From the NCBI GenBank assembly GCA_937873275.1, contig CALMRC010000087.1, forward strand, positions 8,816 through 72,815: 64,000 nt of DNA, in the 5' to 3' direction. A program made the position numbers and the translations under genes. The DNA is from an uncultured Spirochaetota bacterium. Lineage in GTDB: Bacteria > Spirochaetota > Spirochaetia > Treponematales > UBA12059. The stretch's first letter is position 1. Every line of letters starts with the position of its first letter. The notes beneath the pieces are model-generated. The model did no database searches and had not been told where the DNA came from. It was given only the letters and a program-made list of their open reading frames with translations. Shown here one piece after another: positions 1 to 64,000 of the stretch.

Positions 1-266
1 ACATGGTCTGCGCCATCCTTCCCCTGGTGCCGGGAAGCGGGATGTACAACACCATGCTCCAGTCCGTCCGGGGCGACTTTCCGGGCACCCTGGCGATCGG
101 GTTCGCGACCCTCCAGGCGGCGGGCGCCATCGCGGCGGGCCTGGCCGTGTCCAGCGCCCTGGCCCGACTGGCGTCCCAGGTCGCGACCTCCCGCAGGAGG
201 CGGGGAGGCACTCCGGGCGACCGGGAAAACGGCGACGAACCCGCCGGATGGGTCAGCGCGAAGTAG
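1..266 (+). CDS. threonine/serine exporter (ThrE) family membrane protein, C-terminal fragment; 5' end outside window
   Basis: ORF 3..266 is open to the window edge. Hydrophobic C-terminus with an LVPGSGMYNT-type motif that I associate with ThrE/YjjB exporters. Confidence 0.55.
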   Translation, partial: MVCAILPLVPGSGMYNTMLQSVRGDFPGTLAIGFATLQAAGAIAAGLAVSSALARLASQVATSRRRRGGTPGDRENGDEPAGWVSAK

Positions 267-308
267 ATCCGGAACGTCCGGGTCGGTGCCGCCCGGTCGG
301 GCGACCGG

Positions 309-956
309 CTAGCATGGGGATCCAGGCAGGGACGCCTCCAGGCCGAGGTCTCCCGACAGGCGCGCGAGGAAATCCCTCGCGGTGCCGGGCAGGGCCGGCG
401 CCGAGGCCAGGAACGCCCGGGTCACGGCCAGGTCCGTCCGCATGGCCGGCAGTCCCCGGGCGGCGTATTCCGTCAGGGCGTCCAGGTAGCCCAAGACGGA
501 GGCGAGCAGGGGCGGATCCCCGTTCCTCAGGCCGAGCAGGGCTTCCTCGAAGTCCCGGACCGCCCCGCCCCGGCCTTCCTCGAGCCGATCCAAGGCCGTC
601 TCCAGGCGATACCGGGCGTACTCGTACCGGAGCCGCTCCTTCTCGTGCCGGGGGATCTTCGGGAACCCCCGCCGCCGGAGAACCCCCAGGGCGGCGAAAA
701 CCGGAACCGCGTCCCCGCCGGGCAGGCCCGTGTCCGGGTCCCCGCGGCGGGGCGCTCTCCGGACGCCGAAGCGGTGGGCCTCGAAATTGCTCAGCGCCGA
801 CTCGTACTCCGCCCGGACCCGGACGAATTCCTCCTGGGCCCCGTGACCGGCAAGATCCGGGTGGGTCGCCTTGGCCAGCGCCTTGAACTCCGACTTGAGC
901 TGGCCGGGGGTCCGGATATCCCCGTCCCGGATGCGCCGGGCGAACCGGTTCGGCAT
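309..956 (-). CDS. J-domain protein (DnaJ-like N-terminus only)
   Basis: 215 aa. HPD tripeptide in KALAKATHPDLAG. SD GAGGAG about 11 nt upstream. Lies 24 nt downstream of the DUF362 gene on the same strand. Confidence 0.75.
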   Translation of the reverse strand: MPNRFARRIRDGDIRTPGQLKSEFKALAKATHPDLAGHGAQEEFVRVRAEYESALSNFEAHRFGVRRAPRRGDPDTGLPGGDAVPVFAALGVLRRRGFPKIPRHEKERLRYEYARYRLETALDRLEEGRGGAVRDFEEALLGLRNGDPPLLASVLGYLDALTEYAARGLPAMRTDLAVTRAFLASAPALPGTARDFLARLSGDLGLEASLPGSPC

Positions 957-980
957 GCGCTCCCGCTCTCCTCGCCCCGA

Positions 981-2093
981 TTAAACCTTGACGAGGTCGT
1001 ACCGGCGGCTGCCCAGGCCCATGCGGACGCAGTGGTCCAGGGTCGCGCTCCAGTCCGTGTCGGGATGGATGTGCCCGAATTTCTCCCCCGCGCCGGCGTA
1101 GGCCTTGTCCGTGAGGGCCGTTCCGCCCGTGGCGGGCGCCGCGTTCACGGCGTCCACGCAGGCCTGGTCCAGGGCGACGGGATCCGGGGACGCGAAAATC
1201 CCGATGTCCGCGACGACCGGGGCGTCGTTGTGGGCCCAGCAGTCGCAATTGGGCGAGACGTTCATCACGAAGTTCACGTGGAAGCAGGGTTTGCCCCGGA
1301 CCACCGCGGCGGTGTACTCCGCGATGCGCTCCCCGCAGACGACGCTGGCGGATCCGTCCGAAGCCCGGGCGGCTCCGTAGGCGCAGACCGCCACGCACTG
1401 GCAACAGCCCGTGCACAGTTTGTGGTCGATCACGGCCTTGCCTCCGGAATCCAGGGTCACCGCCTCGGCCGCGCAGTTCGACACGCAGGTCCCGCAACCC
1501 GTGCAGTCCGCCGTCAGGATCGTCGGGTGGGATACTTCATGGAGGAACCGCTTGCCCGCGCGGCTCGCGCATCCCATCCCGAGGTTCTTGATAGCCCCCC
1601 CGAATCCCGTCACCTCGTGCCCCTTGAAGTGGTTCAGGGAGAGGATGGCGTCCGCCTCCGCGACCGCGGAGGCGATCATGGCGGAGGAGCAGTGCCTCCC
1701 GCCCTCGACGGGTACCGAAAGGAAGTCGTTTCCGCGGAGGCCGTCGGCGATCAGGATATCGCAGCCGGTGGCGTCCCGGGAGAACCCGTTCTCCAGGGCC
1801 GCCCGGACGTGGTCGTACGCGTTGTGCCGACGTCCGGAATACAGGGTGTTCGCGTCGGTGAGAAAGGGCCTCCCCCCGAGCTCCCGCACGAGCCGGGCCA
1901 CGGGGGCCACGTAGGGTGGTCGGATATAGGAGAGATTTCCCGGTTCGCCGAAATGGATCTTCAGGGCGACATACTTCTTCTTAAGATCCAGTCCGCCCAT
2001 GCCCGCGGCCCGCAGGAGCCGATCGAGCTTGACCGGAAGGGAATCATCGGGAGTGGTCCTCAAATCCGTCCAGTGCACCCGGGAATCCGACAT
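981..2093 (-). CDS. DUF362-type iron-sulfur protein with two 4Fe-4S ferredoxin motifs
   Basis: 370 aa. CTGCGTCVSNC and CTGCCQCVAVC (two CxxCxxCxxxC motifs). The N-terminal half resembles DUF362. Confidence 0.85.
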   Translation of the reverse strand: MSDSRVHWTDLRTTPDDSLPVKLDRLLRAAGMGGLDLKKKYVALKIHFGEPGNLSYIRPPYVAPVARLVRELGGRPFLTDANTLYSGRRHNAYDHVRAALENGFSRDATGCDILIADGLRGNDFLSVPVEGGRHCSSAMIASAVAEADAILSLNHFKGHEVTGFGGAIKNLGMGCASRAGKRFLHEVSHPTILTADCTGCGTCVSNCAAEAVTLDSGGKAVIDHKLCTGCCQCVAVCAYGAARASDGSASVVCGERIAEYTAAVVRGKPCFHVNFVMNVSPNCDCWAHNDAPVVADIGIFASPDPVALDQACVDAVNAAPATGGTALTDKAYAGAGEKFGHIHPDTDWSATLDHCVRMGLGSRRYDLVKV

Positions 2094-2280
2094 TCGCCAT
2101 GCCTCCGAGATTGGAATAGGTTCGAGCGCACTATACCCCGGGAACGGCTTTTAGGAAACTCTATCGGTCCGAATCTTGTTTACGACCGGTCCGGGGCGTG
2201 CTATCCTTTCCCGAAAATCGCGTATTCCGGGTTCCGGATCCGCGGATGCAGATCGTCGAACGTAGTTGCAGGAGGCTTCC

Positions 2281-3276
2281 ATGAAGAGAATCGTGGCGTT
2301 GCTCCTGGTCCTCGCCTTGGTTGGCGGGGCCGTGTACGGAGCTCCCAAGTCCAAGGTCAAGATCGCCCTGATCATCGAATCCACCGTGGACGACAAGGGC
2401 TGGGGTCAGGCCATGCACGACGCCATCGCCGCGGTCCAGAAGAAGTACGGATCCGCCCTGGTGGAATACAACTACAGCGAGAAGATGAAGCCCGTGGACG
2501 CCGGCTCCGCGGCCCGGCAGTACGCCTCCCGGGGCTTCGACATCATCATCGCCCACGGCGCCCAGTTCAAGAACCTGATCCTGGAACTGTCCGAGGAGTT
2601 CCCCAAGACCACCTTCGCCTTCGGCACGAACGCGGACATCGGCCCGAAGAACGTCTTCACCTACATGCCCATGAGCGAGGAGACGGGCTACATCAACGGC
2701 GTGATCGCCGGCATGGTCACCAAGACCGGCATCATCGGCGTCGTGGGTCCCGTGGACGCGGGGGATTCCGCCCGGTACAACCGCGGGTTCTGGCTGGGCG
2801 TCAAGTCCGTGAATCCCAAGGCCGAGATCAAGGTAGCCCACACCGGTTCCTTCGCCGACTACGTGAAGGCCGCCGAACTGGCCCACACCCACATCAAGGC
2901 CAACGCAGACGTCCTGACCGGCGCCGCCCAGCAGGCCACCGGGGCCCTCCGGGCCGTGGCGGAATACAAGGACAAGCCCATCTGGTGGCTCGGCCAGGAC
3001 ACCCTCCAGCTGACCATGCCCGAGGGCTACAAGGTCATCGCGGCCGCCAGCTACGACTACGCAGCGGTCGTGGAGGCCATGATCGACAAGCGCCAGGACG
3101 GCACCCTGGGCGGGGAGAACATCCCCCTCACCTTCCGGAACGGCGGATTCATCTACAAGTTCAACGACTCCGTAGGTTCCGTCCTGACCGCGGCGATCCG
3201 CAAGGCCGCCGAACAGGCCAAGGCCGACATCACCGCCCAGAAGCTCAAGATCGACTGGCAGGCCGTAAAGTACTGA
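2281..3276 (+). CDS. BMP-family (basic membrane protein/PnrA-like) ABC substrate-binding protein
   Basis: In-frame ATG at 2281 preceded by GCAGGAGG. Signal peptide MKRIVALLLVLALVGGAVYG. First gene of an SBP-ATPase-permease-permease operon. Confidence 0.9.
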   Translation: MKRIVALLLVLALVGGAVYGAPKSKVKIALIIESTVDDKGWGQAMHDAIAAVQKKYGSALVEYNYSEKMKPVDAGSAARQYASRGFDIIIAHGAQFKNLILELSEEFPKTTFAFGTNADIGPKNVFTYMPMSEETGYINGVIAGMVTKTGIIGVVGPVDAGDSARYNRGFWLGVKSVNPKAEIKVAHTGSFADYVKAAELAHTHIKANADVLTGAAQQATGALRAVAEYKDKPIWWLGQDTLQLTMPEGYKVIAAASYDYAAVVEAMIDKRQDGTLGGENIPLTFRNGGFIYKFNDSVGSVLTAAIRKAAEQAKADITAQKLKIDWQAVKY

Positions 3277-3285
3277 TAAATCCAA

Positions 3286-3316
3286 GGGGCTCCCGGGGCC
3301 GTCGCCCCGGGGCCCC
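3286..3316 (+). other. intercistronic GC hairpin directly after the SBP gene
   Basis: GGGGCTCCCGGGGC-CGTC-GCCCCGGGGCCCC (one bulge). No U-tract, so it looks more like an mRNA-stabilising or decay-barrier hairpin than a terminator. Confidence 0.4.
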
Positions 3317-3332
3317 GGTTCCGGGAGCTTCC

Positions 3333-4865
3333 ATGCCCTTCGAACCCATCCGCAGCCTCGAGCTTCGGGGCATCACGAAACGTTTTCCGGGGATCCTCGC
3401 CTGCGACCACATCGACCTGACCGTGGGCGAGCACTCGGTGCGCGCCCTCGTCGGGGAGAACGGCGCGGGCAAGACGACCCTCATGAACATCCTGATGGGC
3501 CTCTACCAGCCCGACGAGGGGCGGATCCTGATCAACGGCCGGGAGGTCCGGTTCCGGTCCCCGAACGACGCCTTCGCCCACGGGATCGGCATGGTGCACC
3601 AGCACTTCATGCTGGTCCCCAACATGACGGTGGCGGAAAACGTCGCCCTGGGGATGAAATCGTCCCATCGGCCGGGACGCCTGGACCTGGGTTCCGTCCG
3701 GAAGCGAATCCTGGAGATCTCCGAGCGCCACGAGCTCCCGGTGAATCCCGACGCCTACGTCTGGCAGCTCTCGGTAGGGGAACAGCAGCGGGTGGAGCTG
3801 GTGAAAACCCTCTGTCTGGGGGCCCGCTTCCTGATCCTGGACGAACCGACCTCGGCGCTGACGCCCCAGGAGACGGACGAACTCATCGAGCTCCTCAAGA
3901 AGATGTCCCGGGAACTGTCCGTGATTTTCATCAGCCACAAGCTCCACGAGGTCAAGGCCCTGTCCGACACGGTCTCGATTCTCCGCAGGGGCCGGATCGT
4001 CTTCGAAGGGCGCACCGAGGACCATTCCCCCGCGGACCTGGCCGCCCTCATGACGGGACACGAGGTGGCCCTCCCCTGCGTGGAATGCTCGGACGCGCCG
4101 CGGCCCGGGGGACCGGGGCTCCTGTACGTCCGGGACCTGCGGGTCCGGGGAGACCGAGGCAACCGGGCCCTGGACGGAGTCAGCCTCGACGTGTACTCCG
4201 GCGAGATCCTCGGCCTGGCCGGCGTTTCGGGCAACGGCCAGCGGGAACTCGCGGAGACCCTGAACGGCCTCCGCAAGCCCGAGTCCGGTTCCGTCCGGCT
4301 GGACGGAGTCGAGCTGGGAGGCTGCGGCGCGGACGCGGTGATCGCCGCCGGCATGGGCTACATCCCCGAGGACCGGAACACCGAGGGAATCGTTCCCTCC
4401 TTCTCGGTCCGGGAAAACCTGGTCCTCAAGGACGTGGGCACCGGCGGATGGAGCCGCGCCGGTTTCCTCCGGTTGGGACCCATCTCCCGCAACGCCGCCA
4501 CCCTGCGGGAGAGCTTCGACATCCGGTGCCCCTCGGTGGATACCGCCGCCGGCTCCCTGTCGGGAGGCAACATCCAGAAGGTCATCCTGGCCCGGGAGCT
4601 GTCCCGCCGCCCGAAGGCCCTGGTGGCGGTCTATCCCACCCGGGGCCTGGACATGGGAGCCGAGGAGTTCATCCACAAGCAGCTCCTGGCCCGGCGGGCC
4701 GAAGGGGCCGCGATCCTCCTCATATCCGAGGAACTGGACGAGATCATGAACCTGTCGGACCGGATCGCGGTCATCTACAAAGGCAGGATCCTCAAGGTAG
4801 TCCCCGGCCGCGAGGCCACCAAGCGTTCCCTGGGACTCCTGATGGCCGGAGTCCTCGATGAATAA
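3333..4865 (+). CDS. ABC transporter ATP-binding protein with tandem nucleotide-binding domains
   Basis: C-terminal 510 aa of the artefactual 645..4865 ORF. Walker A GENGAGKTT and GVSGNGQRE. Signatures LSVGEQQR and LSGGNIQK. Confidence 0.9.
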   Translation: MPFEPIRSLELRGITKRFPGILACDHIDLTVGEHSVRALVGENGAGKTTLMNILMGLYQPDEGRILINGREVRFRSPNDAFAHGIGMVHQHFMLVPNMTVAENVALGMKSSHRPGRLDLGSVRKRILEISERHELPVNPDAYVWQLSVGEQQRVELVKTLCLGARFLILDEPTSALTPQETDELIELLKKMSRELSVIFISHKLHEVKALSDTVSILRRGRIVFEGRTEDHSPADLAALMTGHEVALPCVECSDAPRPGGPGLLYVRDLRVRGDRGNRALDGVSLDVYSGEILGLAGVSGNGQRELAETLNGLRKPESGSVRLDGVELGGCGADAVIAAGMGYIPEDRNTEGIVPSFSVRENLVLKDVGTGGWSRAGFLRLGPISRNAATLRESFDIRCPSVDTAAGSLSGGNIQKVILARELSRRPKALVAVYPTRGLDMGAEEFIHKQLLARRAEGAAILLISEELDEIMNLSDRIAVIYKGRILKVVPGREATKRSLGLLMAGVLDE

Positions 4866-6075
4866 GTCGATGAAGGCGGTCTACAACGCCGTCGTTATCC
4901 TGGCCGCCGCCGCCGCGGCCCTGGGCGTCGGGGCCCTGGTCTTTGCGGCCGTCGGCGCCGACATCGCCAAGGCCTATACCGTGATCCTCACGGAGCCCCT
5001 GAAGGACCTCATCGGCTTGACCGAGATCGCGGTCCGGGCGATCCCCCTGACCCTGATCGCCCTGGGAATCGCGATCGCGTTCCGGAGCGGCACCCTCAAC
5101 ATCGGGGCCGAGGGCCAGATGATGATGGGGATCCTGGCCGCCAGCGCCACGGCCATCGCCCTGCCGGATTTGCCCAAGCCCGTCCTCCTGCCCCTGGCCG
5201 TCCTGGCCGGTGCGGCGGGAGGGGCCGTGTGGGGCACCGCCGCGGGTATCCTGAAGGCCCGCCTGGGTGTGAACGAGATCCTATCCACGGTGATGCTCAA
5301 CTACATCGCCGCCCAATTCTATACCTTCCTGCTCCGGGGACCCATGATGGATCCCGAGGAGCTGGTCACGGGGTCCGGCACTCCCCAGACCGTCCGGATC
5401 CCCCGGGCCGCCTGGCTGGATCGCCTTATTCCCGGCACACGGTTGCACGCCGGGGCCTTCCTGGCCCTGGCCCTGGCGGTCCTGGTGTTCATTCTCCTGT
5501 GGCGTACCTCCGCGGGCTTCCGAATGCGGGCGGCCGGCGCGGAGGCCAAGGCGGCCCGGTACGCGGGCATCCGGGTGGAGCGGTACGTCGTGGCCGCCAT
5601 GCTGCTCTCCGGGGCCTTCGCGGGAATCGCCGGGGCCGTGGAGATCCTGGGAGTCCACCGCCGGGCCATCGAGGGCGTCTCCGGGGGATACGGTTTCACG
5701 GGGATCGTGGTCTCCCTGTTCGGGGGGCTCCATCCCGCGGGAATCGTCCCGGCGTCCCTCTTCTTCGGTCTCCTCCTACTGGGGGCGGACATGACCCAGC
5801 GGCTCGCGGACGTCCCCGCGAACATGGTCCTCGTCCTCCAGGGCGCCATCATCCTGGCCATCGTCTCGGCCCGGCAGTTCATGAACAATCCCTACGTCCA
5901 GGATCGGCTCGCCCGAAAACTGTCCCGGCTCCTGGGAAAACCCGCCCCGAACCCGCCCGCTGGTTCCCGGGAGGCTTGCCCGGATCCTTCCGACTCCCCG
6001 GACCCCTGCCTGGCCGACGAGGCCGAACCCCGGACAGGCGGCGGATCCCCCGCCGAAACGGAGGAGCACCGATGA
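4858..6075 (+). CDS. ABC transporter permease (BMP/nucleoside-sugar type)
   Basis: 405 aa, multi-TM. ATG overlaps the upstream stop by 8 nt. Pro/Asp-rich C-terminal tail. Confidence 0.85.
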   Translation: MNKSMKAVYNAVVILAAAAAALGVGALVFAAVGADIAKAYTVILTEPLKDLIGLTEIAVRAIPLTLIALGIAIAFRSGTLNIGAEGQMMMGILAASATAIALPDLPKPVLLPLAVLAGAAGGAVWGTAAGILKARLGVNEILSTVMLNYIAAQFYTFLLRGPMMDPEELVTGSGTPQTVRIPRAAWLDRLIPGTRLHAGAFLALALAVLVFILLWRTSAGFRMRAAGAEAKAARYAGIRVERYVVAAMLLSGAFAGIAGAVEILGVHRRAIEGVSGGYGFTGIVVSLFGGLHPAGIVPASLFFGLLLLGADMTQRLADVPANMVLVLQGAIILAIVSARQFMNNPYVQDRLARKLSRLLGKPAPNPPAGSREACPDPSDSPDPCLADEAEPRTGGGSPAETEEHR

Positions 6076-7022
6076 GCGCCGGATCCTTCATCCTGAACAT
6101 CCTCATCCTGGGGGTTCCGTTCTCCGTGGCCCTCCTCCTGGCCGGCCTCGGGGAGACGATCAACCAGCGCGCCGGCGTCTTCAACCTGGGCTGCGAGGGC
6201 ATCATGGCCATGGGGGCCTTCCTGGCCTTCCTGCCTCCATACTTCCTGGCGGATACCCCCCTGGCCGGATCCGCGAACCTGATCGGCCTGCTCCTGGCGA
6301 TCGGTGCCGGGGTCCTGTTGGGTCTCCTCTTCGCGCTGGTGGTTGTGACCTTCCGGGCGCCCCAGGGGATCGCCGGGATCGGGCTTCAAATGCTGGGCTG
6401 GGGAACCGCGGGTACCCTGTTCCGCAAATACGTCGGAGGAGTGACCGGCGTCGCGGGCATAGCGCCCCTACCGATTCCGGGACTATCGCGCATCCCGATC
6501 CTCGGTCCCATCCTGTTCAACCACAATCCCCTGGTCTACCTGGCCTTCCTGCTCGTGCCCGTCTTCTGGTATGTCCTGTTCAAGACACCCTGGGGTCTAA
6601 AGGTGAGGGCCGTGGGAACCTACCCCCGGGCCGCGGATTCCCTGGGAATTCCCGTCGCCCGGGTCCGATACCAGGCCCTGGCCGTGGGGGGCGCCATGGC
6701 TGGCCTTGCGGGAGCCTACCTCAGCCTGGCCCAGGCCAAGATGTTCGCCGACGACCTCATCGCGGGGCGAGGCTTCATCGCCGTGGCCCTGGTGTATTTC
6801 GGCCGATGGAATCCCGTGGGGGTCCTGGGCGGCGCCCTCCTGTTCAGCCTGGCCCAGTCCCTCCAGCTTTCGATCCAGGTGGCGGGCATCGATTTCCCCT
6901 ACGAGTTCGCGGTCATGCTTCCCTACGCCCTGGTGATCCTGGTCCTCGCCCTGGTGCGGAAGTCCCGTATGGCGGGTCCCGCCGAGCTGGGCCGCCCCTT
7001 CGACCGGGAACAGCGGGTCTAG
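6072..7022 (+). CDS. ABC transporter permease (second subunit)
   Basis: In-frame ATG at 6072 forms an ATGA overlap with the upstream stop. 316 aa, multi-TM (MSAGSFILNILILGVPFSVALLLAGLGE...). Confidence 0.85.
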   Translation: MSAGSFILNILILGVPFSVALLLAGLGETINQRAGVFNLGCEGIMAMGAFLAFLPPYFLADTPLAGSANLIGLLLAIGAGVLLGLLFALVVVTFRAPQGIAGIGLQMLGWGTAGTLFRKYVGGVTGVAGIAPLPIPGLSRIPILGPILFNHNPLVYLAFLLVPVFWYVLFKTPWGLKVRAVGTYPRAADSLGIPVARVRYQALAVGGAMAGLAGAYLSLAQAKMFADDLIAGRGFIAVALVYFGRWNPVGVLGGALLFSLAQSLQLSIQVAGIDFPYEFAVMLPYALVILVLALVRKSRMAGPAELGRPFDREQRV

Positions 7023-7043
7023 GCGCCGAGAACCACGTCTTCG

Positions 7044-7069
7044 AGCCCCGGGAAACCGGGGCTTCTTTT
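7044..7069 (+). terminator. intrinsic terminator after the BMP ABC operon
   Basis: AGCCCCGG-GAAA-CCGGGGCT (8-bp stem, GNRA loop) followed by TCTTTTC. Confidence 0.7.
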
Positions 7070-7078
7070 CGACAGGAC

Positions 7079-7118
7079 TTGCCAAAGACCCTCTCCTCCG
7101 CGATAGTTGCATCTGCAA
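7079..7118 (+). promoter_or_regulatory. putative promoter TTGCCA-17-GATAGT with overlapping palindrome TTGCA-TC-TGCAA (candidate MarR operator)
   Basis: -35 at 7079-7084, -10 at 7102-7107. Inverted repeat at 7107-7118, extendable to about 20 bp imperfect. Upstream of the MATE-MarR pair. Confidence 0.4.
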
Positions 7119-7137
7119 TCATTTTCGGGGAGGTTTC

Positions 7138-8562
7138 GTGACCGCATCGAGGGATCCCGAAGAACGCTTCCTGCGCATGACGACCCGGCCGGTGGACCGG
7201 CTGATCCCGGGGCTGGCGGTGCCCACCATGGTCAGCATGATGGTCACCGCGTTCTACAACATGGCGGACACGTATTTCGTGGGCCGGATTTCCACGAGCG
7301 CCACCGGCGCGGTCGGCATCGTATTTCCCCTGATGACCATCCTCCAGGTCATCGGGATGACCCTGGGCGTGGGCTCCGGCAGCTTCGCGGCCCGTCAACT
7401 GGGAGCCCGAAGGCCGGACCGGGCGGCCGACGCGGCCTCCACCGCCTTCTTCACGGCCCTGATCTGCGGGCTCTTGCTGACGGTTGCCGGGGAAATCCTC
7501 CTGGAGCCGTTCATGCTCCTCCTGGGATCCACCCCGACGATCCTGCCCTACGCAGCGGCCTACGGCGGTCTCGTCCTTACCGGGGCGCCCTTCGTCGCGG
7601 CGTCCTTCGTGATGAACGTGAATCTTAGGTCCGAGGGCAGCGCGGTCCTGGCCATGATCGGGATCTCCGCCGGGGCGGTCGTGAACATCGCCCTGGATCC
7701 CCTGTTCATGTTCGTCCTGGGCATGGGCATACGGGGAGCCGCCGCGGCCACCGTCCTGAGCCAAATTCTGAGCTTCGCCATCCTGCTGTCCCACTACCGC
7801 CGCAGGAAAAGCGCCCTCCGCATCACCTTCCGGGGGGCGTCCTTCAGCCGGTCGATATACGCCGAGATCCTCGCGGGCGGCCTGCCCACCCTTTTCCGAC
7901 AGTCCGTGTCCATCCTCGGAGCCGTCGTCCTGAACACCGCGGCCCGGACCTACGGGGACGCCGCGGTGGCGGGAATGTCCGTGGTCACCCGGATCATGCT
8001 GTTCATGACCTCCGCCATGATCGGGTTCGGCCAGGGGTTCCAGCCCGTGGCCGCCTTCAACTACGCGGCCGGCCTCACGCACCGGGTCCGGGCGGCCTTC
8101 TGGTATTCCGTCCGGATCGGGGCCCTCTTCCTCTCCGCGTTCTCGGTCCTGATCCTCTCCTTCGCGCCGGAAGTCCTGCGGATGTTCCGGGACGACCCGG
8201 AAGTGATCCGGATCGGCGCCCGGGCCCTGCGGTTCCAGGCCGCCACCCTGCCCCTCACGTCCTTCATCGTGATCTCGAACATGATGTTCCAGTACATCGG
8301 CAAACCCGTGCAGGCGTCCGTTCTCGCCCTGTCCCGCCAGGGTCTGGCCTTCGTCCCCGCCGTCCTCGTGCTGTCCCGGCTCTTCGGCCTGGCGGGAATC
8401 CAGGTCAGCCAGTCCGTGGCGGACTTGGCGACCTTCCTGGCGGCGGTGCCCCTGGCGGCGGCTACCCTGCGGACCTTCCGGTCCGGGAATCCGGCCCGGG
8501 GATCCGGGACCGGGGGTACACCGGCGGGCTCGCCGTCCGGGATACCCGGGGAGGTCCCGTGA
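7138..8562 (+). CDS. MATE family efflux transporter
   Basis: 474 aa. GTG start after GGGGAGG. 12-TM-like profile with an N-terminus typical of MATE (VPTMVSMMVTAFYNMADTYFVGR). Confidence 0.9.
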   Translation: MTASRDPEERFLRMTTRPVDRLIPGLAVPTMVSMMVTAFYNMADTYFVGRISTSATGAVGIVFPLMTILQVIGMTLGVGSGSFAARQLGARRPDRAADAASTAFFTALICGLLLTVAGEILLEPFMLLLGSTPTILPYAAAYGGLVLTGAPFVAASFVMNVNLRSEGSAVLAMIGISAGAVVNIALDPLFMFVLGMGIRGAAAATVLSQILSFAILLSHYRRRKSALRITFRGASFSRSIYAEILAGGLPTLFRQSVSILGAVVLNTAARTYGDAAVAGMSVVTRIMLFMTSAMIGFGQGFQPVAAFNYAAGLTHRVRAAFWYSVRIGALFLSAFSVLILSFAPEVLRMFRDDPEVIRIGARALRFQAATLPLTSFIVISNMMFQYIGKPVQASVLALSRQGLAFVPAVLVLSRLFGLAGIQVSQSVADLATFLAAVPLAAATLRTFRSGNPARGSGTGGTPAGSPSGIPGEVP

Positions 8563-9029
8563 CCCGGCGACCGACGATCCTGCGCCACATCTCGATCCTG
8601 TACCGGCACAGCCAGATTCATATGAACCGGAGTCTCCGAGGCCTCGGACTGGGCGCCGGTCCGTACCCCTTCCTCCTCGCGGTGAACCGCCGGCCGGGTA
8701 TGAGCCAGGACGAATTGGCCGAGGATCTCGCCATGGACCGGGGCACCACCGCCCGGGCCGTACGGGACTTGGAGAAGGCCGGTTACCTGGTCCGCTCCGG
8801 GGATCCCCGGGACAGACGGGTTCAGCGTCTGTCGGTCACCGAATCGGGAACCGGCATGGTCGAGCTTCTGGATGAACTTCTGAGGAGCTGGATGGAGGTT
8901 CTGTTCTCGGGATTCACGGATCCGGAGCGGGCAGCGGCCCGGGATCTGGTCGAGCGGATGTCGGAGAACGCCCGGACCCGGCTGTCCGGGGAATCGGGAC
9001 CGTCCCTCAGAGCTTCCAGCCGACCATGA
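8559..9029 (+). CDS. MarR family transcriptional regulator
   Basis: 156 aa. GTGA overlap with the MATE stop. Winged-helix core (MSQDELAEDLAMDRGTTARAVRDLEKAGYLVR...DRRVQRLSVT). Confidence 0.85.
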   Translation: MTRRPTILRHISILYRHSQIHMNRSLRGLGLGAGPYPFLLAVNRRPGMSQDELAEDLAMDRGTTARAVRDLEKAGYLVRSGDPRDRRVQRLSVTESGTGMVELLDELLRSWMEVLFSGFTDPERAAARDLVERMSENARTRLSGESGPSLRASSRP

Positions 9030-9999
9030 ACCAGAAGGAGTCCTGGAAGGCCGTGAGGCCGAGTCCGCCGGAATCCGCGAAGGCCGCCAGGGAAAGCTGG
9101 ACGCGGCCCCCCACCAGCAGGCGGCCCAGGCGGGCGTCGACGCCCAGGTCCAGGCTGTACTGGAGGTCCGAGAGGATGGAGGCGTAGGCGGACGGCCAGT
9201 CCAGGAACACGTAGCCGACCTTGACGGCGGCCCAGGGAAGGAGGATCCCCAGGGGGCGGGCGTAGCCCAGACCCAGGTCGCCGGACAGGGCCGCGGCGCC
9301 GTAGTCCGCCACGGCGTCCAGGTACGTCAGGCTCCCCACCGCGCAGAGGCCTTTCCAGATTCCGACCATTCCGTACAGGTCGAAGCCGATGGATTCGTAG
9401 GTCCCCGTGCCGAGATCGTCGTCCAGCCGCTGCCCGCCCGTGCCGATCCCGCCGTAGATGCGGGTTCCCACGGCGGCCGCGTCGGCCGGCCGCGCGGTCG
9501 GCTTGGGCGCGGGTTTCCGGACCGAGGACGGGGCGGCCTTCCGGGGAACCCCCGCCAGCCCGTCCCCGGCTTCCCCGGCAAGTTCCAGGAGGATCGAGGC
9601 CCGCCCCTCCCCCTCCGCGGAAACCTGCCGGGCGATGATCCCCGTGTCCACCGCGATCATCTTGGCGGTCACCAGGTAGGTGCGGTCGATGCGCTGGACC
9701 CGGATGGCCACCACGAAATCGGCGCCCAGGTATTTCCCGGCCTCGGAGATCTCGGTATCGGATACAAGGCCGGAGAGCTGGAATTCCCGCTCCCGCAGGA
9801 CCTGTTCCACGTTGATCCGGTCGAGTACCACGAAGCGGCCGGACAGGACCAGGCGCCCGGTCAGCTTTTCCGCGACCGCGGCGGCCGCGGACCGGTCGAT
9901 CCCCTTCTGCAGGTCCGCGTCCAGGACGGCGACCTTGGGCTGGGCCGCCGCGGCGGCGGAGAGTAAGATCACGGCGAGGGATATCAGGGTTCTTCTCAT
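9007..9999 (-). CDS. secreted protein with an N-terminal CsgG/LpoB-like domain and a C-terminal beta-barrel-like region
   Basis: 330 aa. Signal peptide MRRTLISLAVILLSAAAAAQP. N-terminal half has a CsgG/LpoB-type pattern. Gly/aromatic-rich C-terminal half ends FWFMVGWKL. SD AGGAG. Confidence 0.6.
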   Translation of the reverse strand: MRRTLISLAVILLSAAAAAQPKVAVLDADLQKGIDRSAAAAVAEKLTGRLVLSGRFVVLDRINVEQVLREREFQLSGLVSDTEISEAGKYLGADFVVAIRVQRIDRTYLVTAKMIAVDTGIIARQVSAEGEGRASILLELAGEAGDGLAGVPRKAAPSSVRKPAPKPTARPADAAAVGTRIYGGIGTGGQRLDDDLGTGTYESIGFDLYGMVGIWKGLCAVGSLTYLDAVADYGAAALSGDLGLGYARPLGILLPWAAVKVGYVFLDWPSAYASILSDLQYSLDLGVDARLGRLLVGGRVQLSLAAFADSGGLGLTAFQDSFWFMVGWKL

Positions 10000-10059
10000 G
10001 CTCGGCTCCTGGATGGGCGTCCCCGGGACGGGCTACTCTACCCGGGACGGCCCGTCCGG

Positions 10060-10641
10060 TCAAGTTCGCCCGTTGTTCCGGCGCTTGTCCTCGTACATGG
10101 ACCGGTCCGCCCGGTCCACCAATTCCGGAAGGCTTTCGCAGGTCGCCGTGTCGAAGGAGGCGGTCCCGATGGACAGGTCGATCTTCCAGGGCTTCCCGGA
10201 CGAGGCGTTCCAGGTCCGCACCGCCTCCCGCACCCGGGTCATCAAGGCCTCGACGGATCCCGGCTTCGTGTTCGCCTGCAGGGCGATGAACTCGTCGCCT
10301 CCGATTCGGGCGAGGATATCCCCGGACCGGACGCAGCCGGACAGGATTCCCGCGGCGGCCCGTAGGGCATCGTCGCCCTCGGCGTGGCCGAACCGGTCGT
10401 TGATGCTCTTGAAGTCGTCCAGGTCGAAGTAGAGGATCGCGAAGGATCCGTTCCCCCGGCTCGCGACCTTGTGGTGCTGATCCGCGAGCTCGTCGAAGGC
10501 CCTCCGGTTCCGGATGCCCGTCAGGGGATCGATCCGCGAGGCCTGCTCGAGCTCGCGGTTGAGGCGCAGGAGCTCCCGCTTCGCGTTCACGAGCTCGTTG
10601 TTCATCCGGGAGAATTCCTCCAGCAGCTCCTCCTGGGTCAT
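10060..10641 (-). CDS. diguanylate cyclase: coiled coil plus GGDEF domain, no sensor domain
   Basis: 193 aa. GGDEF intact with an RxxD I-site (RSGD-ILARI-GGDEF). N-terminal heptad-rich helix. SD AAGGAG. Starts 6 nt after the upstream B12-domain gene. Confidence 0.9.
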   Translation of the reverse strand: MTQEELLEEFSRMNNELVNAKRELLRLNRELEQASRIDPLTGIRNRRAFDELADQHHKVASRGNGSFAILYFDLDDFKSINDRFGHAEGDDALRAAAGILSGCVRSGDILARIGGDEFIALQANTKPGSVEALMTRVREAVRTWNASSGKPWKIDLSIGTASFDTATCESLPELVDRADRSMYEDKRRNNGRT

Positions 10642-10647
10642 GCCCTT

Positions 10648-11724
10648 CTACTCCTTCGGCCCCGGGGTGCCCGTGACAAGACGGGTTCCGGCTTCCACGG
10701 CCTTCTCGCAGTCGGAGCCCGTGGCGTCGGCACCGATCTCCTTCCAGAGCCCTTCGGCGATCAGGAAGGGAAATCCACCCACCAGTACGGCGGGACGCCG
10801 GGGATCCCGGGATCGGAGCGCCTCGATGGACCGGGCTATCCAGCGGACGTTCTCCGGCAGGGTGGCGGACAGGGCGACCAGGTCGGGCCGCAGCCTCTCA
10901 ACCTCGGCGAGGAGGGAGTCGGCGGGCAGGTTCGCCCCGAAGTACCGGGAATCCCACCCCTCGGCCTGGAAAAAATCCGCCACCATCCGGATGCCGACCT
11001 CGTGCAGCTCCCCCTGGGCGCAGGCCGCCACCAGGACCCTTCCGTTCGTCCGGGACTGGGCGATAAGTCGGGGGTACAGCTCCGACATCAGGTATTGGGT
11101 GGCCGCCGTGGCGAAGTGCTCCTGGGCCACGGAGATCTCCCGCACGTGCCAGAGCCGTCCGACCTCCCGCTGGGCGGGCTGGAACAGATCCAGGTAGAGG
11201 GACCGGATCGACACGCCCCGGGAAAGCTCCGCGTCGACGACCATCCGGGCCCGATCGCGTTGACCGTCCACCAGGGACCGCACGTAGGCGTGCACCGCGG
11301 TCCCCGGCGGGGGACCACCCGACCCGTAGCCTTCCGCGTCGGGATCCATGCGGGCGTACAGTTCCGATGCCCGATCCGCCCGATCCCGGATCGCGCGGGC
11401 GTCCTCTTCCCCCAGAACCGCGGCGGCGGCCCGTCCCGCGCAGCGTAAGGAGTCCTCGACGAGGTCATCCGGTAGGCGCAGACCCCGGAACAGGACTTTC
11501 AGCCAGGATATATAATCCCGGAAGGCGGCCTCACCCCCCGGGAGACCGGACTGGGCGAGCCTTCGGACGTGGTGGGCCATGTCCTCCCGGGCCCGGAGAA
11601 GGCTTCGCCCGTCGTACCGGTCTTTGAGCTCCGGCCGCGACTCGAACAGGAGGTCCAGCGCGGTTCCGGCCGCTTCGTCCGGTCGTTCGATGAGATCTTC
11701 CAGCGTTCGAGCATTCCGGCCCAT
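10648..11724 (-). CDS. CarH-like cobalamin-binding (photoreceptor-type) protein without a DNA-binding domain
   Basis: 358 aa. Cap motif W-x9-EH (RLWHVREISVAQEH). ELHEVG-x41-SAT-x27-GG. No HTH. About 140 aa of unassigned helical N-terminus. Confidence 0.8.
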   Translation of the reverse strand: MGRNARTLEDLIERPDEAAGTALDLLFESRPELKDRYDGRSLLRAREDMAHHVRRLAQSGLPGGEAAFRDYISWLKVLFRGLRLPDDLVEDSLRCAGRAAAAVLGEEDARAIRDRADRASELYARMDPDAEGYGSGGPPPGTAVHAYVRSLVDGQRDRARMVVDAELSRGVSIRSLYLDLFQPAQREVGRLWHVREISVAQEHFATAATQYLMSELYPRLIAQSRTNGRVLVAACAQGELHEVGIRMVADFFQAEGWDSRYFGANLPADSLLAEVERLRPDLVALSATLPENVRWIARSIEALRSRDPRRPAVLVGGFPFLIAEGLWKEIGADATGSDCEKAVEAGTRLVTGTPGPKE

Positions 11725-11779
11725 CCCGGCCTCCCTGCCGGCGCGAATTGCCGGCGAAGGGCGATTCCCGCCCGGGGTA

Positions 11780-11807
11780 AGTATAGGCCGCCCGGCGGGT
11801 TTCGCAA
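11780..11807 (-). promoter_or_regulatory. putative promoter TTGCGA-16-TATACT for the B12-domain/GGDEF operon
   Basis: Read on the minus strand: -35 at 11807-11802, -10 at 11785-11780. About 50-nt leader to the ATG at 11724. Confidence 0.4.
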
Positions 11808-11829
11808 GCCGCTTCGTCCGGCTCGGGCT

Positions 11830-11859
11830 TTGACATTTTCGACCTTCCGGCCATACTTA
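11830..11859 (+). promoter_or_regulatory. putative promoter TTGACA-(16-18)-CATACT/TACTTA for the corrinoid-kinase operon
   Basis: -35 TTGACA at 11830-11835. The -10 register is ambiguous (11852-11859). Back-to-back with the minus-strand promoter. Confidence 0.35.
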
Positions 11860-11892
11860 CAGTATCATGGCACTCGGTCCCCGGGAGCGGGA

Positions 11893-12582
11893 ATGACGGA
11901 CTACGATCTGGACGGCCTCTTGTCGGACATCCTGGACGCCCGCCTGGACTCCGCCCTCGGCCGGCTTTCGGTGGCCGCCGCACGGGACGGCTATCCCCGT
12001 ATCATCCATGATTATCTGGAGCCGGTTCTCCAGCGCACGGGACGGATGTGGATGGAGGGTACCATTTCCCTGGCCCAGAGCTATATCGCGGGTAAGGTCG
12101 CCGAGCGGGTTCTCGAGGAGGCGTTGGAGGCGGGCAGGCCGGGACTCGGGGGACAGCCCCGGGGGATCGCGGTGCTCGGGAACATCGAAGACGACTTCCA
12201 CGCCCTGGGGAGGAGGATGGTGGCGTCCTTCCTTCGCCTGGACGGGTGGGAGATCCTGGACCTCGGGAACGATGTCGCCCCCGGACGGTTCGTCGAGGCC
12301 GCCCTCGACCATGACGCCCGGATCATCGGAGTTTCCGCCATGATGCTCTCCACGGCCCTGAACATCCGGGGGATCCGGGATGAGTTGGACCGTCGGAACC
12401 TGTCCGGAATCCTGCCCATGGCCGTGGGAGGCGCCGTGTTCAACCTCAGGCCCGGTCTCGTGGAGGAAGTCGGAGGGGACGGCACGGCCGCCAGCGCCAT
12501 GGACGCCCCGGCCCTGTTCCGTAGTCTCGTCGAAAGCCCGGACGCCCGTCCGGCCGGGGGGACAGAAGGGGGTCCGGTCTGA
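11893..12582 (+). CDS. methyltransferase-type corrinoid (B12-binding) protein
   Basis: In-frame ATG at 11893, 229 aa. B12 cap helix bundle (W-x9-SY, non-photoreceptor type). DDFHALG-x41-SAM-x28-GG. Confidence 0.8.
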   Translation: MTDYDLDGLLSDILDARLDSALGRLSVAAARDGYPRIIHDYLEPVLQRTGRMWMEGTISLAQSYIAGKVAERVLEEALEAGRPGLGGQPRGIAVLGNIEDDFHALGRRMVASFLRLDGWEILDLGNDVAPGRFVEAALDHDARIIGVSAMMLSTALNIRGIRDELDRRNLSGILPMAVGGAVFNLRPGLVEEVGGDGTAASAMDAPALFRSLVESPDARPAGGTEGGPV

Positions 12583-12596
12583 TCCCCGTAGAGCGG

Positions 12597-13595
12597 GTGG
12601 CCGCCCTGTTTTCAGGAGGTCCCTACGACCGGCCTCCCTACGGATTGGTCTGCTGCACTTTGGGGGCGACCTTGACGTCCGCGGCGGTGGAGGAGTACTA
12701 CGCGAATCCGGGTCTCTACGTCCGGGGACAGAGGGCCGTGTGCTCCTACCTGGATCCGGACATCGTCTTCACCCCCTTCGTCTTCGCCTTCGAGGCCGCC
12801 GCCTTCGGGGCGGAGCTCGCCCCCCAGAAAAACTCGGTTCCGAACGTCCGCAAGCCGCCGTTCCGGTCCGCCCGGGCCGCCCTGGAGCATCCCGATTCGG
12901 ACCCGGGATCCGACCCCTTCCTGAGATTCCTGACCGACTCTTCGGCCGATTGCGCCGAAGCCTTCCGCGGGGAACGGATCGTCGCGGCGCCCATCGTGGC
13001 TCCAACCGACCTCCCCGCCCTCCTCCTGGGGATCGAGGGTTGGATGGAAATACTCCTGTTCCGGCCGGAGGACGCGGAGGGGCTTTTTTCCAAGGCCCGG
13101 CGCCATTTCGCGGCCCTCGCGGAAGCCTATCGATCCGCGGGAGTGTCGATCCTCGTCATGCCGATGATGTTCGCGAATCCCCGGATCCTGGACGAGGAAT
13201 CCATCCGCCGCCTCGCCCTGCCCGTCCTGGAGGCGGCCCTCCGGGATTGCCCCTTGCCGGTGGTGCTTCACCACGGGGGAACCGCGTTCGCCGAACGGAT
13301 CGGCCTGTATACGGGGCTTCCGAACCTCGCGGGATTCGCCCTCGGAGCCCAGGACAGTTTCTCCCGTGCCCGGGACATCACGGGCCCGGATACGGTCCTG
13401 CTGGGAAATATTTCGGGACCCTGTTTCGACGTGTACACCCGGGACTCCCTCTCCTCCTCCCTGACGGCTCTCCTCGAGGACCGGCGGAACGACCGTCGAT
13501 GGATTTTCGCGAACGGGGGAGCGGAGCTCCCCGCGTGGACCCCCCCGGACCGGTTGACCCTGGTCCGGGACATCCTGCAAGGCCGTCTCCCGTGA
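12597..13595 (+). CDS. uroporphyrinogen decarboxylase (URO-D)/MtaA-like methyltransferase family protein
   Basis: 332 aa. URO-D/MT2-like sequence pattern. Expected Zn-ligand positions read LHHGG and ANGGAELP, with no Cys. Confidence 0.75.
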   Translation: MAALFSGGPYDRPPYGLVCCTLGATLTSAAVEEYYANPGLYVRGQRAVCSYLDPDIVFTPFVFAFEAAAFGAELAPQKNSVPNVRKPPFRSARAALEHPDSDPGSDPFLRFLTDSSADCAEAFRGERIVAAPIVAPTDLPALLLGIEGWMEILLFRPEDAEGLFSKARRHFAALAEAYRSAGVSILVMPMMFANPRILDEESIRRLALPVLEAALRDCPLPVVLHHGGTAFAERIGLYTGLPNLAGFALGAQDSFSRARDITGPDTVLLGNISGPCFDVYTRDSLSSSLTALLEDRRNDRRWIFANGGAELPAWTPPDRLTLVRDILQGRLP

Positions 13596-14245
13596 GCCTC
13601 TCCGGAAACCCGGGTACCCGGATCCGCGTTCTGTCCTGCGGCATCCTGAAAGCCGAACTCAACGCCCTGTCCCCTTCCATCCTTCGGCACCTGGAGATCG
13701 TGCTCCTCGATTCGATTCTCCACATGCGGCCCCAGGATCTGGAATCCGGTCTTCGCCGCCTGCTGGATTCCGAGCCCGTCGGTCCCGCGATCCTGGCATT
13801 CGGGGACTGCGCCCCGGGGATGCGGGAGATCTGCCAACGGCCCGGTCTCCTGCGCCTGCCCGGGATCAACTGCTGCGAGATCGTCCTGGGCCGGGAGCGG
13901 TTTCGGGAACTTCGCAGGCAGGGCACCTTCCTGTTCATGCCGGAATGGACGGTACGGTGGCGGGAAATCTTCGGATTGGAGCTGGGATTCCGGGACGCCG
14001 ACCTGGCCCGGGACTTCATGACGGAATCCATGGATTCCCTCGCCTACGTGGACACCGGGGTCGTTCCCATCCCTCGCTCCATCCTTCGGGAAATCGAGGA
14101 GCACTTCCGAATGCCCGTCCGCATCGAGGCCGCGGGGCTCGGGATCCTGGAGGCCACCCTCCGGGAGGCCCTTTCCAAGCTGGGCGTTCCGTTCACCACG
14201 GTATCCGGGGACCCCTCCGCTCCGGGAGAGGAATCACCCGCATGA
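13592..14245 (+). CDS. DUF1638 domain protein
   Basis: GTG at 13592 in a GTGA overlap, 217 aa. DUF1638-like pattern (IRVLSCGILKAEL...AFGDCAPG...INCCEIVLG...FLFMPEW). Confidence 0.65.
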   Translation: MSLSGNPGTRIRVLSCGILKAELNALSPSILRHLEIVLLDSILHMRPQDLESGLRRLLDSEPVGPAILAFGDCAPGMREICQRPGLLRLPGINCCEIVLGRERFRELRRQGTFLFMPEWTVRWREIFGLELGFRDADLARDFMTESMDSLAYVDTGVVPIPRSILREIEEHFRMPVRIEAAGLGILEATLREALSKLGVPFTTVSGDPSAPGEESPA

Positions 14246-15462
14246 ACGGCTCCGAGAAGAGCGCCCTGTCCATCCTTCTGGCCGACCTCCTGGAGGAAAT
14301 CCTGAGCCGGGCGGACAACCCCGGAGAGTGCGCGTCCCACCTGGCGGGGCGGATCCGGGAGATCATCGGAGTCAAGACGGTACTGGTGTTCCTGGGCTCC
14401 GAGTTCAGCCGCACCCGGGCCCACGAACTGGTGTCGGCGGTTCCGGCCCGGCGGAAAGACTTCGCCTCGGAACCGGGCTTGCTCCGACTCCTGGATACGA
14501 TGTACGAACTGGATTCATCGCGGTTCCTGGATCCCGACGAAGAGTGCGCCGAACCTCTGCCGACAGCCCTCGGGGCGGCGCTCCGGGAAGCCGGGTTCGG
14601 TCCCAGTATCCTCGTTCCCCTGCGGTACGCGGAAAAGAGGATGGGCGCCCTCCTGCTTCTGGATATCCTGGACCGGAGCGGTCTGGAGAATCTCCTCGCG
14701 ACCCTTGACCGCCTGTCCGGCGTGCTGGCCCTGGTCCTCCGGAATTCCTTCATGTACCTGAATCTGGAGGACGCGGTCCGTCACCGCACCGCGGACCTCC
14801 TGGCGGAGCGGGAACAACTGAGGACGGCCCTGGAGGAGAAAAACGTCCTGCTCCAGGAGATCCACCACCGGGTCAAGAACAACCTGCAGATCATCGAGAG
14901 CCTCCTCTACCTCCAGGGACAGCGGACCGGCGAAGCCGAGGCGGCTTCGGCCCTGCGGACGGCCCGGGGACGCATCACCTCCATGGCCCTCGTCCACGAG
15001 GAGCTGTACTCCTCGGACGACCTTTCCTCGGTGGACCTCGGACGGTACGTCCCGCGCCTGGCCCGCGCGATTCTCGCCAGCCACGGTTGCCCCGCCGCCG
15101 CGACCTTTTCCTTGGCCCCCCTGCCGGTAAGTCTGAATGCCGGAATCCACCTAGGCCTGATCCTGAACGAACTGGTCACGAACGCCGTAAAGTACGCCCT
15201 CCGGGACCGGTCCGACGGCCGGCTGGAAATCCGCATCGAGGCGGAGGGCGGGGAATGCCGCATTGAACTGCGGGATGACGGACCCGGCTTCCCTCCGGAT
15301 CTCCCTTCCGAGGGCCGGGAGAGACTGGGGATGTCCATCGTACGGAGCCTGGCGGAGCAGTTCGGGGGGACGGTCCGATGGTTCGGGGGGATCGGCCGGG
15401 AGGACGGGGCGCCGGGGATGACCGTGGAGGTTCGTCTTTCCCGGGAGGCGCTGGAGCGATGA
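14242..15462 (+). CDS. GAF domain-containing HisKA_2-type sensor histidine kinase
   Basis: ATG at 14242 in an ATGA overlap, 406 aa. H-box EIHHRVKNNLQIIESLL. HATPase N/G boxes (NELVTNAVKY, DDGPGFP). No TM segment. Confidence 0.85.
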   Translation: MNGSEKSALSILLADLLEEILSRADNPGECASHLAGRIREIIGVKTVLVFLGSEFSRTRAHELVSAVPARRKDFASEPGLLRLLDTMYELDSSRFLDPDEECAEPLPTALGAALREAGFGPSILVPLRYAEKRMGALLLLDILDRSGLENLLATLDRLSGVLALVLRNSFMYLNLEDAVRHRTADLLAEREQLRTALEEKNVLLQEIHHRVKNNLQIIESLLYLQGQRTGEAEAASALRTARGRITSMALVHEELYSSDDLSSVDLGRYVPRLARAILASHGCPAAATFSLAPLPVSLNAGIHLGLILNELVTNAVKYALRDRSDGRLEIRIEAEGGECRIELRDDGPGFPPDLPSEGRERLGMSIVRSLAEQFGGTVRWFGGIGREDGAPGMTVEVRLSREALER

Positions 15463-15854
15463 GGATCATAATAGCCGAGGACGAACGTCTCATCGCCATG
15501 GCCCTGGAAGTCGTCCTGCGGGATCTGGGCCACGAGGTGCAGGCGGTCTGTCCCTCCGGAACTTCCTGCGTACAGAAGACCCGGGAGCTCCGGCCGGACC
15601 TGGTCTTCCTGGACATCTGCATGGAAACCCGGACCGCGGGCATCGACGCCGCCCGGGAGATCCGTACCTTCGCGGACGCGGCCGTGATATACACCACCGC
15701 CTACGACGACCCCCAGACGAAGTCCGCCGCGGCCGAAACCGCGCCGGCCGCCTTCCTCGTGAAACCCCTACGCCCGGAGGACATCGAAACCGCCCTGCGA
15801 TCCCTGGGAACCGAAGCTTCGGACCCGGGGGACGCCGGGACGCGGCCTCGTTAG
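15459..15854 (+). CDS. stand-alone receiver-domain response regulator
   Basis: ATG at 15459 in an ATGA overlap, 131 aa. DERL...DLVFLDICM...VKP receiver pattern, no output domain. Confidence 0.85.
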   Translation: MRIIIAEDERLIAMALEVVLRDLGHEVQAVCPSGTSCVQKTRELRPDLVFLDICMETRTAGIDAAREIRTFADAAVIYTTAYDDPQTKSAAAETAPAAFLVKPLRPEDIETALRSLGTEASDPGDAGTRPR

Positions 15855-16963
15855 GAAAGCCCGACCCAGGTTCCCGACCGGCCGCTTTCCACCAAGGCCT
15901 CCACGGTCCGCACGATGTCGTGGCCGGCCCGGAAATCCGCGTACAGGGGTTCGGCATCGTAGAGGACGGATCGGTAGAAACTGTCGAGCATGTTTTGCTG
16001 GGCATCCGGCCATCGCTCGGCCTTGCCGGTGAAAGGATGCACGGACCGCCCCCGGGAGTTCAGCAGGGAGGGATGCAGGACGAAGTCCTCGTTCGGTCCG
16101 TCCCGCCGGCCGATCCAGAGGCGGTCCGGGGTGTCCTGGCACCACCGGGCGGAGGCCCGGCTTCCGTCCACCTGGATCGACAGGCCGATCTTCCGCCCCG
16201 GGCTGACCTGGGACACCGCGAAGACGCCGCGGACTCCCCCCTCGAACCGCAGGAGCGCGGCCCCGTAGTCCTCGGTGTCCACGGGAACCCGCCGCCCCCC
16301 TCCACCGCCTTCCGGGCCGGGTTCGACCCGGTAGGGTAGAAAGGTGGCCAGGTCCGCGCAGGCTTCCCGTACCTTCCGGCCCGTCAGGAAGACCGCCAGG
16401 TCGAGCCAATGGGAACCGATGTCGGCCAGGGCCCGGGAGGGTCCCCCGATCTCGGCCCGCACTCGCCAGTCGAAATCCGTTTCATAGAGGAGCCAGTCCT
16501 GGAGGTATTCCCCGTGGACCGCGCGGACGTCCCCCAGCGCTCCCTCCTCGATCATGCCCCGGAGCTGCTGAACCGCCGCGTAGTGGCGGTACACGAAGTT
16601 CACCCCCGTGCGGAGTCCCGATCGGTCCGCCGCCGCGACCAACTCCGAGGACTCGCCGGAATCCACGGTGAGGGGCTTCTCGGAGAGCACGTGCTTTCCC
16701 GCCGCCAGGGCGTCCCGGTTGACGGGGAAGTGCTCCCGGTTCGGAGTGCAGTCGTGGATCACGTCGAGGTCGGGATCCGCCAGGAGGTCCCGGTAATCGG
16801 TATAGAGGCGGGGAATCCCGTAGAACTCGCACAGCCCCCTCGCCCGTCCCTCGTCCCGGACGGCGACGGCGGCCACATCCGCGTAACCGAGACGGCGCGC
16901 CGCCTCCAGGTGGGCGAGCCCGATTCGGCCGACTCCCACGATCCCGACCCGTATCCGTCCCAT
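15851..16963 (-). CDS. Gfo/Idh/MocA family oxidoreductase
   Basis: 370 aa. N-terminal Rossmann motif MGRIRVGIVGVGRIG. Family-typical EKP motif (SEKPLT). Confidence 0.9.
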   Translation of the reverse strand: MGRIRVGIVGVGRIGLAHLEAARRLGYADVAAVAVRDEGRARGLCEFYGIPRLYTDYRDLLADPDLDVIHDCTPNREHFPVNRDALAAGKHVLSEKPLTVDSGESSELVAAADRSGLRTGVNFVYRHYAAVQQLRGMIEEGALGDVRAVHGEYLQDWLLYETDFDWRVRAEIGGPSRALADIGSHWLDLAVFLTGRKVREACADLATFLPYRVEPGPEGGGGGRRVPVDTEDYGAALLRFEGGVRGVFAVSQVSPGRKIGLSIQVDGSRASARWCQDTPDRLWIGRRDGPNEDFVLHPSLLNSRGRSVHPFTGKAERWPDAQQNMLDSFYRSVLYDAEPLYADFRAGHDIVRTVEALVESGRSGTWVGLS

Positions 16964-16984
16964 CGTCCCTCCATCGGCCGGCGT

Positions 16985-17926
16985 TCAGGGCAGGACAACG
17001 CCCTTCACGTATCCGGTCGGTTTCGTCTCGTACTCCTCGTAGGCCCGGTCGACCTCGTCCAGGGTATACCGGTGGGTCACCAGGGACCCGAGTTCCAGAC
17101 TGCCCGCGGCCGCGAGGTCCAGCCCGATCCGTAGGCAACGCGCCCGGACGTCCGCCCGCTTCTCGTGGGCGTTGACGATGTCCGCGGCCTTCCAGTTCAG
17201 CATCCGGAAGTCCACCGTCCGGGAACCTCCCTGGTGGTATCCCACCACGGAAAGGATCGAATGCCGTTTGAGCATCCGGACGGCCAAATCCAGGGCGGAG
17301 CCGCTTCCGGAGCACTCCGCGACGACGTCCACCCCGCCCGCTCCCGAACCGTCGGTCAGCAGGAACTCCGGGGGCAGCTCCCCGGGACGGAAGAACTCGT
17401 CCGCCCCGAGCCGCCGGGCCCGGGCTTCCGTCTCCGGACGGGTGTCCACCGCGAGGATCCGGAACGCCCCCCGGATCCGGAGAAGCTGGAGCGTCAGAAG
17501 GCCCATGAACCCCAGTCCGAGGACCGCGACGGTCTTCCCGAGCCCCACGTCGGTACGCAGGGCTCCGCTGACCGCGCAGGCTATCGGCTCCCCGAGGGCC
17601 GCATCCTCGAAGCCCATGCCGGGAGGTACCGGAACCACCGCCTCCGCGGGTCCGACGACGTATTCCGCGAAACCCGGGCGGAGGAGGCCCGAGACGGGAT
17701 CGCCGACCCGGAGTTCCCGAACGCCGTCCCCCGCGGCGACGACCTCCCCGGACACCTCGTGCCCCAGACGCAAGGGAGGCTCCCCGGGATCCGCCCAGGC
17801 GGGAAATTCGGACCCGCAGACCCCGCAGGCCCGGACCCGGACGAGAACCTCGTTCACGCCGGGGGTCGGGACCGGGACCTCCGCCAGCCGCGACCGGCGG
17901 GGAGCGACGACCTCGCTAATCCGCAT
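16985..17926 (-). CDS. zinc-type (MDR) alcohol/polyol dehydrogenase
   Basis: 313 aa. VRACGVCGSE...GHEVSGEVV Zn-ADH pattern. GLGFMG nucleotide fold. Confidence 0.85.
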   Translation of the reverse strand: MRISEVVAPRRSRLAEVPVPTPGVNEVLVRVRACGVCGSEFPAWADPGEPPLRLGHEVSGEVVAAGDGVRELRVGDPVSGLLRPGFAEYVVGPAEAVVPVPPGMGFEDAALGEPIACAVSGALRTDVGLGKTVAVLGLGFMGLLTLQLLRIRGAFRILAVDTRPETEARARRLGADEFFRPGELPPEFLLTDGSGAGGVDVVAECSGSGSALDLAVRMLKRHSILSVVGYHQGGSRTVDFRMLNWKAADIVNAHEKRADVRARCLRIGLDLAAAGSLELGSLVTHRYTLDEVDRAYEEYETKPTGYVKGVVLP

Positions 17927-17938
17927 GCCGCCTCGGTC

Positions 17939-18346
17939 CTATAGTCCCGGACGCGCGAGGTCCCGGGCGGCGGCACGCGCCGCCTCGTCCAGGGGCAGGA
18001 CCTCGCTGTTTTCCATGGACGTGTCCGGGGCCTCCACCAGGAGGAGCTTGGTGTCCCGGCGGGTCACGGTGTTGTGCCAGAGTCCCCGGGGTATCTTGTA
18101 GAGCCTTCCCGGCTCCATGGGCACGGCCTCGAAGTCGAGTCCGCCGCCGTTCTCGGTCGCCGACACCAGGACGCAGCGCCCCGCCAGGAGCACGAAGAGC
18201 TCGTCCGTCTTGTTGTGACGCTCCAGGCAGTCGAAGCCCTCGAGATCGTTCGCGGGCTTCCAGTTCTTCACGGCAACCATCCACCGGTCGTTCTCATAGA
18301 CCCGGGCCAATCCCTCTCCCTCGTGTCCGCTGGATTCAATCCGCAC
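17939..18346 (-). CDS. small cupin-fold protein (ureidoglycolate-lyase/DUF4867-like pattern)
   Basis: 135 aa. ...CLERHNKTDELFVLLAG...PRGLWHNT... beta-barrel pattern. The family call is tentative. Confidence 0.55.
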   Translation of the reverse strand: MRIESSGHEGEGLARVYENDRWMVAVKNWKPANDLEGFDCLERHNKTDELFVLLAGRCVLVSATENGGGLDFEAVPMEPGRLYKIPRGLWHNTVTRRDTKLLLVEAPDTSMENSEVLPLDEAARAAARDLARPGL

Positions 18347-18359
18347 CGCATACCCCGTT

Positions 18360-19307
18360 TCAGCCCACCAGGGCCTTGCATTCCGACGCGATGTGCCCCG
18401 GGGTCAGACCGAAGGCCTCGAAGAGGTCCGCGGGCTTGCCCGAGTACCCGAACTTGTCCCGGATGCCCAGACGGCGGAACTTGGCGGCGGAAGCGCCCGC
18501 CAGGGTTTCCGCGACCGCGGACCCGAGCCCGCCGATCACGGAGTGCTCCTCCACGGTCAGGAGACGGCCGTACTTTTCCGCCGCCGCGAGCACGAACTCC
18601 GAGTCGAAGGGCTTGATCGTGTGGACGTCCGCGACGGCGGCCCGGATCCCCTCCCTGGCCAGGGCGTCCGAGGCCTTGAGGGCTTCCTTGACCATGAGGC
18701 CCGTGGCCAGGATGCATACGTCGGAGCCCTCCCGGAGTAGGACGATCCTTCCCGGGACGAAGGGCGTGTCGGGGGCCGTAATCGTCTCCACCACCGGCCG
18801 GGCCACCCGGATGTACACGGGTCCGTCGATTTCCGCGGCCGCGAAGACGGCCTTCCGGGTCTCGACCGGGTCGCAGGGCACGAAGATCGTCATGTTCGGC
18901 ACCACCCGCATGAGGGCGATGTCCTCGACGCTCTGGTGGCTGCCCCCGTCCTCCCCGACGGAGAGTCCCGAATGGGACAGCCCGAACTTCACGTTCGCGT
19001 TCACGTAGGCGACGGAATTGCGGATCTGCTCGTAGGCCCGGCCGGTTCCGAAGAGGGCGAAGGTGCTGGCGAAGGGCAGGAGTCCCGAGTGGGCGAATCC
19101 CGCAGCGGCGCACATCATGTTCGCCTCGGCCAGCCCGAAATTGTAGAAACGGTCGGGATACTTCGCCTGGAAGAGGCTGGTCATGGTGGCGTGGGCCAGG
19201 TCCGCGTCCAGGACGACAACCCGCTCGTTCGCCGCACCCAGTTCGACGAGGGCCTCCCCGTAGGCGACCCGAAGAGATTTGGCCTCAGACATCTTGCCCC
19301 CCCCCAA
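18360..19307 (-). CDS. transketolase, C-terminal (pyrimidine-binding) subunit
   Basis: 315 aa. Typical split-TK B subunit sequence (FYNFGLAEANMM..., EDGGSHQS). Confidence 0.9.
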   Translation of the reverse strand: MGGGKMSEAKSLRVAYGEALVELGAANERVVVLDADLAHATMTSLFQAKYPDRFYNFGLAEANMMCAAAGFAHSGLLPFASTFALFGTGRAYEQIRNSVAYVNANVKFGLSHSGLSVGEDGGSHQSVEDIALMRVVPNMTIFVPCDPVETRKAVFAAAEIDGPVYIRVARPVVETITAPDTPFVPGRIVLLREGSDVCILATGLMVKEALKASDALAREGIRAAVADVHTIKPFDSEFVLAAAEKYGRLLTVEEHSVIGGLGSAVAETLAGASAAKFRRLGIRDKFGYSGKPADLFEAFGLTPGHIASECKALVG

Positions 19308-20103
19308 GCTCCTTCATCGCGGTCTCGTACTCCTGGGCGTTCATGGGCTTTCCGTGCCAGCCCGCGGCCCCCTCCATGAACGAAACGCCCTTTCCCTTGA
19401 CGGTACGGCAGCGGATGAACCGGGGCCTTCCCTCTGCCCGGCGCCCCGCGGCGGCGGCGACCGCCTCGGCGTCGTGGCCGTCCACCTCCTCGCAATCGAA
19501 CCCGAAGGCGGAGAACTTGGCGACGATGTCGCCCAGGCCCATGACCTCCTCGTTGGGACCGTCGATCTGCAGTCCGTTGTGGTCCAGGAGCACGACCAGG
19601 TTGTCCAGCTTGTAGTGGGAAGCCGCCATGGCGGCTTCCCAGATCATGCCCTCCTGGACCTCCCCGTCCCCGACCACAGCGTAGACCCGGTAGTCCTTCC
19701 TCTTGTGCTTGGCCGCCAGGGCGAGGCCCACGGCCACGGACAGGCCCTGGCCCAGGGAGCCGGTGTTGACGTCGACCCCGGGGGTCTTGGTCATGTCCGG
19801 ATGTCCCTGGAGATGGCTGTCCACCTGCCGCAACCTCCAGAGGTCCTCCCTCGGGAAGAAGCCCAGGTCCGCCAGGACGGCGTACAGGGCGGGGCAGGCG
19901 TGGCCCTTGCTCAGCACCAGGCGGTCCCGGTCCTCCCAGGCGGGCCGGGCCGGATCGACCCGCATCGTGCGGTAGTAGAGCCCCTCCAGGATCTCCACGC
20001 AGGAAAGGGACCCTCCCGGGTGGCCCGACTGGCAGAGGTACAGCATCTTGAGAATGTCCCGGCGCAATCGCGTCGCCGTCGCGTCCAGAGAATCGTGGCC
20101 CAT
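19285..20103 (-). CDS. transketolase, N-terminal (ThDP-binding) subunit
   Basis: 272 aa. GHPGGSLS...SKGH...GDGEVQEG ThDP motif. Overlaps the B subunit by 23 nt. Confidence 0.9.
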   Translation of the reverse strand: MGHDSLDATATRLRRDILKMLYLCQSGHPGGSLSCVEILEGLYYRTMRVDPARPAWEDRDRLVLSKGHACPALYAVLADLGFFPREDLWRLRQVDSHLQGHPDMTKTPGVDVNTGSLGQGLSVAVGLALAAKHKRKDYRVYAVVGDGEVQEGMIWEAAMAASHYKLDNLVVLLDHNGLQIDGPNEEVMGLGDIVAKFSAFGFDCEEVDGHDAEAVAAAAGRRAEGRPRFIRCRTVKGKGVSFMEGAAGWHGKPMNAQEYETAMKELGGGQDV

Positions 20104-20122
20104 GTACGGGAACTCCTTTCTA

Positions 20123-20959
20123 TCAGCCCTTGACCGCTCCGGCGGTCAGGCCTTCTATCAGCTTCTTTTGCGCGAAGAAGAACATGAAGCAGACGGGGAT
20201 GATCGTGATGATCCCTCCCGCGGTCAGCATCCCCCACTCCACCCCCAGCTGGCCGATGAGGTTCTTCAAGGACACGGGGATGGTGCGGTTCGCCTCGTTC
20301 GTGAACATCACCGCGAAGGTGTACTCGTTCCAGGAGGTCATGAACACGTAGGCCCCGGTCGCGACGATGCAGGGCATCAGGACCGGCAGGACGATGCGGA
20401 CGAAGGCCTGGGCGCGGTTCGCACCGTCCACCATCGCCGCCTCCTCCAGGGAGGGCGGCAGGTCGGCGAGGTACCCGTTCAGCAGCCAGATCGAGAAGGG
20501 GATCGTGAAGGTGGTGTACGCCAGGATCAGGGCCAGGGGAGTGTACAGGATTCCCAGCTTTCGCATGATCGCGTACAGAGGTATCAGGAGCAGGACCGTG
20601 GGGAACATGTTGTTCGTCAGGAACAGGGTCATGAGGAATTTCCGCCCCCGGAACTGGAACCGGGAGAACGCGTAGGCCGCCAGCAGGGACACGGTCAGGG
20701 ACACCAGGGTCGTCGCGGCCGCTACGATCAGACTGTTCGTCATGGGGCGGACGAAATTGTAGTCGCTGAAAAGGCGACGGTAGGATTCGAAGGTGACTTC
20801 CCGGGGCCAGTACGTCACGGTTTTGCCGTAGAGTTCCCCCTCGGGCTTGATGGAGGTGACGAAGGTCCAGTAGAAGGGGAAGAGAAGGAATACCAGCATG
20901 GCCGCCAGGAGGAGGTAGGAGGCCAGGCTCTTCGCGGAATCCGCGGGCGTCTTTTTCAT
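20123..20959 (-). CDS. carbohydrate ABC transporter permease (CUT1 type)
   Basis: Trimmed to MKKTPADSAKSL... (278 aa). EAA loop EEAAMVDGA. 4-nt overlap with the upstream permease. Confidence 0.9.
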   Translation of the reverse strand: MKKTPADSAKSLASYLLLAAMLVFLLFPFYWTFVTSIKPEGELYGKTVTYWPREVTFESYRRLFSDYNFVRPMTNSLIVAAATTLVSLTVSLLAAYAFSRFQFRGRKFLMTLFLTNNMFPTVLLLIPLYAIMRKLGILYTPLALILAYTTFTIPFSIWLLNGYLADLPPSLEEAAMVDGANRAQAFVRIVLPVLMPCIVATGAYVFMTSWNEYTFAVMFTNEANRTIPVSLKNLIGQLGVEWGMLTAGGIITIIPVCFMFFFAQKKLIEGLTAGAVKG

Positions 20960-21837
20960 CGGGCTCCCTCCTGGCCGCGGAAGATCCGGCGCAGGTACAC
21001 GACGGCCACGGAGGATAGCATGAGGGCCAGAAGGATGGACATGGTCGCCGCGTATCCGAGGTTCAAGGTGTTCCCCTTGTTGAAGACGTACACGCTCAGG
21101 GTCTGGGTCGCGTAGGCGGGACCACCCTCGGTGAGGTTGAAGATCACGTCCACGGAATTGGATACCCAGATGATGCGCAGCAGGGTGGTCACGAAGATCA
21201 CGTTCTTGAGGGACGGTATTGTGATGCGGAACAGCTTCTGAACGCCGTTGGCACCGTCCACGTCCGCGGCGTCGTAGAGTTCCTCGGGAATACCCTGGAG
21301 GCCCGCCAGGATCATCAGGGCGAAGAAGGGGATGCCCTGCCAGATGATGGTCAGGATGACGGCGGGGAACGCGGTCTCCCCCCGGGCCAGGAACGGGACG
21401 AAATCCCGAATGATCCCCAATCGGAACAGCATGTCGTTCAAGACCCCGTAACTTCCGTCGTAGATCCACCGCCACATGAGGCCGATGAGGACGCCGGGGG
21501 TCACCCAGGGAATCAGGCTGATCGACCGCACGATCCCCCGGCCGAAGAACCTCCGGTTGAGCAGGAGGGCCAGGATGAATCCGAAGAGGAACTGGAAGCC
21601 CACGCCGACGGCCACCCAGACCACGGTCTTCCAGACGGCCTGCCAGAACAGGGGATCCGAGAGGACCTCGGAATAGTTCCCGAGGCCGATGAATCCGATC
21701 CGGCTGGGCCGGCGGAGGTCGTAGCTCTGGAAGCTCATGGAAACCGCGTTCACCACGGGGATGAACACGACGGTCAGCACGGTCAGCAGGGCCGGCGCCA
21801 CCAGAAGGTAGGGCCATACGTTTTTCTTGCGTCCCAT
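20956..21837 (-). CDS. carbohydrate ABC transporter permease (CUT1 type)
   Basis: Trimmed to MGRKKNVWPYLLVAP... (293 aa). EAA-like loop ELYDAADVDGA. Confidence 0.9.
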   Translation of the reverse strand: MGRKKNVWPYLLVAPALLTVLTVVFIPVVNAVSMSFQSYDLRRPSRIGFIGLGNYSEVLSDPLFWQAVWKTVVWVAVGVGFQFLFGFILALLLNRRFFGRGIVRSISLIPWVTPGVLIGLMWRWIYDGSYGVLNDMLFRLGIIRDFVPFLARGETAFPAVILTIIWQGIPFFALMILAGLQGIPEELYDAADVDGANGVQKLFRITIPSLKNVIFVTTLLRIIWVSNSVDVIFNLTEGGPAYATQTLSVYVFNKGNTLNLGYAATMSILLALMLSSVAVVYLRRIFRGQEGAR

Positions 21838-21896
21838 TCTTCTCCATCCCTGTCGCGGGATAATGGTTTTCCTGAATCTACCACGGAGCACGCGCC

Positions 21897-21942
21897 GGAC
21901 CGGCCGGGGCCGGTCCGGCGGCGCCGAAGCGAAGCTTCGGCG
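21897..21942 (-). other. two GC hairpins between the SBP and permease genes
   Basis: GGACCGGC-n4-GCCGGTCC (21897-21916) and CGCCGAAGC-GAA-GCTTCGGCG (21922-21942). No U-tract. Confidence 0.4.
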
Positions 21943-21953
21943 ACTTGCCGGCT

Positions 21954-23180
21954 TTATTTGTACAGCCCGTCCTGGAGCTGCTTCATGGCCTCGGCCGCGG
22001 TGATCTTGCCCTGGAGGGCCGCCGCGATCGTGTTCGGCCAGATCGTGCTGATCCATTCGGTGGTCGTGTCCAGCACCGGGTAGATGCCGGCGAAGGGCGC
22101 TCCCTCGATGGACACCTTCATGAATTTGCTGTTCTGGAACTGCGGGAGCTTCTGCACGGCCTTGCTCACGGGGACGTTCCCGGTGACGGTGCACCAGGTC
22201 TCCTGTCCCTTGCCGGCGGCCAGGTAGGCCAGCCACTCGAAGGCGGCTTCCTTGTTCTTGCTGGACCGGAACATCACGTTCTCGGTATCCCCCATGGAGG
22301 TCCACTTGCCCACGTCGCCCGGGAAGGGGAAGGCGTCCACGTCGTCCCCGAAGGTGCCGATCATGCCCGTGGAGGATCCGATGTGGTGCACCGTCATGGC
22401 GGTCTTCCCGGACTTGAAGTTGGCGATGATCTCGTTGAACCCGTCCATCGGCGCGGTCGGCGGGGCGTACCCCTTCTTGTACAGGTCGATGAAGTCCTGC
22501 ATGCCCGCCACGGCCTTCGGGTTGGTGAAGTCCGCGAAGGTGCCGCCCCGGGCCTGGATGAAGCTTCCCCAGGGTTCGTGGCCGCCCTTGAATCCGCGCA
22601 TCCCGAAGCCGTACACGTCCGTGCGGCCGTCCCCGTCGGTATCCTTGGTCAGCTTGGCGCAGGCATCCAGGAACTCGGCGTAGGTCTTGGGTACGGAGAT
22701 TCCCGCGGCCTTGAACATCGACGGCCGGTAGTATACGTACAGGACCTGGGTGTTCCAGGGCATGAGGAAGACGTTCTTGGTGCGGCTGGCGTCCCGCATG
22801 GTCTTCCAGAGGGCGGGGTCGATCTGGTCCTTCTCCTTCCAGCGGTTGATGTACCGGTCCAGGTTCTCCCAGAGGTTGTTGGAAACGAAGAGCGGCGTGG
22901 AGGTGAGCTTGGCGGAAGACGTGTCCGGCCCTCCCCCGCCCATGGCGGCTCGGAACAGGGTCTCGCTGTAGCCGCCGCCGTCCCAGGGATATTCCTGGAC
23001 CACGACCGTGATTCCCTTGCCGTTGGTGGCGTTGAAATCCGCGGCCATCTCCTTCATGACCGCCGAGTACTTGGGATTGTCCGCCCAGTACCAATGGGTG
23101 ATGGTGACCGGCTTGGGCGCCGCGGCGACGGCAAGCGCGATCATCGCCAGGGCGGCGGCCAGCGCGAATACCTTTTTCAT
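21954..23180 (-). CDS. sugar ABC transporter substrate-binding protein (CUT1 family)
   Basis: 408 aa. Signal peptide MKKVFALAAALAMIALAVAAAP. Extracellular solute-binding family 1 pattern. SD GAAGGAGGG. Confidence 0.9.
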   Translation of the reverse strand: MKKVFALAAALAMIALAVAAAPKPVTITHWYWADNPKYSAVMKEMAADFNATNGKGITVVVQEYPWDGGGYSETLFRAAMGGGGPDTSSAKLTSTPLFVSNNLWENLDRYINRWKEKDQIDPALWKTMRDASRTKNVFLMPWNTQVLYVYYRPSMFKAAGISVPKTYAEFLDACAKLTKDTDGDGRTDVYGFGMRGFKGGHEPWGSFIQARGGTFADFTNPKAVAGMQDFIDLYKKGYAPPTAPMDGFNEIIANFKSGKTAMTVHHIGSSTGMIGTFGDDVDAFPFPGDVGKWTSMGDTENVMFRSSKNKEAAFEWLAYLAAGKGQETWCTVTGNVPVSKAVQKLPQFQNSKFMKVSIEGAPFAGIYPVLDTTTEWISTIWPNTIAAALQGKITAAEAMKQLQDGLYK

Positions 23181-23259
23181 GTCTGTTCCCTCCTTCGGGA
23201 CGATTGATTCAAGGCCGATCTATTCCTACCGGCCGCGTACCCGTTCTCCGGCCCGGGGG

Positions 23260-23958
23260 TCAACGGGGGACCCGCCCGGGCAGCCTGCGTTTCCAGGCTT
23301 CCTCCATGTGTGTCCGCATCGCCTCCTCGGCCGTCTGAGGATCCGCGGCCAGGATCGAGCGGACGATGGCGTCGTGTTCCGCGAACGTTCGATGGAACCT
23401 CTCCGGGTCGCTCTCCGCGAAGTCCGCGTTGAGAGAGATGATCTGGGGAGTGAAATAGCTGGTCAGGGCGAGGCATACGGGGTTGCCGCTGGCCTTCGCG
23501 ATCGCGAGGTGGAAGAGGTGATCCTCCTCCAGGCCCCTCTGACCGGCGTCCGCCCGGGCCCGGAACTCGGAATGCCATTTCAGGATCTCCGTTACCTCGT
23601 CCGGGCCGGCCCGCTCCGCCGCCTTCCGGGCCGCGAAGGATTCCAGGAGGGCCCGGATTTCGAACAGCTCCGCCGGGTCGAACTCCTCGTCCAGGCTGCC
23701 GACGCTGGCGATGAGCCCGGAGATCGCCTTGGTGCCCAGTCCCGCAACGACGGTTCCCCGCTGGGGCAGGGTTCGGATCAGGCCGTAGTGCTCCAGCTTG
23801 GCCAAGGCTTTGCGCACGTAGCCGCGGCTGACGCCCAGGGTCAGGCCCAGGGATCGTTCGGAGGGCAGTTTGGTGCCGGGCTTCAGTTTTCCGGACACGA
23901 TCTGGTCCCGGAGGTGTTCGAGGACGATCCGCTCGCTGTCCAGGTTTTCTTCCGGCAT
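23260..23958 (-). CDS. GntR family (FadR/FCD subfamily) transcriptional regulator
   Basis: 232 aa. N-terminal wHTH (LPSERSLGLTLGVSRGYVRKALAKLE) plus a helical FCD-like C-terminal domain. Confidence 0.85.
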   Translation of the reverse strand: MPEENLDSERIVLEHLRDQIVSGKLKPGTKLPSERSLGLTLGVSRGYVRKALAKLEHYGLIRTLPQRGTVVAGLGTKAISGLIASVGSLDEEFDPAELFEIRALLESFAARKAAERAGPDEVTEILKWHSEFRARADAGQRGLEEDHLFHLAIAKASGNPVCLALTSYFTPQIISLNADFAESDPERFHRTFAEHDAIVRSILAADPQTAEEAMRTHMEEAWKRRLPGRVPR

Positions 23959-23979
23959 CCCTTCTGCCTTCCCGAGGGT

Positions 23980-24002
23980 TGGTTAACATAAGTGGTTAAC
24001 CA
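23980..24002. promoter_or_regulatory. tandem FadR-type operator half-sites: TGGTTAACA and the perfect palindrome TGGTTAACCA
   Basis: 23980-23988 and 23993-24002, 13-bp register, 22-44 nt upstream of the regulator ATG and just downstream of its predicted -10. Confidence 0.5.
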
Positions 24003-24010
24003 GTTATTTC

Positions 24011-24039
24011 AGTATTCACCCGTTTCCGGGATCTGTCAA
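24011..24039 (-). promoter_or_regulatory. putative promoter TTGACA-17-AATACT for the GntR/FadR-like gene and possibly the whole sugar locus
   Basis: Minus strand: -35 at 24039-24034, -10 at 24016-24011. Confidence 0.4.
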
Positions 24040-24059
24040 CCGAAACCTCGGCCGTTTTC

Positions 24060-24088
24060 TTGCTCTCCCGGTTCGTTATTATTACATT
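24060..24088 (+). promoter_or_regulatory. putative promoter TTGCTC-17-TACATT
   Basis: -35 at 24060-24065, -10 at 24083-24088. About 45-nt leader with AAGGAGG before the TTG start at 24133. Confidence 0.35.
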
Positions 24089-24132
24089 TCTACTAATGTT
24101 TCCAGGAACATGGTTGACGTAAGGAGGATACC

Positions 24133-24531
24133 TTGAAAAAACGGAACAGTATCGTCGCGGCGGCCGTCGCGATCCTCGCCCTGGTGTCCGTGGTTCCCGC
24201 GGCATCCCAGTCCGCGTACGACCGGGACGTGGTCGTCCAGGTGATGCGCACCAATGTCCAGACCCTGGGCCAGGTACGGGGCGCCCTGAACCGAGGGGAT
24301 TTCTTCGCGGCCGCGGAGGGGTTCTGGAAGTTCGCGGACGGCATGAACCGGATCCAGAAGTTCACGCCCCCCAAGGGAAGCAAGACCGAGTGGGACCGCA
24401 TCCTCGGCCAATTCGTGGACGCCGCCCTCCGAGGGGCCGGGTCCGCGGGGGAGCGGGACGCCGCCAAGGGCCTCAAGATCGTGGAGGAGCTCCAGGCCCT
24501 GAACAAGGAGGGACATTCCCTGTTCCGATGA
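24133..24531 (+). CDS. secreted cytochrome b562-like four-helix-bundle protein
   Basis: 132 aa. TTG start after AAGGAGG. Signal peptide. Collinear resemblance to E. coli cytochrome b562 (TPPK..., GQ.DDAL-like, C-terminal ...NKEGH as the His-ligand position, N-terminal Met). Confidence 0.55.
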   Translation: MKKRNSIVAAAVAILALVSVVPAASQSAYDRDVVVQVMRTNVQTLGQVRGALNRGDFFAAAEGFWKFADGMNRIQKFTPPKGSKTEWDRILGQFVDAALRGAGSAGERDAAKGLKIVEELQALNKEGHSLFR

Positions 24532-24548
24532 ACATTCGCAATCCTCCT

Positions 24549-24586
24549 GCGGCCGTCCGGACCGTTCCGGGCGGCCGTTTCATTTG
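24549..24586 (+). terminator. intrinsic terminator
   Basis: GCGGCCGTCCGG-ACCGTT-CCGGGCGGCCGT (12-bp stem with two G-U pairs) followed by TTCATTT. Confidence 0.6.
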
Positions 24587-24612
24587 CGCAACTCCCCTCG
24601 AAGCGCTAGACT
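24584..24612 (+). promoter_or_regulatory. putative promoter TTGCGC-17-TAGACT
   Basis: -35 at 24584-24589, -10 at 24607-24612. Hexamers and spacing are identical to the pyk promoter candidate at 38869. Confidence 0.4.
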
Positions 24613-24645
24613 TTTTCCTATCCTGAACCGTCGAGGCGTTTCTAC

Positions 24646-26280
24646 ATGAACAGCACCGAACTGGAATCCTCGGTCCGCTCCGTCACCGTCTACCGGGGGC
24701 GGGCCATGATCACCCGGGAAGCCTCGGCGCGGCTCGCCGAGGGGGACCATGTCCTCGTCTTCCCGGGTCTTCCCGAGAACCTGGACCGGGACAGCCTCCA
24801 AGTCCGGGGAACCGGGGATGCGGTCCTCGGGGAATGCGCCTTCGAGACCGAATACTTCGAGGAGGACACGGACAGGATCCGTGCCCCGCTCCTGGAAAAC
24901 CGTCGAAAGCTTGCGGACGAACTGGACGATATCGGCGCGGAGCTGTCCCGCATCGCGGGGGAAGCTGCCTTCCTGGAGCGTATCACCGCCCTGGTGACCG
25001 CGCCGCCGGCCGCCGGAGGCAACGGCCCCGGTCCGGCCCCGATCCCGCAGACTGCCCTGGACGTCGCCCTGTGGACGGGCATGACGGGCTTCTACCGCGA
25101 TCGACGCGCCGAGCTGGACGGTCGGCGCTTGAAGGCCGAGAGGAAGGTCCGGGACCTGCAGGCCCGGATCGAGTCCCTGGACGCCCGGCTGGAGGACCTG
25201 GGGGAATCCGACCGCCGTTCCCGCCAGGTCGTCCGGGTCGGGATCCGCAAGAAGTCCCCCGGGGATCTCGTCCTTCGTCTCTCCTACATGATCTCCGGCC
25301 CCACCTGGCGCCCGGTGTACAACCTCCGGGCAGCGGGGGACTCGGATACCCTGGAGTTGGAATACGACGCCTACGTCTCCCAGGCCACCGGGGAAGACTG
25401 GTCCGGCATCGAGCTCCGCCTCTCCACCGCCCGGGTCAACGTGTCCGGCGAGATCCCGGAACTTCGCCCCTGGCGGCTGGAGTTTTTCCGCCCCCGTCCC
25501 GCGGCACTCCGTTCCGCCCTCTCCATGGAATCCGCGAAGGCCGTCCTTCGGGAGACGGACGACTACGCCTCGGGAGCCGCCCCGTCCGCGCCCTACGAGG
25601 AGGAAGCCGAGGAACCCGACCTGGACCGGGAGGAGGCGGAGGTCCGGGATTCCGGCGCCGGCGTGGTGTTCACCGTTGCGGGGGGAGGCGGCGTGTCCGG
25701 CGACAACCGGGACACCCGGGTCGGACTGGCCCGGCGGCAATTGCCCGCGTCCTTCCTCCACAAGGCCGTCCCGAAGCTTTCGGAGTTCGCGTACCTCACC
25801 GCCCGCTTCAAGAACGGCTCGGATGTCCCCATACTGCCCGGGGCCGTGAACATTTTCTTCGACGGGTCCTTCGTGTCCCGTTCCGCCTTCGGGCTGATCA
25901 TGCCCGGACAGGAGGCGGAGGCCTCCCTGGGCGTCGACGAGGGCGTCGCGGTCGAATACCGACTCCTCAAGCGATTCCGGAAGGAAGAGGGACTCGTGTC
26001 CAAGAGGATCAGCGAACAGTTCGAGTACCGGATCCGTATCGCCAACAACCGACCCCGGCCCGCGGATCTCAAGGTTACGGACCAGTTCCCCCTGTCCTCG
26101 GACAAGGATCTCGTCGTGAAGGCGATTCAGCCCCAGGCCCGGGACAATCCGAAGGAAATAGCCGTGGACGACGAGGCCCGGATCACCTGGGCCTTCACCC
26201 TGAAGCCCGGGGAGACCCGGGAACTCCCCCTGTCCTACCTGGTCGAGTACCCCTCGGACCGCAGGATCGAGGGGCTGTAG
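24646..26280 (+). CDS. DUF4139/mucoidy-inhibitor MuiA family protein
   Basis: 544 aa. N-terminal SVTVYRGRAMITREA...DSLQVRGTG pattern and central coiled coil typical of DUF4140/DUF4139 proteins. Confidence 0.75.
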   Translation: MNSTELESSVRSVTVYRGRAMITREASARLAEGDHVLVFPGLPENLDRDSLQVRGTGDAVLGECAFETEYFEEDTDRIRAPLLENRRKLADELDDIGAELSRIAGEAAFLERITALVTAPPAAGGNGPGPAPIPQTALDVALWTGMTGFYRDRRAELDGRRLKAERKVRDLQARIESLDARLEDLGESDRRSRQVVRVGIRKKSPGDLVLRLSYMISGPTWRPVYNLRAAGDSDTLELEYDAYVSQATGEDWSGIELRLSTARVNVSGEIPELRPWRLEFFRPRPAALRSALSMESAKAVLRETDDYASGAAPSAPYEEEAEEPDLDREEAEVRDSGAGVVFTVAGGGGVSGDNRDTRVGLARRQLPASFLHKAVPKLSEFAYLTARFKNGSDVPILPGAVNIFFDGSFVSRSAFGLIMPGQEAEASLGVDEGVAVEYRLLKRFRKEEGLVSKRISEQFEYRIRIANNRPRPADLKVTDQFPLSSDKDLVVKAIQPQARDNPKEIAVDDEARITWAFTLKPGETRELPLSYLVEYPSDRRIEGL

Positions 26281-26289
26281 GAGGCGCCC

Positions 26290-26982
26290 ATGAACGGTAC
26301 GAGATTCATGACCCTGCCGCTGGTTACCCTCGGTTGCCTGGCGGCCGCCGCGGGACAGGACGTCCGGCCGGCGGAGCTCACCTATTTCGGGCGGGCCACC
26401 GTGAAGATCCGCACGGCTTCCGGATTCGTCCTGTACATCGACCCCTACGCCCCGGGGGATTACTCCGAGCCCGCGGACCTCGTCCTGGTGTCCCACGGAC
26501 ACGGGGATCACAACCGCGTCGACCTGGTCAAGCTCCGGCCCGGTTCCGTCGTCGCGTCGGCCCCGGGAGCCGTACCCGCGAAGGGCGTCCGGTTCCTGTC
26601 CGAGGGGGATGTATTCCAGGCGGGACCCGTCTCCGTGCGCGCCCTGGCCGCCTCGAACAAGAACCACCGGCGCGGGGAGACCCTGGGCTTCCTCGTGACC
26701 TTCGACGGGATCGTCGTGTACCACGCCAGCGATACCAACTACCTGTCCGAGATGGAGGACTTCTCGAAGTACGGCATCGGCTACGCCCTCCTGCCCTGCG
26801 ACGGGTTCTACAACATGGGCCCCGAGGAGGCTTCCCGCTGCGCCTCGGCCGTGAAGGCCCGGGTGGTCCTCCCCATCCACTCGAGCAAGTCGGAGCTCTT
26901 CGACGGGAAGAATGCCCGGGCCGTGCGGGGGGCCGAGGTGATCGTCCTGGAGCCGGGACAGAGCACCCCGCTCCGTCCGTGA
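26290..26982 (+). CDS. MBL-fold metallo-hydrolase, secreted
   Basis: 230 aa. N-terminal hydrophobic signal. HxHxDH-type motif VSHGHGDHN. Confidence 0.8.
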   Translation: MNGTRFMTLPLVTLGCLAAAAGQDVRPAELTYFGRATVKIRTASGFVLYIDPYAPGDYSEPADLVLVSHGHGDHNRVDLVKLRPGSVVASAPGAVPAKGVRFLSEGDVFQAGPVSVRALAASNKNHRRGETLGFLVTFDGIVVYHASDTNYLSEMEDFSKYGIGYALLPCDGFYNMGPEEASRCASAVKARVVLPIHSSKSELFDGKNARAVRGAEVIVLEPGQSTPLRP

Positions 26983-27902
26983 CGGCGGACCGGGTGCACG
27001 GAATCCGAGCTTCGATCCCGGCCGCCGCCGCGGCGCTCCTGGCCGTCCTGGCCTTGCCGGGATGCGTACGCCGGGTCGAGCCGGGACTCCCGGGCCGTCC
27101 CGCCGCGGAATCCCGCCCCGTCGTGAAGATCGCCCCGGCGGAGCCTCCCCGGACGAACGACGAGCTCTCCTCCCGGGGACTCTCGGGCCCCGTCCGGACC
27201 GTGACCGCCCGGTCCTACCGGCCGTCCCTCGACGGGTCCGGAAAGCTCGAGTTATTCCTTCGGACCGTCTCCTCCTTCGATCCCGGGGGGCGTCTGGTCT
27301 CGGAAATCCAGTACGACCCGGAGGGGAAGGAACTCACCCGATACCTGCCGGTGCGGGACCGGGGCTCCCGACTCTCGGGCATCGAATCCCGGTCCCCCTC
27401 GGGAGAGCTCGAGAGCCGGGTAGCCTTCGAGTACGACGGATCGGGTCGCCGGGTCCGGGAGCTGTATTTTACCGGGGACGGCCGGCCCGCCGGGGGCTAC
27501 CTCTACGAGTACGGGCCGGAGGGACGGCGGATCCGGAAGACCATGCGGACCGAGTACGAGGACGGCTCGGTCCGGACCGCCCGGACGGACTACCGCTACG
27601 ACGAGGCCGGACGGCTTTTGGAGGAAACTTTTACGGACGATTCGCCGGGAGGCGTCCTGCTCCGCATCGAACACGCCTATCGGGACGGCCTTCGCGTCCG
27701 GAGTTCCGACTTCCAGCGGGGAACGTGGCTCGAGTTCCTGACCTTCTACGATCGCGATTCCCGGGGCAACCCGGTGCGGGAGGCCTCGTACCAGATCCCC
27801 GAGAGCGGGTACGGCGACTCCTTCGCCTCCGCGACCTCCGAGTCTGGCCTTCCGAAATCCTTCCTGTCCTCGGTCACCGAATCGGAGTACGAGTACTACT
27901 AG
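26979..27902 (+). CDS. small YD/RHS-repeat lipoprotein
   Basis: GTG at 26979 (GTGA overlap; alternative GTG at 26994). Signal with ...LAVLALPGC. Repeated YD motifs (IQYDPEGKEL, FEYDGSGRRV, YRYDEAGRLL). Confidence 0.6.
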   Translation: MTADRVHGIRASIPAAAAALLAVLALPGCVRRVEPGLPGRPAAESRPVVKIAPAEPPRTNDELSSRGLSGPVRTVTARSYRPSLDGSGKLELFLRTVSSFDPGGRLVSEIQYDPEGKELTRYLPVRDRGSRLSGIESRSPSGELESRVAFEYDGSGRRVRELYFTGDGRPAGGYLYEYGPEGRRIRKTMRTEYEDGSVRTARTDYRYDEAGRLLEETFTDDSPGGVLLRIEHAYRDGLRVRSSDFQRGTWLEFLTFYDRDSRGNPVREASYQIPESGYGDSFASATSESGLPKSFLSSVTESEYEYY

Positions 27903-28054
27903 CCGTTCCGTCCGGTTTCCCGGGCGGGATCCGTCCGTTTTCCGGGATCCGGACCGACGCCTTTCGATCGTGAAAGGTTGCGGCCCCGGCCGTACGGCTG
28001 ATCGATGGATGCCGCGATGCGCCGCGGCTATCCTGCGGGTCCCTGGAGGACCCG

Positions 28055-28852
28055 ATGCACGAAATCGCGAACCGCCGCGGAGATCCAGCCCGCCCGGCGA
28101 AGACCCTCGTCCTGATCCTGCTGACTTCCGCCGCCGCCCCCGCGTTCCCCGGGGGGAGCGGCCGGTATTCCCTGGACCCGGCCCTCGATACGGCCGTCGC
28201 CCTTCCGGGAGCCGCCGCCTTCCTGGCCGGCGAACTGCTCACCCGGCGGACGCCCGCCACGGCCGATCCCTTCGGCTGGCCCGACGAGGGATGGACCGCG
28301 ACCTACGACCCGGACCTCGACCGCATCGGGGACGTCACGAGCGTGGCCGCCGTCGCCGCCCTGCCCCTGCTCCTGGACGCCCTCACTCCGAGGGAGGTCC
28401 GCACGATCGCGGCGATGTACGCGGAGTGCGCGATGTGGACGATGGGACTCAAGAACCTGCTCAAGGCGGCGGTCCCCCGGCCCCGACCCTACATGCTCCG
28501 GGCGGACACGCCGGCGGACCTTCTCGGGGACGACGAAAGGATGCAGAGCTTCCCCTCCGGGCACACCGCCTTCGCCTTCATGACCGCATCCTTCCTCGCC
28601 ACGGTCTACCGGCCGGAATCCGGATCCCCCGCGGCCGGGATCCTCGTCGGCGCTTCGGCCTTCGGCCTCGCCGGCGCGACGGCGGTCCTCCGGGTCGCGT
28701 CGGGCACGCACTACCTGGGCGATGTCCTGGCCGGGGCGCTCCTGGGTTCGGCGGCGGGATACCTGGTTCAGCGGCTCCACGAACGGCGATCCGAAGGCGC
28801 CTGGGCGTTCGCCGCGCGTCCGGACGGCTTCTCGATATCCTACGCATACTGA
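28055..28852 (+). CDS. PAP2 family phosphatase (BcrC-like candidate undecaprenyl-PP phosphatase)
   Basis: 265 aa. PAP2 motifs KAAVPRPRP, SFPSGHT, RVASGTHYLGDV. Confidence 0.85.
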   Translation: MHEIANRRGDPARPAKTLVLILLTSAAAPAFPGGSGRYSLDPALDTAVALPGAAAFLAGELLTRRTPATADPFGWPDEGWTATYDPDLDRIGDVTSVAAVAALPLLLDALTPREVRTIAAMYAECAMWTMGLKNLLKAAVPRPRPYMLRADTPADLLGDDERMQSFPSGHTAFAFMTASFLATVYRPESGSPAAGILVGASAFGLAGATAVLRVASGTHYLGDVLAGALLGSAAGYLVQRLHERRSEGAWAFAARPDGFSISYAY

Positions 28853-28863
28853 AAGGAACCACG

Positions 28864-29658
28864 ATGACCTACACATCCGCCATCTTTCTCGGAATCATTC
28901 AGGGTCTCACGGAATTCATCCCGGTCAGCAGCTCGGGACACCTGGTCCTGTTCAGGAGAGTATTCGGCATCGAGGAGGCTCCCCTCCTGCTGGACACCCT
29001 CCTCCATGCGGGCACCCTCGTCGCGGCGGTAGCGGCCCTGCGGAAGGACCTGGCGTCCATGCTGCGCCGTCCCTTCCAGCGGCTCACCTTGCAGTTGGCC
29101 GTCGCCACGGTGCCCGCCGTCGTCGCGGCGATCCTCCTCAAGGACCCGGTGGAGGAGATCTTCGCGACGGGGAAATTCCTGGAATGGGGGTTCCTGTCCA
29201 CCGCGGCCGTCCTCTTCCTTTCCGAGCGCGCCTTCCGCAGGAGGGTCACGGTCCGGAGTACCGAGGAGGCGACGATCGCGGACGCCTCGGCGATCGGGCT
29301 CCTTCAGGGATTCGCGATCCTCCCGGCCGTCTCCCGCTCGGGGCTCACCATAGCCGGCGCCTTGTTCCGGGGGTGGGATCGGTCCTTCGCCGCCCGGTTT
29401 TCGTTCCTCCTCTCGATTCCGGCGATCCTCGGGGCCGTAGTCTTCCAGATCCCGGACTTCGCGGAGGCCCTCCGGGCCGGGGGCATACCGGGCCCCGTCC
29501 TGGCGGGGTCCCTGACGGCCGCCATCGTGGGATTCCTGGCCGTCACGGGCATGGTGCGGCTCATCCGGGAACGGTCCCTGCGGGGATTCTCCGTCTACCT
29601 CGCCGTCCTGGGGGCCTTGGTATTTCTCGACCGGCATGTTATCCATATGTTCTTCTGA
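28864..29658 (+). CDS. uppP: undecaprenyl-diphosphate phosphatase
   Basis: In-frame ATG at 28864, 264 aa. UppP/BacA signature GIIQGLTEFIPVSSSGH. Confidence 0.9.
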   Translation: MTYTSAIFLGIIQGLTEFIPVSSSGHLVLFRRVFGIEEAPLLLDTLLHAGTLVAAVAALRKDLASMLRRPFQRLTLQLAVATVPAVVAAILLKDPVEEIFATGKFLEWGFLSTAAVLFLSERAFRRRVTVRSTEEATIADASAIGLLQGFAILPAVSRSGLTIAGALFRGWDRSFAARFSFLLSIPAILGAVVFQIPDFAEALRAGGIPGPVLAGSLTAAIVGFLAVTGMVRLIRERSLRGFSVYLAVLGALVFLDRHVIHMFF

Positions 29659-29660
29659 CC

Positions 29661-30341
29661 ATGGAAGGTTTCCGAATCCTGCTCATCGAGGACGACCCCG
29701 TGGTGCGGAACCTCGAAGCCCAGACCCTAGCGCGCTGGGGCTACGAGGTGTTCGCGCCCGAGGCATTCCGGGATGTGCTGTCCGAGTTCGCAGCCGCCTC
29801 GCCCCACCTCGTCGTCCTGGACGTGGACCTTCCGTCCCTCGACGGCTTCGAGTGGTGTTCCCGGATCCGGGCGGTGTCCAAGGTGCCGATCCTGTTCCTC
29901 ACGGCCCTCTCCTCCTCCCGGGACCAGATCCGGGCCCTGGCTACGGGCGCGGACGACTGGCTTTCCAAGCCCTTCGACGGGGACCTCTTCGCCGCCCGCG
30001 TCCGGGCCCTCTTCCGGAGGGCCTATTCCTGGGCCGAGGACCGTCCCCGGGTGCTCGCCCGGTCCGGCCTGGTGTTCGACGTGGAGCGCAGGGTGGCCTC
30101 CCGGGACGGGAGCTCCGTGGAGCTGGGAAAGAACGAGGCCCGGATCCTGGAAACCCTCTTGAGCCGGGACGGGCGGGTCGTGGGAAGGATGGATCTCATG
30201 GACGTTTTGTGGACCGAGGACGTCTTCGTGGACGACAACACCCTGACCGTCAACGTCACGCGCCTTCGGAAGCGGCTGGCCGAAATCGGGGCCGACGCGC
30301 TCGTCGAGACTTCGAAGGGGGAAGGATACAGGATACGGTGA
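29661..30341 (+). CDS. OmpR-family response regulator (BceR-like)
   Basis: ATG at 29661, 226 aa. Receiver (LVVLDVDLPSLDG) plus a winged-helix C-terminal domain (TVNVTRLRKRL...GYRIR). Confidence 0.9.
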   Translation: MEGFRILLIEDDPVVRNLEAQTLARWGYEVFAPEAFRDVLSEFAAASPHLVVLDVDLPSLDGFEWCSRIRAVSKVPILFLTALSSSRDQIRALATGADDWLSKPFDGDLFAARVRALFRRAYSWAEDRPRVLARSGLVFDVERRVASRDGSSVELGKNEARILETLLSRDGRVVGRMDLMDVLWTEDVFVDDNTLTVNVTRLRKRLAEIGADALVETSKGEGYRIR

Positions 30342-31360
30342 GACTCCTCCGCGCGCTCGCATCGGACGCCGCTCCCCTCCTCGGCCTGGTGCTGTTCCAG
30401 TCCGCCGTCGGCCTGTCGGTCGCCTGGATAGACCGGCACGACGGAGCGGGGCCCGTGAACGCCGCGTACGCCGTGTTCGTCCAGACCGCCGCGGCCGGCG
30501 CCTACCTGGCCGCCCGGTCGGTGCTCCGTGCCCGGGAGTGGAAGGCCCTGTCCCGGGCGCGCGGGGATCCCTTGAACTCGGGCCTGCCTCCCGCCCGGGG
30601 CGAATCCTCCCGGCTTTGGAAGGCCCTGGCTCTGGACCAGCGGCGCGAGGCCTCCCGCCTGCTGTCCGCCCGGGAGGCCGCCGCGGCCGCGGACATCGAG
30701 GCCTTCACGGCTTCCGTCCACGCGATGAAGGCGCCGGTCGCCACGCTGGGGCTCCTGGCGGACCGCTCGGACCGCACCGGGGAATCCCTGGAGGCCCGGG
30801 ACGTCCGGCTGGAGGCGGAGGAGCTCGACCGGCTTCTCGAGCTCGCCCTGGGGCGGATCCGCTTGGCGGACTTCGAGGGGGACTCGGCCCTGGAAACCGT
30901 GGAGCTTCGGGACCTCGCCGCCCGTTCCCTGAAAAAGACCCGCAGACTTTTCATCGCCCGCGGAATCTCCGTCGACCTCGGGGAGGAGACCGCGACCGCG
31001 GAATCCGACCGGAAGTGGCTGGGCTTCATCCTCGACCAGATCGTGGTGAACGCGGCCAAGTACGCGTCCGCCTCGGTGCGGATCCGCATCCTGCGGGAAG
31101 AGGACTCCGTGTCGGTCCGTATTTCGGACGACGGTCCCGGCATTCCCGCGGAGGACCGGGACCGGATCTTCACGCCCTCCTTCACGGGAGCCGCGGGCCG
31201 GGAGGCGGACGGCTCCGGGCTGCCCTCCTCGGGATACGGACTCCACCTGGCCCTTCGCGCCGCCCGCAAGCTCGGGATCCGCCTGGAGCTCCGGGACGCC
31301 GACGGCGGCGGAGCCGAGGCGGTCGTGTCCGTGCCCGCGCCGCGGAGCGCCTCGGAATGA
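30338..31360 (+). CDS. intramembrane-sensing histidine kinase (BceS-like)
   Basis: GTG at 30338 (GTGA overlap), 340 aa. Two TM helices with a loop of about 10 aa. H-box SVHAMKAPVATL. HATPase (DDGPGIP). Confidence 0.8.
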   Translation: MRLLRALASDAAPLLGLVLFQSAVGLSVAWIDRHDGAGPVNAAYAVFVQTAAAGAYLAARSVLRAREWKALSRARGDPLNSGLPPARGESSRLWKALALDQRREASRLLSAREAAAAADIEAFTASVHAMKAPVATLGLLADRSDRTGESLEARDVRLEAEELDRLLELALGRIRLADFEGDSALETVELRDLAARSLKKTRRLFIARGISVDLGEETATAESDRKWLGFILDQIVVNAAKYASASVRIRILREEDSVSVRISDDGPGIPAEDRDRIFTPSFTGAAGREADGSGLPSSGYGLHLALRAARKLGIRLELRDADGGGAEAVVSVPAPRSASE

Positions 31361-32136
31361 TCGCCGGGAACGATCCGTCCGGAGCCGTGGTCCGGCTCCT
31401 GGGAGTCTCCCGGATCTACGGATCCCGCTTCGTGGGTCCGTCCGTCCGTGCCCTGGACCGCGCGAGCCTGGAGATCCGTCCGGGGGAATTCGCGGCCGTG
31501 ATGGGCCCGTCCGGGTCCGGAAAGACGACCCTCCTCAAGCTGATCGCCCGGATCGATCGGCCCGACGCCGGCGCCGTGCTGGTCGAAGGCCGGGACATCT
31601 CCTCCCTGGAGGGGGACGCCCTATCCGATTTCCGCCGGAACTCCATCGGGTTCGTGTTCCAGGATTCCGCCCTCCTGGATACGATGTCCATCCGGGAGAA
31701 CATCGCCCTCCCCTTGATGCTTTCCCGGGTCCCGGATCCGGAGTCCCGCGCCCGGGCGGAGGAATCCGCGCGGGCCCTGGGCATCCACGGAATCCTGGAT
31801 AGGTATCCCGGGGAGGTGTCCTGCGGCCAGCGACAGAGGGCGGCCGCGGCGAGGGCCCTGGCCGTCCGGCCCGCCCTCCTGCTGGCGGACGAGCCCACGG
31901 GGTCCCTCGATTCCAAGTCCGGACGGGAACTCCTGGAGCAGTTCGGCCGCCTCAACGCAGAGCGCGGCACGGCCGTCCTGCTCGCGACCCACGACCCCTT
32001 CGTCGCGAGCTGGTCCCGCAGGACGGTCTTCCTGCGGGACGGGGCGGTCTTCACGGAGATCCGGTCCTCCGGGGACCGCCGCTCGTTCTTCAACCGGATC
32101 CTCGAGGTGCAGGCGGCCATGGAGAACCTCCCGTGA
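31357..32136 (+). CDS. ABC transporter ATP-binding protein (BceA-like)
   Basis: ATG at 31357 (ATGA overlap), 259 aa. Walker A GPSGSGKTT. Walker B LLLADEPTGSLD. Confidence 0.9.
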   Translation: MIAGNDPSGAVVRLLGVSRIYGSRFVGPSVRALDRASLEIRPGEFAAVMGPSGSGKTTLLKLIARIDRPDAGAVLVEGRDISSLEGDALSDFRRNSIGFVFQDSALLDTMSIRENIALPLMLSRVPDPESRARAEESARALGIHGILDRYPGEVSCGQRQRAAAARALAVRPALLLADEPTGSLDSKSGRELLEQFGRLNAERGTAVLLATHDPFVASWSRRTVFLRDGAVFTEIRSSGDRRSFFNRILEVQAAMENLP

Positions 32137-34016
32137 CGGGCCCGGCCGGCGGGTACGGCCCCCGGATGCCCTTCGCGGGGATCGCCGCCTCCGTCTTCGC
32201 CTTCGTCACCTTCCGGGCCGCGGGGTACCCGGGCGGGGAGTCCGTCCCGGCCCCCCCCTACAGGATCCGCCTGTTCTTCGCCGCGTGCGCCTTCCTCGTC
32301 GCGGCGGCCTCCCTCGCCTTCACCTGGTATTCCGCCCGGTTCCACGGCCGGGCCCGGAGCCGGGAGTTCGCGCTCGAAGCCCTCTTCGGCGTGCGCGGAC
32401 TCCGGCGCTTCCTTCCTGCCTGGACGGGCTTCCTGGCCGGGACGGCCGCGGCGGACGCAGCGGGACTGGCGGCCGCGGCGGTCCTGAACCGATGGTTCGC
32501 CCTCGTCCTGGGGTACCTCACTGGCGGACGCGGTCCCCTGGACATGCCGATCGACGGCCGGGTCCTCGCGGGCGCGGTCCTCTTGGCGGTTCTCCAGGCC
32601 GCGGCGTCGGCCCTCGCGCTGGGAAGGTCCGTGCGCGAGGCCCGGCCGGACAGCCTCTTCCGTTCCGCGCCCCCCGCCGGCGGAAGGTCGTCCCGGGTCC
32701 GGACGGCGACGGGGCTGGCGGTGCTGGCCCTGGGCATCGCCGCGGCGCTCGGGGCGGATCGGAGATCGGGCTTGTCGTCCCTGGCGGCCGCGCTCGCGGG
32801 GGTTTCTATCGGCACGTTCCTGGCCCTGGAGGGCGTCCTGGCGGCGTTCTTCCGGATCCTCCCGCGATGCCGGGCGCGGTCCCTTCCGGGTGCCCGACTG
32901 TCGGCTGCCCTACTCGTCTCCCTGCCGCGCCCCTTCGCCGCGGCCCTGTCGATCGCCGCCCTCTTCACGGCGGTGGCCGGCACGGCCGCCGGATCCGTCT
33001 TCACGCTCTCCTCGAACGCCCGCATCCAGGTGGACCGGACGTGCCCGAACGGGATCGAGCTGGGATCCCGGGATCCCGGGGCGATCGCCGCCGCCGCGCA
33101 GCGGATCCATCGGTCCGCCCCCGGGGAGCCCGAATCCCGGGTCCGGTTCCGGGAAGTCCGCTCGGTCCTCTCCCTTCTCGCCGCGCCGGGCTCGGATTCC
33201 CCGGTCCCGGCCGGCGCGATCCCGTTCTCCGCCTGGAAGGGTATCCTGGAGGATTCGGGACGGGAGGTGCCGGCCGAGCCCCGGCCGGGAGAGATGATCG
33301 GCACCGGATACTTCGCCTCGATCGCGGATTCCCGGAATCCGTTCCCGACGGAGCTGTTCCTGGAAGGCGGTCCCCGTCTGCCGCGGTCCCTGCGCATCGT
33401 CCCGGAGGCGTACGTTCTCTCCGCCTCCGAGGTGCTCCGGCAGGTCGTGCTGAGGGACGAGGATTGGGACGTGTTCGCGGCCGCGGCGCCCCCCGAAGCG
33501 TTCCACTGGAGCGCCCTCTGGAACGCCCCCTCCCCGGACCTCCTGCGTCCCATGGAAGAGGCGACGGGCCCCGCACGGGACGACTTTGCGGCCGCCGGTG
33601 TCTCGGTCCGGCTCCGTTCCCGGGAGATCGAGGACTTCCGGAAAGCGGCCGCCGGCATGGTCTTCATCGGGGTCCTTCTGCAATCCGCGTTCCTGGCCCT
33701 GGCCCTATCCGCCGCGCTCCTGCAGCTGCGGCTGAACCTGCCGGAGGACCGGGACCGCCTTGGGATCCTGGAGTCCATCGGCACGCGGTCGCGGGACGCG
33801 GAAGCGGCTCTGCGCGCCCGCGTCCTGGCGATCCTGGCCGTCCCGGCCGTCCTGGGTTCCGTCTATACGCTGCTTGCCCTCCGGATGCTGTCCCGGATCT
33901 CGGGGTTCGTCGTGCTCCCGTCCGCCGCCGCGTCCCTCGTACTCACGTCGCTCGTATACGGTTCGGTCTACCCGATCCTCGCGTCCCGATACCGGGACGC
34001 CGCGACGGATCGCTAG
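32133..34016 (+). CDS. FtsX-family ABC permease (BceB-like, about 10 TM with a large extracytoplasmic domain)
   Basis: 627 aa. GTGA overlap with the ATPase gene. Ala-rich TM segments flank a soluble region of about 200 aa. Divergent sequence. Confidence 0.65.
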   Translation: MTGPAGGYGPRMPFAGIAASVFAFVTFRAAGYPGGESVPAPPYRIRLFFAACAFLVAAASLAFTWYSARFHGRARSREFALEALFGVRGLRRFLPAWTGFLAGTAAADAAGLAAAAVLNRWFALVLGYLTGGRGPLDMPIDGRVLAGAVLLAVLQAAASALALGRSVREARPDSLFRSAPPAGGRSSRVRTATGLAVLALGIAAALGADRRSGLSSLAAALAGVSIGTFLALEGVLAAFFRILPRCRARSLPGARLSAALLVSLPRPFAAALSIAALFTAVAGTAAGSVFTLSSNARIQVDRTCPNGIELGSRDPGAIAAAAQRIHRSAPGEPESRVRFREVRSVLSLLAAPGSDSPVPAGAIPFSAWKGILEDSGREVPAEPRPGEMIGTGYFASIADSRNPFPTELFLEGGPRLPRSLRIVPEAYVLSASEVLRQVVLRDEDWDVFAAAAPPEAFHWSALWNAPSPDLLRPMEEATGPARDDFAAAGVSVRLRSREIEDFRKAAAGMVFIGVLLQSAFLALALSAALLQLRLNLPEDRDRLGILESIGTRSRDAEAALRARVLAILAVPAVLGSVYTLLALRMLSRISGFVVLPSAAASLVLTSLVYGSVYPILASRYRDAATDR

Positions 34017-34090
34017 GGGGTCGACGCGCGATTCCCCCTGGCCCGTATCCCCGTCTCCGGGGTACTATCCATCCCAGGAGGAAGGCGGAC

Positions 34091-35122
34091 ATGCTGTACC
34101 ATCTGTACTATTTTTCCGGCACAGGGAACACCGAGCACGGCGCCCGGAGAATCGCCGAAGCCTTGGAGAAGGACGGCCACGAGGTGCGGATGCTCTACAT
34201 CTCCCGCACCGCCCGGCCCTTGCCGGAGCGCCCGGACCGCCTGATCCTGGCCTTCCCGACCTATTCCTGGCGGCCTCCGGTCCTGGTGGCGCGGTTCTTG
34301 ACGCGCCTGCCCCGGGGAGGCGGGACCCCGGCCGCGGTCTTCACCACGGACGGAGGCGGATCCTTCGGATCCGTGGACGTCGCCGGGCGCATGCTCCGAC
34401 GGAGGGGCTACCGGGTAGTGCTCAAGGGGGCCGCCCATTACCCCGTCAACTGGGTCGAGATGTTCCCCGCCCCGGGCGGAGAGGAACGGGCCCGGTCCGT
34501 GGAGGCGGGGGACGCCGGGGTCGACGCCTTCGTGCGGGCTCTCCGGGCCGGGACTCCCCTGCAGAGGGAGCGAAGCAAGATCGACGGACTCCTGGACTTC
34601 GTGGGCATCCTCTTCGGCGCCTTCGGGCGTCACTTCCTGGGCAAGCTGTTCATAGCCGACGAGGACTGCACTTCCTGCGGGCTCTGCGCCCGGACCTGTC
34701 CCTCCGGGGCCATCGTCCTGGGCAAGGGTCCGACGGCCCGGCCCCGGTGGACCTGGGGCTGCGAATCCTGCAACCGCTGCATCAACACCTGCCCGACCCG
34801 GGCGATCAACACCTCCCCGGTCCGCGGAATCGCCCTTCTCGCCCTGTCGACACTCGCCGTGGTCCTGGGGTTCCGGTTGTTCGGACCGGCGTCGGCCTTC
34901 CTGCGGGGGGCCCTGCCTCCCGCCGCGGCCTCCCTGGCGAACATCGCCGCGGGATTCCTCATCGTCGCGACGGGTCCGATCCTGGCCCTCACGGTCCTGG
35001 ATGCCCTCATCCTCCGGCCGCTCCTGGCAATCCCCGCCCTTCGGACATGGGCCGGCCGCAGCTTCACGAAGGGCTTCCCGCGGTACTCCTTCGAGGGTTT
35101 CAAGCCGCCTTCGGAGCACTAG
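34091..35122 (+). CDS. EFR1-type ferredoxin (flavodoxin-like N-terminus, 2x4Fe-4S, membrane tail)
   Basis: ATG at 34091 after AGGAGGAAGG, 343 aa. YFSGTGNT. CTSCGLCARTCP and CESCNRCINTCP. C-terminal TM helices. Confidence 0.75.
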   Translation: MLYHLYYFSGTGNTEHGARRIAEALEKDGHEVRMLYISRTARPLPERPDRLILAFPTYSWRPPVLVARFLTRLPRGGGTPAAVFTTDGGGSFGSVDVAGRMLRRRGYRVVLKGAAHYPVNWVEMFPAPGGEERARSVEAGDAGVDAFVRALRAGTPLQRERSKIDGLLDFVGILFGAFGRHFLGKLFIADEDCTSCGLCARTCPSGAIVLGKGPTARPRWTWGCESCNRCINTCPTRAINTSPVRGIALLALSTLAVVLGFRLFGPASAFLRGALPPAAASLANIAAGFLIVATGPILALTVLDALILRPLLAIPALRTWAGRSFTKGFPRYSFEGFKPPSEH

Positions 35123-35156
35123 CGGAGATCCGGCGGATCCGCTCGGAGTACTCCGC

Positions 35157-35184
35157 TTGCCCGTCCCGGCCGATCCGGTATACA
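35157..35184 (+). promoter_or_regulatory. putative promoter TTGCCC-16-TATACA
   Basis: -35 at 35157-35162, -10 at 35179-35184. Short leader with GGAGG before the ATG at 35207. Confidence 0.35.
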
Positions 35185-35206
35185 ACGTCCTCCCGGAGGA
35201 TCCACC

Positions 35207-35689
35207 ATGAGCGACACCTGTCCCTGCGGCTCGGGCCGCGAATATTCCGCCTGCTGCGGCCCGATCATTTCGGGCGCCCTCCGGGCTCCGACCGCCGAAG
35301 CCCTGATGCGCTCCCGATACACCGCCTACGTGAAAGGCGAGATCGACCACATCCTGGCCACCTACGCCCGGTCGGACGGCGCCGACCGCAAGGCCACCGA
35401 GGACTGGAGCCGCAAGGCCGTCTGGAAGGGCCTCTCGATCCTCCGCGTCGAGAAGGGGGGGATCGGGGATTCCGAGGGTCTCGTGGAGTTCTCCGCGAAG
35501 TACGAGATGGACGGCCGCTCCGAGGAGCACCGGGAGACGGCCCGGTTCGTCAAGAAAACCGGCGCCTGGCTCTACGATTCCGGGGACGTCCGGACCGAGA
35601 CGGTCGTACGCGCCGGTCCCAAGGTGGGAAGGAACGATCCCTGCCCCTGCGGTTCCGGGAAGAAGTACAAGCACTGCTGCGGGAAGTGA
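35207..35689 (+). CDS. YchJ family (UPF0225) protein with SEC-C motifs
   Basis: 160 aa. N- and C-terminal CPCGSG...CC metal-binding motifs. Confidence 0.85.
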
Positions 35690-35703
35690 GGCCGCGGCTT
35701 TCC

Positions 35704-37092
35704 CTACCCGGTTCCGGACCTTAGCCGTCCGGCGATTAGACCCATTCCCGCCACGACGGCGCCCGCCGCGATGCCCGCGAAGAGCGGATCGAAGGGCAGA
35801 CCCGCCGCCTCCGCGGCCAGCACCGCCGCCAGCCCCGCCGCGCTGGAAGCGGCGGCCCAGCCTCCCCGCATGCGGCCCGGCAGGAATAAGGCCGCGGCCA
35901 TCGGAACCAGGAGAACCGCGGCCCGAAGGCCCATGGACAGGAATCCGAAGGAAAGGATGGTCCGGCCCAGGCTTCCCAGGGTGACCAGGGCGGAGCCGGC
36001 CAGGGCCGCGAGGATCGTGAGGCGCGTGGCCAGGAGTTGGCGCTTTCCGTCCGCCCGGGGATCCAGGCAGGGTTTGTACAGGTCGTTCGCCACGATCCGT
36101 CCGAAGCCCAGGGCCATTCCGGCCCCGGTGCCCACGATGGCCACCAGGAGCGTCGCCAGGAAGAGCCCCGCCCAGGCCGGGGGAAGGTATTCCAGGAGGA
36201 ACCGGGGGAAGGCCTGCCCGGCGGGGAGGGCCGGGAAGGCCAGGCGCATGTGGTACCCGACCAGGACGGCCAGGAAACCGACGGGTGGGATGACGGCCGC
36301 GCTGATCAGGGCCCCGGTCCGGGCGGACCGGTCGTCCCGGGCCGTCAGGACGGCCTGGACGTAGGTCTGGGTGGAGAGGACCCCCAGGGCGACGGAAAGT
36401 CCCGCCCCCAGGTCGATGCCGATCCCCCGGGCGAACAGGTCGAAGTATCGTTCCCGGGGCAGTTCCCGTAGAAAGGCGCCGAAGCCCCCGGAAAGCCGGA
36501 GGGCCATCGTGCCCGCGACCACGGCGGCCAGGTAGATCAGGGTCATCTTGACGATTCCCAAGAGGCCGGCCCCCCGGATACCTCCGAACACCACGTAGGA
36601 GGCCATGAGCAGGGCCGCGATCGCGGCCCGGGCCGGGGCGGAAAGTCCGAAGAGGGTCTCCAGCAGGGCATTCGCGGCCAGCAGCTGGGCGACGATGTTG
36701 ATTAGGAAGCCCGCGGAAGCCAGGACGGAGGCCGCCGCACCCGCGGCGGCGCCGTATTCCCGGCCGATGATCTCCTGGATGGTGCCGCATCGAGCGGCTC
36801 GCAGGGAGCGGCTCATCGCGGCCAGGAGCAGACAGCCCGCGGACGCTCCCAGGGTGAACCACCAGGCGGAAAGGCCGTGCAGGAAGGCAAGCTGGGCGGT
36901 TCCGAGGGTCGAGGAGCCGCCCACCAGGGTTCCGACGATGGTTCCGGACACGAGGACCGGTCCGGCGGCGTTTCCGCCGGTATCGAAGTCCGCGGAATCC
37001 TTGACGTTCCGTCCGGTCAGGAATCCAAGTCCGAGGATGGCGGCCAGGGTCGCCGCCGCGGTCGCGATGAGAGTCGGGGGAAGTCCGGGCAT
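35704..37092 (-). CDS. sodium:solute symporter (SSS) family transporter
   Basis: 462 aa, about 13 TM. SSS-like N-terminal pattern (GRNVKDSADF...GGNAAG). Confidence 0.8.
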   Translation of the reverse strand: MPGLPPTLIATAAATLAAILGLGFLTGRNVKDSADFDTGGNAAGPVLVSGTIVGTLVGGSSTLGTAQLAFLHGLSAWWFTLGASAGCLLLAAMSRSLRAARCGTIQEIIGREYGAAAGAAASVLASAGFLINIVAQLLAANALLETLFGLSAPARAAIAALLMASYVVFGGIRGAGLLGIVKMTLIYLAAVVAGTMALRLSGGFGAFLRELPRERYFDLFARGIGIDLGAGLSVALGVLSTQTYVQAVLTARDDRSARTGALISAAVIPPVGFLAVLVGYHMRLAFPALPAGQAFPRFLLEYLPPAWAGLFLATLLVAIVGTGAGMALGFGRIVANDLYKPCLDPRADGKRQLLATRLTILAALAGSALVTLGSLGRTILSFGFLSMGLRAAVLLVPMAAALFLPGRMRGGWAAASSAAGLAAVLAAEAAGLPFDPLFAGIAAGAVVAGMGLIAGRLRSGTG

Positions 37093-37177
37093 CCGGAGGT
37101 TTCCGCGGGCGGTCCGCGGCGGATCGGAACCGTCCCCGGGCCGGAAGCCCCGGGAACGGCCCGACCCGCGGACGCGG

Positions 37178-38527
37178 TCAGGCCCGCTTGTACGCCTTGA
37201 TGTCCGCCCGGATGCGGGCGGCGAGCTCGGCGCGGGGAACCCGGACCTGCTCCATGGAATCCCGGTACCGAACGGTCACGGTCCCGTCCTCCTTGGACTG
37301 GTAGTCGATGGTGACGCAGAAGGGGGTCCCGATCTCGTCCTGCCGCCGGTACCGACGGCCGATGGCGCCGCCCTGGTCGTAATCCGTGGGGAAGTCCTCC
37401 TTGAGGTCCTTCCGGATATCCTGGGCCAGCTCGGCGAGTCCGTCCTTCTTCATGAGGGGCAGGACCGCCACGGTGACGGGGGCGAGTTCCGGGTGGAAGT
37501 GGAGGACCGTCCGCCAATCGTCCTCGTTGCCTTTGTCGGCGACCTTCTGGTCCTCGTAGGCGTCGCAGAGGACCATGAGGAGCTGCCGGGTGAGGCCCGC
37601 GGAGGTCTCGATGATGTAGGGAACGTACCGGGCGTTGCCGTCGTCCTGGTCGATGTACTGGAGGTCCTTGCCGGAGAACTGCTGGTGTCGGGACAGGTCG
37701 TAGTCCGATCGGTTGTGGACGCCCTCGAGCTCCTTCCAGCCCATGGGGAACTCGTACTCGATGTCGTAGGCGTCCTTGGCGTAGTGGGCAAGCTCCCCGG
37801 GACCGTGGCGGTGCCAGCGGAGCTTGTCCATCCGCACCCCGAGCTTTTCGTAGTACTTCCAGCGCTGGTCCCGCCAGTAGTCGAACCACGTCTCGTCCTG
37901 GCCCGGCTTGACGAAGTACTGCATCTCCATCTGCTCGAACTCGCAGGTGCGGAAGATGAAGTTCTTGGTGACGATCTCGTTCCGGAAGGCCTTGCCCACC
38001 TGGGCGATGCCGAAGGGAAGTTTCATCCGGTTGGACTGGGCGATGTTCTTGTAGTTGACGTAGATTCCCTGGGCGGTCTCGGGGCGCAGGTAGATGAGTC
38101 CCGTGCCGTCGTCCACCGGCCCGATGTTGGTCTTGAACATCAGGTTGAACTTACGGGTGTCCGTCAGCTCGCCGCCGCACTCGGGGCATTCCTTCTTCTC
38201 GAGCTTCTCAGGATCGATCTGGTCCGCCCGGAAGCGCTGCTTGCACTTCTTGCAGTCCACCAGGGGATCCGTGAAGTTCTCCACGTGGCCGGAAGCCTCC
38301 CACACCCGGGGATGCATGAGGATGGCCGCGTCGAGTCCCACGATGTCGTCGTGGAGCTGGGTCATCTCCTTCCACCAGAACCGCTGGATGCGGTTCTTGA
38401 GCTCGATGCCCGCGGGACCGTAGTCCCAGGCGCCGGCCTGGCCTCCGTAGATCTCGGAGGACTGGAAGACGAAGCCTCTCCGCTTGGCCAGGGAGACGAT
38501 CTTCTCCATCGTGACGGTGTTGTCCAT
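37178..38527 (-). CDS. glyQS: glycine--tRNA ligase (alpha2 dimer type)
   Basis: Trimmed to MDNTVTMEKIVSLAKRRGFVFQSSEIYGG... (449 aa), with GCAGGAG SD 6 nt upstream. Class II GlyRS sequence throughout. Confidence 0.92.
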   Translation of the reverse strand: MDNTVTMEKIVSLAKRRGFVFQSSEIYGGQAGAWDYGPAGIELKNRIQRFWWKEMTQLHDDIVGLDAAILMHPRVWEASGHVENFTDPLVDCKKCKQRFRADQIDPEKLEKKECPECGGELTDTRKFNLMFKTNIGPVDDGTGLIYLRPETAQGIYVNYKNIAQSNRMKLPFGIAQVGKAFRNEIVTKNFIFRTCEFEQMEMQYFVKPGQDETWFDYWRDQRWKYYEKLGVRMDKLRWHRHGPGELAHYAKDAYDIEYEFPMGWKELEGVHNRSDYDLSRHQQFSGKDLQYIDQDDGNARYVPYIIETSAGLTRQLLMVLCDAYEDQKVADKGNEDDWRTVLHFHPELAPVTVAVLPLMKKDGLAELAQDIRKDLKEDFPTDYDQGGAIGRRYRRQDEIGTPFCVTIDYQSKEDGTVTVRYRDSMEQVRVPRAELAARIRADIKAYKRA

Positions 38528-38548
38528 GCTGTACTCCTGCTCGCGGTC

Positions 38549-38598
38549 GACGAATGCGAAGCATTTCAATGCGAAGCATTTCTATGCGAGCATTCGTC
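38549..38598. repeat. three tandem 13-bp palindromes (AATGCGAAGCATT x2, TATGCGAGCATT) at 15-bp period, closed by a 9-bp outer inverted repeat
   Basis: Units at 38553-65, 38568-80 and 38583-94. Outer arms GACGAATGC (38549-57) and GCATTCGTC (38590-98). Lies 22 nt upstream of the glyQS ATG. Confidence 0.85.
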
Positions 38599-38762
38599 GC
38601 CGTGGGCACGCGTCGCGCGCCCACGAGCCCTGATTTCGCGCCGCCGACGGTATACGGCGGCTCGCCGGTCGGGCATGGCCTCTTCCCGGGCTCGGTCGGG
38701 AATCGGCGCCCTCCGGTGGTCCGATCCGGCCGGCGTGCCGGCCGGATCTCGACGTGGGCCCG

Positions 38763-38791
38763 AGTATACGGGAAACGGGGAAGAGTTGCTA
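38763..38791 (-). promoter_or_regulatory. weak candidate glyQS promoter TAGCAA-17-TATACT
   Basis: Minus strand: -10 at 38768-38763 (5/6 match), -35 only 3/6. Would give a GC-rich leader of about 230 nt. Confidence 0.25.
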
Positions 38792-38868
38792 CCGGCCGCA
38801 CGGTCGTGCCGAGGGATTCGGGCGGCCGCCGCCCCGGCCGTAATCGCCCCTTCCGAAGCCGGCAACGG

Positions 38869-38897
38869 TTGCGCCGGCCGACCGGAAGTCCTAGACT
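38869..38897 (+). promoter_or_regulatory. putative pyk promoter TTGCGC-17-TAGACT
   Basis: -35 at 38869-38874, -10 at 38892-38897. About 18-nt leader with GGAGG before the ATG at 38922. Confidence 0.4.
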
Positions 38898-38921
38898 TCG
38901 TAGTACCGCGGAGGTCCCACC

Positions 38922-40364
38922 ATGCGCACCCGAGTGAAAAAAATCTGCACCATAGGTCCCGCATGCCGGGACCCTGCAATCCTGGAAAAGCTTCTCGACC
39001 GCGGAATGGACATCGCCCGGCTGAATTTCTCCCACGGGACCCATGAGACGCACGGCCAGGACATCCGCGCCTTGAAGGCGCTCCGGGCTCGGCGCGGAGT
39101 GAACCTGGGCATCCTGATGGACCTGAGCGGGCCCAAGATCCGCCTGGGCGAAGTCCGCGGCGAGCCCGTCACCGTATCGGACGGCCAGGAGATCCGGCTC
39201 TTCCCGGGGACCGAATCCCGGCCGGGCGTTTCCGGCGCGTTCCCGGTCGTCTACCCGCACCTTTCCGCGGACGGACGGCCGGGGAAGCGCATCCTGATCG
39301 ACGACGGCCTCGTCGTTCTCACGGTCCGCGCCTCGGACGCGGACGGACTCGTCTGCGTCGTGGAGCACGGTGGGCCGATCCGGAGCCGGAAGGGCGTCAA
39401 CTTCCCGGGGCAGGTGCTGAGCGCCACGGCTCCCACGGAAAAGGACCTGGACGACCTCCGGTTCGGCCTTGCGGCCGGAGCGGACATGGCCGCCCTGTCC
39501 TTCGTCCAGTCCGCCGACGACATCCGCGCTCTTCGTTCCGCCATGGAGAACGCCGGGAGGATCGTTCCGATCATCGCCAAGATCGAGCGGCCCACGGCCC
39601 TGGAGAGGTTCGACGAAATCCTCTCCGAGGCGGACGCCGTCATGGTTGCCCGCGGCGACCTGGGCATCGAGGCCGACATCTCCCGGATTCCCGTGTATCA
39701 GAAACAGATGATCCGGGCCTGCAACCTCAAGGGCAAGCCGGTGATCACCGCCACGCAGATGCTGGACAGCATGATCCGAAATCCGACCCCCACGCGGGCG
39801 GAGGCCACCGACGTCGCGAACGCCGTCTGCGACAACACGGACGCCGTCATGCTCTCCGGCGAAACCGCCATAGGAGCCTTTCCGGTGGAGTCCATCGCCA
39901 TGATGGACGAGATCGTCTGTCGGGTGGAGGCGGACCCCGACCTCCGCAGACCTTGGGTCGAGCGGGTCCCGGCGCCGGGCCGGGAAAGCAGCGAGGAGGC
40001 CCTGGCCAAGTCGACCGTCGACATCTCGGCGGCCGTCGGCGCCCGCTACATCGTCGCTCCCACCCGCACGGGGCAGACGGCCGGCCTCGTCTCCAACGCC
40101 CGTCCCGGCGTCCCCGTCCTGGCCGTCACAGCCTCGGAGGCGATATTCCACCAGATGTCCCTGCTCTGGGGCGTGGAGGCCCTGCTCCTGCCGGAAACGG
40201 AGTCGGAGACGACGTTCCTGGACACGGTCGAGAGAATCGAGCAGGCCCTTCTAAAGCGTAGGCTCGTCGAGCCGGGAGAATTCGTCGTGGTCGTCGGCGG
40301 TATGCCGCCGCACCGGACCGGCGGGACGAACGTGGTCAAGGTGCACAGGATCGGGTCGGCCTAA
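38922..40364 (+). CDS. pyk: pyruvate kinase
   Basis: 480 aa. Canonical PK sequence (KKICTIGPA...MDIARLNFSHG...MVARGDLGIE). Confidence 0.93.
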   Translation: MRTRVKKICTIGPACRDPAILEKLLDRGMDIARLNFSHGTHETHGQDIRALKALRARRGVNLGILMDLSGPKIRLGEVRGEPVTVSDGQEIRLFPGTESRPGVSGAFPVVYPHLSADGRPGKRILIDDGLVVLTVRASDADGLVCVVEHGGPIRSRKGVNFPGQVLSATAPTEKDLDDLRFGLAAGADMAALSFVQSADDIRALRSAMENAGRIVPIIAKIERPTALERFDEILSEADAVMVARGDLGIEADISRIPVYQKQMIRACNLKGKPVITATQMLDSMIRNPTPTRAEATDVANAVCDNTDAVMLSGETAIGAFPVESIAMMDEIVCRVEADPDLRRPWVERVPAPGRESSEEALAKSTVDISAAVGARYIVAPTRTGQTAGLVSNARPGVPVLAVTASEAIFHQMSLLWGVEALLLPETESETTFLDTVERIEQALLKRRLVEPGEFVVVVGGMPPHRTGGTNVVKVHRIGSA

Positions 40365-40431
40365 CCCGGCGACGGCCGATACGACGGCCGCCCGCCGGGT
40401 TCCAGGTCTCCGTGCAGGACGGCCGCTCGGC

Positions 40432-41748
40432 TTATCCCAGCGCCGGTCCGAGTACCCGATTCATGAGCGACTCGAGACGGAACAGTTCCCTCGTCTTCGC
40501 CCGCCCCAACCCGAAACGGTCTTCCCCGGCCCGGAGCGAGGCCGCCAGCTTCCGGAAATCCAGGACCCGGTAGTCCACGACCTCCCGGTCCCGCCGGCCG
40601 ACGTGCAGGTAGACGGGCAAGGTCTCCAGGGAGGTCACCCTCGTCCCGGGTCTTCCCTCGACCGCACCCTTGGAGATCCGTATCCGGGCCAGGCAGGCGA
40701 GCCGGGAATTCGGCAGGGTCCGGTGGATCGAGAGCAGATCCCCCAGGGCGTACAGGATGAGTCCTTCCCTCCGCGCCCCCGTCGCGTCCGTATAGGCGTA
40801 CCGCTCCGCGGGCTGTACGTTGTGGGGATGGTTTCCGACGATGACGTCGATGCCGAGCTCGATCAGGCGGTGCCCCGTCTCCACCTGGGTCCGGACCGGG
40901 AAGGACTCGAACTCCAGGCCCCAGTGCAGCAGGGCCACGACGGCGTCGGCCCCGGCCTCCCGGGCCGCCCGTACCTGTCGCGCGACGGCGGAGAGATCCT
41001 CGTCCGGATTGTTGAGCCGCACGTAGTTGGCCAGGTATTCCCGGCCTTCCGGAAGCTTTCCCCAGTTGAGTCCGAAGGTGAAGGACAGGAAGGCGATCTT
41101 CACGCCGTTCCGTTCCTCGATCACCAAGGCGTCCCTCTCCTCCGGGCTTCGCGCGGTACCCGCGTGGCGGTATCCCCGCGCATCCAGGAAATCCAGGGTC
41201 TCCCGCAGCCCCTCCTCCCCCATGTCCAGACAGTGGTTGTTGGCGGTGGAGAAGAAGGTCACCCCCCGCCCGTCGTCGACGATCCGGTCGAACATCTCCG
41301 GAGTGTTGTTCATAAGCCCGGGCAGAAGGATGCTCTCCGGTATGTAGCGGGCCGGCAGGGAAGGCGCCACGGGGGACTCGAGGTTCGCGCAGGCAAGGTC
41401 TCCGGAGAAGAAGAAGGAGCGCACGTCATCCCACAGGCTTCCGGTGGTCTCCGGACGGATCCCCGGGTACGCCATCATGTCTCCCCCGACAGCGAGGGTG
41501 AATCCGGCGGCCTCCATATAACCGTCCCGGGGCCGAAAGTCGAGATCCTGGCCGCGGAAATGCTCCTCCAGGCCCGCGCCGGGTTCCGGCTCCTCGATCG
41601 GTCCGAAATAGTACTTGTAGCCCCACCAGTACTTCTCGTCCGCGTCCATGTACGGTCCGTTCCCCTCCAGGGGGCGGGACGCGGAGAACGTCTCCCGGTG
41701 CCGGAATCCGTAGATCCGGCACGCTACCTTCACCTTGAAATCCGCCAT
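40432..41748 (-). CDS. CapA family (metallophosphatase-fold) protein
   Basis: Trimmed to MADFKVKV... (438 aa). CapA-like motifs (GGDMM, ANLESP, ANNHCLD, HWGLEF, GNHPH). Confidence 0.8.
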   Translation of the reverse strand: MADFKVKVACRIYGFRHRETFSASRPLEGNGPYMDADEKYWWGYKYYFGPIEEPEPGAGLEEHFRGQDLDFRPRDGYMEAAGFTLAVGGDMMAYPGIRPETTGSLWDDVRSFFFSGDLACANLESPVAPSLPARYIPESILLPGLMNNTPEMFDRIVDDGRGVTFFSTANNHCLDMGEEGLRETLDFLDARGYRHAGTARSPEERDALVIEERNGVKIAFLSFTFGLNWGKLPEGREYLANYVRLNNPDEDLSAVARQVRAAREAGADAVVALLHWGLEFESFPVRTQVETGHRLIELGIDVIVGNHPHNVQPAERYAYTDATGARREGLILYALGDLLSIHRTLPNSRLACLARIRISKGAVEGRPGTRVTSLETLPVYLHVGRRDREVVDYRVLDFRKLAASLRAGEDRFGLGRAKTRELFRLESLMNRVLGPALG

Positions 41749-41812
41749 ATCGGGCCTTCCTCGGTGGGCGCGGACCGGGTTCCGTTCCCGGCCCGCATCG
41801 CCCGCGCGTCGG

Positions 41813-42532
41813 TCAGGGTTTCGGCTCCTTGGACACCACAGTGATCTGTCCCCGCTTGAACAGGAAGCGGGCGCCCAGGATCGTGACGGGCAGGAGGACC
41901 AGGATCGTGACACCCTCCCAGCCCTTGATCGGGAACACCAGGTAATGGATGACCGCGACCACGAAGAGCGGAAGGATGAAGGCCTTCCACTGTCCCCGGA
42001 TCACGACGGGGCCCGAGTCTCCGCCGGTCAGGAAGGCGACGACCAGGGCGCCGAACAGGGCCGGGAGCACGTTCGCCGTGGCGATCCGCACCGAGGGGTT
42101 CGCGAAGACCGGGGCGAGGGGCGCCAGAAGGAGGGCCGCGACCAGGATCACCGAGGTTGTCACGATGGAGGAGATCGCCACGGAGATGGTGGACAGCACC
42201 TCCCCCTCCTCGCTGGCCGGCTGGACTCCCGCCAGCTTGAGGGCGTTCATGGCGCAGGGCAGCTTGATATTGGACACGTTGCCGGTCTCGAAGGTGAGGT
42301 AGGAGGCTCCCGATCCGAGGAGGGGCACGAAGCTCACGATCTCGGAGAGGGCGATGGGAGTCAGGATGAGGAAGAGCCCCATCGTCGCCTTGAGGGCGGT
42401 GGCCAGGCTGGGAAATATGTCATAGACCGCGCACACCACGGTCGGTATGGCGAACATCAGCACGAAAAAGATCGCGAAGCTGATCCTTCCGAACCGGTTG
42501 ATCCGGGTAAAGTACTGCTCTCGGGTTTCCAT
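41813..42532 (-). CDS. integral membrane protein, family not recognised
   Basis: 239 aa, about 6-7 TM. Lies 10 nt downstream of the preceding membrane-protein gene. Confidence 0.6.
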   Translation of the reverse strand: METREQYFTRINRFGRISFAIFFVLMFAIPTVVCAVYDIFPSLATALKATMGLFLILTPIALSEIVSFVPLLGSGASYLTFETGNVSNIKLPCAMNALKLAGVQPASEEGEVLSTISVAISSIVTTSVILVAALLLAPLAPVFANPSVRIATANVLPALFGALVVAFLTGGDSGPVVIRGQWKAFILPLFVVAVIHYLVFPIKGWEGVTILVLLPVTILGARFLFKRGQITVVSKEPKP

Positions 42533-42542
42533 GGGATCCCTC

Positions 42543-43259
42543 CTACTTCGCCAGCGCCGTCCAGAGAACGGCGGAGCACATTCCGAGGATTAGGCTGAAG
42601 GACAGGATGAAGTTCCCCAGCCAGGCGATCTTGAACTTCCGGGCCAGGAAGCCCTGCAGGAGGGTCAGGGCGATGCTCGTGAAGAAGGTGGCCACCGCCA
42701 CGATTCCCTGTCCGAAGAAGGGGGCCACGAACACGGCCAGGACCGCGTAGTAGAGGACGCCGATGGCGACGATCCCGAAGCTTCCGGCCTTGGCCTTCAT
42801 CTTGACCGCCAGCGAATCCACTTTCTTGATGAACAGGATGTCCAGGATGATGGCGCCCGCGAGCCCCCCGGTCATGGCGTACATGATGGCCCCCAGGGGT
42901 TCCGGCCCGGCCTTCGCGGCGTCCGCGAGCTTGGCGAATCCCAGGGCGCTGGAAGCCATGTTGGCGGCCATGAGCTCGTAGCTGACGCTTCCGATCACCG
43001 AGAGCCGGAACCAGGGCCAGGCGATCCCCAGGCTCGGCGCCATGGCGGCCAGCCCCAGGGCCACCGCGATGGAGGGGGCCAGGGTGAAGACCGCCGAGGA
43101 CTTGATGGTGTTCGAAACCAGCTTCGGATCCATGCCGAGTTCCCGAGCCCGCTTCAGGGACATCCTCAGGAACAGGACGCACTGGACCAGGACGTAGGCG
43201 ATACCCGCCCCGACCAGGACGAAGAGCAGACTCCCGTTTGCCACGTCGAAGAATTTCAC
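42543..43259 (-). CDS. integral membrane protein, family not recognised (possibly a DUF-type transporter subunit)
   Basis: 238 aa, about 6 TM. SD AAGGAGGGGAA. Lies 24 nt downstream of the M20 hydrolase gene. Confidence 0.6.
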   Translation of the reverse strand: MKFFDVANGSLLFVLVGAGIAYVLVQCVLFLRMSLKRARELGMDPKLVSNTIKSSAVFTLAPSIAVALGLAAMAPSLGIAWPWFRLSVIGSVSYELMAANMASSALGFAKLADAAKAGPEPLGAIMYAMTGGLAGAIILDILFIKKVDSLAVKMKAKAGSFGIVAIGVLYYAVLAVFVAPFFGQGIVAVATFFTSIALTLLQGFLARKFKIAWLGNFILSFSLILGMCSAVLWTALAK

Positions 43260-43283
43260 GTTCCCCTCCTTGATTCGGACGAT

Positions 43284-44738
43284 TCAGACCGTTCCGATGT
43301 CCACGGACCGGAGCACGTCCTCCGGTCCGATGGTTTCCGGGATGGGACTCGAATAGGAGCCGCCCGCCTTGACGGCATGCTCCTCCCGGGCCCGGCGCAC
43401 GAGTTCGGGATCGAGGAAGGCCTCGGCGGCGGCCCGTCCCAGGGCGCGGCCCGCGGCGAGCATTCCCTTGCGTCCGATCGAGGACCCCGCCTGGGCGGTG
43501 TTCTGCCAGGAGTGCGCCTGGGTCCCCAGGGCCGCCGCGGCGTATACGATCTGCCCCGTGGGGACGACCTGGCTCACGTCCCCGACATCCGTGGAACCCG
43601 GGAGGCAGATGTCCCCCCGGAACAGGGGTCCCACCACCGGATCCAGCGGGGAGTCGCCGATCGCCTCCAGGACGGCGGGGCCCTGGGTAAACCGGAGCTG
43701 TCCCAGGACCGTGGCCTTCTCCGCCTCTGTGAGGGTGGAACGGAATTTTTCCGCCAATTCAAGGTCCGCCTCGTCGAAGGCCGGCCCGCCCGCCTCTTCC
43801 ATGCACTTCTGGAGGAGTTCACCGAGGACGAGGTTCGGGACATAGTCGGACAGTCCCTGGGCGAAGGCGATCTCGAGCTTCGTACCCGTCATGAGGGCGG
43901 CCCCCCGGGCGACGTCGCAGAGCCGCTCGTAAATTTCCCGGGCTTGGGCGATCCGGGGGGCTCGGCAGTAGTAGTAGGACTCCGCCGCGGCCTGGACTAC
44001 GTTGGGAGCCCGGCCCCCGGGATTCGTGATGGCGTAGTGTAGCCGGGCGTCGGGGACGATGTGCTCCCGTAGGTAATTCGCGCCCACGTTCGTGAGCTCG
44101 ACGGCGTCCAGGGCGCTCCTCCCGAGGTGGGGGGAGGCCGCCGCGTGGGATGCCTTCCCCCGGAACCGGAAGTATACGGACAGGTTGGCCAGGGTTCGGG
44201 CCTGCCATACGGCGTTGATGTCGCTCGGATGCCAGCAGAGTGCCAGGTCCACGTCCCGGAACGCCCCGGCGCGGACCAGGAAGGTCTTCCCGCAGCCGAA
44301 TTCCTCCCCCGGGCAGCCGTAATACCGAATCGTACCCGGAATGCCGGTCTCCCGAAGGAAGTCCTTGGCGGCCACCGCCGCGGCCAGGGCCCCGACACCC
44401 AGGAGGTTGTGACCGCACCCGTGTCCGGACCCCCCGGATTCAAGTTCCTTCGGCTCCGGAAGGGAGGCTACCTGGGACAGACCCGGAAGGGCGTCGTATT
44501 CACCCAACAGGGCTACGACCGGATTTCCCGAGCCGTAGCTGCCGACAAAGGCGGTTTCCATCCCCGCGATTCCCCGGTCGACCGTGAAGCCCTCCGATTC
44601 CAGGGCGGCGGCCAAGGAGGAGGCGGACTCGCGTTCCTGGAATCCCGTCTCCGCGTATTCCCAAACCCGGTCGCTCAAGGCCTCGTAGACGGCCCGGTTC
44701 CGCTCCACGCTTCCGAACACCACGCGGTTTAGTTCCAT
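43284..44738 (-). CDS. M20 family amidohydrolase (AbgB/aminobenzoyl-glutamate hydrolase subunit B-like)
   Basis: 484 aa. AbgB-like N-terminus (VWEYAETGFQE...AFVGSYGSGNPVVALLGEYDALPGLSQ) and GHGCGHNLLG metal site. Confidence 0.88.
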   Translation of the reverse strand: MELNRVVFGSVERNRAVYEALSDRVWEYAETGFQERESASSLAAALESEGFTVDRGIAGMETAFVGSYGSGNPVVALLGEYDALPGLSQVASLPEPKELESGGSGHGCGHNLLGVGALAAAVAAKDFLRETGIPGTIRYYGCPGEEFGCGKTFLVRAGAFRDVDLALCWHPSDINAVWQARTLANLSVYFRFRGKASHAAASPHLGRSALDAVELTNVGANYLREHIVPDARLHYAITNPGGRAPNVVQAAAESYYYCRAPRIAQAREIYERLCDVARGAALMTGTKLEIAFAQGLSDYVPNLVLGELLQKCMEEAGGPAFDEADLELAEKFRSTLTEAEKATVLGQLRFTQGPAVLEAIGDSPLDPVVGPLFRGDICLPGSTDVGDVSQVVPTGQIVYAAAALGTQAHSWQNTAQAGSSIGRKGMLAAGRALGRAAAEAFLDPELVRRAREEHAVKAGGSYSSPIPETIGPEDVLRSVDIGTV

Positions 44739-44772
44739 TCCAGCCTCCGATTCTTCCTCGCCGAATCCGCGA

Positions 44773-44801
44773 TTGACAGCGGACGGCGGTCGGGGGATAC
44801 T
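44773..44801 (+). promoter_or_regulatory. putative promoter TTGACA-17-GATACT for the TetR gene
   Basis: -35 at 44773-44778, -10 at 44796-44801. The predicted transcript crosses the opposing promoter. Confidence 0.4.
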
Positions 44802-44849
44802 TCTCTGGTCGACCCTTTGTTTTTCAACAGGTGTCTGAATTACAGGTCG

Positions 44850-44878
44850 ACTATAAACCCGCCCTCCGGGGCTGTCAA
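44850..44878 (-). promoter_or_regulatory. putative promoter TTGACA-17-TATAGT for the M20/membrane/CapA operon
   Basis: Minus strand: -35 at 44878-44873, -10 at 44855-44850. The strongest consensus match in the window. Confidence 0.5.
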
Positions 44879-44931
44879 CGAATTTTAACAGCTGTCGAAT
44901 TGTTTACCGGCGCGACCGACGGGGGTCCACC

Positions 44932-45606
44932 ATGGCATACAGGAAAAGCGGGGAAACCCGGGAACGCATTCTCAAGGCCGCGGCCCGGCTGTTCACGGAA
45001 CGGGGTTACTACGAGACGGGCATCGGCGACATCGCCCGGGAGGCGGGCATCGGACGCGCTTCCTTCTATTACCATTTCGCGGACAAGGAGAAGGCCGCCC
45101 GGGCGGTCTTCGACACCTACGTGGAGGGGATCTACGCCGCCGCGGAGCGGGTCGTGCCGAAGCCCGGCGCGAACGCCTCTCCCGTGGAGGCCCGCCGTCC
45201 CCTCCTCCTCAGCGTGTTCGTGGAGTACATCCTCCTGTTCCGGTACATCGCGTTGAACAAGGCCACCCATGCGGTCTACTACGACCTGGTCAACTTCGCG
45301 GATTACGACCGGGAGAACATCGACCGGCTCAAGCGGACGACCTTCAAGGACACGGCCTTCCTGGCCTCCCTCTTCGGAAGGCGGCTCTCCGACGCCGAGC
45401 TCGTGGCCTTCATCGTCACCACCAACGCCGCGGCCAAATCCATCTTCAAGGCCGTTTCGAAGGGCATCCTCGCCTTCGACCTGTTCGAGGCGACGGACTA
45501 TTTTTTCCGGCACGCCGTCCTCCCGGACATTCCGATCCCGGAGCCGGAATATCGAGACCTCCTGGGGGAAGCCTTCTCCCTCTGCGAAGGGGTGGAGCTG
45601 ACCTGA
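44932..45606 (+). CDS. TetR/AcrR family transcriptional regulator
   Basis: 224 aa. N-terminal HTH (ILKAAARLFTERGYYETGIGDIAREAGIGRASFYYHF). Confidence 0.85.
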   Translation: MAYRKSGETRERILKAAARLFTERGYYETGIGDIAREAGIGRASFYYHFADKEKAARAVFDTYVEGIYAAAERVVPKPGANASPVEARRPLLLSVFVEYILLFRYIALNKATHAVYYDLVNFADYDRENIDRLKRTTFKDTAFLASLFGRRLSDAELVAFIVTTNAAAKSIFKAVSKGILAFDLFEATDYFFRHAVLPDIPIPEPEYRDLLGEAFSLCEGVELT

Positions 45607-45685
45607 CGCCTGACGATCCCGGGCGCGGCCGTCGGGCAGTCCGGAACCGCGTTCAATCCGGCCCCCTCCCCGCCCGTCCCTCCGC

Positions 45686-45714
45686 TTGACCGATCCCGTG
45701 ACTCTCGGTACTCT
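45686..45714 (+). promoter_or_regulatory. putative promoter TTGACC-17-TACTCT, giving a leaderless or near-leaderless mRNA
   Basis: The -10 ends 8 nt before the ATG at 45723. No SD in between. Confidence 0.4.
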
Positions 45715-45722
45715 GCGCCATC

Positions 45723-46508
45723 ATGGCCGCCTCGATCGAGATGCGGGACGCCACGGTCCTGCTGGGGGGTCGTCCCGTTCTCCGGGACGCCACGTTCGCG
45801 CTGGAGGAAGGCGAGCACGTCTGCATCCTGGGACCGAACGGCTCCGGGAAATCCACCCTGGTCCGGCTGATATCCGGGGATCTTTTCCCCCTGCACCGGG
45901 AACCCCCCGCGGTCCGCCTGTTCGGTCGGGACCGCTGGGACCTCTTCGAGCTGCGCGGCCGACTGGGAATCGTCTCGGACACCCTCCAGGCCTGGCAGGC
46001 GGCGGGGGGCGAGAGCGTCCTGGACACGATCCTGTCGGGATTCTTCGGGGGCGTGGGACTTCCCCTGCGGGGCGCCCCGGAAGCCTGGATGGAGGAAAAG
46101 GCCCGGGAGGCGGCCCGGATCCTGGGGATCGAGGAGATCCTGGACCGCCGGGCGAACACCCTCTCGTCGGGACAGATGCGCCGTGCCCTGGTGGCCCGGG
46201 CCCTGATCCACGAGCCGGATACCCTCCTGCTCGACGAGCCGTACACGTCCCTGGACCTGGCCGCCCGCCACCAATTCTACCAGCGGGTGCGGCTCCTGGC
46301 CGCCCGGGGGCACGCCATCATCCTTGTCACCCACGAGCTCGCGGAGATTCCGCCGGAGACGGATCGGGTCATCCTGATCCAGGACGGTCGCATCCGGGCG
46401 GACGGACCGAAGCGGTCCATCCTGACCTCCGGGAACATCTCCGCCCTGTTCGGGATTCCCGTCGAAGTGCGGGAGGAGGACGGCCGGTACCGCGCCCTGC
46501 CCGAATAA
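45723..46508 (+). CDS. orphan ABC-type ATPase (ModF/YlmA-like single NBD)
   Basis: 261 aa. Walker [10 protein letters not shown], signature LSSGQMRR, Walker B LLLDEP. No adjacent permease or SBP. Confidence 0.85.
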
Positions 46509-46566
46509 CAGCCTTCCGCGTTCCGGATCGGGGCACGGCCGGGTGTCGGCGGGGTCGAACCCCGGA

Positions 46567-47634
46567 TCACTTCCCCAGGTACTCCGCAAGGGGGACGGGA
46601 TGGCTGCCCGCCGCCCATGCCAAGGTCCTCCGGTACTGGGCTTCCAGGGAACCGAAATCCAGGAGCAGGAATTTTTCCGGAAAATCCGGAGTCCACACGA
46701 GAGCCCGGGCCGCGGTATCCGGGGCCTTCCGAGCGAATTCCTCGAGGGATCTCCGGAATTTCCGGTCCGCGATCCTGTCGAAGGAGACTCCCAGGTAGTC
46801 CAGGACCCGGTGATCGTCGACACCCAGCAGGGACAGCTCCTCGCTGACGTCGGGTCCCTGGTCGAACTTACGGGTCACGATGAACACCCGATCGACCCCC
46901 TTCCCGCGGTACCGCTCGAACTCGAGGAGGGATTCGAAGGGAAGGTAATCCTCGGACGCGCCCCCGTCCACGTACTCGAGATCCGGTATGGTACGGACCC
47001 CCGGGATCCGGGCGGGCGGGAACACGACCGGGATGGCCGTCGTGGCTGCCAGGACATCCGCGAGGCCGAGATCCGGATCGGATTCCGGATTGATGGGAAC
47101 GCTGCAGAGCCTGTAGGCCGTCTGCTCCAGCCCGAGGTCCCGGAGCCGGGTCACCGTGATGGCCGTGGGGAACGGCAGGTCCCCGATCCTGCGGTATCCC
47201 AGTTCCCGTTCCGCCACACGCCGGAACAGCTCCCGGGCCGGCGAGGTGTCGACGGGCAGGCGTTTCCCCCGCTGAAGGAAGACGTCCTCGGAGCGAAGGG
47301 TGAACAGGATGCTCCGGTACCGGTCCCAGGAGAATCGGCCGGACAGGATACCGTTCAGAACGACGGCGTTCAGGGCGCCTGAACTCACCCCGGATATGAA
47401 GACCACGTCTTCAAGGAGGCCCCGGGAATCCAGGGCCTCCAGGAGCGCTGCCTCCTGGGGAATGCGGGCCGCCGCGCCGGTGATTATGAGGGCCGTACCC
47501 GAACGGCCCCCGGGCGAAGGTTCCGCCGAGGCCGGTCGGGACGAGGAGTCGGCCTGTCGCGGCCCGCTCGGGACGCAGGACGCCACCAGGCAAGCCAGGA
47601 CGATGGCAAGTCTCGATTCCATCCGTAGTTTCAT
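46567..47634 (-). CDS. patatin-like phospholipase, probable lipoprotein
   Basis: 355 aa. Lipobox-like LVASC. GxSxG (GVSSG) and DGG (YVDGGA) catalytic dyad motifs. Confidence 0.85.
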   Translation of the reverse strand: MKLRMESRLAIVLACLVASCVPSGPRQADSSSRPASAEPSPGGRSGTALIITGAAARIPQEAALLEALDSRGLLEDVVFISGVSSGALNAVVLNGILSGRFSWDRYRSILFTLRSEDVFLQRGKRLPVDTSPARELFRRVAERELGYRRIGDLPFPTAITVTRLRDLGLEQTAYRLCSVPINPESDPDLGLADVLAATTAIPVVFPPARIPGVRTIPDLEYVDGGASEDYLPFESLLEFERYRGKGVDRVFIVTRKFDQGPDVSEELSLLGVDDHRVLDYLGVSFDRIADRKFRRSLEEFARKAPDTAARALVWTPDFPEKFLLLDFGSLEAQYRRTLAWAAGSHPVPLAEYLGK

Positions 47635-47664
47635 ACCGAAAAATCCTTCGGGTCGCCCGGTATG

Positions 47665-49167
47665 CTAGGAGTAAAAGGCCTCGATGTCCCGGGAGAACGC
47701 GATCCGGCTGGACTCCCAGGTGTAGAACATGTGTCCCCCGTCGTAGTGCCGGACCGTGAGCAGGCGCTTCCGGTCCTCGTCCAACTTCATGAGCCGCCGG
47801 ATGCGCTCCGCCGTGAAGAACGGGGTCACCAGGTCGAACACCCCGTGGGTCAAGTATACCTTCATGTGGGGATTCACGCTCATTCCGTACCGGAGATCGT
47901 CCGTGGCGCCGACCTGGCTCTCCAGGGCGTGCCGCTTGGTATCGATCTTCCAGTTTTCGTTCACCTCGTCGCTGGAGGTGGAGTAGTCCCGGTCCGTTTC
48001 CAGACCGATCGCGGATCTGAGTTGACTGTTGACCCCGGCGGCGAAGATGCGCTCCACCACGTGGAGGGTCGGATCCGGGCCGGTCCACTCGTCCCGGTCC
48101 GGGTAGGGATCCTTGACCGTGGCGCTGGCGTCGTACAGGCCCAGGACCAGGCCCCGGTCCCGGAGCAGATTCTTGGCGAAGTAGTCGATGGGGATCCGGC
48201 CCCCCTTCGCGCGGACCACGGGCCGGGGCAGGCCTACGAAATCGGCGGCCGCGTCGAGGACCCGGGTCTTCCGGGCCTCCCCGACGAGGTCCCCCGCCGC
48301 CAGGACCGGGAGCAGGTCCCGTACCGCGAACTCCGCCGCCCGCCGGACGTACTCCGCCCGGGATTCCCCCGGCTTCCGCTTCCGGGCCCGGTCGTGGAAG
48401 AAGGCGGCGCCGGCCATGGTCGGGAAGGTATCCACCCAGGCGAGGTCGTCGTAGTCCGAGGGATCCAACAGGGTGAACTCCAGGGCCGGGGAAATCAGGA
48501 TCGCCCCGGCCAACGCCACCCCGTAGTCCTGCTGAAGCAGGCGCACGAGCTTCGCTACCCGGAAACCGCCGTAGCTTTCCCCGGCCAGGTACACCGGACT
48601 GTCCCACCGTTTCTTCTTGGAAAGGTATTTCCGGATGAACTCGCAGATCGACTCGAGGTCCCGCTTCAGGCCCCAGTACTCGACGTCCTTCTTCCCCTCG
48701 GACTCCTTCCTGTCCGCGTCCTTTTTCGCTTCCCCGTCGGGAATCATCCGGGAAAGACCGGTTCCCACGGGGTCGATGAAGACCAGGTCCGTGAACCGAA
48801 GCCAGGTCTCCTGGTTGTCCGCGAGCTTATGGGGGGACGGTACGGGTTCGCCGCGGGGACCGAAGACGGCCCGCCGGGGGCCCAGGGCGCCGAAATGGAG
48901 GTACACCGAGGAGGATCCGGGTCCTCCGTTGAACACGAAGGTCACGGGGCGATCCCCCCCGCCGGGTACACCGTATCGGGTATAGAACATCTCCGCGGAC
49001 GGCTTTTCGTCCTTGCGGAGTATTATCCAGTCGGCCTCGGCCTCGTACGGGAACTCGCGGCCATCAAGCCGAATGTTCAGGGACGAACGGGTTCCCTTCG
49101 GAGGGGCCCACTCCGGTTTCTTTTCCGGGTCCTTGGAGGCGGAACCGTCTTCTTTGTCCTGATCCAT
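47665..49167 (-). CDS. S10 family serine carboxypeptidase-like protein
   Basis: Trimmed to MDQDKEDGS... (500 aa) with SD GGGAGG. NGGPGSSS and GESYGG motifs. Confidence 0.8.
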   Translation of the reverse strand: MDQDKEDGSASKDPEKKPEWAPPKGTRSSLNIRLDGREFPYEAEADWIILRKDEKPSAEMFYTRYGVPGGGDRPVTFVFNGGPGSSSVYLHFGALGPRRAVFGPRGEPVPSPHKLADNQETWLRFTDLVFIDPVGTGLSRMIPDGEAKKDADRKESEGKKDVEYWGLKRDLESICEFIRKYLSKKKRWDSPVYLAGESYGGFRVAKLVRLLQQDYGVALAGAILISPALEFTLLDPSDYDDLAWVDTFPTMAGAAFFHDRARKRKPGESRAEYVRRAAEFAVRDLLPVLAAGDLVGEARKTRVLDAAADFVGLPRPVVRAKGGRIPIDYFAKNLLRDRGLVLGLYDASATVKDPYPDRDEWTGPDPTLHVVERIFAAGVNSQLRSAIGLETDRDYSTSSDEVNENWKIDTKRHALESQVGATDDLRYGMSVNPHMKVYLTHGVFDLVTPFFTAERIRRLMKLDEDRKRLLTVRHYDGGHMFYTWESSRIAFSRDIEAFYS

Positions 49168-49236
49168 CGCGAATCCTCCCTTCGAACGGCTTAGATGCGT
49201 GCCCGGGGGACGAGGGCCGTTCCCGGGTAGTATCCT

Positions 49237-49282
49237 CCGCCCGGGAAGGATACAGAGTACCTTCCCGGGCGGAGCTTCGCAA
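49237..49282 (-). promoter_or_regulatory. putative promoter TTGCGA-17-TACTCT, with the -10 bracketed by a perfect 13-bp inverted repeat
   Basis: Minus strand: -35 at 49282-49277, -10 at 49259-49254. CCGCCCGGGAAGG (49237-49) and CCTTCCCGGGCGG (49260-72) with a 10-bp spacer. Confidence 0.45.
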
Positions 49283-49312
49283 GGGACGAAGGAGAATCCG
49301 CAGGCGGCTTCC

Positions 49313-49350
49313 CGAAAAGAGCCGCCCCCGGGAGGCATACCGGGGGCGGC
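49313..49350 (-). terminator. intrinsic terminator after the TAXI SBP gene
   Basis: Minus strand: GCCGCCCCCGG-TATGCCTC-CCGGGGGCGGC followed by TCTTTTC. Lies 32 nt after the stop. Confidence 0.7.
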
Positions 49351-49382
49351 GGGAAACGGGAGAGTCTACCCGAAACCGGGTG

Positions 49383-50384
49383 CTACTTCTTAAGCCACCC
49401 CATCTCGACGAAGTACTTCTTGGCGCCCGGGTGGTAGGGGATCAGCATCTGGTCCTCGGGCAGCACGAGATCCTTGGTGAACTGGGTGAGCAGGGCCGAG
49501 ACGGCGTGGATCGCCGGAAGGTTCGTGTACAGGGTCTTGGTCATCTGGTACACGAGGTCCTCGGGCATGTCGTCCCGGACGATGATGATGTCCGGGGGCG
49601 TGCCGACCGTCGGGACCGGCTCGGTCTGGTTGGGGTACGTGTTCGCGGGGATGTTGCGCCGGATGAGGAACTCGTTCTTCTTCCGGAGGTTCGCCAACGC
49701 CTCGTCCGTGATGGGGATGAGGGTGACCTTGCCGTCCAGGAGGAGCTCCTGCATGCCCGAGGCTCCGAGGGCCAGGCCGAGGATGCCGCCGTCCGCCAGG
49801 CCGTCCTTCATCATGTCGATGCCCTGGGCGTATTCCACGAAGCTCACGTTCATGTCCGCGTAGGTGAGGCCGTAGGCCGCCAGGGTTTCCTTGGCGTCCA
49901 CCTCGCCGCCGGAGCCGACGGGGCCCACGACGATCCGCTTGCCCTTGAAGTCCGACACGTTCTTGATCCCGCTGGACTTGAGGGCCACCACCTGGAAGAC
50001 GTCCGTGAAGAGCCCGCCGGTCAGGGAGCGCAGCCAGGTCATCTTCTCCTTGTAGGGCTCGATGCCGTTCATGGCCCGATACGCCTCCAGGGACCGGCAG
50101 ACGGCGACGTCCGCGTCCTTGGTGCGCAGCAGGTCGATGTTGTGCGGGCTTCCGCCGGTCGCGATGGCCACGGCCTTGACACCCGGGATGTTCGCGTTCC
50201 ACAGGGCCGACATGGCGATGCCCGTGGGGTAGTTCGATCCGCCCACGCCCGCCGTACCCATGGTGATGTGGCGAATTTCGGTGGGAGCGGCCGGCTTCGC
50301 GGCTTCCGTCTTGGGAGCGCAGGCCGCCAGCAGGACCAGGGCCGCCACCGCGAGCAGCGCGAATCCCTTCTTAAGATTCGTCAT
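49383..50384 (-). CDS. TAXI family TRAP transporter solute-binding subunit
   Basis: 333 aa. Signal peptide. TAXI pattern (ITMGTAGVGGSNYPTG...). SD AGGAGG. Confidence 0.9.
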   Translation of the reverse strand: MTNLKKGFALLAVAALVLLAACAPKTEAAKPAAPTEIRHITMGTAGVGGSNYPTGIAMSALWNANIPGVKAVAIATGGSPHNIDLLRTKDADVAVCRSLEAYRAMNGIEPYKEKMTWLRSLTGGLFTDVFQVVALKSSGIKNVSDFKGKRIVVGPVGSGGEVDAKETLAAYGLTYADMNVSFVEYAQGIDMMKDGLADGGILGLALGASGMQELLLDGKVTLIPITDEALANLRKKNEFLIRRNIPANTYPNQTEPVPTVGTPPDIIIVRDDMPEDLVYQMTKTLYTNLPAIHAVSALLTQFTKDLVLPEDQMLIPYHPGAKKYFVEMGWLKK

Positions 50385-50541
50385 CTTCCTTCCTCCTAAT
50401 CTACCGTCCGCGTGCGACGGATCTCGAACTATCTCCAGCCATCCAGGATGGCTTTCTCACCGGACAGGCTCGGCACGACGGACGGTCCGGCGCGCCGGGC
50501 AGGGCGCGGGGCTCCCGGTACGGGGCGCCGCGCCGCGTTCC

Positions 50542-52557
50542 TCATGCCGCGATCGCCTTCCGCTCCTTGGCGGCGGGCAGGAACTTGACGCCCGCGAAAC
50601 CCACCAGGGTCAGACCCAGGCCGATCAGGTCGGTCCGAAGGCCCGGGGCGATGAGCATCACCGCCGCCGCGCCGAACACGATCCGGAGGGGCCACATCAG
50701 CCGCTTGGTGAGGTAACCCTCGGCCGCCACGGCCAGGAGGGCGGTTCCCGCGAGGCCGGAGATGGCGGACCAGATGATCGCGAGCTTGGAGTCGGAGATC
50801 AGGAGCATCTCCGGGTTGTAGATGAAGAAGAACGGCACGATGAACCCGGCCAGGGCCAGGCGGAAGGCCGTCCAGCCCACCTTGTTGGGAGACGCTCCGG
50901 ACATGCCCGCACCGACATAGGCGGCAAGGGCGACCGGCGGGGTGATGGTGGACAGGCAGGCGAAGTAGAGCACGAAGAAGTGGGCCTGGAACGGGGGCAC
51001 GCCCATCTTCGTGAGGATGGGAACCGCGATGGAGCCGGCGATCACGTAGCAGGCGCTGGTCGGAAGGCCCATGCCCAGGATGATGGACACCACCATGCAC
51101 AGGAAGAGGGCGATGGGAAGCTGGCCCGCGGAGAGTCGGACGATGTTGTCCGCCAGGATGATGCCGATCCCCGTCATGGACAGGACGGCGACCACGAACC
51201 CGGCGTTGGCCATGGCGACGCCGATGCTCAAGGAACTCCGGGCGGAATTGACCGCCACGTCCCGCAGCTCCTTGGCCCCGATCCGGGTCTCCTTGCGGAG
51301 CCAGGACAGCAGGGCGGTGATCACCACCGTGTAGAAGGCCGCGTACAGCGGGGTCCGGCCCTCGAACAGCAGGTAGATCAGGACGAAGATGGGGATGATC
51401 ATCTGGCCGTAGCGCAGGATCGTCTTCCAGACGTCGGGAAGCTCCTCCTTGGACAATCCCCGGAGTCCCAGGGACCGGGCCCGGAGGTCGATCTGGAAGA
51501 AGACGCCCGCGAAGTACAGCAGGGCCGGGATGATCGCGGCGCCGGCGATGGTCAGGTACCGCACGCCCAGGAACTCCGCCATGATGAAGGCGACGGATCC
51601 CATGATGGGCGGCATGAACTGCCCGCCCGTGGAGGCGGCCGCCTCGATGGCTCCCGCGAAATACGGCTTGTATCCTACCTTCTTCATGAGGGGGATCGTG
51701 AAGGCCCCCGTGGTCGCCACGTTGGTCGCCGCGCTCCCGCTGATCATGCCGACCAGGGCGCTGGCCACCACGGACACCTTGGCGGGACCGCCGGTTAGGC
51801 GGCCGCCGAGGGCCAGGGCGATGTCGTTGAACAGCTTGGAAAGACCGCTCTTGTCGAGCATCGCGCCGAGCACCACGAAGATGATCAGGTAGGTCGACGA
51901 AACCCCGATGGGCATGCCGAATATTCCCTGGCTCGTCAGGTACATCTGGTAGATGATGCGTTCGACGGAGTGACCCCGGTGGGAAAGGACTCCGGGTATG
52001 TACCGTCCGCCCCAGGCGTACAGAAGGAAGACGATGCACAGGATCAACAACTGGGGGCCGACGGATCTTCGGCACGCCTCCAGGACCAGCAGGATCGCCA
52101 GGGCACCCACGTACAGGTCCATCGGCTCCGCGACGCCGCCCCTCTTGAGGAACGCGTCCCTCTGCAGCAGGGTATACAAGACCATTCCGATGGACAGGAC
52201 GGCGAGTGCGATATCGAACACCGTCGGTCGGTTCCGGGGGGACTTCCTCGAGGAGGGGAAGTACAGGAACACCAGGACCAGGATGAATCCCACGTGGATC
52301 GCGCGATGCTTAATCACCTCGGGCATCCCGAACCGGGATGTCCACATGTGGTAGGAGATGAAGATGATGGAAACCGCGAAGATCACGTATTTCCAGAAGA
52401 GGTCCACATTTCTCCGGTACCCCGATTCCCGGTCGACCTGCTGGAGGATCTTCTCTCCGTCCGGGGTCGCTTCGGTTGCCGCCGCGGTCTGTGCTTTCTT
52501 TTCCACACCCTTCCCCTTGCCGGGAGCGCACTCCCGGTATCGATGGGCCGCATACAT
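50542..52557 (-). CDS. TRAP transporter fused permease (TAXI-type DctQM-like)
   Basis: 671 aa, more than 16 TM. An alternative GTG start at 52506 (VEKKAQ...) has a better SD. Confidence 0.88.
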   Translation of the reverse strand: MYAAHRYRECAPGKGKGVEKKAQTAAATEATPDGEKILQQVDRESGYRRNVDLFWKYVIFAVSIIFISYHMWTSRFGMPEVIKHRAIHVGFILVLVFLYFPSSRKSPRNRPTVFDIALAVLSIGMVLYTLLQRDAFLKRGGVAEPMDLYVGALAILLVLEACRRSVGPQLLILCIVFLLYAWGGRYIPGVLSHRGHSVERIIYQMYLTSQGIFGMPIGVSSTYLIIFVVLGAMLDKSGLSKLFNDIALALGGRLTGGPAKVSVVASALVGMISGSAATNVATTGAFTIPLMKKVGYKPYFAGAIEAAASTGGQFMPPIMGSVAFIMAEFLGVRYLTIAGAAIIPALLYFAGVFFQIDLRARSLGLRGLSKEELPDVWKTILRYGQMIIPIFVLIYLLFEGRTPLYAAFYTVVITALLSWLRKETRIGAKELRDVAVNSARSSLSIGVAMANAGFVVAVLSMTGIGIILADNIVRLSAGQLPIALFLCMVVSIILGMGLPTSACYVIAGSIAVPILTKMGVPPFQAHFFVLYFACLSTITPPVALAAYVGAGMSGASPNKVGWTAFRLALAGFIVPFFFIYNPEMLLISDSKLAIIWSAISGLAGTALLAVAAEGYLTKRLMWPLRIVFGAAAVMLIAPGLRTDLIGLGLTLVGFAGVKFLPAAKERKAIAA

Positions 52558-52564
52558 GCCGGCC

Positions 52565-52640
52565 GGATATGGATATCGATATTCCTAGTTCGATATCCTA
52601 TATCCTATATCCAGTGTATCATGAGTATAGTATACGTCAA
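52565..52640 (-). promoter_or_regulatory. TRAP operon control region: promoter TTGACG-16-TACACT, spacer palindrome GTATA-G-TATAC, tandem GGATATA repeats and an inverted copy
   Basis: -35 at 52640-35, -10 at 52618-13. GTATAGTATAC at 52625-35. Minus-strand GATATAGGATATAGGATAT at 52611-52593. IR GGATATCGA (52571-79) and TCGATATCC (52590-98). Confidence 0.45.
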
Positions 52641-52722
52641 GCGAAAAAGAAAGGAATGACGAGGGAAAACCGGGGAAAGATGTTCGGAGGGATCGGGCTC
52701 CGCTGCGAAGACCCGTCCCTTC

Positions 52723-53409
52723 CTAGTGCTTGTTGCGGGAGAGGGCGGAGACCGCCCGCCGCTCTCCGTTCAACAGGTGGGAACTTACGGCCACGACGAT
52801 CCGGTCCGGGTCCCGGGTGCGGAGGATCTCCAGGATATCCAGGTGCTCCCGGATCACCTCGTGGGTAACCGCGTCGTGCATGGTCTTCCGGCTTTCCGCG
52901 AAATACCGGATCCGGTAGGAAACTTCGTGAACCCTGCGGAGGGTCTCCCGCAGGTAGGCGTTCGGGCACTGGAAGTACAGAAGCTCGTGAAGCTTAATAT
53001 CAGTTCTGATATAGAGTTCCGTGTTTGTAGGATCGTCCCGGAGCGTGAGGATCTCCCGTTCGAGCTCGGCGATCTCCTCTTCCCGGATCGCCGCGGCGCT
53101 GGACCGGGCGGCATAGGGTTCCAGAAGCCGGCGCATCTCCCAGATCTCCCGGATATCCTTTTCCGTGATCTCCGTGACCTGGGCTCCCTTGTTCGGAATG
53201 AGGGTCACGAGGCCGTCGGCCTCGAGGCGGACGAGGGCTTCCCGGACGGGGGTGGCGCTGACGCCGTACTCCTCCGCCAGGCGGTCGATCTGCAGGAGAG
53301 ACCCGGGAACGAAGGCGTTCCGGAGGATGGAGTCCTTGACGGCGTCGTATAGTTGTTCCCGGATCGGGACGGCTGCTATTTTCTTGTTCATGACGATCAC
53401 CACGGGCAT
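52723..53409 (-). CDS. GntR family (FCD subfamily) transcriptional regulator
   Basis: 228 aa. wHTH (LQIDRLAEEYGVSATPVREALVRLEADGLV). TATAAT at 53420-53415 sits 5 nt before this ATG, so the mRNA may be leaderless. Alternative ATG at 53391 with GGTGA. Confidence 0.85.
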   Translation of the reverse strand: MPVVIVMNKKIAAVPIREQLYDAVKDSILRNAFVPGSLLQIDRLAEEYGVSATPVREALVRLEADGLVTLIPNKGAQVTEITEKDIREIWEMRRLLEPYAARSSAAAIREEEIAELEREILTLRDDPTNTELYIRTDIKLHELLYFQCPNAYLRETLRRVHEVSYRIRYFAESRKTMHDAVTHEVIREHLDILEILRTRDPDRIVVAVSSHLLNGERRAVSALSRNKH

Positions 53410-53499
53410 TCTATATTATATAATCCTTATTGTCCATGAAAATGCTCTCCGCTTTGCAAAAAAGTTAACCCGCTTTCCGTACCTTCCGCCGAAATTGCC

Positions 53500-53552
53500 T
53501 TGCTAAATGGCCGCAAGGATGGTATAAATATATGATATAGGATCGCGGATAT
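53500..53552 (+). promoter_or_regulatory. putative promoter TTGCTA-17-TATAAA followed by operator-like GATATAGGAT-CGC-GGATAT
   Basis: -35 at 53500-05, -10 at 53523-28, motif at 53534-52. The same 19-mer (16/19 identical) lies just after the TRAP -10. Confidence 0.45.
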
Positions 53553-53576
53553 TTTTTCCTGCAAAGGAGTGAACCG

Positions 53577-55193
53577 ATGACAGTTGCCGATCGGTTGGTG
53601 GCTCGCCTTCGTGCCGCGGGCATAAAGCGGGTATTCGGCGTACCCAGCGGGTCCTGGCTCTACTATATGGACGCCATGCGCAAGGGAGGACTTGATTTCG
53701 TCCTGGTGGCCCACGAGTCCACCGCGGGCTTCATGGCGGACGTCACCGCTCGGGTCACGGGCATACCCGGCGCCTGCTACGGAACCGTGGGACCCGGGGC
53801 CACGAACCTGAGCACCGGCGTCGGGGGAGCCTTGCTGGACCGGTCGCCCCTCCTGGCCTTCACCAGCGAACCCCCGGAGAAGATGCTGGGCCGCACGGTC
53901 CAGATGGCGGTGGACCATCAGGCCCTCTTCCGGCCCCTCACGAAGTGGACCACCCGCCTGGCCCCCGACCGGGTCGACCAGGTGCTGGACCAGGCGCTCC
54001 AGATCGCCCTGTCCGACATGCCCGGGCCCGTCCATATCGGCCTTCCCGAGGATCTCGGGCCCAAGCAGACCCACGACTCCCCCGTAACCCGGGGACTCCC
54101 CCCGACCCGGAGCCTGGGCCCCGCCTCCGAGGATTCCCTTCGGGCCCTGGAGACGGTCGTGGCCGGTTCCCGGCGCCCCGTCCTGGCCGTCGGCTTGTCC
54201 GCCGTCCGGGCGGGACTGGGCCCCGCCCTGCTCCGGATCGCGGAAAAACACCGGATGCCGGTCATCCTCACCCCCATGGCGAAGGGCCTGATTCCCGAGG
54301 ACCATCCCCTCTACGTCGGGGTTCTCTTCCACGCCCTGTCCGATCGGGTGGCGGCCACCCACAAGGAGTCCGACCTGGTCATCGCGGTGGGATACGATCC
54401 CATCGAATTCAACTATGAGGATTGGATGCCCTCCGTTCCCCTCCTCTGCCTGGACACCCTCCCCGCGGACATCGACCGCACGGCCTATCCCTCCGTCACG
54501 GACGTCACGGGGGATATCGGCGTATCTCTCCGGCGCCTCGAAGCCCTGCCCCCCCTGGATTCCCGGTGGGACCTGAAGGAGCTCGCGGACCGCCGGCAGG
54601 CCATGTTCCGGACCATGGAGCCGCCCCCGGGTTCCTTCGGTCCCCGGGCCGCCCTGGCGGGTCTCCGGGAGGTCCTGCCCCGGGACGGGATCATGACCTG
54701 CGACGTGGGTGCCCACATCCACCTGATCGGCCAGATGTGGCGGACCCCGGCCCCGGGTCTACAGCTGATGACGAACGGGTGGTCCTCCATGGGATTCGGC
54801 ATTCCCGCCGCCCTCGCCGCCAAGCTAGCCCGCCCGGACCTTCCGGTGGCCTGCGTGACCGGTGACGGAGGATTCCAGATGATGGCCGGGGAGATGGCCA
54901 CGGCCCGGAGGATCGGCCTACCCGTGGTCTTCGTCCTCCTGGAGGACCGGAGCCTGGACTTGATCCGGCTGAAGCAGGACAAGAAGAACATGCCCCGCTA
55001 CGGGACGGACCTCCTGGATCCGGATTATCCCCGGGCGGACTCGATCTTCGGGGTGCCCATCCTCCGGGCCGGGACCGCCTCGGACTACCGGGCCGCCCTG
55101 GACGCGGCCTTCCGTTCCGACGGCCCCGTCATCGTGGAGGCGGCCATAGACTCCTCGGAATACGACGAACTCATTCTTCGGAAGCACAAGTAA
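53577..55193 (+). CDS. thiamine diphosphate-dependent enzyme (acetolactate synthase/2-ketoacid decarboxylase superfamily)
   Basis: 538 aa. N-terminal Pyr domain (VFGVPSGS...HESTAGFMAD) and C-terminal ThDP motif GDGGFQM...N. Confidence 0.88.
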   Translation: MTVADRLVARLRAAGIKRVFGVPSGSWLYYMDAMRKGGLDFVLVAHESTAGFMADVTARVTGIPGACYGTVGPGATNLSTGVGGALLDRSPLLAFTSEPPEKMLGRTVQMAVDHQALFRPLTKWTTRLAPDRVDQVLDQALQIALSDMPGPVHIGLPEDLGPKQTHDSPVTRGLPPTRSLGPASEDSLRALETVVAGSRRPVLAVGLSAVRAGLGPALLRIAEKHRMPVILTPMAKGLIPEDHPLYVGVLFHALSDRVAATHKESDLVIAVGYDPIEFNYEDWMPSVPLLCLDTLPADIDRTAYPSVTDVTGDIGVSLRRLEALPPLDSRWDLKELADRRQAMFRTMEPPPGSFGPRAALAGLREVLPRDGIMTCDVGAHIHLIGQMWRTPAPGLQLMTNGWSSMGFGIPAALAAKLARPDLPVACVTGDGGFQMMAGEMATARRIGLPVVFVLLEDRSLDLIRLKQDKKNMPRYGTDLLDPDYPRADSIFGVPILRAGTASDYRAALDAAFRSDGPVIVEAAIDSSEYDELILRKHK

Positions 55194-55204
55194 GGAGACC
55201 GCTT

Positions 55205-56416
55205 ATGGAACCCAAGAATCCAGGATCGACCTTCGCGGAGCGCGCGGCGGCGGCGCGGCTTGCCACCGTCCCGTTCTCCGGAATCCGCAAGGTCTTCGAC
55301 AAGGTCAAGGAGCTGGAGGCGGCCGGCAAGGACGTCATCCACTGGCAGATCGGCCGGCCGGATTTCGACACCCCCGCCCACATCAAGGACGCCGCCGCCG
55401 CGGCGCTGAAACGCGGCGAGGTGCACTACGCCCCCAACCTGGGCATTCCGGCCCTCCGGAAGGCCATCGGGACCCGGACGACGATCGATACCGGGGTGAG
55501 CGTGGACGGAGAGAAGCAGACCTGCGTGACCGCGGGCGCCAACGAGGCCATCCTGATCTCCATGCTGGCCTTCATCAACCCCGGAGACGAGGTCCTGGTC
55601 CCGGATCCGAACTGGCACCATTACAAGTCCTGCGCCTCCCTGGCCGGAGGGATTCCCGTGGAGGTTCCGGTCCGCATCGAGGACGGTTTCTCCATGTCCC
55701 CCGCCGAGGTCGAGAAGCGGATCACCCCCCGCACGAAAATGCTCTGCCTCACCTCCCCCGCTAACCCGACGGGCTGCGTGGAGAGCGCCGAGAACCTGAA
55801 AGCCCTGGCCGCCCTCGCGAAGAAGCACGACCTGGTGGTCCTGGCGGACGAGATCTATTCCAGGATCTATTACGGGGAGGGGGCATCCGCCCCCAGCTTC
55901 TACTCCATCCCGGGCATGCCGGAGCGCACGGTCATCATCAACGGCTTCTCCAAGACCTACGCCATGGACGGATGGCGCCTGGGCTGGACCGTGGCTTCCG
56001 AGGAAATGACCCGGTCCATCCTGAAGGTCCGCCAGTACACGACGGTCTGCGTGAACACCTTCATCCAGTACGGAGCCGCGGAGGCCCTGACGGCGGACCA
56101 GTCCTGCGTGGACGACATGGTCGGGGAGTTCTCGAAGCGAAGGACCGTGATGCTGGAAGGCCTGGCCAAGATCCCGGGCGTGAAGGTCGCGGAGCCCTTG
56201 GGCGCCTTCTACGTCTTCCCGGACATCCGGGCCTTCGGGAAGCCCTCCGCGGCGGTCGCGGACTACCTCCTGAACGAGCACCAGATCGCCTGCGTGGCCG
56301 GAAGCGTCTTCGGCCCCTCCGGGGAGGGCCACCTTCGCCTGGCCTACTCCTGCTCCACCGAGGAATGTCGCAAAGGGGTCGAGCGCCTCCGGACGGCCTT
56401 GGCGGCCTTCCAGTAA
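55205..56416 (+). CDS. class I pyridoxal-phosphate aminotransferase (aspartate aminotransferase-like)
   Basis: 403 aa. ...SFSKTYAMDGWRLG... PLP-lysine motif. Confidence 0.9.
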   Translation: MEPKNPGSTFAERAAAARLATVPFSGIRKVFDKVKELEAAGKDVIHWQIGRPDFDTPAHIKDAAAAALKRGEVHYAPNLGIPALRKAIGTRTTIDTGVSVDGEKQTCVTAGANEAILISMLAFINPGDEVLVPDPNWHHYKSCASLAGGIPVEVPVRIEDGFSMSPAEVEKRITPRTKMLCLTSPANPTGCVESAENLKALAALAKKHDLVVLADEIYSRIYYGEGASAPSFYSIPGMPERTVIINGFSKTYAMDGWRLGWTVASEEMTRSILKVRQYTTVCVNTFIQYGAAEALTADQSCVDDMVGEFSKRRTVMLEGLAKIPGVKVAEPLGAFYVFPDIRAFGKPSAAVADYLLNEHQIACVAGSVFGPSGEGHLRLAYSCSTEECRKGVERLRTALAAFQ

Positions 56417-56489
56417 ACCGACGGTACCGCGGAGCCGAGCCGCGCCCGGCCCGGCTCCGGATCCCGAATATGCCCGGCACCGACCGCGT

Positions 56490-57392
56490 CTAGGAGGCCG
56501 AGGATACCGCGGCGTCCTCGGCCAGGAGGAAGGCTCCGGTCAGCCCGGGAATCTCCAGGCCCGGAGCCCGGATCCTGTCCGCCCACTCCCCGGGGGAGCG
56601 GGGGCGGTCCAGGTATTCCGCACAGAGGGACGCGGCCGAGGATCGCACCCGGTCGATCAATCCGGGAACCTGGGCTATCCCCCCTCCCAGGATCACCGCC
56701 CGGGGTGACAGGACCATGAGCAGGTTCACGATCCCCTGCGCCAGGTACCAGGCCTCCAGGTCCCAGGCGGGATGGCCGGGGGAAAGGTCCTCCCCCCGCC
56801 TCCCCCACCGGGCTTCCACCGCCGGCCCGGACGCCATGCCTTCCCAGCAGGAGCCGTGGAAGGGGCAGGAGCCTTGGAACGCGTCGTCGCCTCGCCGGGA
56901 CACCAGCATGTGTCCCATCTCCGGGTGCGCGGACCCGTGGAGGAGCTTGCCGTTCACGACCGCCCCTCCCCCGATCCCGGTACCCACGGTCAGGTAGACC
57001 GCGGGATCCAGGCCCCGGGCCGCCCCGAGCCGGTACTCCGCCAGGGCCGCGGCGTTCACGTCCGTGTCGAATCCCACGGGCACCCCCAGGGCGCGGCCCA
57101 GGGTGCCCGCGACATCGGTTCCCTGCCATCTGAGCTTGGGGGTCGAGGTGATGAAGCCCCACCGGGGGGAATCCGGATCGAGGTCCACGGGTCCGAAACA
57201 TCCGACCCCGAGGGCACTAATCGACCGGCCCTCCGCGGCGCGGGCCCGGAAAAAACCGACGACCCGGTCCAGGGTCTCCCCGGGATCCGTCGTCGGAATG
57301 CGCTCCCGGGCGAGGGGCTCCTCCCCCGCCCGGCCCACCGCCGCGATCACCTTCGTCCCGCCCAACTCCACGGCGCCCCTAAGTTCCGTCAT
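56490..57392 (-). CDS. ROK family sugar kinase (fructokinase-like)
   Basis: Trimmed to MTELRGAVELGGTK... (300 aa). ROK Zn motif variant GHMLV...CPFHGSCWEG. ATGA overlap with the TetR stop. Confidence 0.85.
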   Translation of the reverse strand: MTELRGAVELGGTKVIAAVGRAGEEPLARERIPTTDPGETLDRVVGFFRARAAEGRSISALGVGCFGPVDLDPDSPRWGFITSTPKLRWQGTDVAGTLGRALGVPVGFDTDVNAAALAEYRLGAARGLDPAVYLTVGTGIGGGAVVNGKLLHGSAHPEMGHMLVSRRGDDAFQGSCPFHGSCWEGMASGPAVEARWGRRGEDLSPGHPAWDLEAWYLAQGIVNLLMVLSPRAVILGGGIAQVPGLIDRVRSSAASLCAEYLDRPRSPGEWADRIRAPGLEIPGLTGAFLLAEDAAVSSAS

Positions 57393-58021
57393 GCCGCACC
57401 CCCCGCCGGATGGAATATCTCGCTCAAGGCTCCCAGGATCTCGGATTCCGCCCGCTCGCCGGAGACGCCGCGTTCCGCGGCCATGGACGGGATCACGTTC
57501 TCCGCGAACAGCACCGCCAACCCGTGCACGGTGGACCAGATCAGCATGGAAAGGATCCCGGAATCCCGCCCGGGATCCAGGCTGCCTTCGGCCTGGCATT
57601 CCCGCACGGTGGCCTCCAGTTCGCCGAAGGCGTCGTATTCCGGCCCCTGCGGCGCCTTGGGGCGCTTCCTCTCGAGGGCGGAAAAGCCGAACCCGGAAAA
57701 CATCAGTGCGAGCACCTGGGGGTTCTCGCGGCCGAAGGACACGTACGCCCTGCCCAGGACGCCCAGACGCTCCCGGGAGTTCGCGGCCGGCCGGGCCCGG
57801 GCCTCCCGAAGGACGCCCGTAAGTCCCCGCATTCCCTCCATGACCAGGGCTGCCAGGAGGGCGTCCTTGTCCTCGAAATGTCGGTACGGCGCGGCGTGGC
57901 TGACACCCGCTCGGGCGGATACCCTACGCTGGGAAAAACGCCGGGGACCGAATTCCTTCAATTCCTCGAGGGCGGAATCCAGGAGGGCCCTGCGGAGGTC
58001 CGGATGGTGATACTGCTTCAT
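57389..58021 (-). CDS. TetR family transcriptional regulator
   Basis: Trimmed to MKQYHHPDLRRALLDSALEEL... (210 aa). HTH FSQRRVSARAGVSHAAPYRHF. Confidence 0.85.
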   Translation of the reverse strand: MKQYHHPDLRRALLDSALEELKEFGPRRFSQRRVSARAGVSHAAPYRHFEDKDALLAALVMEGMRGLTGVLREARARPAANSRERLGVLGRAYVSFGRENPQVLALMFSGFGFSALERKRPKAPQGPEYDAFGELEATVRECQAEGSLDPGRDSGILSMLIWSTVHGLAVLFAENVIPSMAAERGVSGERAESEILGALSEIFHPAGGAA

Positions 58022-58034
58022 GGTTCCTATCCAA

Positions 58035-58079
58035 GGTATACCCGTCGCGGTTGACAATGTCAACATTCGGCGATACTCT
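58035..58079. promoter_or_regulatory. divergent promoters sharing the palindrome TTGACAATGTCAA as both -35 boxes
   Basis: Plus strand: TTGACA (58051-56)-17-TACTCT (58074-79). Minus strand: TTGACA (58063-58)-17-TATACC (58040-35). Confidence 0.5.
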
Positions 58080-58159
58080 ATGTTTACAACGGTAACATCG
58101 GGACGCGGAGTCCCGGCCGGCCGCCGAACGGGGCCGGCACGACGCCGGAAGGAGTCACG

Positions 58160-58711
58160 ATGAAGATCCTTATCCTGGACGGGGGTGCACGGTCGGGGAA
58201 TGACCCGCTCGCGGACTACCTCGCGTCGTTCGAGGCGGCCCTGGCCTCCGGGGGGGCCGAGGTACGCCGAATCCGTCTCGCGGAGATGGAGATCCGGTTC
58301 TGCACGGGTTGCTGGTCCTGCTGGTGGGCGACCCCGGGGCTCTGCGCGCTCCGGGACGGCATGGAGGAGGTCTACCCGGCCTTCCTCGAGGCCGACCGGG
58401 TCGTCTGGGCGGTCCCCCTCGTCCTGGGAACGGCGTCGGCCCTGGTAAAGAAGACCCAGGACCGCCTGATCCCCCTCCTGCACCCGTACATCGAACTGGT
58501 GGACGGGGAATGCCACCATCGAAGGCGGTACGACCGGTATCCCGAACTGGGGCTCATCGTCGACCCCCGGGACCCGGACACGACGGAGGATCTGGCGGGT
58601 ACCCGGCTGCTGTTCGAGAGATTCGCCCTGAATCTCCGCAGCCGCCTCGTATTCTTCGCATCGACGCGCGCGAATCCCGAGGAGGCCGCCCGTGAAGCGC
58701 TTGCTGCTTAA
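58160..58711 (+). CDS. iron-sulfur flavoprotein (ISF)-like flavodoxin-fold protein
   Basis: 183 aa. Compact Cys motif C-x2-C-x2-C-x7-C (CTGCWSCWWATPGLC) in an NADPH-dependent FMN-reductase-like fold. SD GGAAGGAG. Confidence 0.7.
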   Translation: MKILILDGGARSGNDPLADYLASFEAALASGGAEVRRIRLAEMEIRFCTGCWSCWWATPGLCALRDGMEEVYPAFLEADRVVWAVPLVLGTASALVKKTQDRLIPLLHPYIELVDGECHHRRRYDRYPELGLIVDPRDPDTTEDLAGTRLLFERFALNLRSRLVFFASTRANPEEAAREALAA

Positions 58712-59357
58712 CGGTTCCCCCCGGGGCGATTCCTCCAATTCCCGATGCCTCTGTGCCTGGCTGGCGGAGGGCTTCGTCGAGGCGGGCGCGCCCGCTCCCG
58801 AAATCCTCTCCCTGGCGCGGGCGGGGACGGAGCGCGCGGTTCGGGAGTTTCGGACCGCGGACGAGGTCGTCCTCGTATTCCCCCTCTATACGGATTCCAT
58901 GCCCGGAATCGTGGCCGAGTTCACGAACGCTCTCGCGGACCTGGATCCCGCGGTCCCGGCGGGCAAGCGAGTGGGATACGTCGTGCACTCGGGGTTCCCG
59001 GAATCCGCGCAATCCGAGCCGCTGGCGGCATACCTGGAGAGGATGTCCGCGCGCCTGGGATTCGTCCACCTGGGCACGATCCTCAAGGGCGGGAGCGAGG
59101 GGCTTCGGCTGGATCCCGGGAGCGGGAGGTCGAAGACCGCGGGGCGGTTCCGGGCTCTCGGACGTTCCCTCGCGGGACGGGGCTCCTTCGATCCGGACGC
59201 CAAGGCGGCCCTCGCCCGCCCCCGCAGGCTGGGGCCGGCGACCAGGATCCTGTTCCGCGTACTGGCGCCCACGGGGATCCTCCACATGTACTGGAACGTC
59301 CTGCTGAGAAAGCACGGGGCGTACGAGCGCCGCCACGATCGGCCGTACGCCGTGTAG
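58692..59357 (+). CDS. flavodoxin-like/NAD(P)H-dependent oxidoreductase family protein
   Basis: 221 aa. GTG start after GGAGG. MKRLLLNGSPRG... pattern. Overlaps the upstream gene by 20 nt. Confidence 0.6.
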   Translation: MKRLLLNGSPRGDSSNSRCLCAWLAEGFVEAGAPAPEILSLARAGTERAVREFRTADEVVLVFPLYTDSMPGIVAEFTNALADLDPAVPAGKRVGYVVHSGFPESAQSEPLAAYLERMSARLGFVHLGTILKGGSEGLRLDPGSGRSKTAGRFRALGRSLAGRGSFDPDAKAALARPRRLGPATRILFRVLAPTGILHMYWNVLLRKHGAYERRHDRPYAV

Positions 59358-59433
59358 GGACAAGGGACCGGGGTTCCCGCGTCCGGGATGTCCCGGCCGC
59401 GGATCGGATACAGGATCGGATACCCGGTCGCCG

Positions 59434-59898
59434 TCACTCTCCGAGTTCGGCAAGACGCCGGCGGGCCGAGGCTCCCATCGGCAGGGGGAGGAGCAGGTCG
59501 AACAGGAACGCGTTGGTCACGCAGAGCAGCATGACTCCCAGATTCCTGCCCAGCTTGTCGAGGTTTTCGCCGTCCGCGAAGACCAGGATGCTCACGAAGC
59601 CCAGCATGGTTCCGAGCCCGGCGGCTGTATATAGCCATTTCCTCAAGTCCTGGAAGAAGAGCCGGGATTTCTCCAAGTCTTTTCGGTCGGCGACGGGATC
59701 GAAGGGCGCGGAAAAGGCCCGGCCGATGTCCCGGACCGGCCAGGACGCGAAGGCCATCAACGCGGGCACCAGGATCAGGATCAAATAGGTGGGCACGTCC
59801 ACGAAGGTCGGAAGGGTGCTCCCGGAAATGAGCACCATGGCGGCCGATAAAGCGAGAGTCAGGAAAATCCCCACGAAGTACTTCAGTATCATGATCAT
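59434..59898 (-). CDS. small MotA/TolQ/ExbB-like membrane protein (tentative)
   Basis: Trimmed to MIMILKYFVG... (154 aa), 4 TM. Termini resemble the MotA/ExbB channel pattern. ATGA overlap with the upstream gene. Confidence 0.45.
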   Translation of the reverse strand: MIMILKYFVGIFLTLALSAAMVLISGSTLPTFVDVPTYLILILVPALMAFASWPVRDIGRAFSAPFDPVADRKDLEKSRLFFQDLRKWLYTAAGLGTMLGFVSILVFADGENLDKLGRNLGVMLLCVTNAFLFDLLLPLPMGASARRRLAELGE

Positions 59899-60308
59899 TC
59901 CTTTCCCCGGAATCGTCCGGGCAAGACGGGTGCCTTGGACGCCGGGCCCCGCAGTTCCGCGAACTCCGATGCTGCCCGGGCAAGTCTCGTTCCGATCGAC
60001 CGCCCCGCAATCACGGCCCGGGCCCCCAGGACCTCCGGATCCGCGGGTACGCCTCCCCCCGGAGCCGCGAGAAAGGAGGCTCCGACGCAGGCCGCGAGAA
60101 CCGCCGCCGCCGCCGCTTCGTTGAACCACCCCGGAAGCCTGGGCGCCGCGGATGGGAGCGGAACGTTGCGGCGGTAGGCTTTGGCCGGTTCTCCTTCCGT
60201 CCGGGCGAACGGATCCCGCGATGCCGGACGATTCCTTTCTTCCTCGATCTCCCGGGAAAAATGGATCCTGAGAAGGTTCTCCGGATCGATCCGTCTACCT
60301 GCCGCCAT
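59895..60308 (-). CDS. putative single-pass anti-sigma factor
   Basis: 137 aa. One TM helix (AAAAAVLAACVGASFLAA). 14-nt overlap with the ECF sigma gene. Assigned by position only, with no recognisable motif. Confidence 0.4.
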   Translation of the reverse strand: MAAGRRIDPENLLRIHFSREIEEERNRPASRDPFARTEGEPAKAYRRNVPLPSAAPRLPGWFNEAAAAAVLAACVGASFLAAPGGGVPADPEVLGARAVIAGRSIGTRLARAASEFAELRGPASKAPVLPGRFRGKE

Positions 60309-60834
60309 ATTCCCTCTCCCATTCCCTGCGCAAGGCGATCCGGATCTCGTGAAGCCTCCATTTCGCCGTACCTACGGGCACCCCCGCGATTTGAGCCGCT
60401 TCGGAAACGCACAGACCCTGTCCGTACACCAGGCTCGCCAGCTCCCTATCTCGCTCCCCCAGGGATTCGACGAAGCGCCGTACGAAGGCGGCCTCGGAAT
60501 CCCGGACGGCGGAATCCTCGGCGCCTGCGATTCGGGACGGGACGGCGTCGACGAACTCGGAGATAGTCCTCCCCCGTCCTGGACGGGCCAACTCGTCCAG
60601 TGCGGTCCTCCGGAGGATGGTGAGGAACCAGGGTGCGAAAGGCCTGGACGGGTCGTAGGATTCCCGGGCCGCCCAGGCCCGGGCTACGGCTTCCCCGACG
60701 GCGTCCTCCCGGTCCTGGTCCGACAACCCCCGGAAGACCCGGCAGTACGCGGCCCCCCGCGGGAGCCATTCGCGGCAAAACTCCCGGAAATCGTGGAGTG
60801 ACAAAAAACTGGAGTCCCCCGCATCGTCTCGCAT
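60295..60834 (-). CDS. ECF-type RNA polymerase sigma-70 family factor
   Basis: Trimmed to MRDDAGDSS... (179 aa); the longer ORF would translate the glnS terminator. Region 2 (FAPWFLTILRRTALDELAR) and region 4 HTH (CVSEAAQIAGVPVGTAKWRLHEIR). Confidence 0.8.
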   Translation of the reverse strand: MRDDAGDSSFLSLHDFREFCREWLPRGAAYCRVFRGLSDQDREDAVGEAVARAWAARESYDPSRPFAPWFLTILRRTALDELARPGRGRTISEFVDAVPSRIAGAEDSAVRDSEAAFVRRFVESLGERDRELASLVYGQGLCVSEAAQIAGVPVGTAKWRLHEIRIALRREWEREYGGR

Positions 60835-60872
60835 CTTCAACCTGCAGTACGGGATTTTCCGGGATCGGTTTG

Positions 60873-60900
60873 AAAAAACGGGGATCCCCGAGGATCCCCG
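60873..60900 (-). terminator. intrinsic terminator after glnS
   Basis: Minus strand: CGGGGATCC-TCGG-GGATCCCCG followed by TTTTTT. Confidence 0.75.
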
Positions 60901-60923
60901 CAATATTCAGGAGGCGGGGCCGC

Positions 60924-62654
<1,731 letters not shown>

Positions 62655-62718
62655 GGATACTCCTTACCGCGCTTCAGGGGCGCGGCAGGTAGACTATGCC
62701 GCCCGAGGGGGGGACGGG

Positions 62719-63504
62719 TCAAGGTCGGGCTTCCGCCCGGATCCGCTGGAGCGCCTCCCGGTATGCCTGGATCAGCACCCGGGCGTCGAGGCTGAAGGTC
62801 ATGGCGTCGAACCCGAACCGGAATCCCTCGGCGACCTTGTCCGCGTGGACGGTGAAATAGGTGGTGAACTTCCCCGCCTTCCGGCAGGCGGTCCGGACGC
62901 GCTCGAGGGCCCGGAGAAAGTCCGGGTGCTCGAACTGTCCGGGAATTCCCATCGAGATGGACAGGTCGAAGGGCCCGATGAAGATCCCGTCCACCCCCTC
63001 CAATCCCGCGATGGTCTCGATGTTCTCCAGGCATCCGACGGTCTCGCACTGGGGTATAAGCAGGGTCTCGGAATTGCAGTAGTCCATGTTGACGCGGAGG
63101 TCCTCGGTGGCGGGGTACTCGAAGCCCCAGCCGTCCTTCCGGGTGGGGCAGAATCCCCGCTTTCCCACCGGGGAAAACTTCGCGTAGTCCACGAGGGCGC
63201 GGACCTGGTCCACCGTGTGGACGTCGGGGACGACGACCCCCTGGGCCCCCACGTCCAGAAGCTTCAGGACCGCGGGGCGGCTTATCTCCCGGGTCCGGGC
63301 CAGGGGCGTAATGCCCGAGAGTTCCGCGGCCCGGACGAAATCGGCGGTCCGTTCCGCCTCGAAGGGACCGTGTTCGTTGTCCACGATGAGGAAATCCAGG
63401 CCCGTCTTGCCCAGGGCCTCGATCACGGATTCCGAACCGAGCTCGAAAAAGGTTCCGACGGGGCGTGCCCCGGCCGCGAGTTTTTCCTTGAGGATGTTTT
63501 TCAT
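62719..63504 (-). CDS. HpcH/HpaI family aldolase
   Basis: 261 aa. HpcH-like pattern (FLIVDNEHGP...LVRVP-type...). TIM-barrel aldolase family. Confidence 0.85.
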   Translation of the reverse strand: MKNILKEKLAAGARPVGTFFELGSESVIEALGKTGLDFLIVDNEHGPFEAERTADFVRAAELSGITPLARTREISRPAVLKLLDVGAQGVVVPDVHTVDQVRALVDYAKFSPVGKRGFCPTRKDGWGFEYPATEDLRVNMDYCNSETLLIPQCETVGCLENIETIAGLEGVDGIFIGPFDLSISMGIPGQFEHPDFLRALERVRTACRKAGKFTTYFTVHADKVAEGFRFGFDAMTFSLDARVLIQAYREALQRIRAEARP

Positions 63505-63597
63505 GGAATCGCCTTTCCCGGGGCCGCGACGGCCATCGGATATGAAACGGCCGCCGGCGGCCTCGATAGGACGCCGGCGGCCGCACCGGATGTCGCC

Positions 63598-64000
63598 CTA
63601 TACTACTCCGCCGGATTTCCGCTCGTTTTGGCCGATCTCGAAGGCCTGTTCGGCTATGATCTTCACCTGCTCCTGGATGAGCGTCTTGACGACGTCCCCG
63701 ATGGAAATGACCCCCGCGAGCTTTCCCTTGTCCTTGACGGGGAGGTGACGGAACCGCCCCACGGTCATGAGGTTCATGCACGATTCGATGGTGGTGTCCG
63801 GCTCGGCGTAGGTGACATCCTTGGTCATGATCTCCCGGACCGGAGTGGACTCGCAGCTGCGGCCCTTCACGATGATCTTCCGGGCGAAATCCCGCTCCGA
63901 GAATATTCCCACCGCCTCGCCCTTCGCGTCCACCACCAGGATGGCGCCGATGTTCTTCTCCGCCATAAGGGTCAGGGCTTCCAGGGCCGAGGAATCCGGT
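63598..64000 (-). CDS. CBS domain pair protein; 5' end outside window
   Basis: The frame stays open upstream of the annotated Met to the window edge (...PDSSALEALTLMAEKNIGAILVVD...). Two CBS motifs. Confidence 0.8.
   Translation of the reverse strand, partial: PDSSALEALTLMAEKNIGAILVVDAKGEAVGIFSERDFARKIIVKGRSCESTPVREIMTKDVTYAEPDTTIESCMNLMTVGRFRHLPVKDKGKLAGVISIGDVVKTLIQEQVKIIAEQAFEIGQNERKSGGVV

Follow-up and report, generated by a model that had tools for sequence, protein, structure and literature searches.

The 64,000-nucleotide stretch of spirochaete DNA analysed here (the window) carries two adjacent genes read in the same direction, coding for a 358-aa putative sensor and a 193-aa GGDEF protein (Table 1). 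The sensor stop codon (TAG, 10650-10648) is followed by the spacer aagggc, and the cyclase ATG is located at 10641, which leaves a gap of 6 nt. Both reading frames, this gap, the Shine-Dalgarno sequence and the sensor and cyclase motifs discussed below (W-x9-EH with H193, E-x-H-x-x-G-x41-SAT-x27-GG, GGDEF and the I-site) had been listed in an earlier sequence-only reading of this DNA and are indeed found in the sequence. A candidate promoter ahead of the sensor gene lies within a 168-bp divergent intergenic region; the sigma-70 consensus scan returned four candidate sites against 0.4 expected.

Table 1. Features of the sensor-cyclase locus and its surroundings (positions in the window).
Feature	Position	Strand	Basis
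MarR gene	8559-9029		Pfam
Secreted CsgG/LpoB-like gene, 330 aa, 60 nt downstream of the cyclase gene	9007..9999	-	Weak Pfam matches
Diguanylate cyclase gene, 193 aa, ATG start: N-terminal partner helix and GGDEF domain	10060..10641	-	Pfam, NCBIfam
Partner helix, cyclase residues 5-38 (QEELLEEFSRMNNELVNAKRELLRLNRELEQASR)	10528..10629	-	HMM of 57 partner helices
Photocobilin (sensor) gene, 358 aa, ATG start: photoglobin, four-helix cap, Rossmann B12-binding domain	10648..11724	-	ORF, Pfam
Shine-Dalgarno AAGGAG of the cyclase gene, inside the last sensor codons	10651..10656	-	Sequence
Rossmann B12-binding domain, residues ~228-351	10672..11043	-	Pfam, Foldseek, invariance in 60 homologues
Four-helix cap (B12-binding_2), residues ~143-221	11062..11298	-	Pfam, SasPcob alignment, invariance in 60 homologues
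Photoglobin (bilin-binding globin) domain, residues ~1-128	11341..11724	-	Profile against PDB, Foldseek, residue census
Candidate sigma-70-like promoter (TTGCGA-16-TATACT) ahead of the sensor gene	11780..11807	-	Consensus scan
Corrinoid protein of the methyltransferase cluster, W-x9-SY in place of EH	11893-12582		
URO-D/MtaA-like methyltransferase gene with DUF1638	12597-14245	Opposite to sensor	Pfam, NCBIfam
DUF1638 gene	13595-14245	Opposite to sensor	Pfam
HisKA_2 kinase gene	14248-15462		

According to Pfam, 30 other genes of the window that were scanned are housekeeping, transport and regulator genes only, with no haem oxygenase or cobalamin genes among them; the ABM profile has no match in the window either. 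Neither a haem oxygenase nor an ABM monooxygenase gene adjoins the sensor gene, while one of the two is located directly upstream of the sensor in 25 of 80 family loci. Rfam gave no match in the whole window, therefore no cobalamin or c-di-GMP riboswitch is present.

In the sensor, Pfam recognises B12-binding_2 at residues 145-216 (1.5e-14) and B12-binding at residues 231-335 (1.1e-18). It detects no HTH, in agreement with the earlier statement that the protein lacks a DNA-binding domain, and leaves residues 1-140 without any match. The cap contains G189-R-L-W192-H193 ... E202-H203, i.e., W-x9-EH, and the B12 domain contains E239-L-H241-E-V-G244, separated by 41 residues from S286-A-T288, which is in turn followed after 27 residues by G316-G317. 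H241, within G238xxH241, is the predicted lower axial ligand. The light-response signature of B12 domains given in PMC11796333 (GxxW, EH, GxxH, GxxxP) is complete in the sensor as G189xxW192, E202-H203, G238xxH241 and G263xxxP267. Among 60 homologues with 33-72% identity, W192, E202, H203, H241, E242, G244, S286, G316 and G317 are invariant, and so are all signature residues except G238 (54/60).

The best solved relatives found by HMMER among PDB sequences are the photocobilins SasPcob (8J2W, 7.5e-23) and AbPcob (8J2Y, 2.7e-18); CarH of Thermus thermophilus (TtCarH, 5C8A) follows at 6.3e-12. W192, E202-H203 and H241 of the sensor align with Trp61, Glu71-His72 and the lower-ligand His108 of SasPcob (numbering of PMC10979010, i.e., chain index + 6), so the signature residues correspond to AdoCbl contacts of a solved photoreceptor. 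Since these motifs are both invariant in 60 homologues and aligned to SasPcob, they are not due to chance. The AF2 model of the full sensor is compact and confident (pLDDT 92.5, pTM 0.87); in Foldseek its B12 module superposes on 8J2W with an rmsd of 1.9 Å over 202 columns, and CarH and CtMerR are matched as well. The NCBIfam CarH equivalog covers no more than the B12 part and reaches 61 bits there, its cut-off being 400. The proposal of the sequence-only reading, a B12 module of the photoreceptor type rather than of the enzyme or methyl-carrier type, is supported.

The first ~140 residues had been described there as a helical region that could not be assigned. This no longer holds: by sequence profile and predicted fold, the N-terminal domain is a phycobiliprotein-like photoglobin. 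Its profile matches allophycocyanin (2.1e-10) and the globins of SasPcob (1.2e-7) and AbPcob (6e-6) among PDB sequences. With the full model, Foldseek covered the B12 module alone, as the sensor and the solved photocobilins differ by a permutation of their domains, so a separate model of the N-terminal domain (pLDDT 91.4) was used for the globin fold search; its top 50 hits are phycobiliproteins or smURFP throughout, with query-normalised TM scores of 0.61-0.75.

D48, H52, Y71 and W74 are conserved in the photoglobin domain, D48 and W74 in 60/60 homologues. D48 and W74 fall on Asp270 and Trp296, which contact biliverdin in SasPcob; the numbering offset was verified on Trp61 and His108. Taken alone, the local alignment of this region to 8J2W is weak (domain i-Evalue 38), but the profile match of 1.2e-7 supports it, and in the profile D48 also aligns with the Asp of the phycobiliprotein CxRD motif. 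The position of covalent bilin attachment in phycobiliproteins is occupied by Ala (A45) in the sensor and by Cys in 22/60 family members. A photoglobin whose D48 and W74 align with bilin contacts identifies the sensor as a photocobilin in which the bilin domain precedes the B12 domain. The earlier assignment to a CarH-type B12 module is therefore correct as to signature and fold, but this is not a bare module: it is part of a predicted two-chromophore photocobilin.

The cyclase has a GGDEF domain at residues 37-190 (2.3e-38, profile positions 3-159 of 161) and no other Pfam domain, so the absence of a sensor domain noted previously is confirmed. TIGR00254 of NCBIfam is matched at 3.5e-40 (137.5 bits, cut-off 37.4). 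With G114-G-D-E-F118 and the I-site R105-S-G-D108 exactly five residues ahead of it, the enzyme looks catalytically intact, judging by its sequence. Its sole non-catalytic element is a coiled-coil helix of ~35 residues with L17, L24 and L31 in heptad positions d and N14, K21 and N28 in positions a. The HMM of 57 partner helices matches this element at 3e-12 and nothing else in the 64-kb window. The heptad-rich helix of the sequence-only reading is thus real, but it is not generic: its specific motif is common to nearly all partners of the sensor family.

This family, with a photoglobin and B12 domains in one sensor, is present in at least 581 species-level genomes. The closest relatives of the sensor come from Treponema and other spirochaete MAGs, the closest species-level one being a Treponema MAG from a biogas-reactor collection (PMC7038595). 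Members are also found in the strict anaerobes Methanoregula, Methanotrichaceae, Methanohalophilus and Dehalococcoidales. The output of the partner genes is usually a histidine kinase: in 61 loci scanned, the gene after the sensor codes for a kinase in 50 and for a GGDEF protein in seven. A GGDEF gene is directly downstream in four out of four closest species-level relatives, and also in loci L081, L082 and L086, so the gene pair is conserved elsewhere. The sensor-partner adjacency extends across phyla.

A helix of the form LNNELxNxQRELxKKNxEL precedes the output domain of the next gene in 73 of 80 loci, with Asn or Gln in the heptad a positions. In a regex census all 57 matches (57/57) were downstream of the sensor or fused to it. 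In 88 sequences, all matches of the helix HMM fell in the gene immediately following the sensor or in a sensor fusion, and none in any other kinase or GGDEF protein of these sequences; the sensor-adjacent gene was matched in all seven extra contigs and in the window. Two loci (L031 and L063) contain Rosetta-stone fusions with the order photoglobin-B12-helix-HisKA-HATPase. These observations support the sensor-cyclase pair as a conserved functional unit. The HisKA_2 kinase gene of the window was considered as another partner of the sensor and rejected: its product lacks the helix motif, and the block containing it is missing from the syntenic locus L081.

The gene downstream of the cyclase has weak matches to CsgG (8.8e-07) and LpoB (9.9e-05), which agrees with its previous description, and its proposed role as a surface output remains speculative. 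The trio of sensor, GGDEF and CsgG-like genes recurs in L081, where the sensor is 70% identical, so the CsgG-like gene is a possible third member of the unit; L081 is the one close relative to retain it, and the gene has a promoter-like site of its own at 10063-10035 (consensus scan).

SasPcob of Saccharothrix syringae (8J2W dark, 8J2X light; PMC10979010) is a standalone photocobilin and resembles the sensor closely. Both combine a CarH-type AdoCbl domain and a phycobiliprotein-like globin in one protein of ~340-360 aa with no output domain, and share the W/EH/His signature, the biliverdin-contact Asp and Trp and the lack of a Cys for covalent bilin attachment. The B12 modules are ~30% identical. 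The globin stands at the N terminus of the sensor but at the C terminus of SasPcob, the signature Trp is followed by His instead of Gln, and the partners proposed for SasPcob are of the STAS/SpoIIE type, whereas a helix-GGDEF gene follows the sensor. In the photocobilins that have been characterised, the two domains come in reverse order, and we found no biochemistry on bilin-domain-first members in the literature consulted; predicted members with a C-terminal B12 domain do superpose on SasPcob (PMC10979010).

AbDPcob of an Acidimicrobiaceae bacterium (sensor part 8J2Y) shares the logic of the locus, a B12/bilin sensor acting on a GGDEF cyclase, but is a single polypeptide with a long flexible linker instead of the product of two genes. 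The bilin Asp retained in our sensor is His in AbPcob, which binds biliverdin weakly. Photoconversion of AdoCbl raises the activity of the fused cyclase >10-fold; in the dark, the AdoCbl-bound protein is already less active than the apo protein. An isolated cyclase was also modulated in vitro by standalone photocobilins added in trans, the proteins being non-cognate (PMC10979010). The statement of the sequence-only reading that B12 photoreceptors, where characterised, act as transcription factors or antirepressors is therefore outdated by this photocobilin-controlled cyclase, published in 2024. The family-specific N-terminal helix of the cyclase is a further difference; the DGC partner of the characterised photocobilins may lack it.

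The photoglobin-B12 architecture was catalogued in 2021 by Schneider et al. (PMC8717448). The sensor corresponds to this family and to the BBD-CBD clusters of SignatureFinder (PMC11796333); the catalogued order of photoglobin, B12-binding_2 and B12-binding is the one found here. Both surveys are purely computational; globins before or after the B12 domains are recorded, and the gene neighbourhoods are rich in kinase, GGDEF and ABM monooxygenase genes. Schneider et al. name an S-helix among the operon domains, and in the portions consulted neither paper mentions an LNNELxNxQREL helix that the downstream genes have in common. The locus is thus a naturally occurring two-protein case of a photoreceptor class whose characterisation dates from 2024, and not a new kind of system.

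TtCarH/LitR (5C8A, 5C8D, 3WHP) shares with the sensor the fold of the B12 module and the Trp-His and Glu-His residues. It carries a MerR-type DNA-binding domain and acts on operator DNA, while the sensor lacks such a domain, has an additional globin and has a predicted enzyme as its partner. In bacteriophytochrome-GGDEF and LOV-GGDEF proteins, a dimeric coiled coil precedes the GGDEF domain and its conformation sets catalytic pairing; there the sensor and the helix are covalently joined and the chromophores are other than B12/bilin. Here the B12/bilin sensor is a separate protein.

Our preferred reading, to which we assign a probability of about 0.6, is that an AdoCbl/bilin photocobilin controls the adjacent cyclase via the partner helix. 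The two proteins would be made together from one operon, with the 6-nt gap and the Shine-Dalgarno sequence inside the sensor coding sequence. A linear tetrapyrrole would be bound by the sensor globin without a covalent link, and the globin is predicted to pack on the CarH-type adenosylcobalamin module. By analogy with SasPcob and AbDPcob, the AdoCbl-loaded sensor would form a head-to-tail dimer in the dark. Green light would act on AdoCbl directly, and red light via the bilin, if one is bound; the Co-C bond would be cleaved, the adenosyl group would leave and the EH helix would shift. The resulting change in the quaternary state of the sensor may alter its engagement of the cyclase helix and consequently the productive pairing of two GGDEF domains, in either direction. 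The c-di-GMP output would change, with the RxxD I-site presumably capping it by product inhibition.

The same two-protein switch could instead respond to a chemical input, with AdoCbl availability (apo or loaded state), a tetrapyrrole or the redox state setting c-di-GMP in a dark, anoxic habitat. Since the nearest species-level relative was recovered from an anaerobic digester, a dark habitat without oxygen (PMC7038595), the natural signal may be something other than light; the occurrence of the family in the strict anaerobes named above, the missing bilin-forming neighbour and the lowering of AbDPcob activity by AdoCbl in the dark (PMC10979010) all point the same way. However, the whole light-response signature is kept, including the CarH-like His after the Trp, even if the same residues also have a part in AdoCbl binding itself, the putative bilin contacts D48 and W74 do not vary in the family, and the source habitat of a MAG is no proof of a permanently dark life. 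We regard a purely chemical input as rather unlikely, if worth keeping in mind.

Far less can be said for readings in which the cyclase is not the target, and on the evidence below we reject them as best explanations. That the two proteins are mere neighbours, with the cyclase constitutive or limited only by its product, is conceivable, as short GGDEF proteins that have a coiled-coil stalk are able to work on their own. This is highly improbable in view of the 6-nt spacing with its embedded Shine-Dalgarno sequence, the adjacency conserved across phyla, the existence of fusion proteins and the restriction of the helix to sensor-adjacent genes (73/80 loci, none in other kinases or GGDEF proteins of the same sequences). 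An equally improbable scheme makes the sensor an AerR-like antirepressor that binds and controls a transcription factor such as the nearby MarR, the cyclase being merely co-transcribed. AerR (7TE2) is a detectable relative (2.8e-4) and also has no DNA-binding domain, but the MarR-MatE block is missing from the syntenic locus L081, no CrtJ/PpsR-type regulator was found within ±5 kb, and both the helix specific to the partners and the fusions of sensor, helix and kinase argue for the downstream gene as target.

We consider it least probable of all that the sensor carries methyl groups on a corrinoid, like MtaC/MtbC, for the divergent URO-D/MtaA-like methyltransferase, with the GGDEF gene adjacent by accident. 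Some homologues are named "methanogenic corrinoid protein MtbC1" by JGI, and the URO-D/MtaA-like gene with DUF1638 does lie on the other strand nearby. Yet NCBIfam scores are far under the cut-offs (MtgC 60 against 370 bits, pyl_corrinoid 44 against 215), PDB photoreceptors are matched far better than MttC (7.5e-23 against 1.3e-7), and neither an invariant EH nor a photoglobin domain is characteristic of methyl carriers. The methyltransferase cluster also has a corrinoid protein of its own, and in L081 the cluster is missing while the sensor-GGDEF pair is kept.

If the preferred reading of a photocobilin acting on its adjacent cyclase is correct, the locus and its relatives constitute a compact natural sensor-effector pair of 358 and 193 aa. 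In the literature found, photocobilins were studied only as a standalone protein without a proven target or as a fusion, so this pair could reveal how target finding and control work in a standalone photocobilin. The helix of the partner is a mutable handle on this question and possibly also a handle for green/red-light control of other enzymes. Tentatively, and with the odds against it, we speculate that the partner helix is a portable receiver plugging B12/bilin sensors, fused or separate, into kinases, cyclases and PAS proteins, with c-di-GMP as the output in this spirochaete clade. Because of the dark anoxic habitats and the lack of an adjacent bilin-forming enzyme, the module may then sense adenosylcobalamin status or an anaerobically made tetrapyrrole instead of light, and with family members in strict anaerobes one may ask whether the signal is light in every case.

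The gene we call the sensor encodes a protein with two Pfam domains, B12-binding_2 (residues 145-216) and B12-binding (231-335). A Pfam scan detected no HTH anywhere in the protein and no match in residues 1-140, in agreement with the sequence-only reading, which had described a B12 photoreceptor module lacking a DNA-binding domain. The W-x9-EH signature is formed by W192-H193 and E202-H203, and E239-L-H241-E-V-G244 is followed after 41 residues by S286-A-T and after another 27 by G316-G317, so that the spacings counted earlier (W-x9-EH, x41 and x27) are exact. Searched against all PDB sequences, the sensor comes closest to photocobilins, which combine a bilin-binding globin (photoglobin) with a light-type B12 domain: the standalone SasPcob (8J2W/8J2X, 7.5e-23) and AbPcob (8J2Y, 2.7e-18), the sensor part of the cyclase fusion AbDPcob. 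The light-responsive CtMerR domain (8JBS, 3.3e-16) and then CarH (5C8A, 6.3e-12) come next. In the 8J2W alignment W192 corresponds to Trp61, E202-H203 to Glu71-His72 and H241 to the lower ligand His108 (names from PMC10979010; the paper's numbering is the chain index +6, an offset verified on three residues). The light-response signature described in one survey has four parts, GxxW, EH, GxxH and GxxxP (PMC11796333). The sensor holds all four, and they are invariant in 60 homologues (33-72% identity) save G238, present in 54. In an AlphaFold2 model built on the homologue alignment (pLDDT 92.5, pTM 0.87) the B12 module superposes on 8J2W with 1.9 A over 202 columns, and CtMerR superposes too, as does CarH, the comparison proposed earlier; in the sequence alignment the cap residues and lower His fall on their SasPcob equivalents. 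By sequence and model alike, this B12 module belongs with the photoreceptors.

The first ~140 residues had been set aside as an unassignable helical region. The region is real but can be assigned, as profile and predicted fold both point to a photoglobin. Residues 17-93 weakly match the C-terminal globin of 8J2W, and the PDB allophycocyanins ApcD5 (8UHE) and ApcD3 match residues 41-113 and 41-128; for many homologues a Phycobilisome match is among the precomputed Pfam assignments. A profile built on residues 1-138 of 30 family members matched allophycocyanins and phycocyanins (best 2.1e-10) as well as the globins of the solved photocobilins, SasPcob (residues 226-318, 1.2e-7) and AbPcob (6e-6). 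With a separate model of this domain (pLDDT 91.4), all of the Foldseek top 50 were phycobiliproteins or smURFP, which binds biliverdin (query-normalised TM 0.61-0.75, rmsd ~2-3 A over ~120 columns). The CxRD Asp of phycobiliproteins and SasPcob Asp270, the key biliverdin contact, both align with D48, and Trp296, which touches bilin ring D and the corrin, aligns with W74 (PMC10979010). D48, Y71 and W74 are invariant among the 60 homologues and H52 is found in 56. The phycobiliprotein Cys position is occupied by Ala in the sensor (in the family Cys 22/60, Ser 16/60, Ala 15/60); therefore any bilin would be held non-covalently, as it is in SasPcob. The photoglobin and the light-type B12 module together make the sensor a predicted photocobilin with the bilin domain ahead of the B12 domain, an arrangement listed in published surveys (PMC8717448, PMC10979010, PMC11796333).

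The sensor stop codon (10650-10648) is separated by 6 nt from the cyclase ATG at 10641, and the Shine-Dalgarno sequence lies within the final sensor codons, so both reading frames and their junction are as previously described. GGDEF (residues 37-190) is the only Pfam domain of the 193-aa cyclase. The GGDEF motif (G114-G-D-E-F118) is intact and R105-S-G-D108, five residues ahead of it, is the RxxD I-site, both as claimed.

A protein search with the sensor found 533 proteins at E <= 1e-5 among 8,000 candidates scored, and species-representative genomes hold at least 581 sensor loci. The matches listed span a wide range of lineages, among them archaeal methanogens, Chloroflexota, Acidobacteriota, Bacteroidota, Azospirillum and Paenibacillus. 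Full-length archaeal members occur at five loci (L009, L016, L039, L049 and L058; Methanotrichaceae, Promethearchaeota, Methanoregula, Methanohalophilus), at all of which except L039 a helix-bearing partner was seen downstream of the sensor; strict anaerobes are a notable place for a protein that putatively senses light.

We inspected the neighbourhoods of 80 loci and Pfam-scanned the gene directly downstream in 61; 50 of these genes code for histidine kinases and seven for GGDEF proteins. The four closest species-level relatives among the matches listed are all spirochaetes (73, 53, 46 and 48% identity). The survey proposed earlier found the sensor-GGDEF adjacency in L001, L002, L004 and three contigs outside the 80-locus set: L081 (70% identity), which has the window's trio of sensor, GGDEF (200 aa) and CsgG-like (331 aa) genes, L082 (52%), where a PAS-GGDEF gene overlaps the sensor by 4 nt, and L086 (44%). 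The L003 contig stops within the downstream gene, which bears the helix common to sensor partners, and in L084 (45%) a 239-aa sensor-less HisKA_2 kinase takes the place of GGDEF.

This helix, (L/M)NNEL(V/A)N.QREL.KKN.EL..LN, stands just ahead of HisKA or GGDEF whatever the output domain. The six-frame ORFs of the 80 loci total 608,000 residues, in which a strict regular expression matched 57 times: 56 matches lie in the gene immediately following the sensor and one lies in a sensor fusion. In 73 of the 80 loci, and in all of the extra contigs L081-L087, an HMM built from these segments matches the downstream gene or the one fused to the sensor; among the seven loci without a match, two contigs end at the sensor and one (L063) is a fusion. 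The HMM also matches the window cyclase at residues 5-38 (3e-12) and has no further match, whether in other kinase and GGDEF genes of these loci and contigs or elsewhere in the 64-kb window. The cyclase heptads have Leu at d (L17, L24, L31) and Asn/Lys/Asn at a (N14, K21, N28), a pattern pointing to a parallel coiled coil of marginal stability. Two single-ORF fusions (L031 and L063) indicate that the helix can join the sensor directly to an output, and the window pair resembles this architecture split in two, with the helix opening the second protein. The title of the L063 record, a Klebsiella pneumoniae MAG, is odd for this family and suggests a slip of binning or labelling. Most kinase partners also have a ~140-aa N-terminal domain without a Pfam match (e.g., L005:7024-7455, L012:7031-7470; consensus start G..L.CD..G); after it, ~35 residues ahead of the main helix, comes a first, weaker one (..LM.INNEQ.N.LR). 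The window cyclase has neither.

Coordinates of the sensor-cyclase locus, neighbouring genes and fusion ORFs
Feature	Coordinates	Strand	Remark
Sensor gene	10648-11724	-	ORF, 358 aa
Cyclase gene	10060-10641	-	ORF, 193 aa
SD AAGGAG	10656-10651	-	within final codons of sensor gene
CsgG/LpoB-like protein	9007-9999	-	signal peptide, no lipobox Cys
Second B12-binding protein	11893-12582	+	DxHxxG present; W-x9-SY, not EH
URO-D/MtaA-like protein	12597-13595	+	
DUF1638	13595-14245	+	
HisKA_2/HWE kinase	14248-15462	+	
Receiver-only response regulator	15459-15854	+	
Photoglobin-B12-helix-HisKA-HATPase fusion	L031:775-2724		single ORF
Photoglobin-B12-helix-HisKA-HATPase fusion + two receiver domains	L063:5947-8814		single ORF

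Zhang et al. (2024; PMC10979010) found that photocobilins loaded with AdoCbl form head-to-tail dimers in the dark. The Co-C bond breaks under green light, and under red light as well if biliverdin is bound; adenosyl loss moves the Glu-His helix, and SasPcob becomes monomeric. Light raises turnover of the AbDPcob fusion more than 10-fold, and a standalone photocobilin added to an isolated cyclase domain altered its activity and oligomeric state (PMC10979010). By analogy, the window sensor would bind its cofactors and work in the same way. We infer that it contacts the cyclase and acts on its N-terminal helix, which may control productive pairing of two GGDEF domains, in a direction that is likewise conjectural; the I-site would limit output. 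The core of the earlier proposal, a B12-type sensor paired with a sensor-less cyclase in trans, is sound, although it overlooked the second chromophore domain and limited B12 photoreceptors to transcription, a premise older than the 2024 photocobilin work (PMC10979010).

A dark role, in which the sensor reports adenosylcobalamin status, is a serious rival to light sensing. AdoCbl binding by itself already reduces AbDPcob activity (PMC10979010), many family members are strict anaerobes, and the closest relative among the matches listed is a Treponema MAG from a biogas-reactor genome collection (PMC7038595). The surroundings of the sensor yielded no bilin-forming gene, the window has no riboswitch, and Pfam detected no haem oxygenase or cobalamin gene among 30 other genes of the window. 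It is the digester relative, the anaerobes and the absence of a nearby bilin gene and of a riboswitch that make this role serious. An ABM-type monooxygenase gene (~100 aa, same strand) lies directly upstream of the sensor in 25 of the 80 loci. Some ABM-fold enzymes degrade haem, and this one could supply a linear tetrapyrrole. No such gene adjoins the sensor in the window or any spirochaete locus, and the ABM profile has no match within the window. ABM, sensor and helix-kinase form a recurrent cassette; loci with the ABM gene include L006, L020, L021, L024, L026-L028, L031, L035, L038, L042, L054, L055, L060, L061, L067, L069-L071, L073, L077 and L079, among others.

Several results contradict each of the remaining alternatives, namely a methyl carrier, an AerR-like antirepressor and a coincidental adjacency of sensor and cyclase. 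In the PDB search with the sensor, corrinoid methyl carriers and methionine synthase scored 1e-7 or worse and AerR 2.8e-4.

The cluster at 11893-15854 runs divergently from the sensor gene and unusually combines a corrinoid-methyltransferase-like set with a two-component pair. Its B12-binding protein is methyl-carrier-like, as it has W-x9-SY instead of EH. In L001, the closest relative among the matches listed, the first two cluster genes are again transcribed away from the sensor. Comparison of the window stretches 7138-9029 and 4858-7022 with L081 showed a common order (transketolase, ADH, GFO_IDH; sensor, GGDEF, CsgG-like; two BPD_transp_2 permeases); extra in the window are MatE-MarR (7138-9029) and the whole 11893-15854 block. 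The CsgG/LpoB-like gene is kept beside the pair only in L081 and has a promoter-like site of its own (10063-10035); the Gly/aromatic-rich C-terminal half of its product may be a small beta-barrel.

The photocobilin architecture has been published before, as have its reversed-order variants and its GGDEF neighbourhoods, and the window locus is an uncharacterised addition to this known class. Added here are quantitative family-wide synteny, a partner-specific helix and fusion proteins, together with clade-specific features: the attachment position has Ala rather than Cys, His follows the Trp, the sensor has no ABM gene beside it, and GGDEF replaces the kinase.
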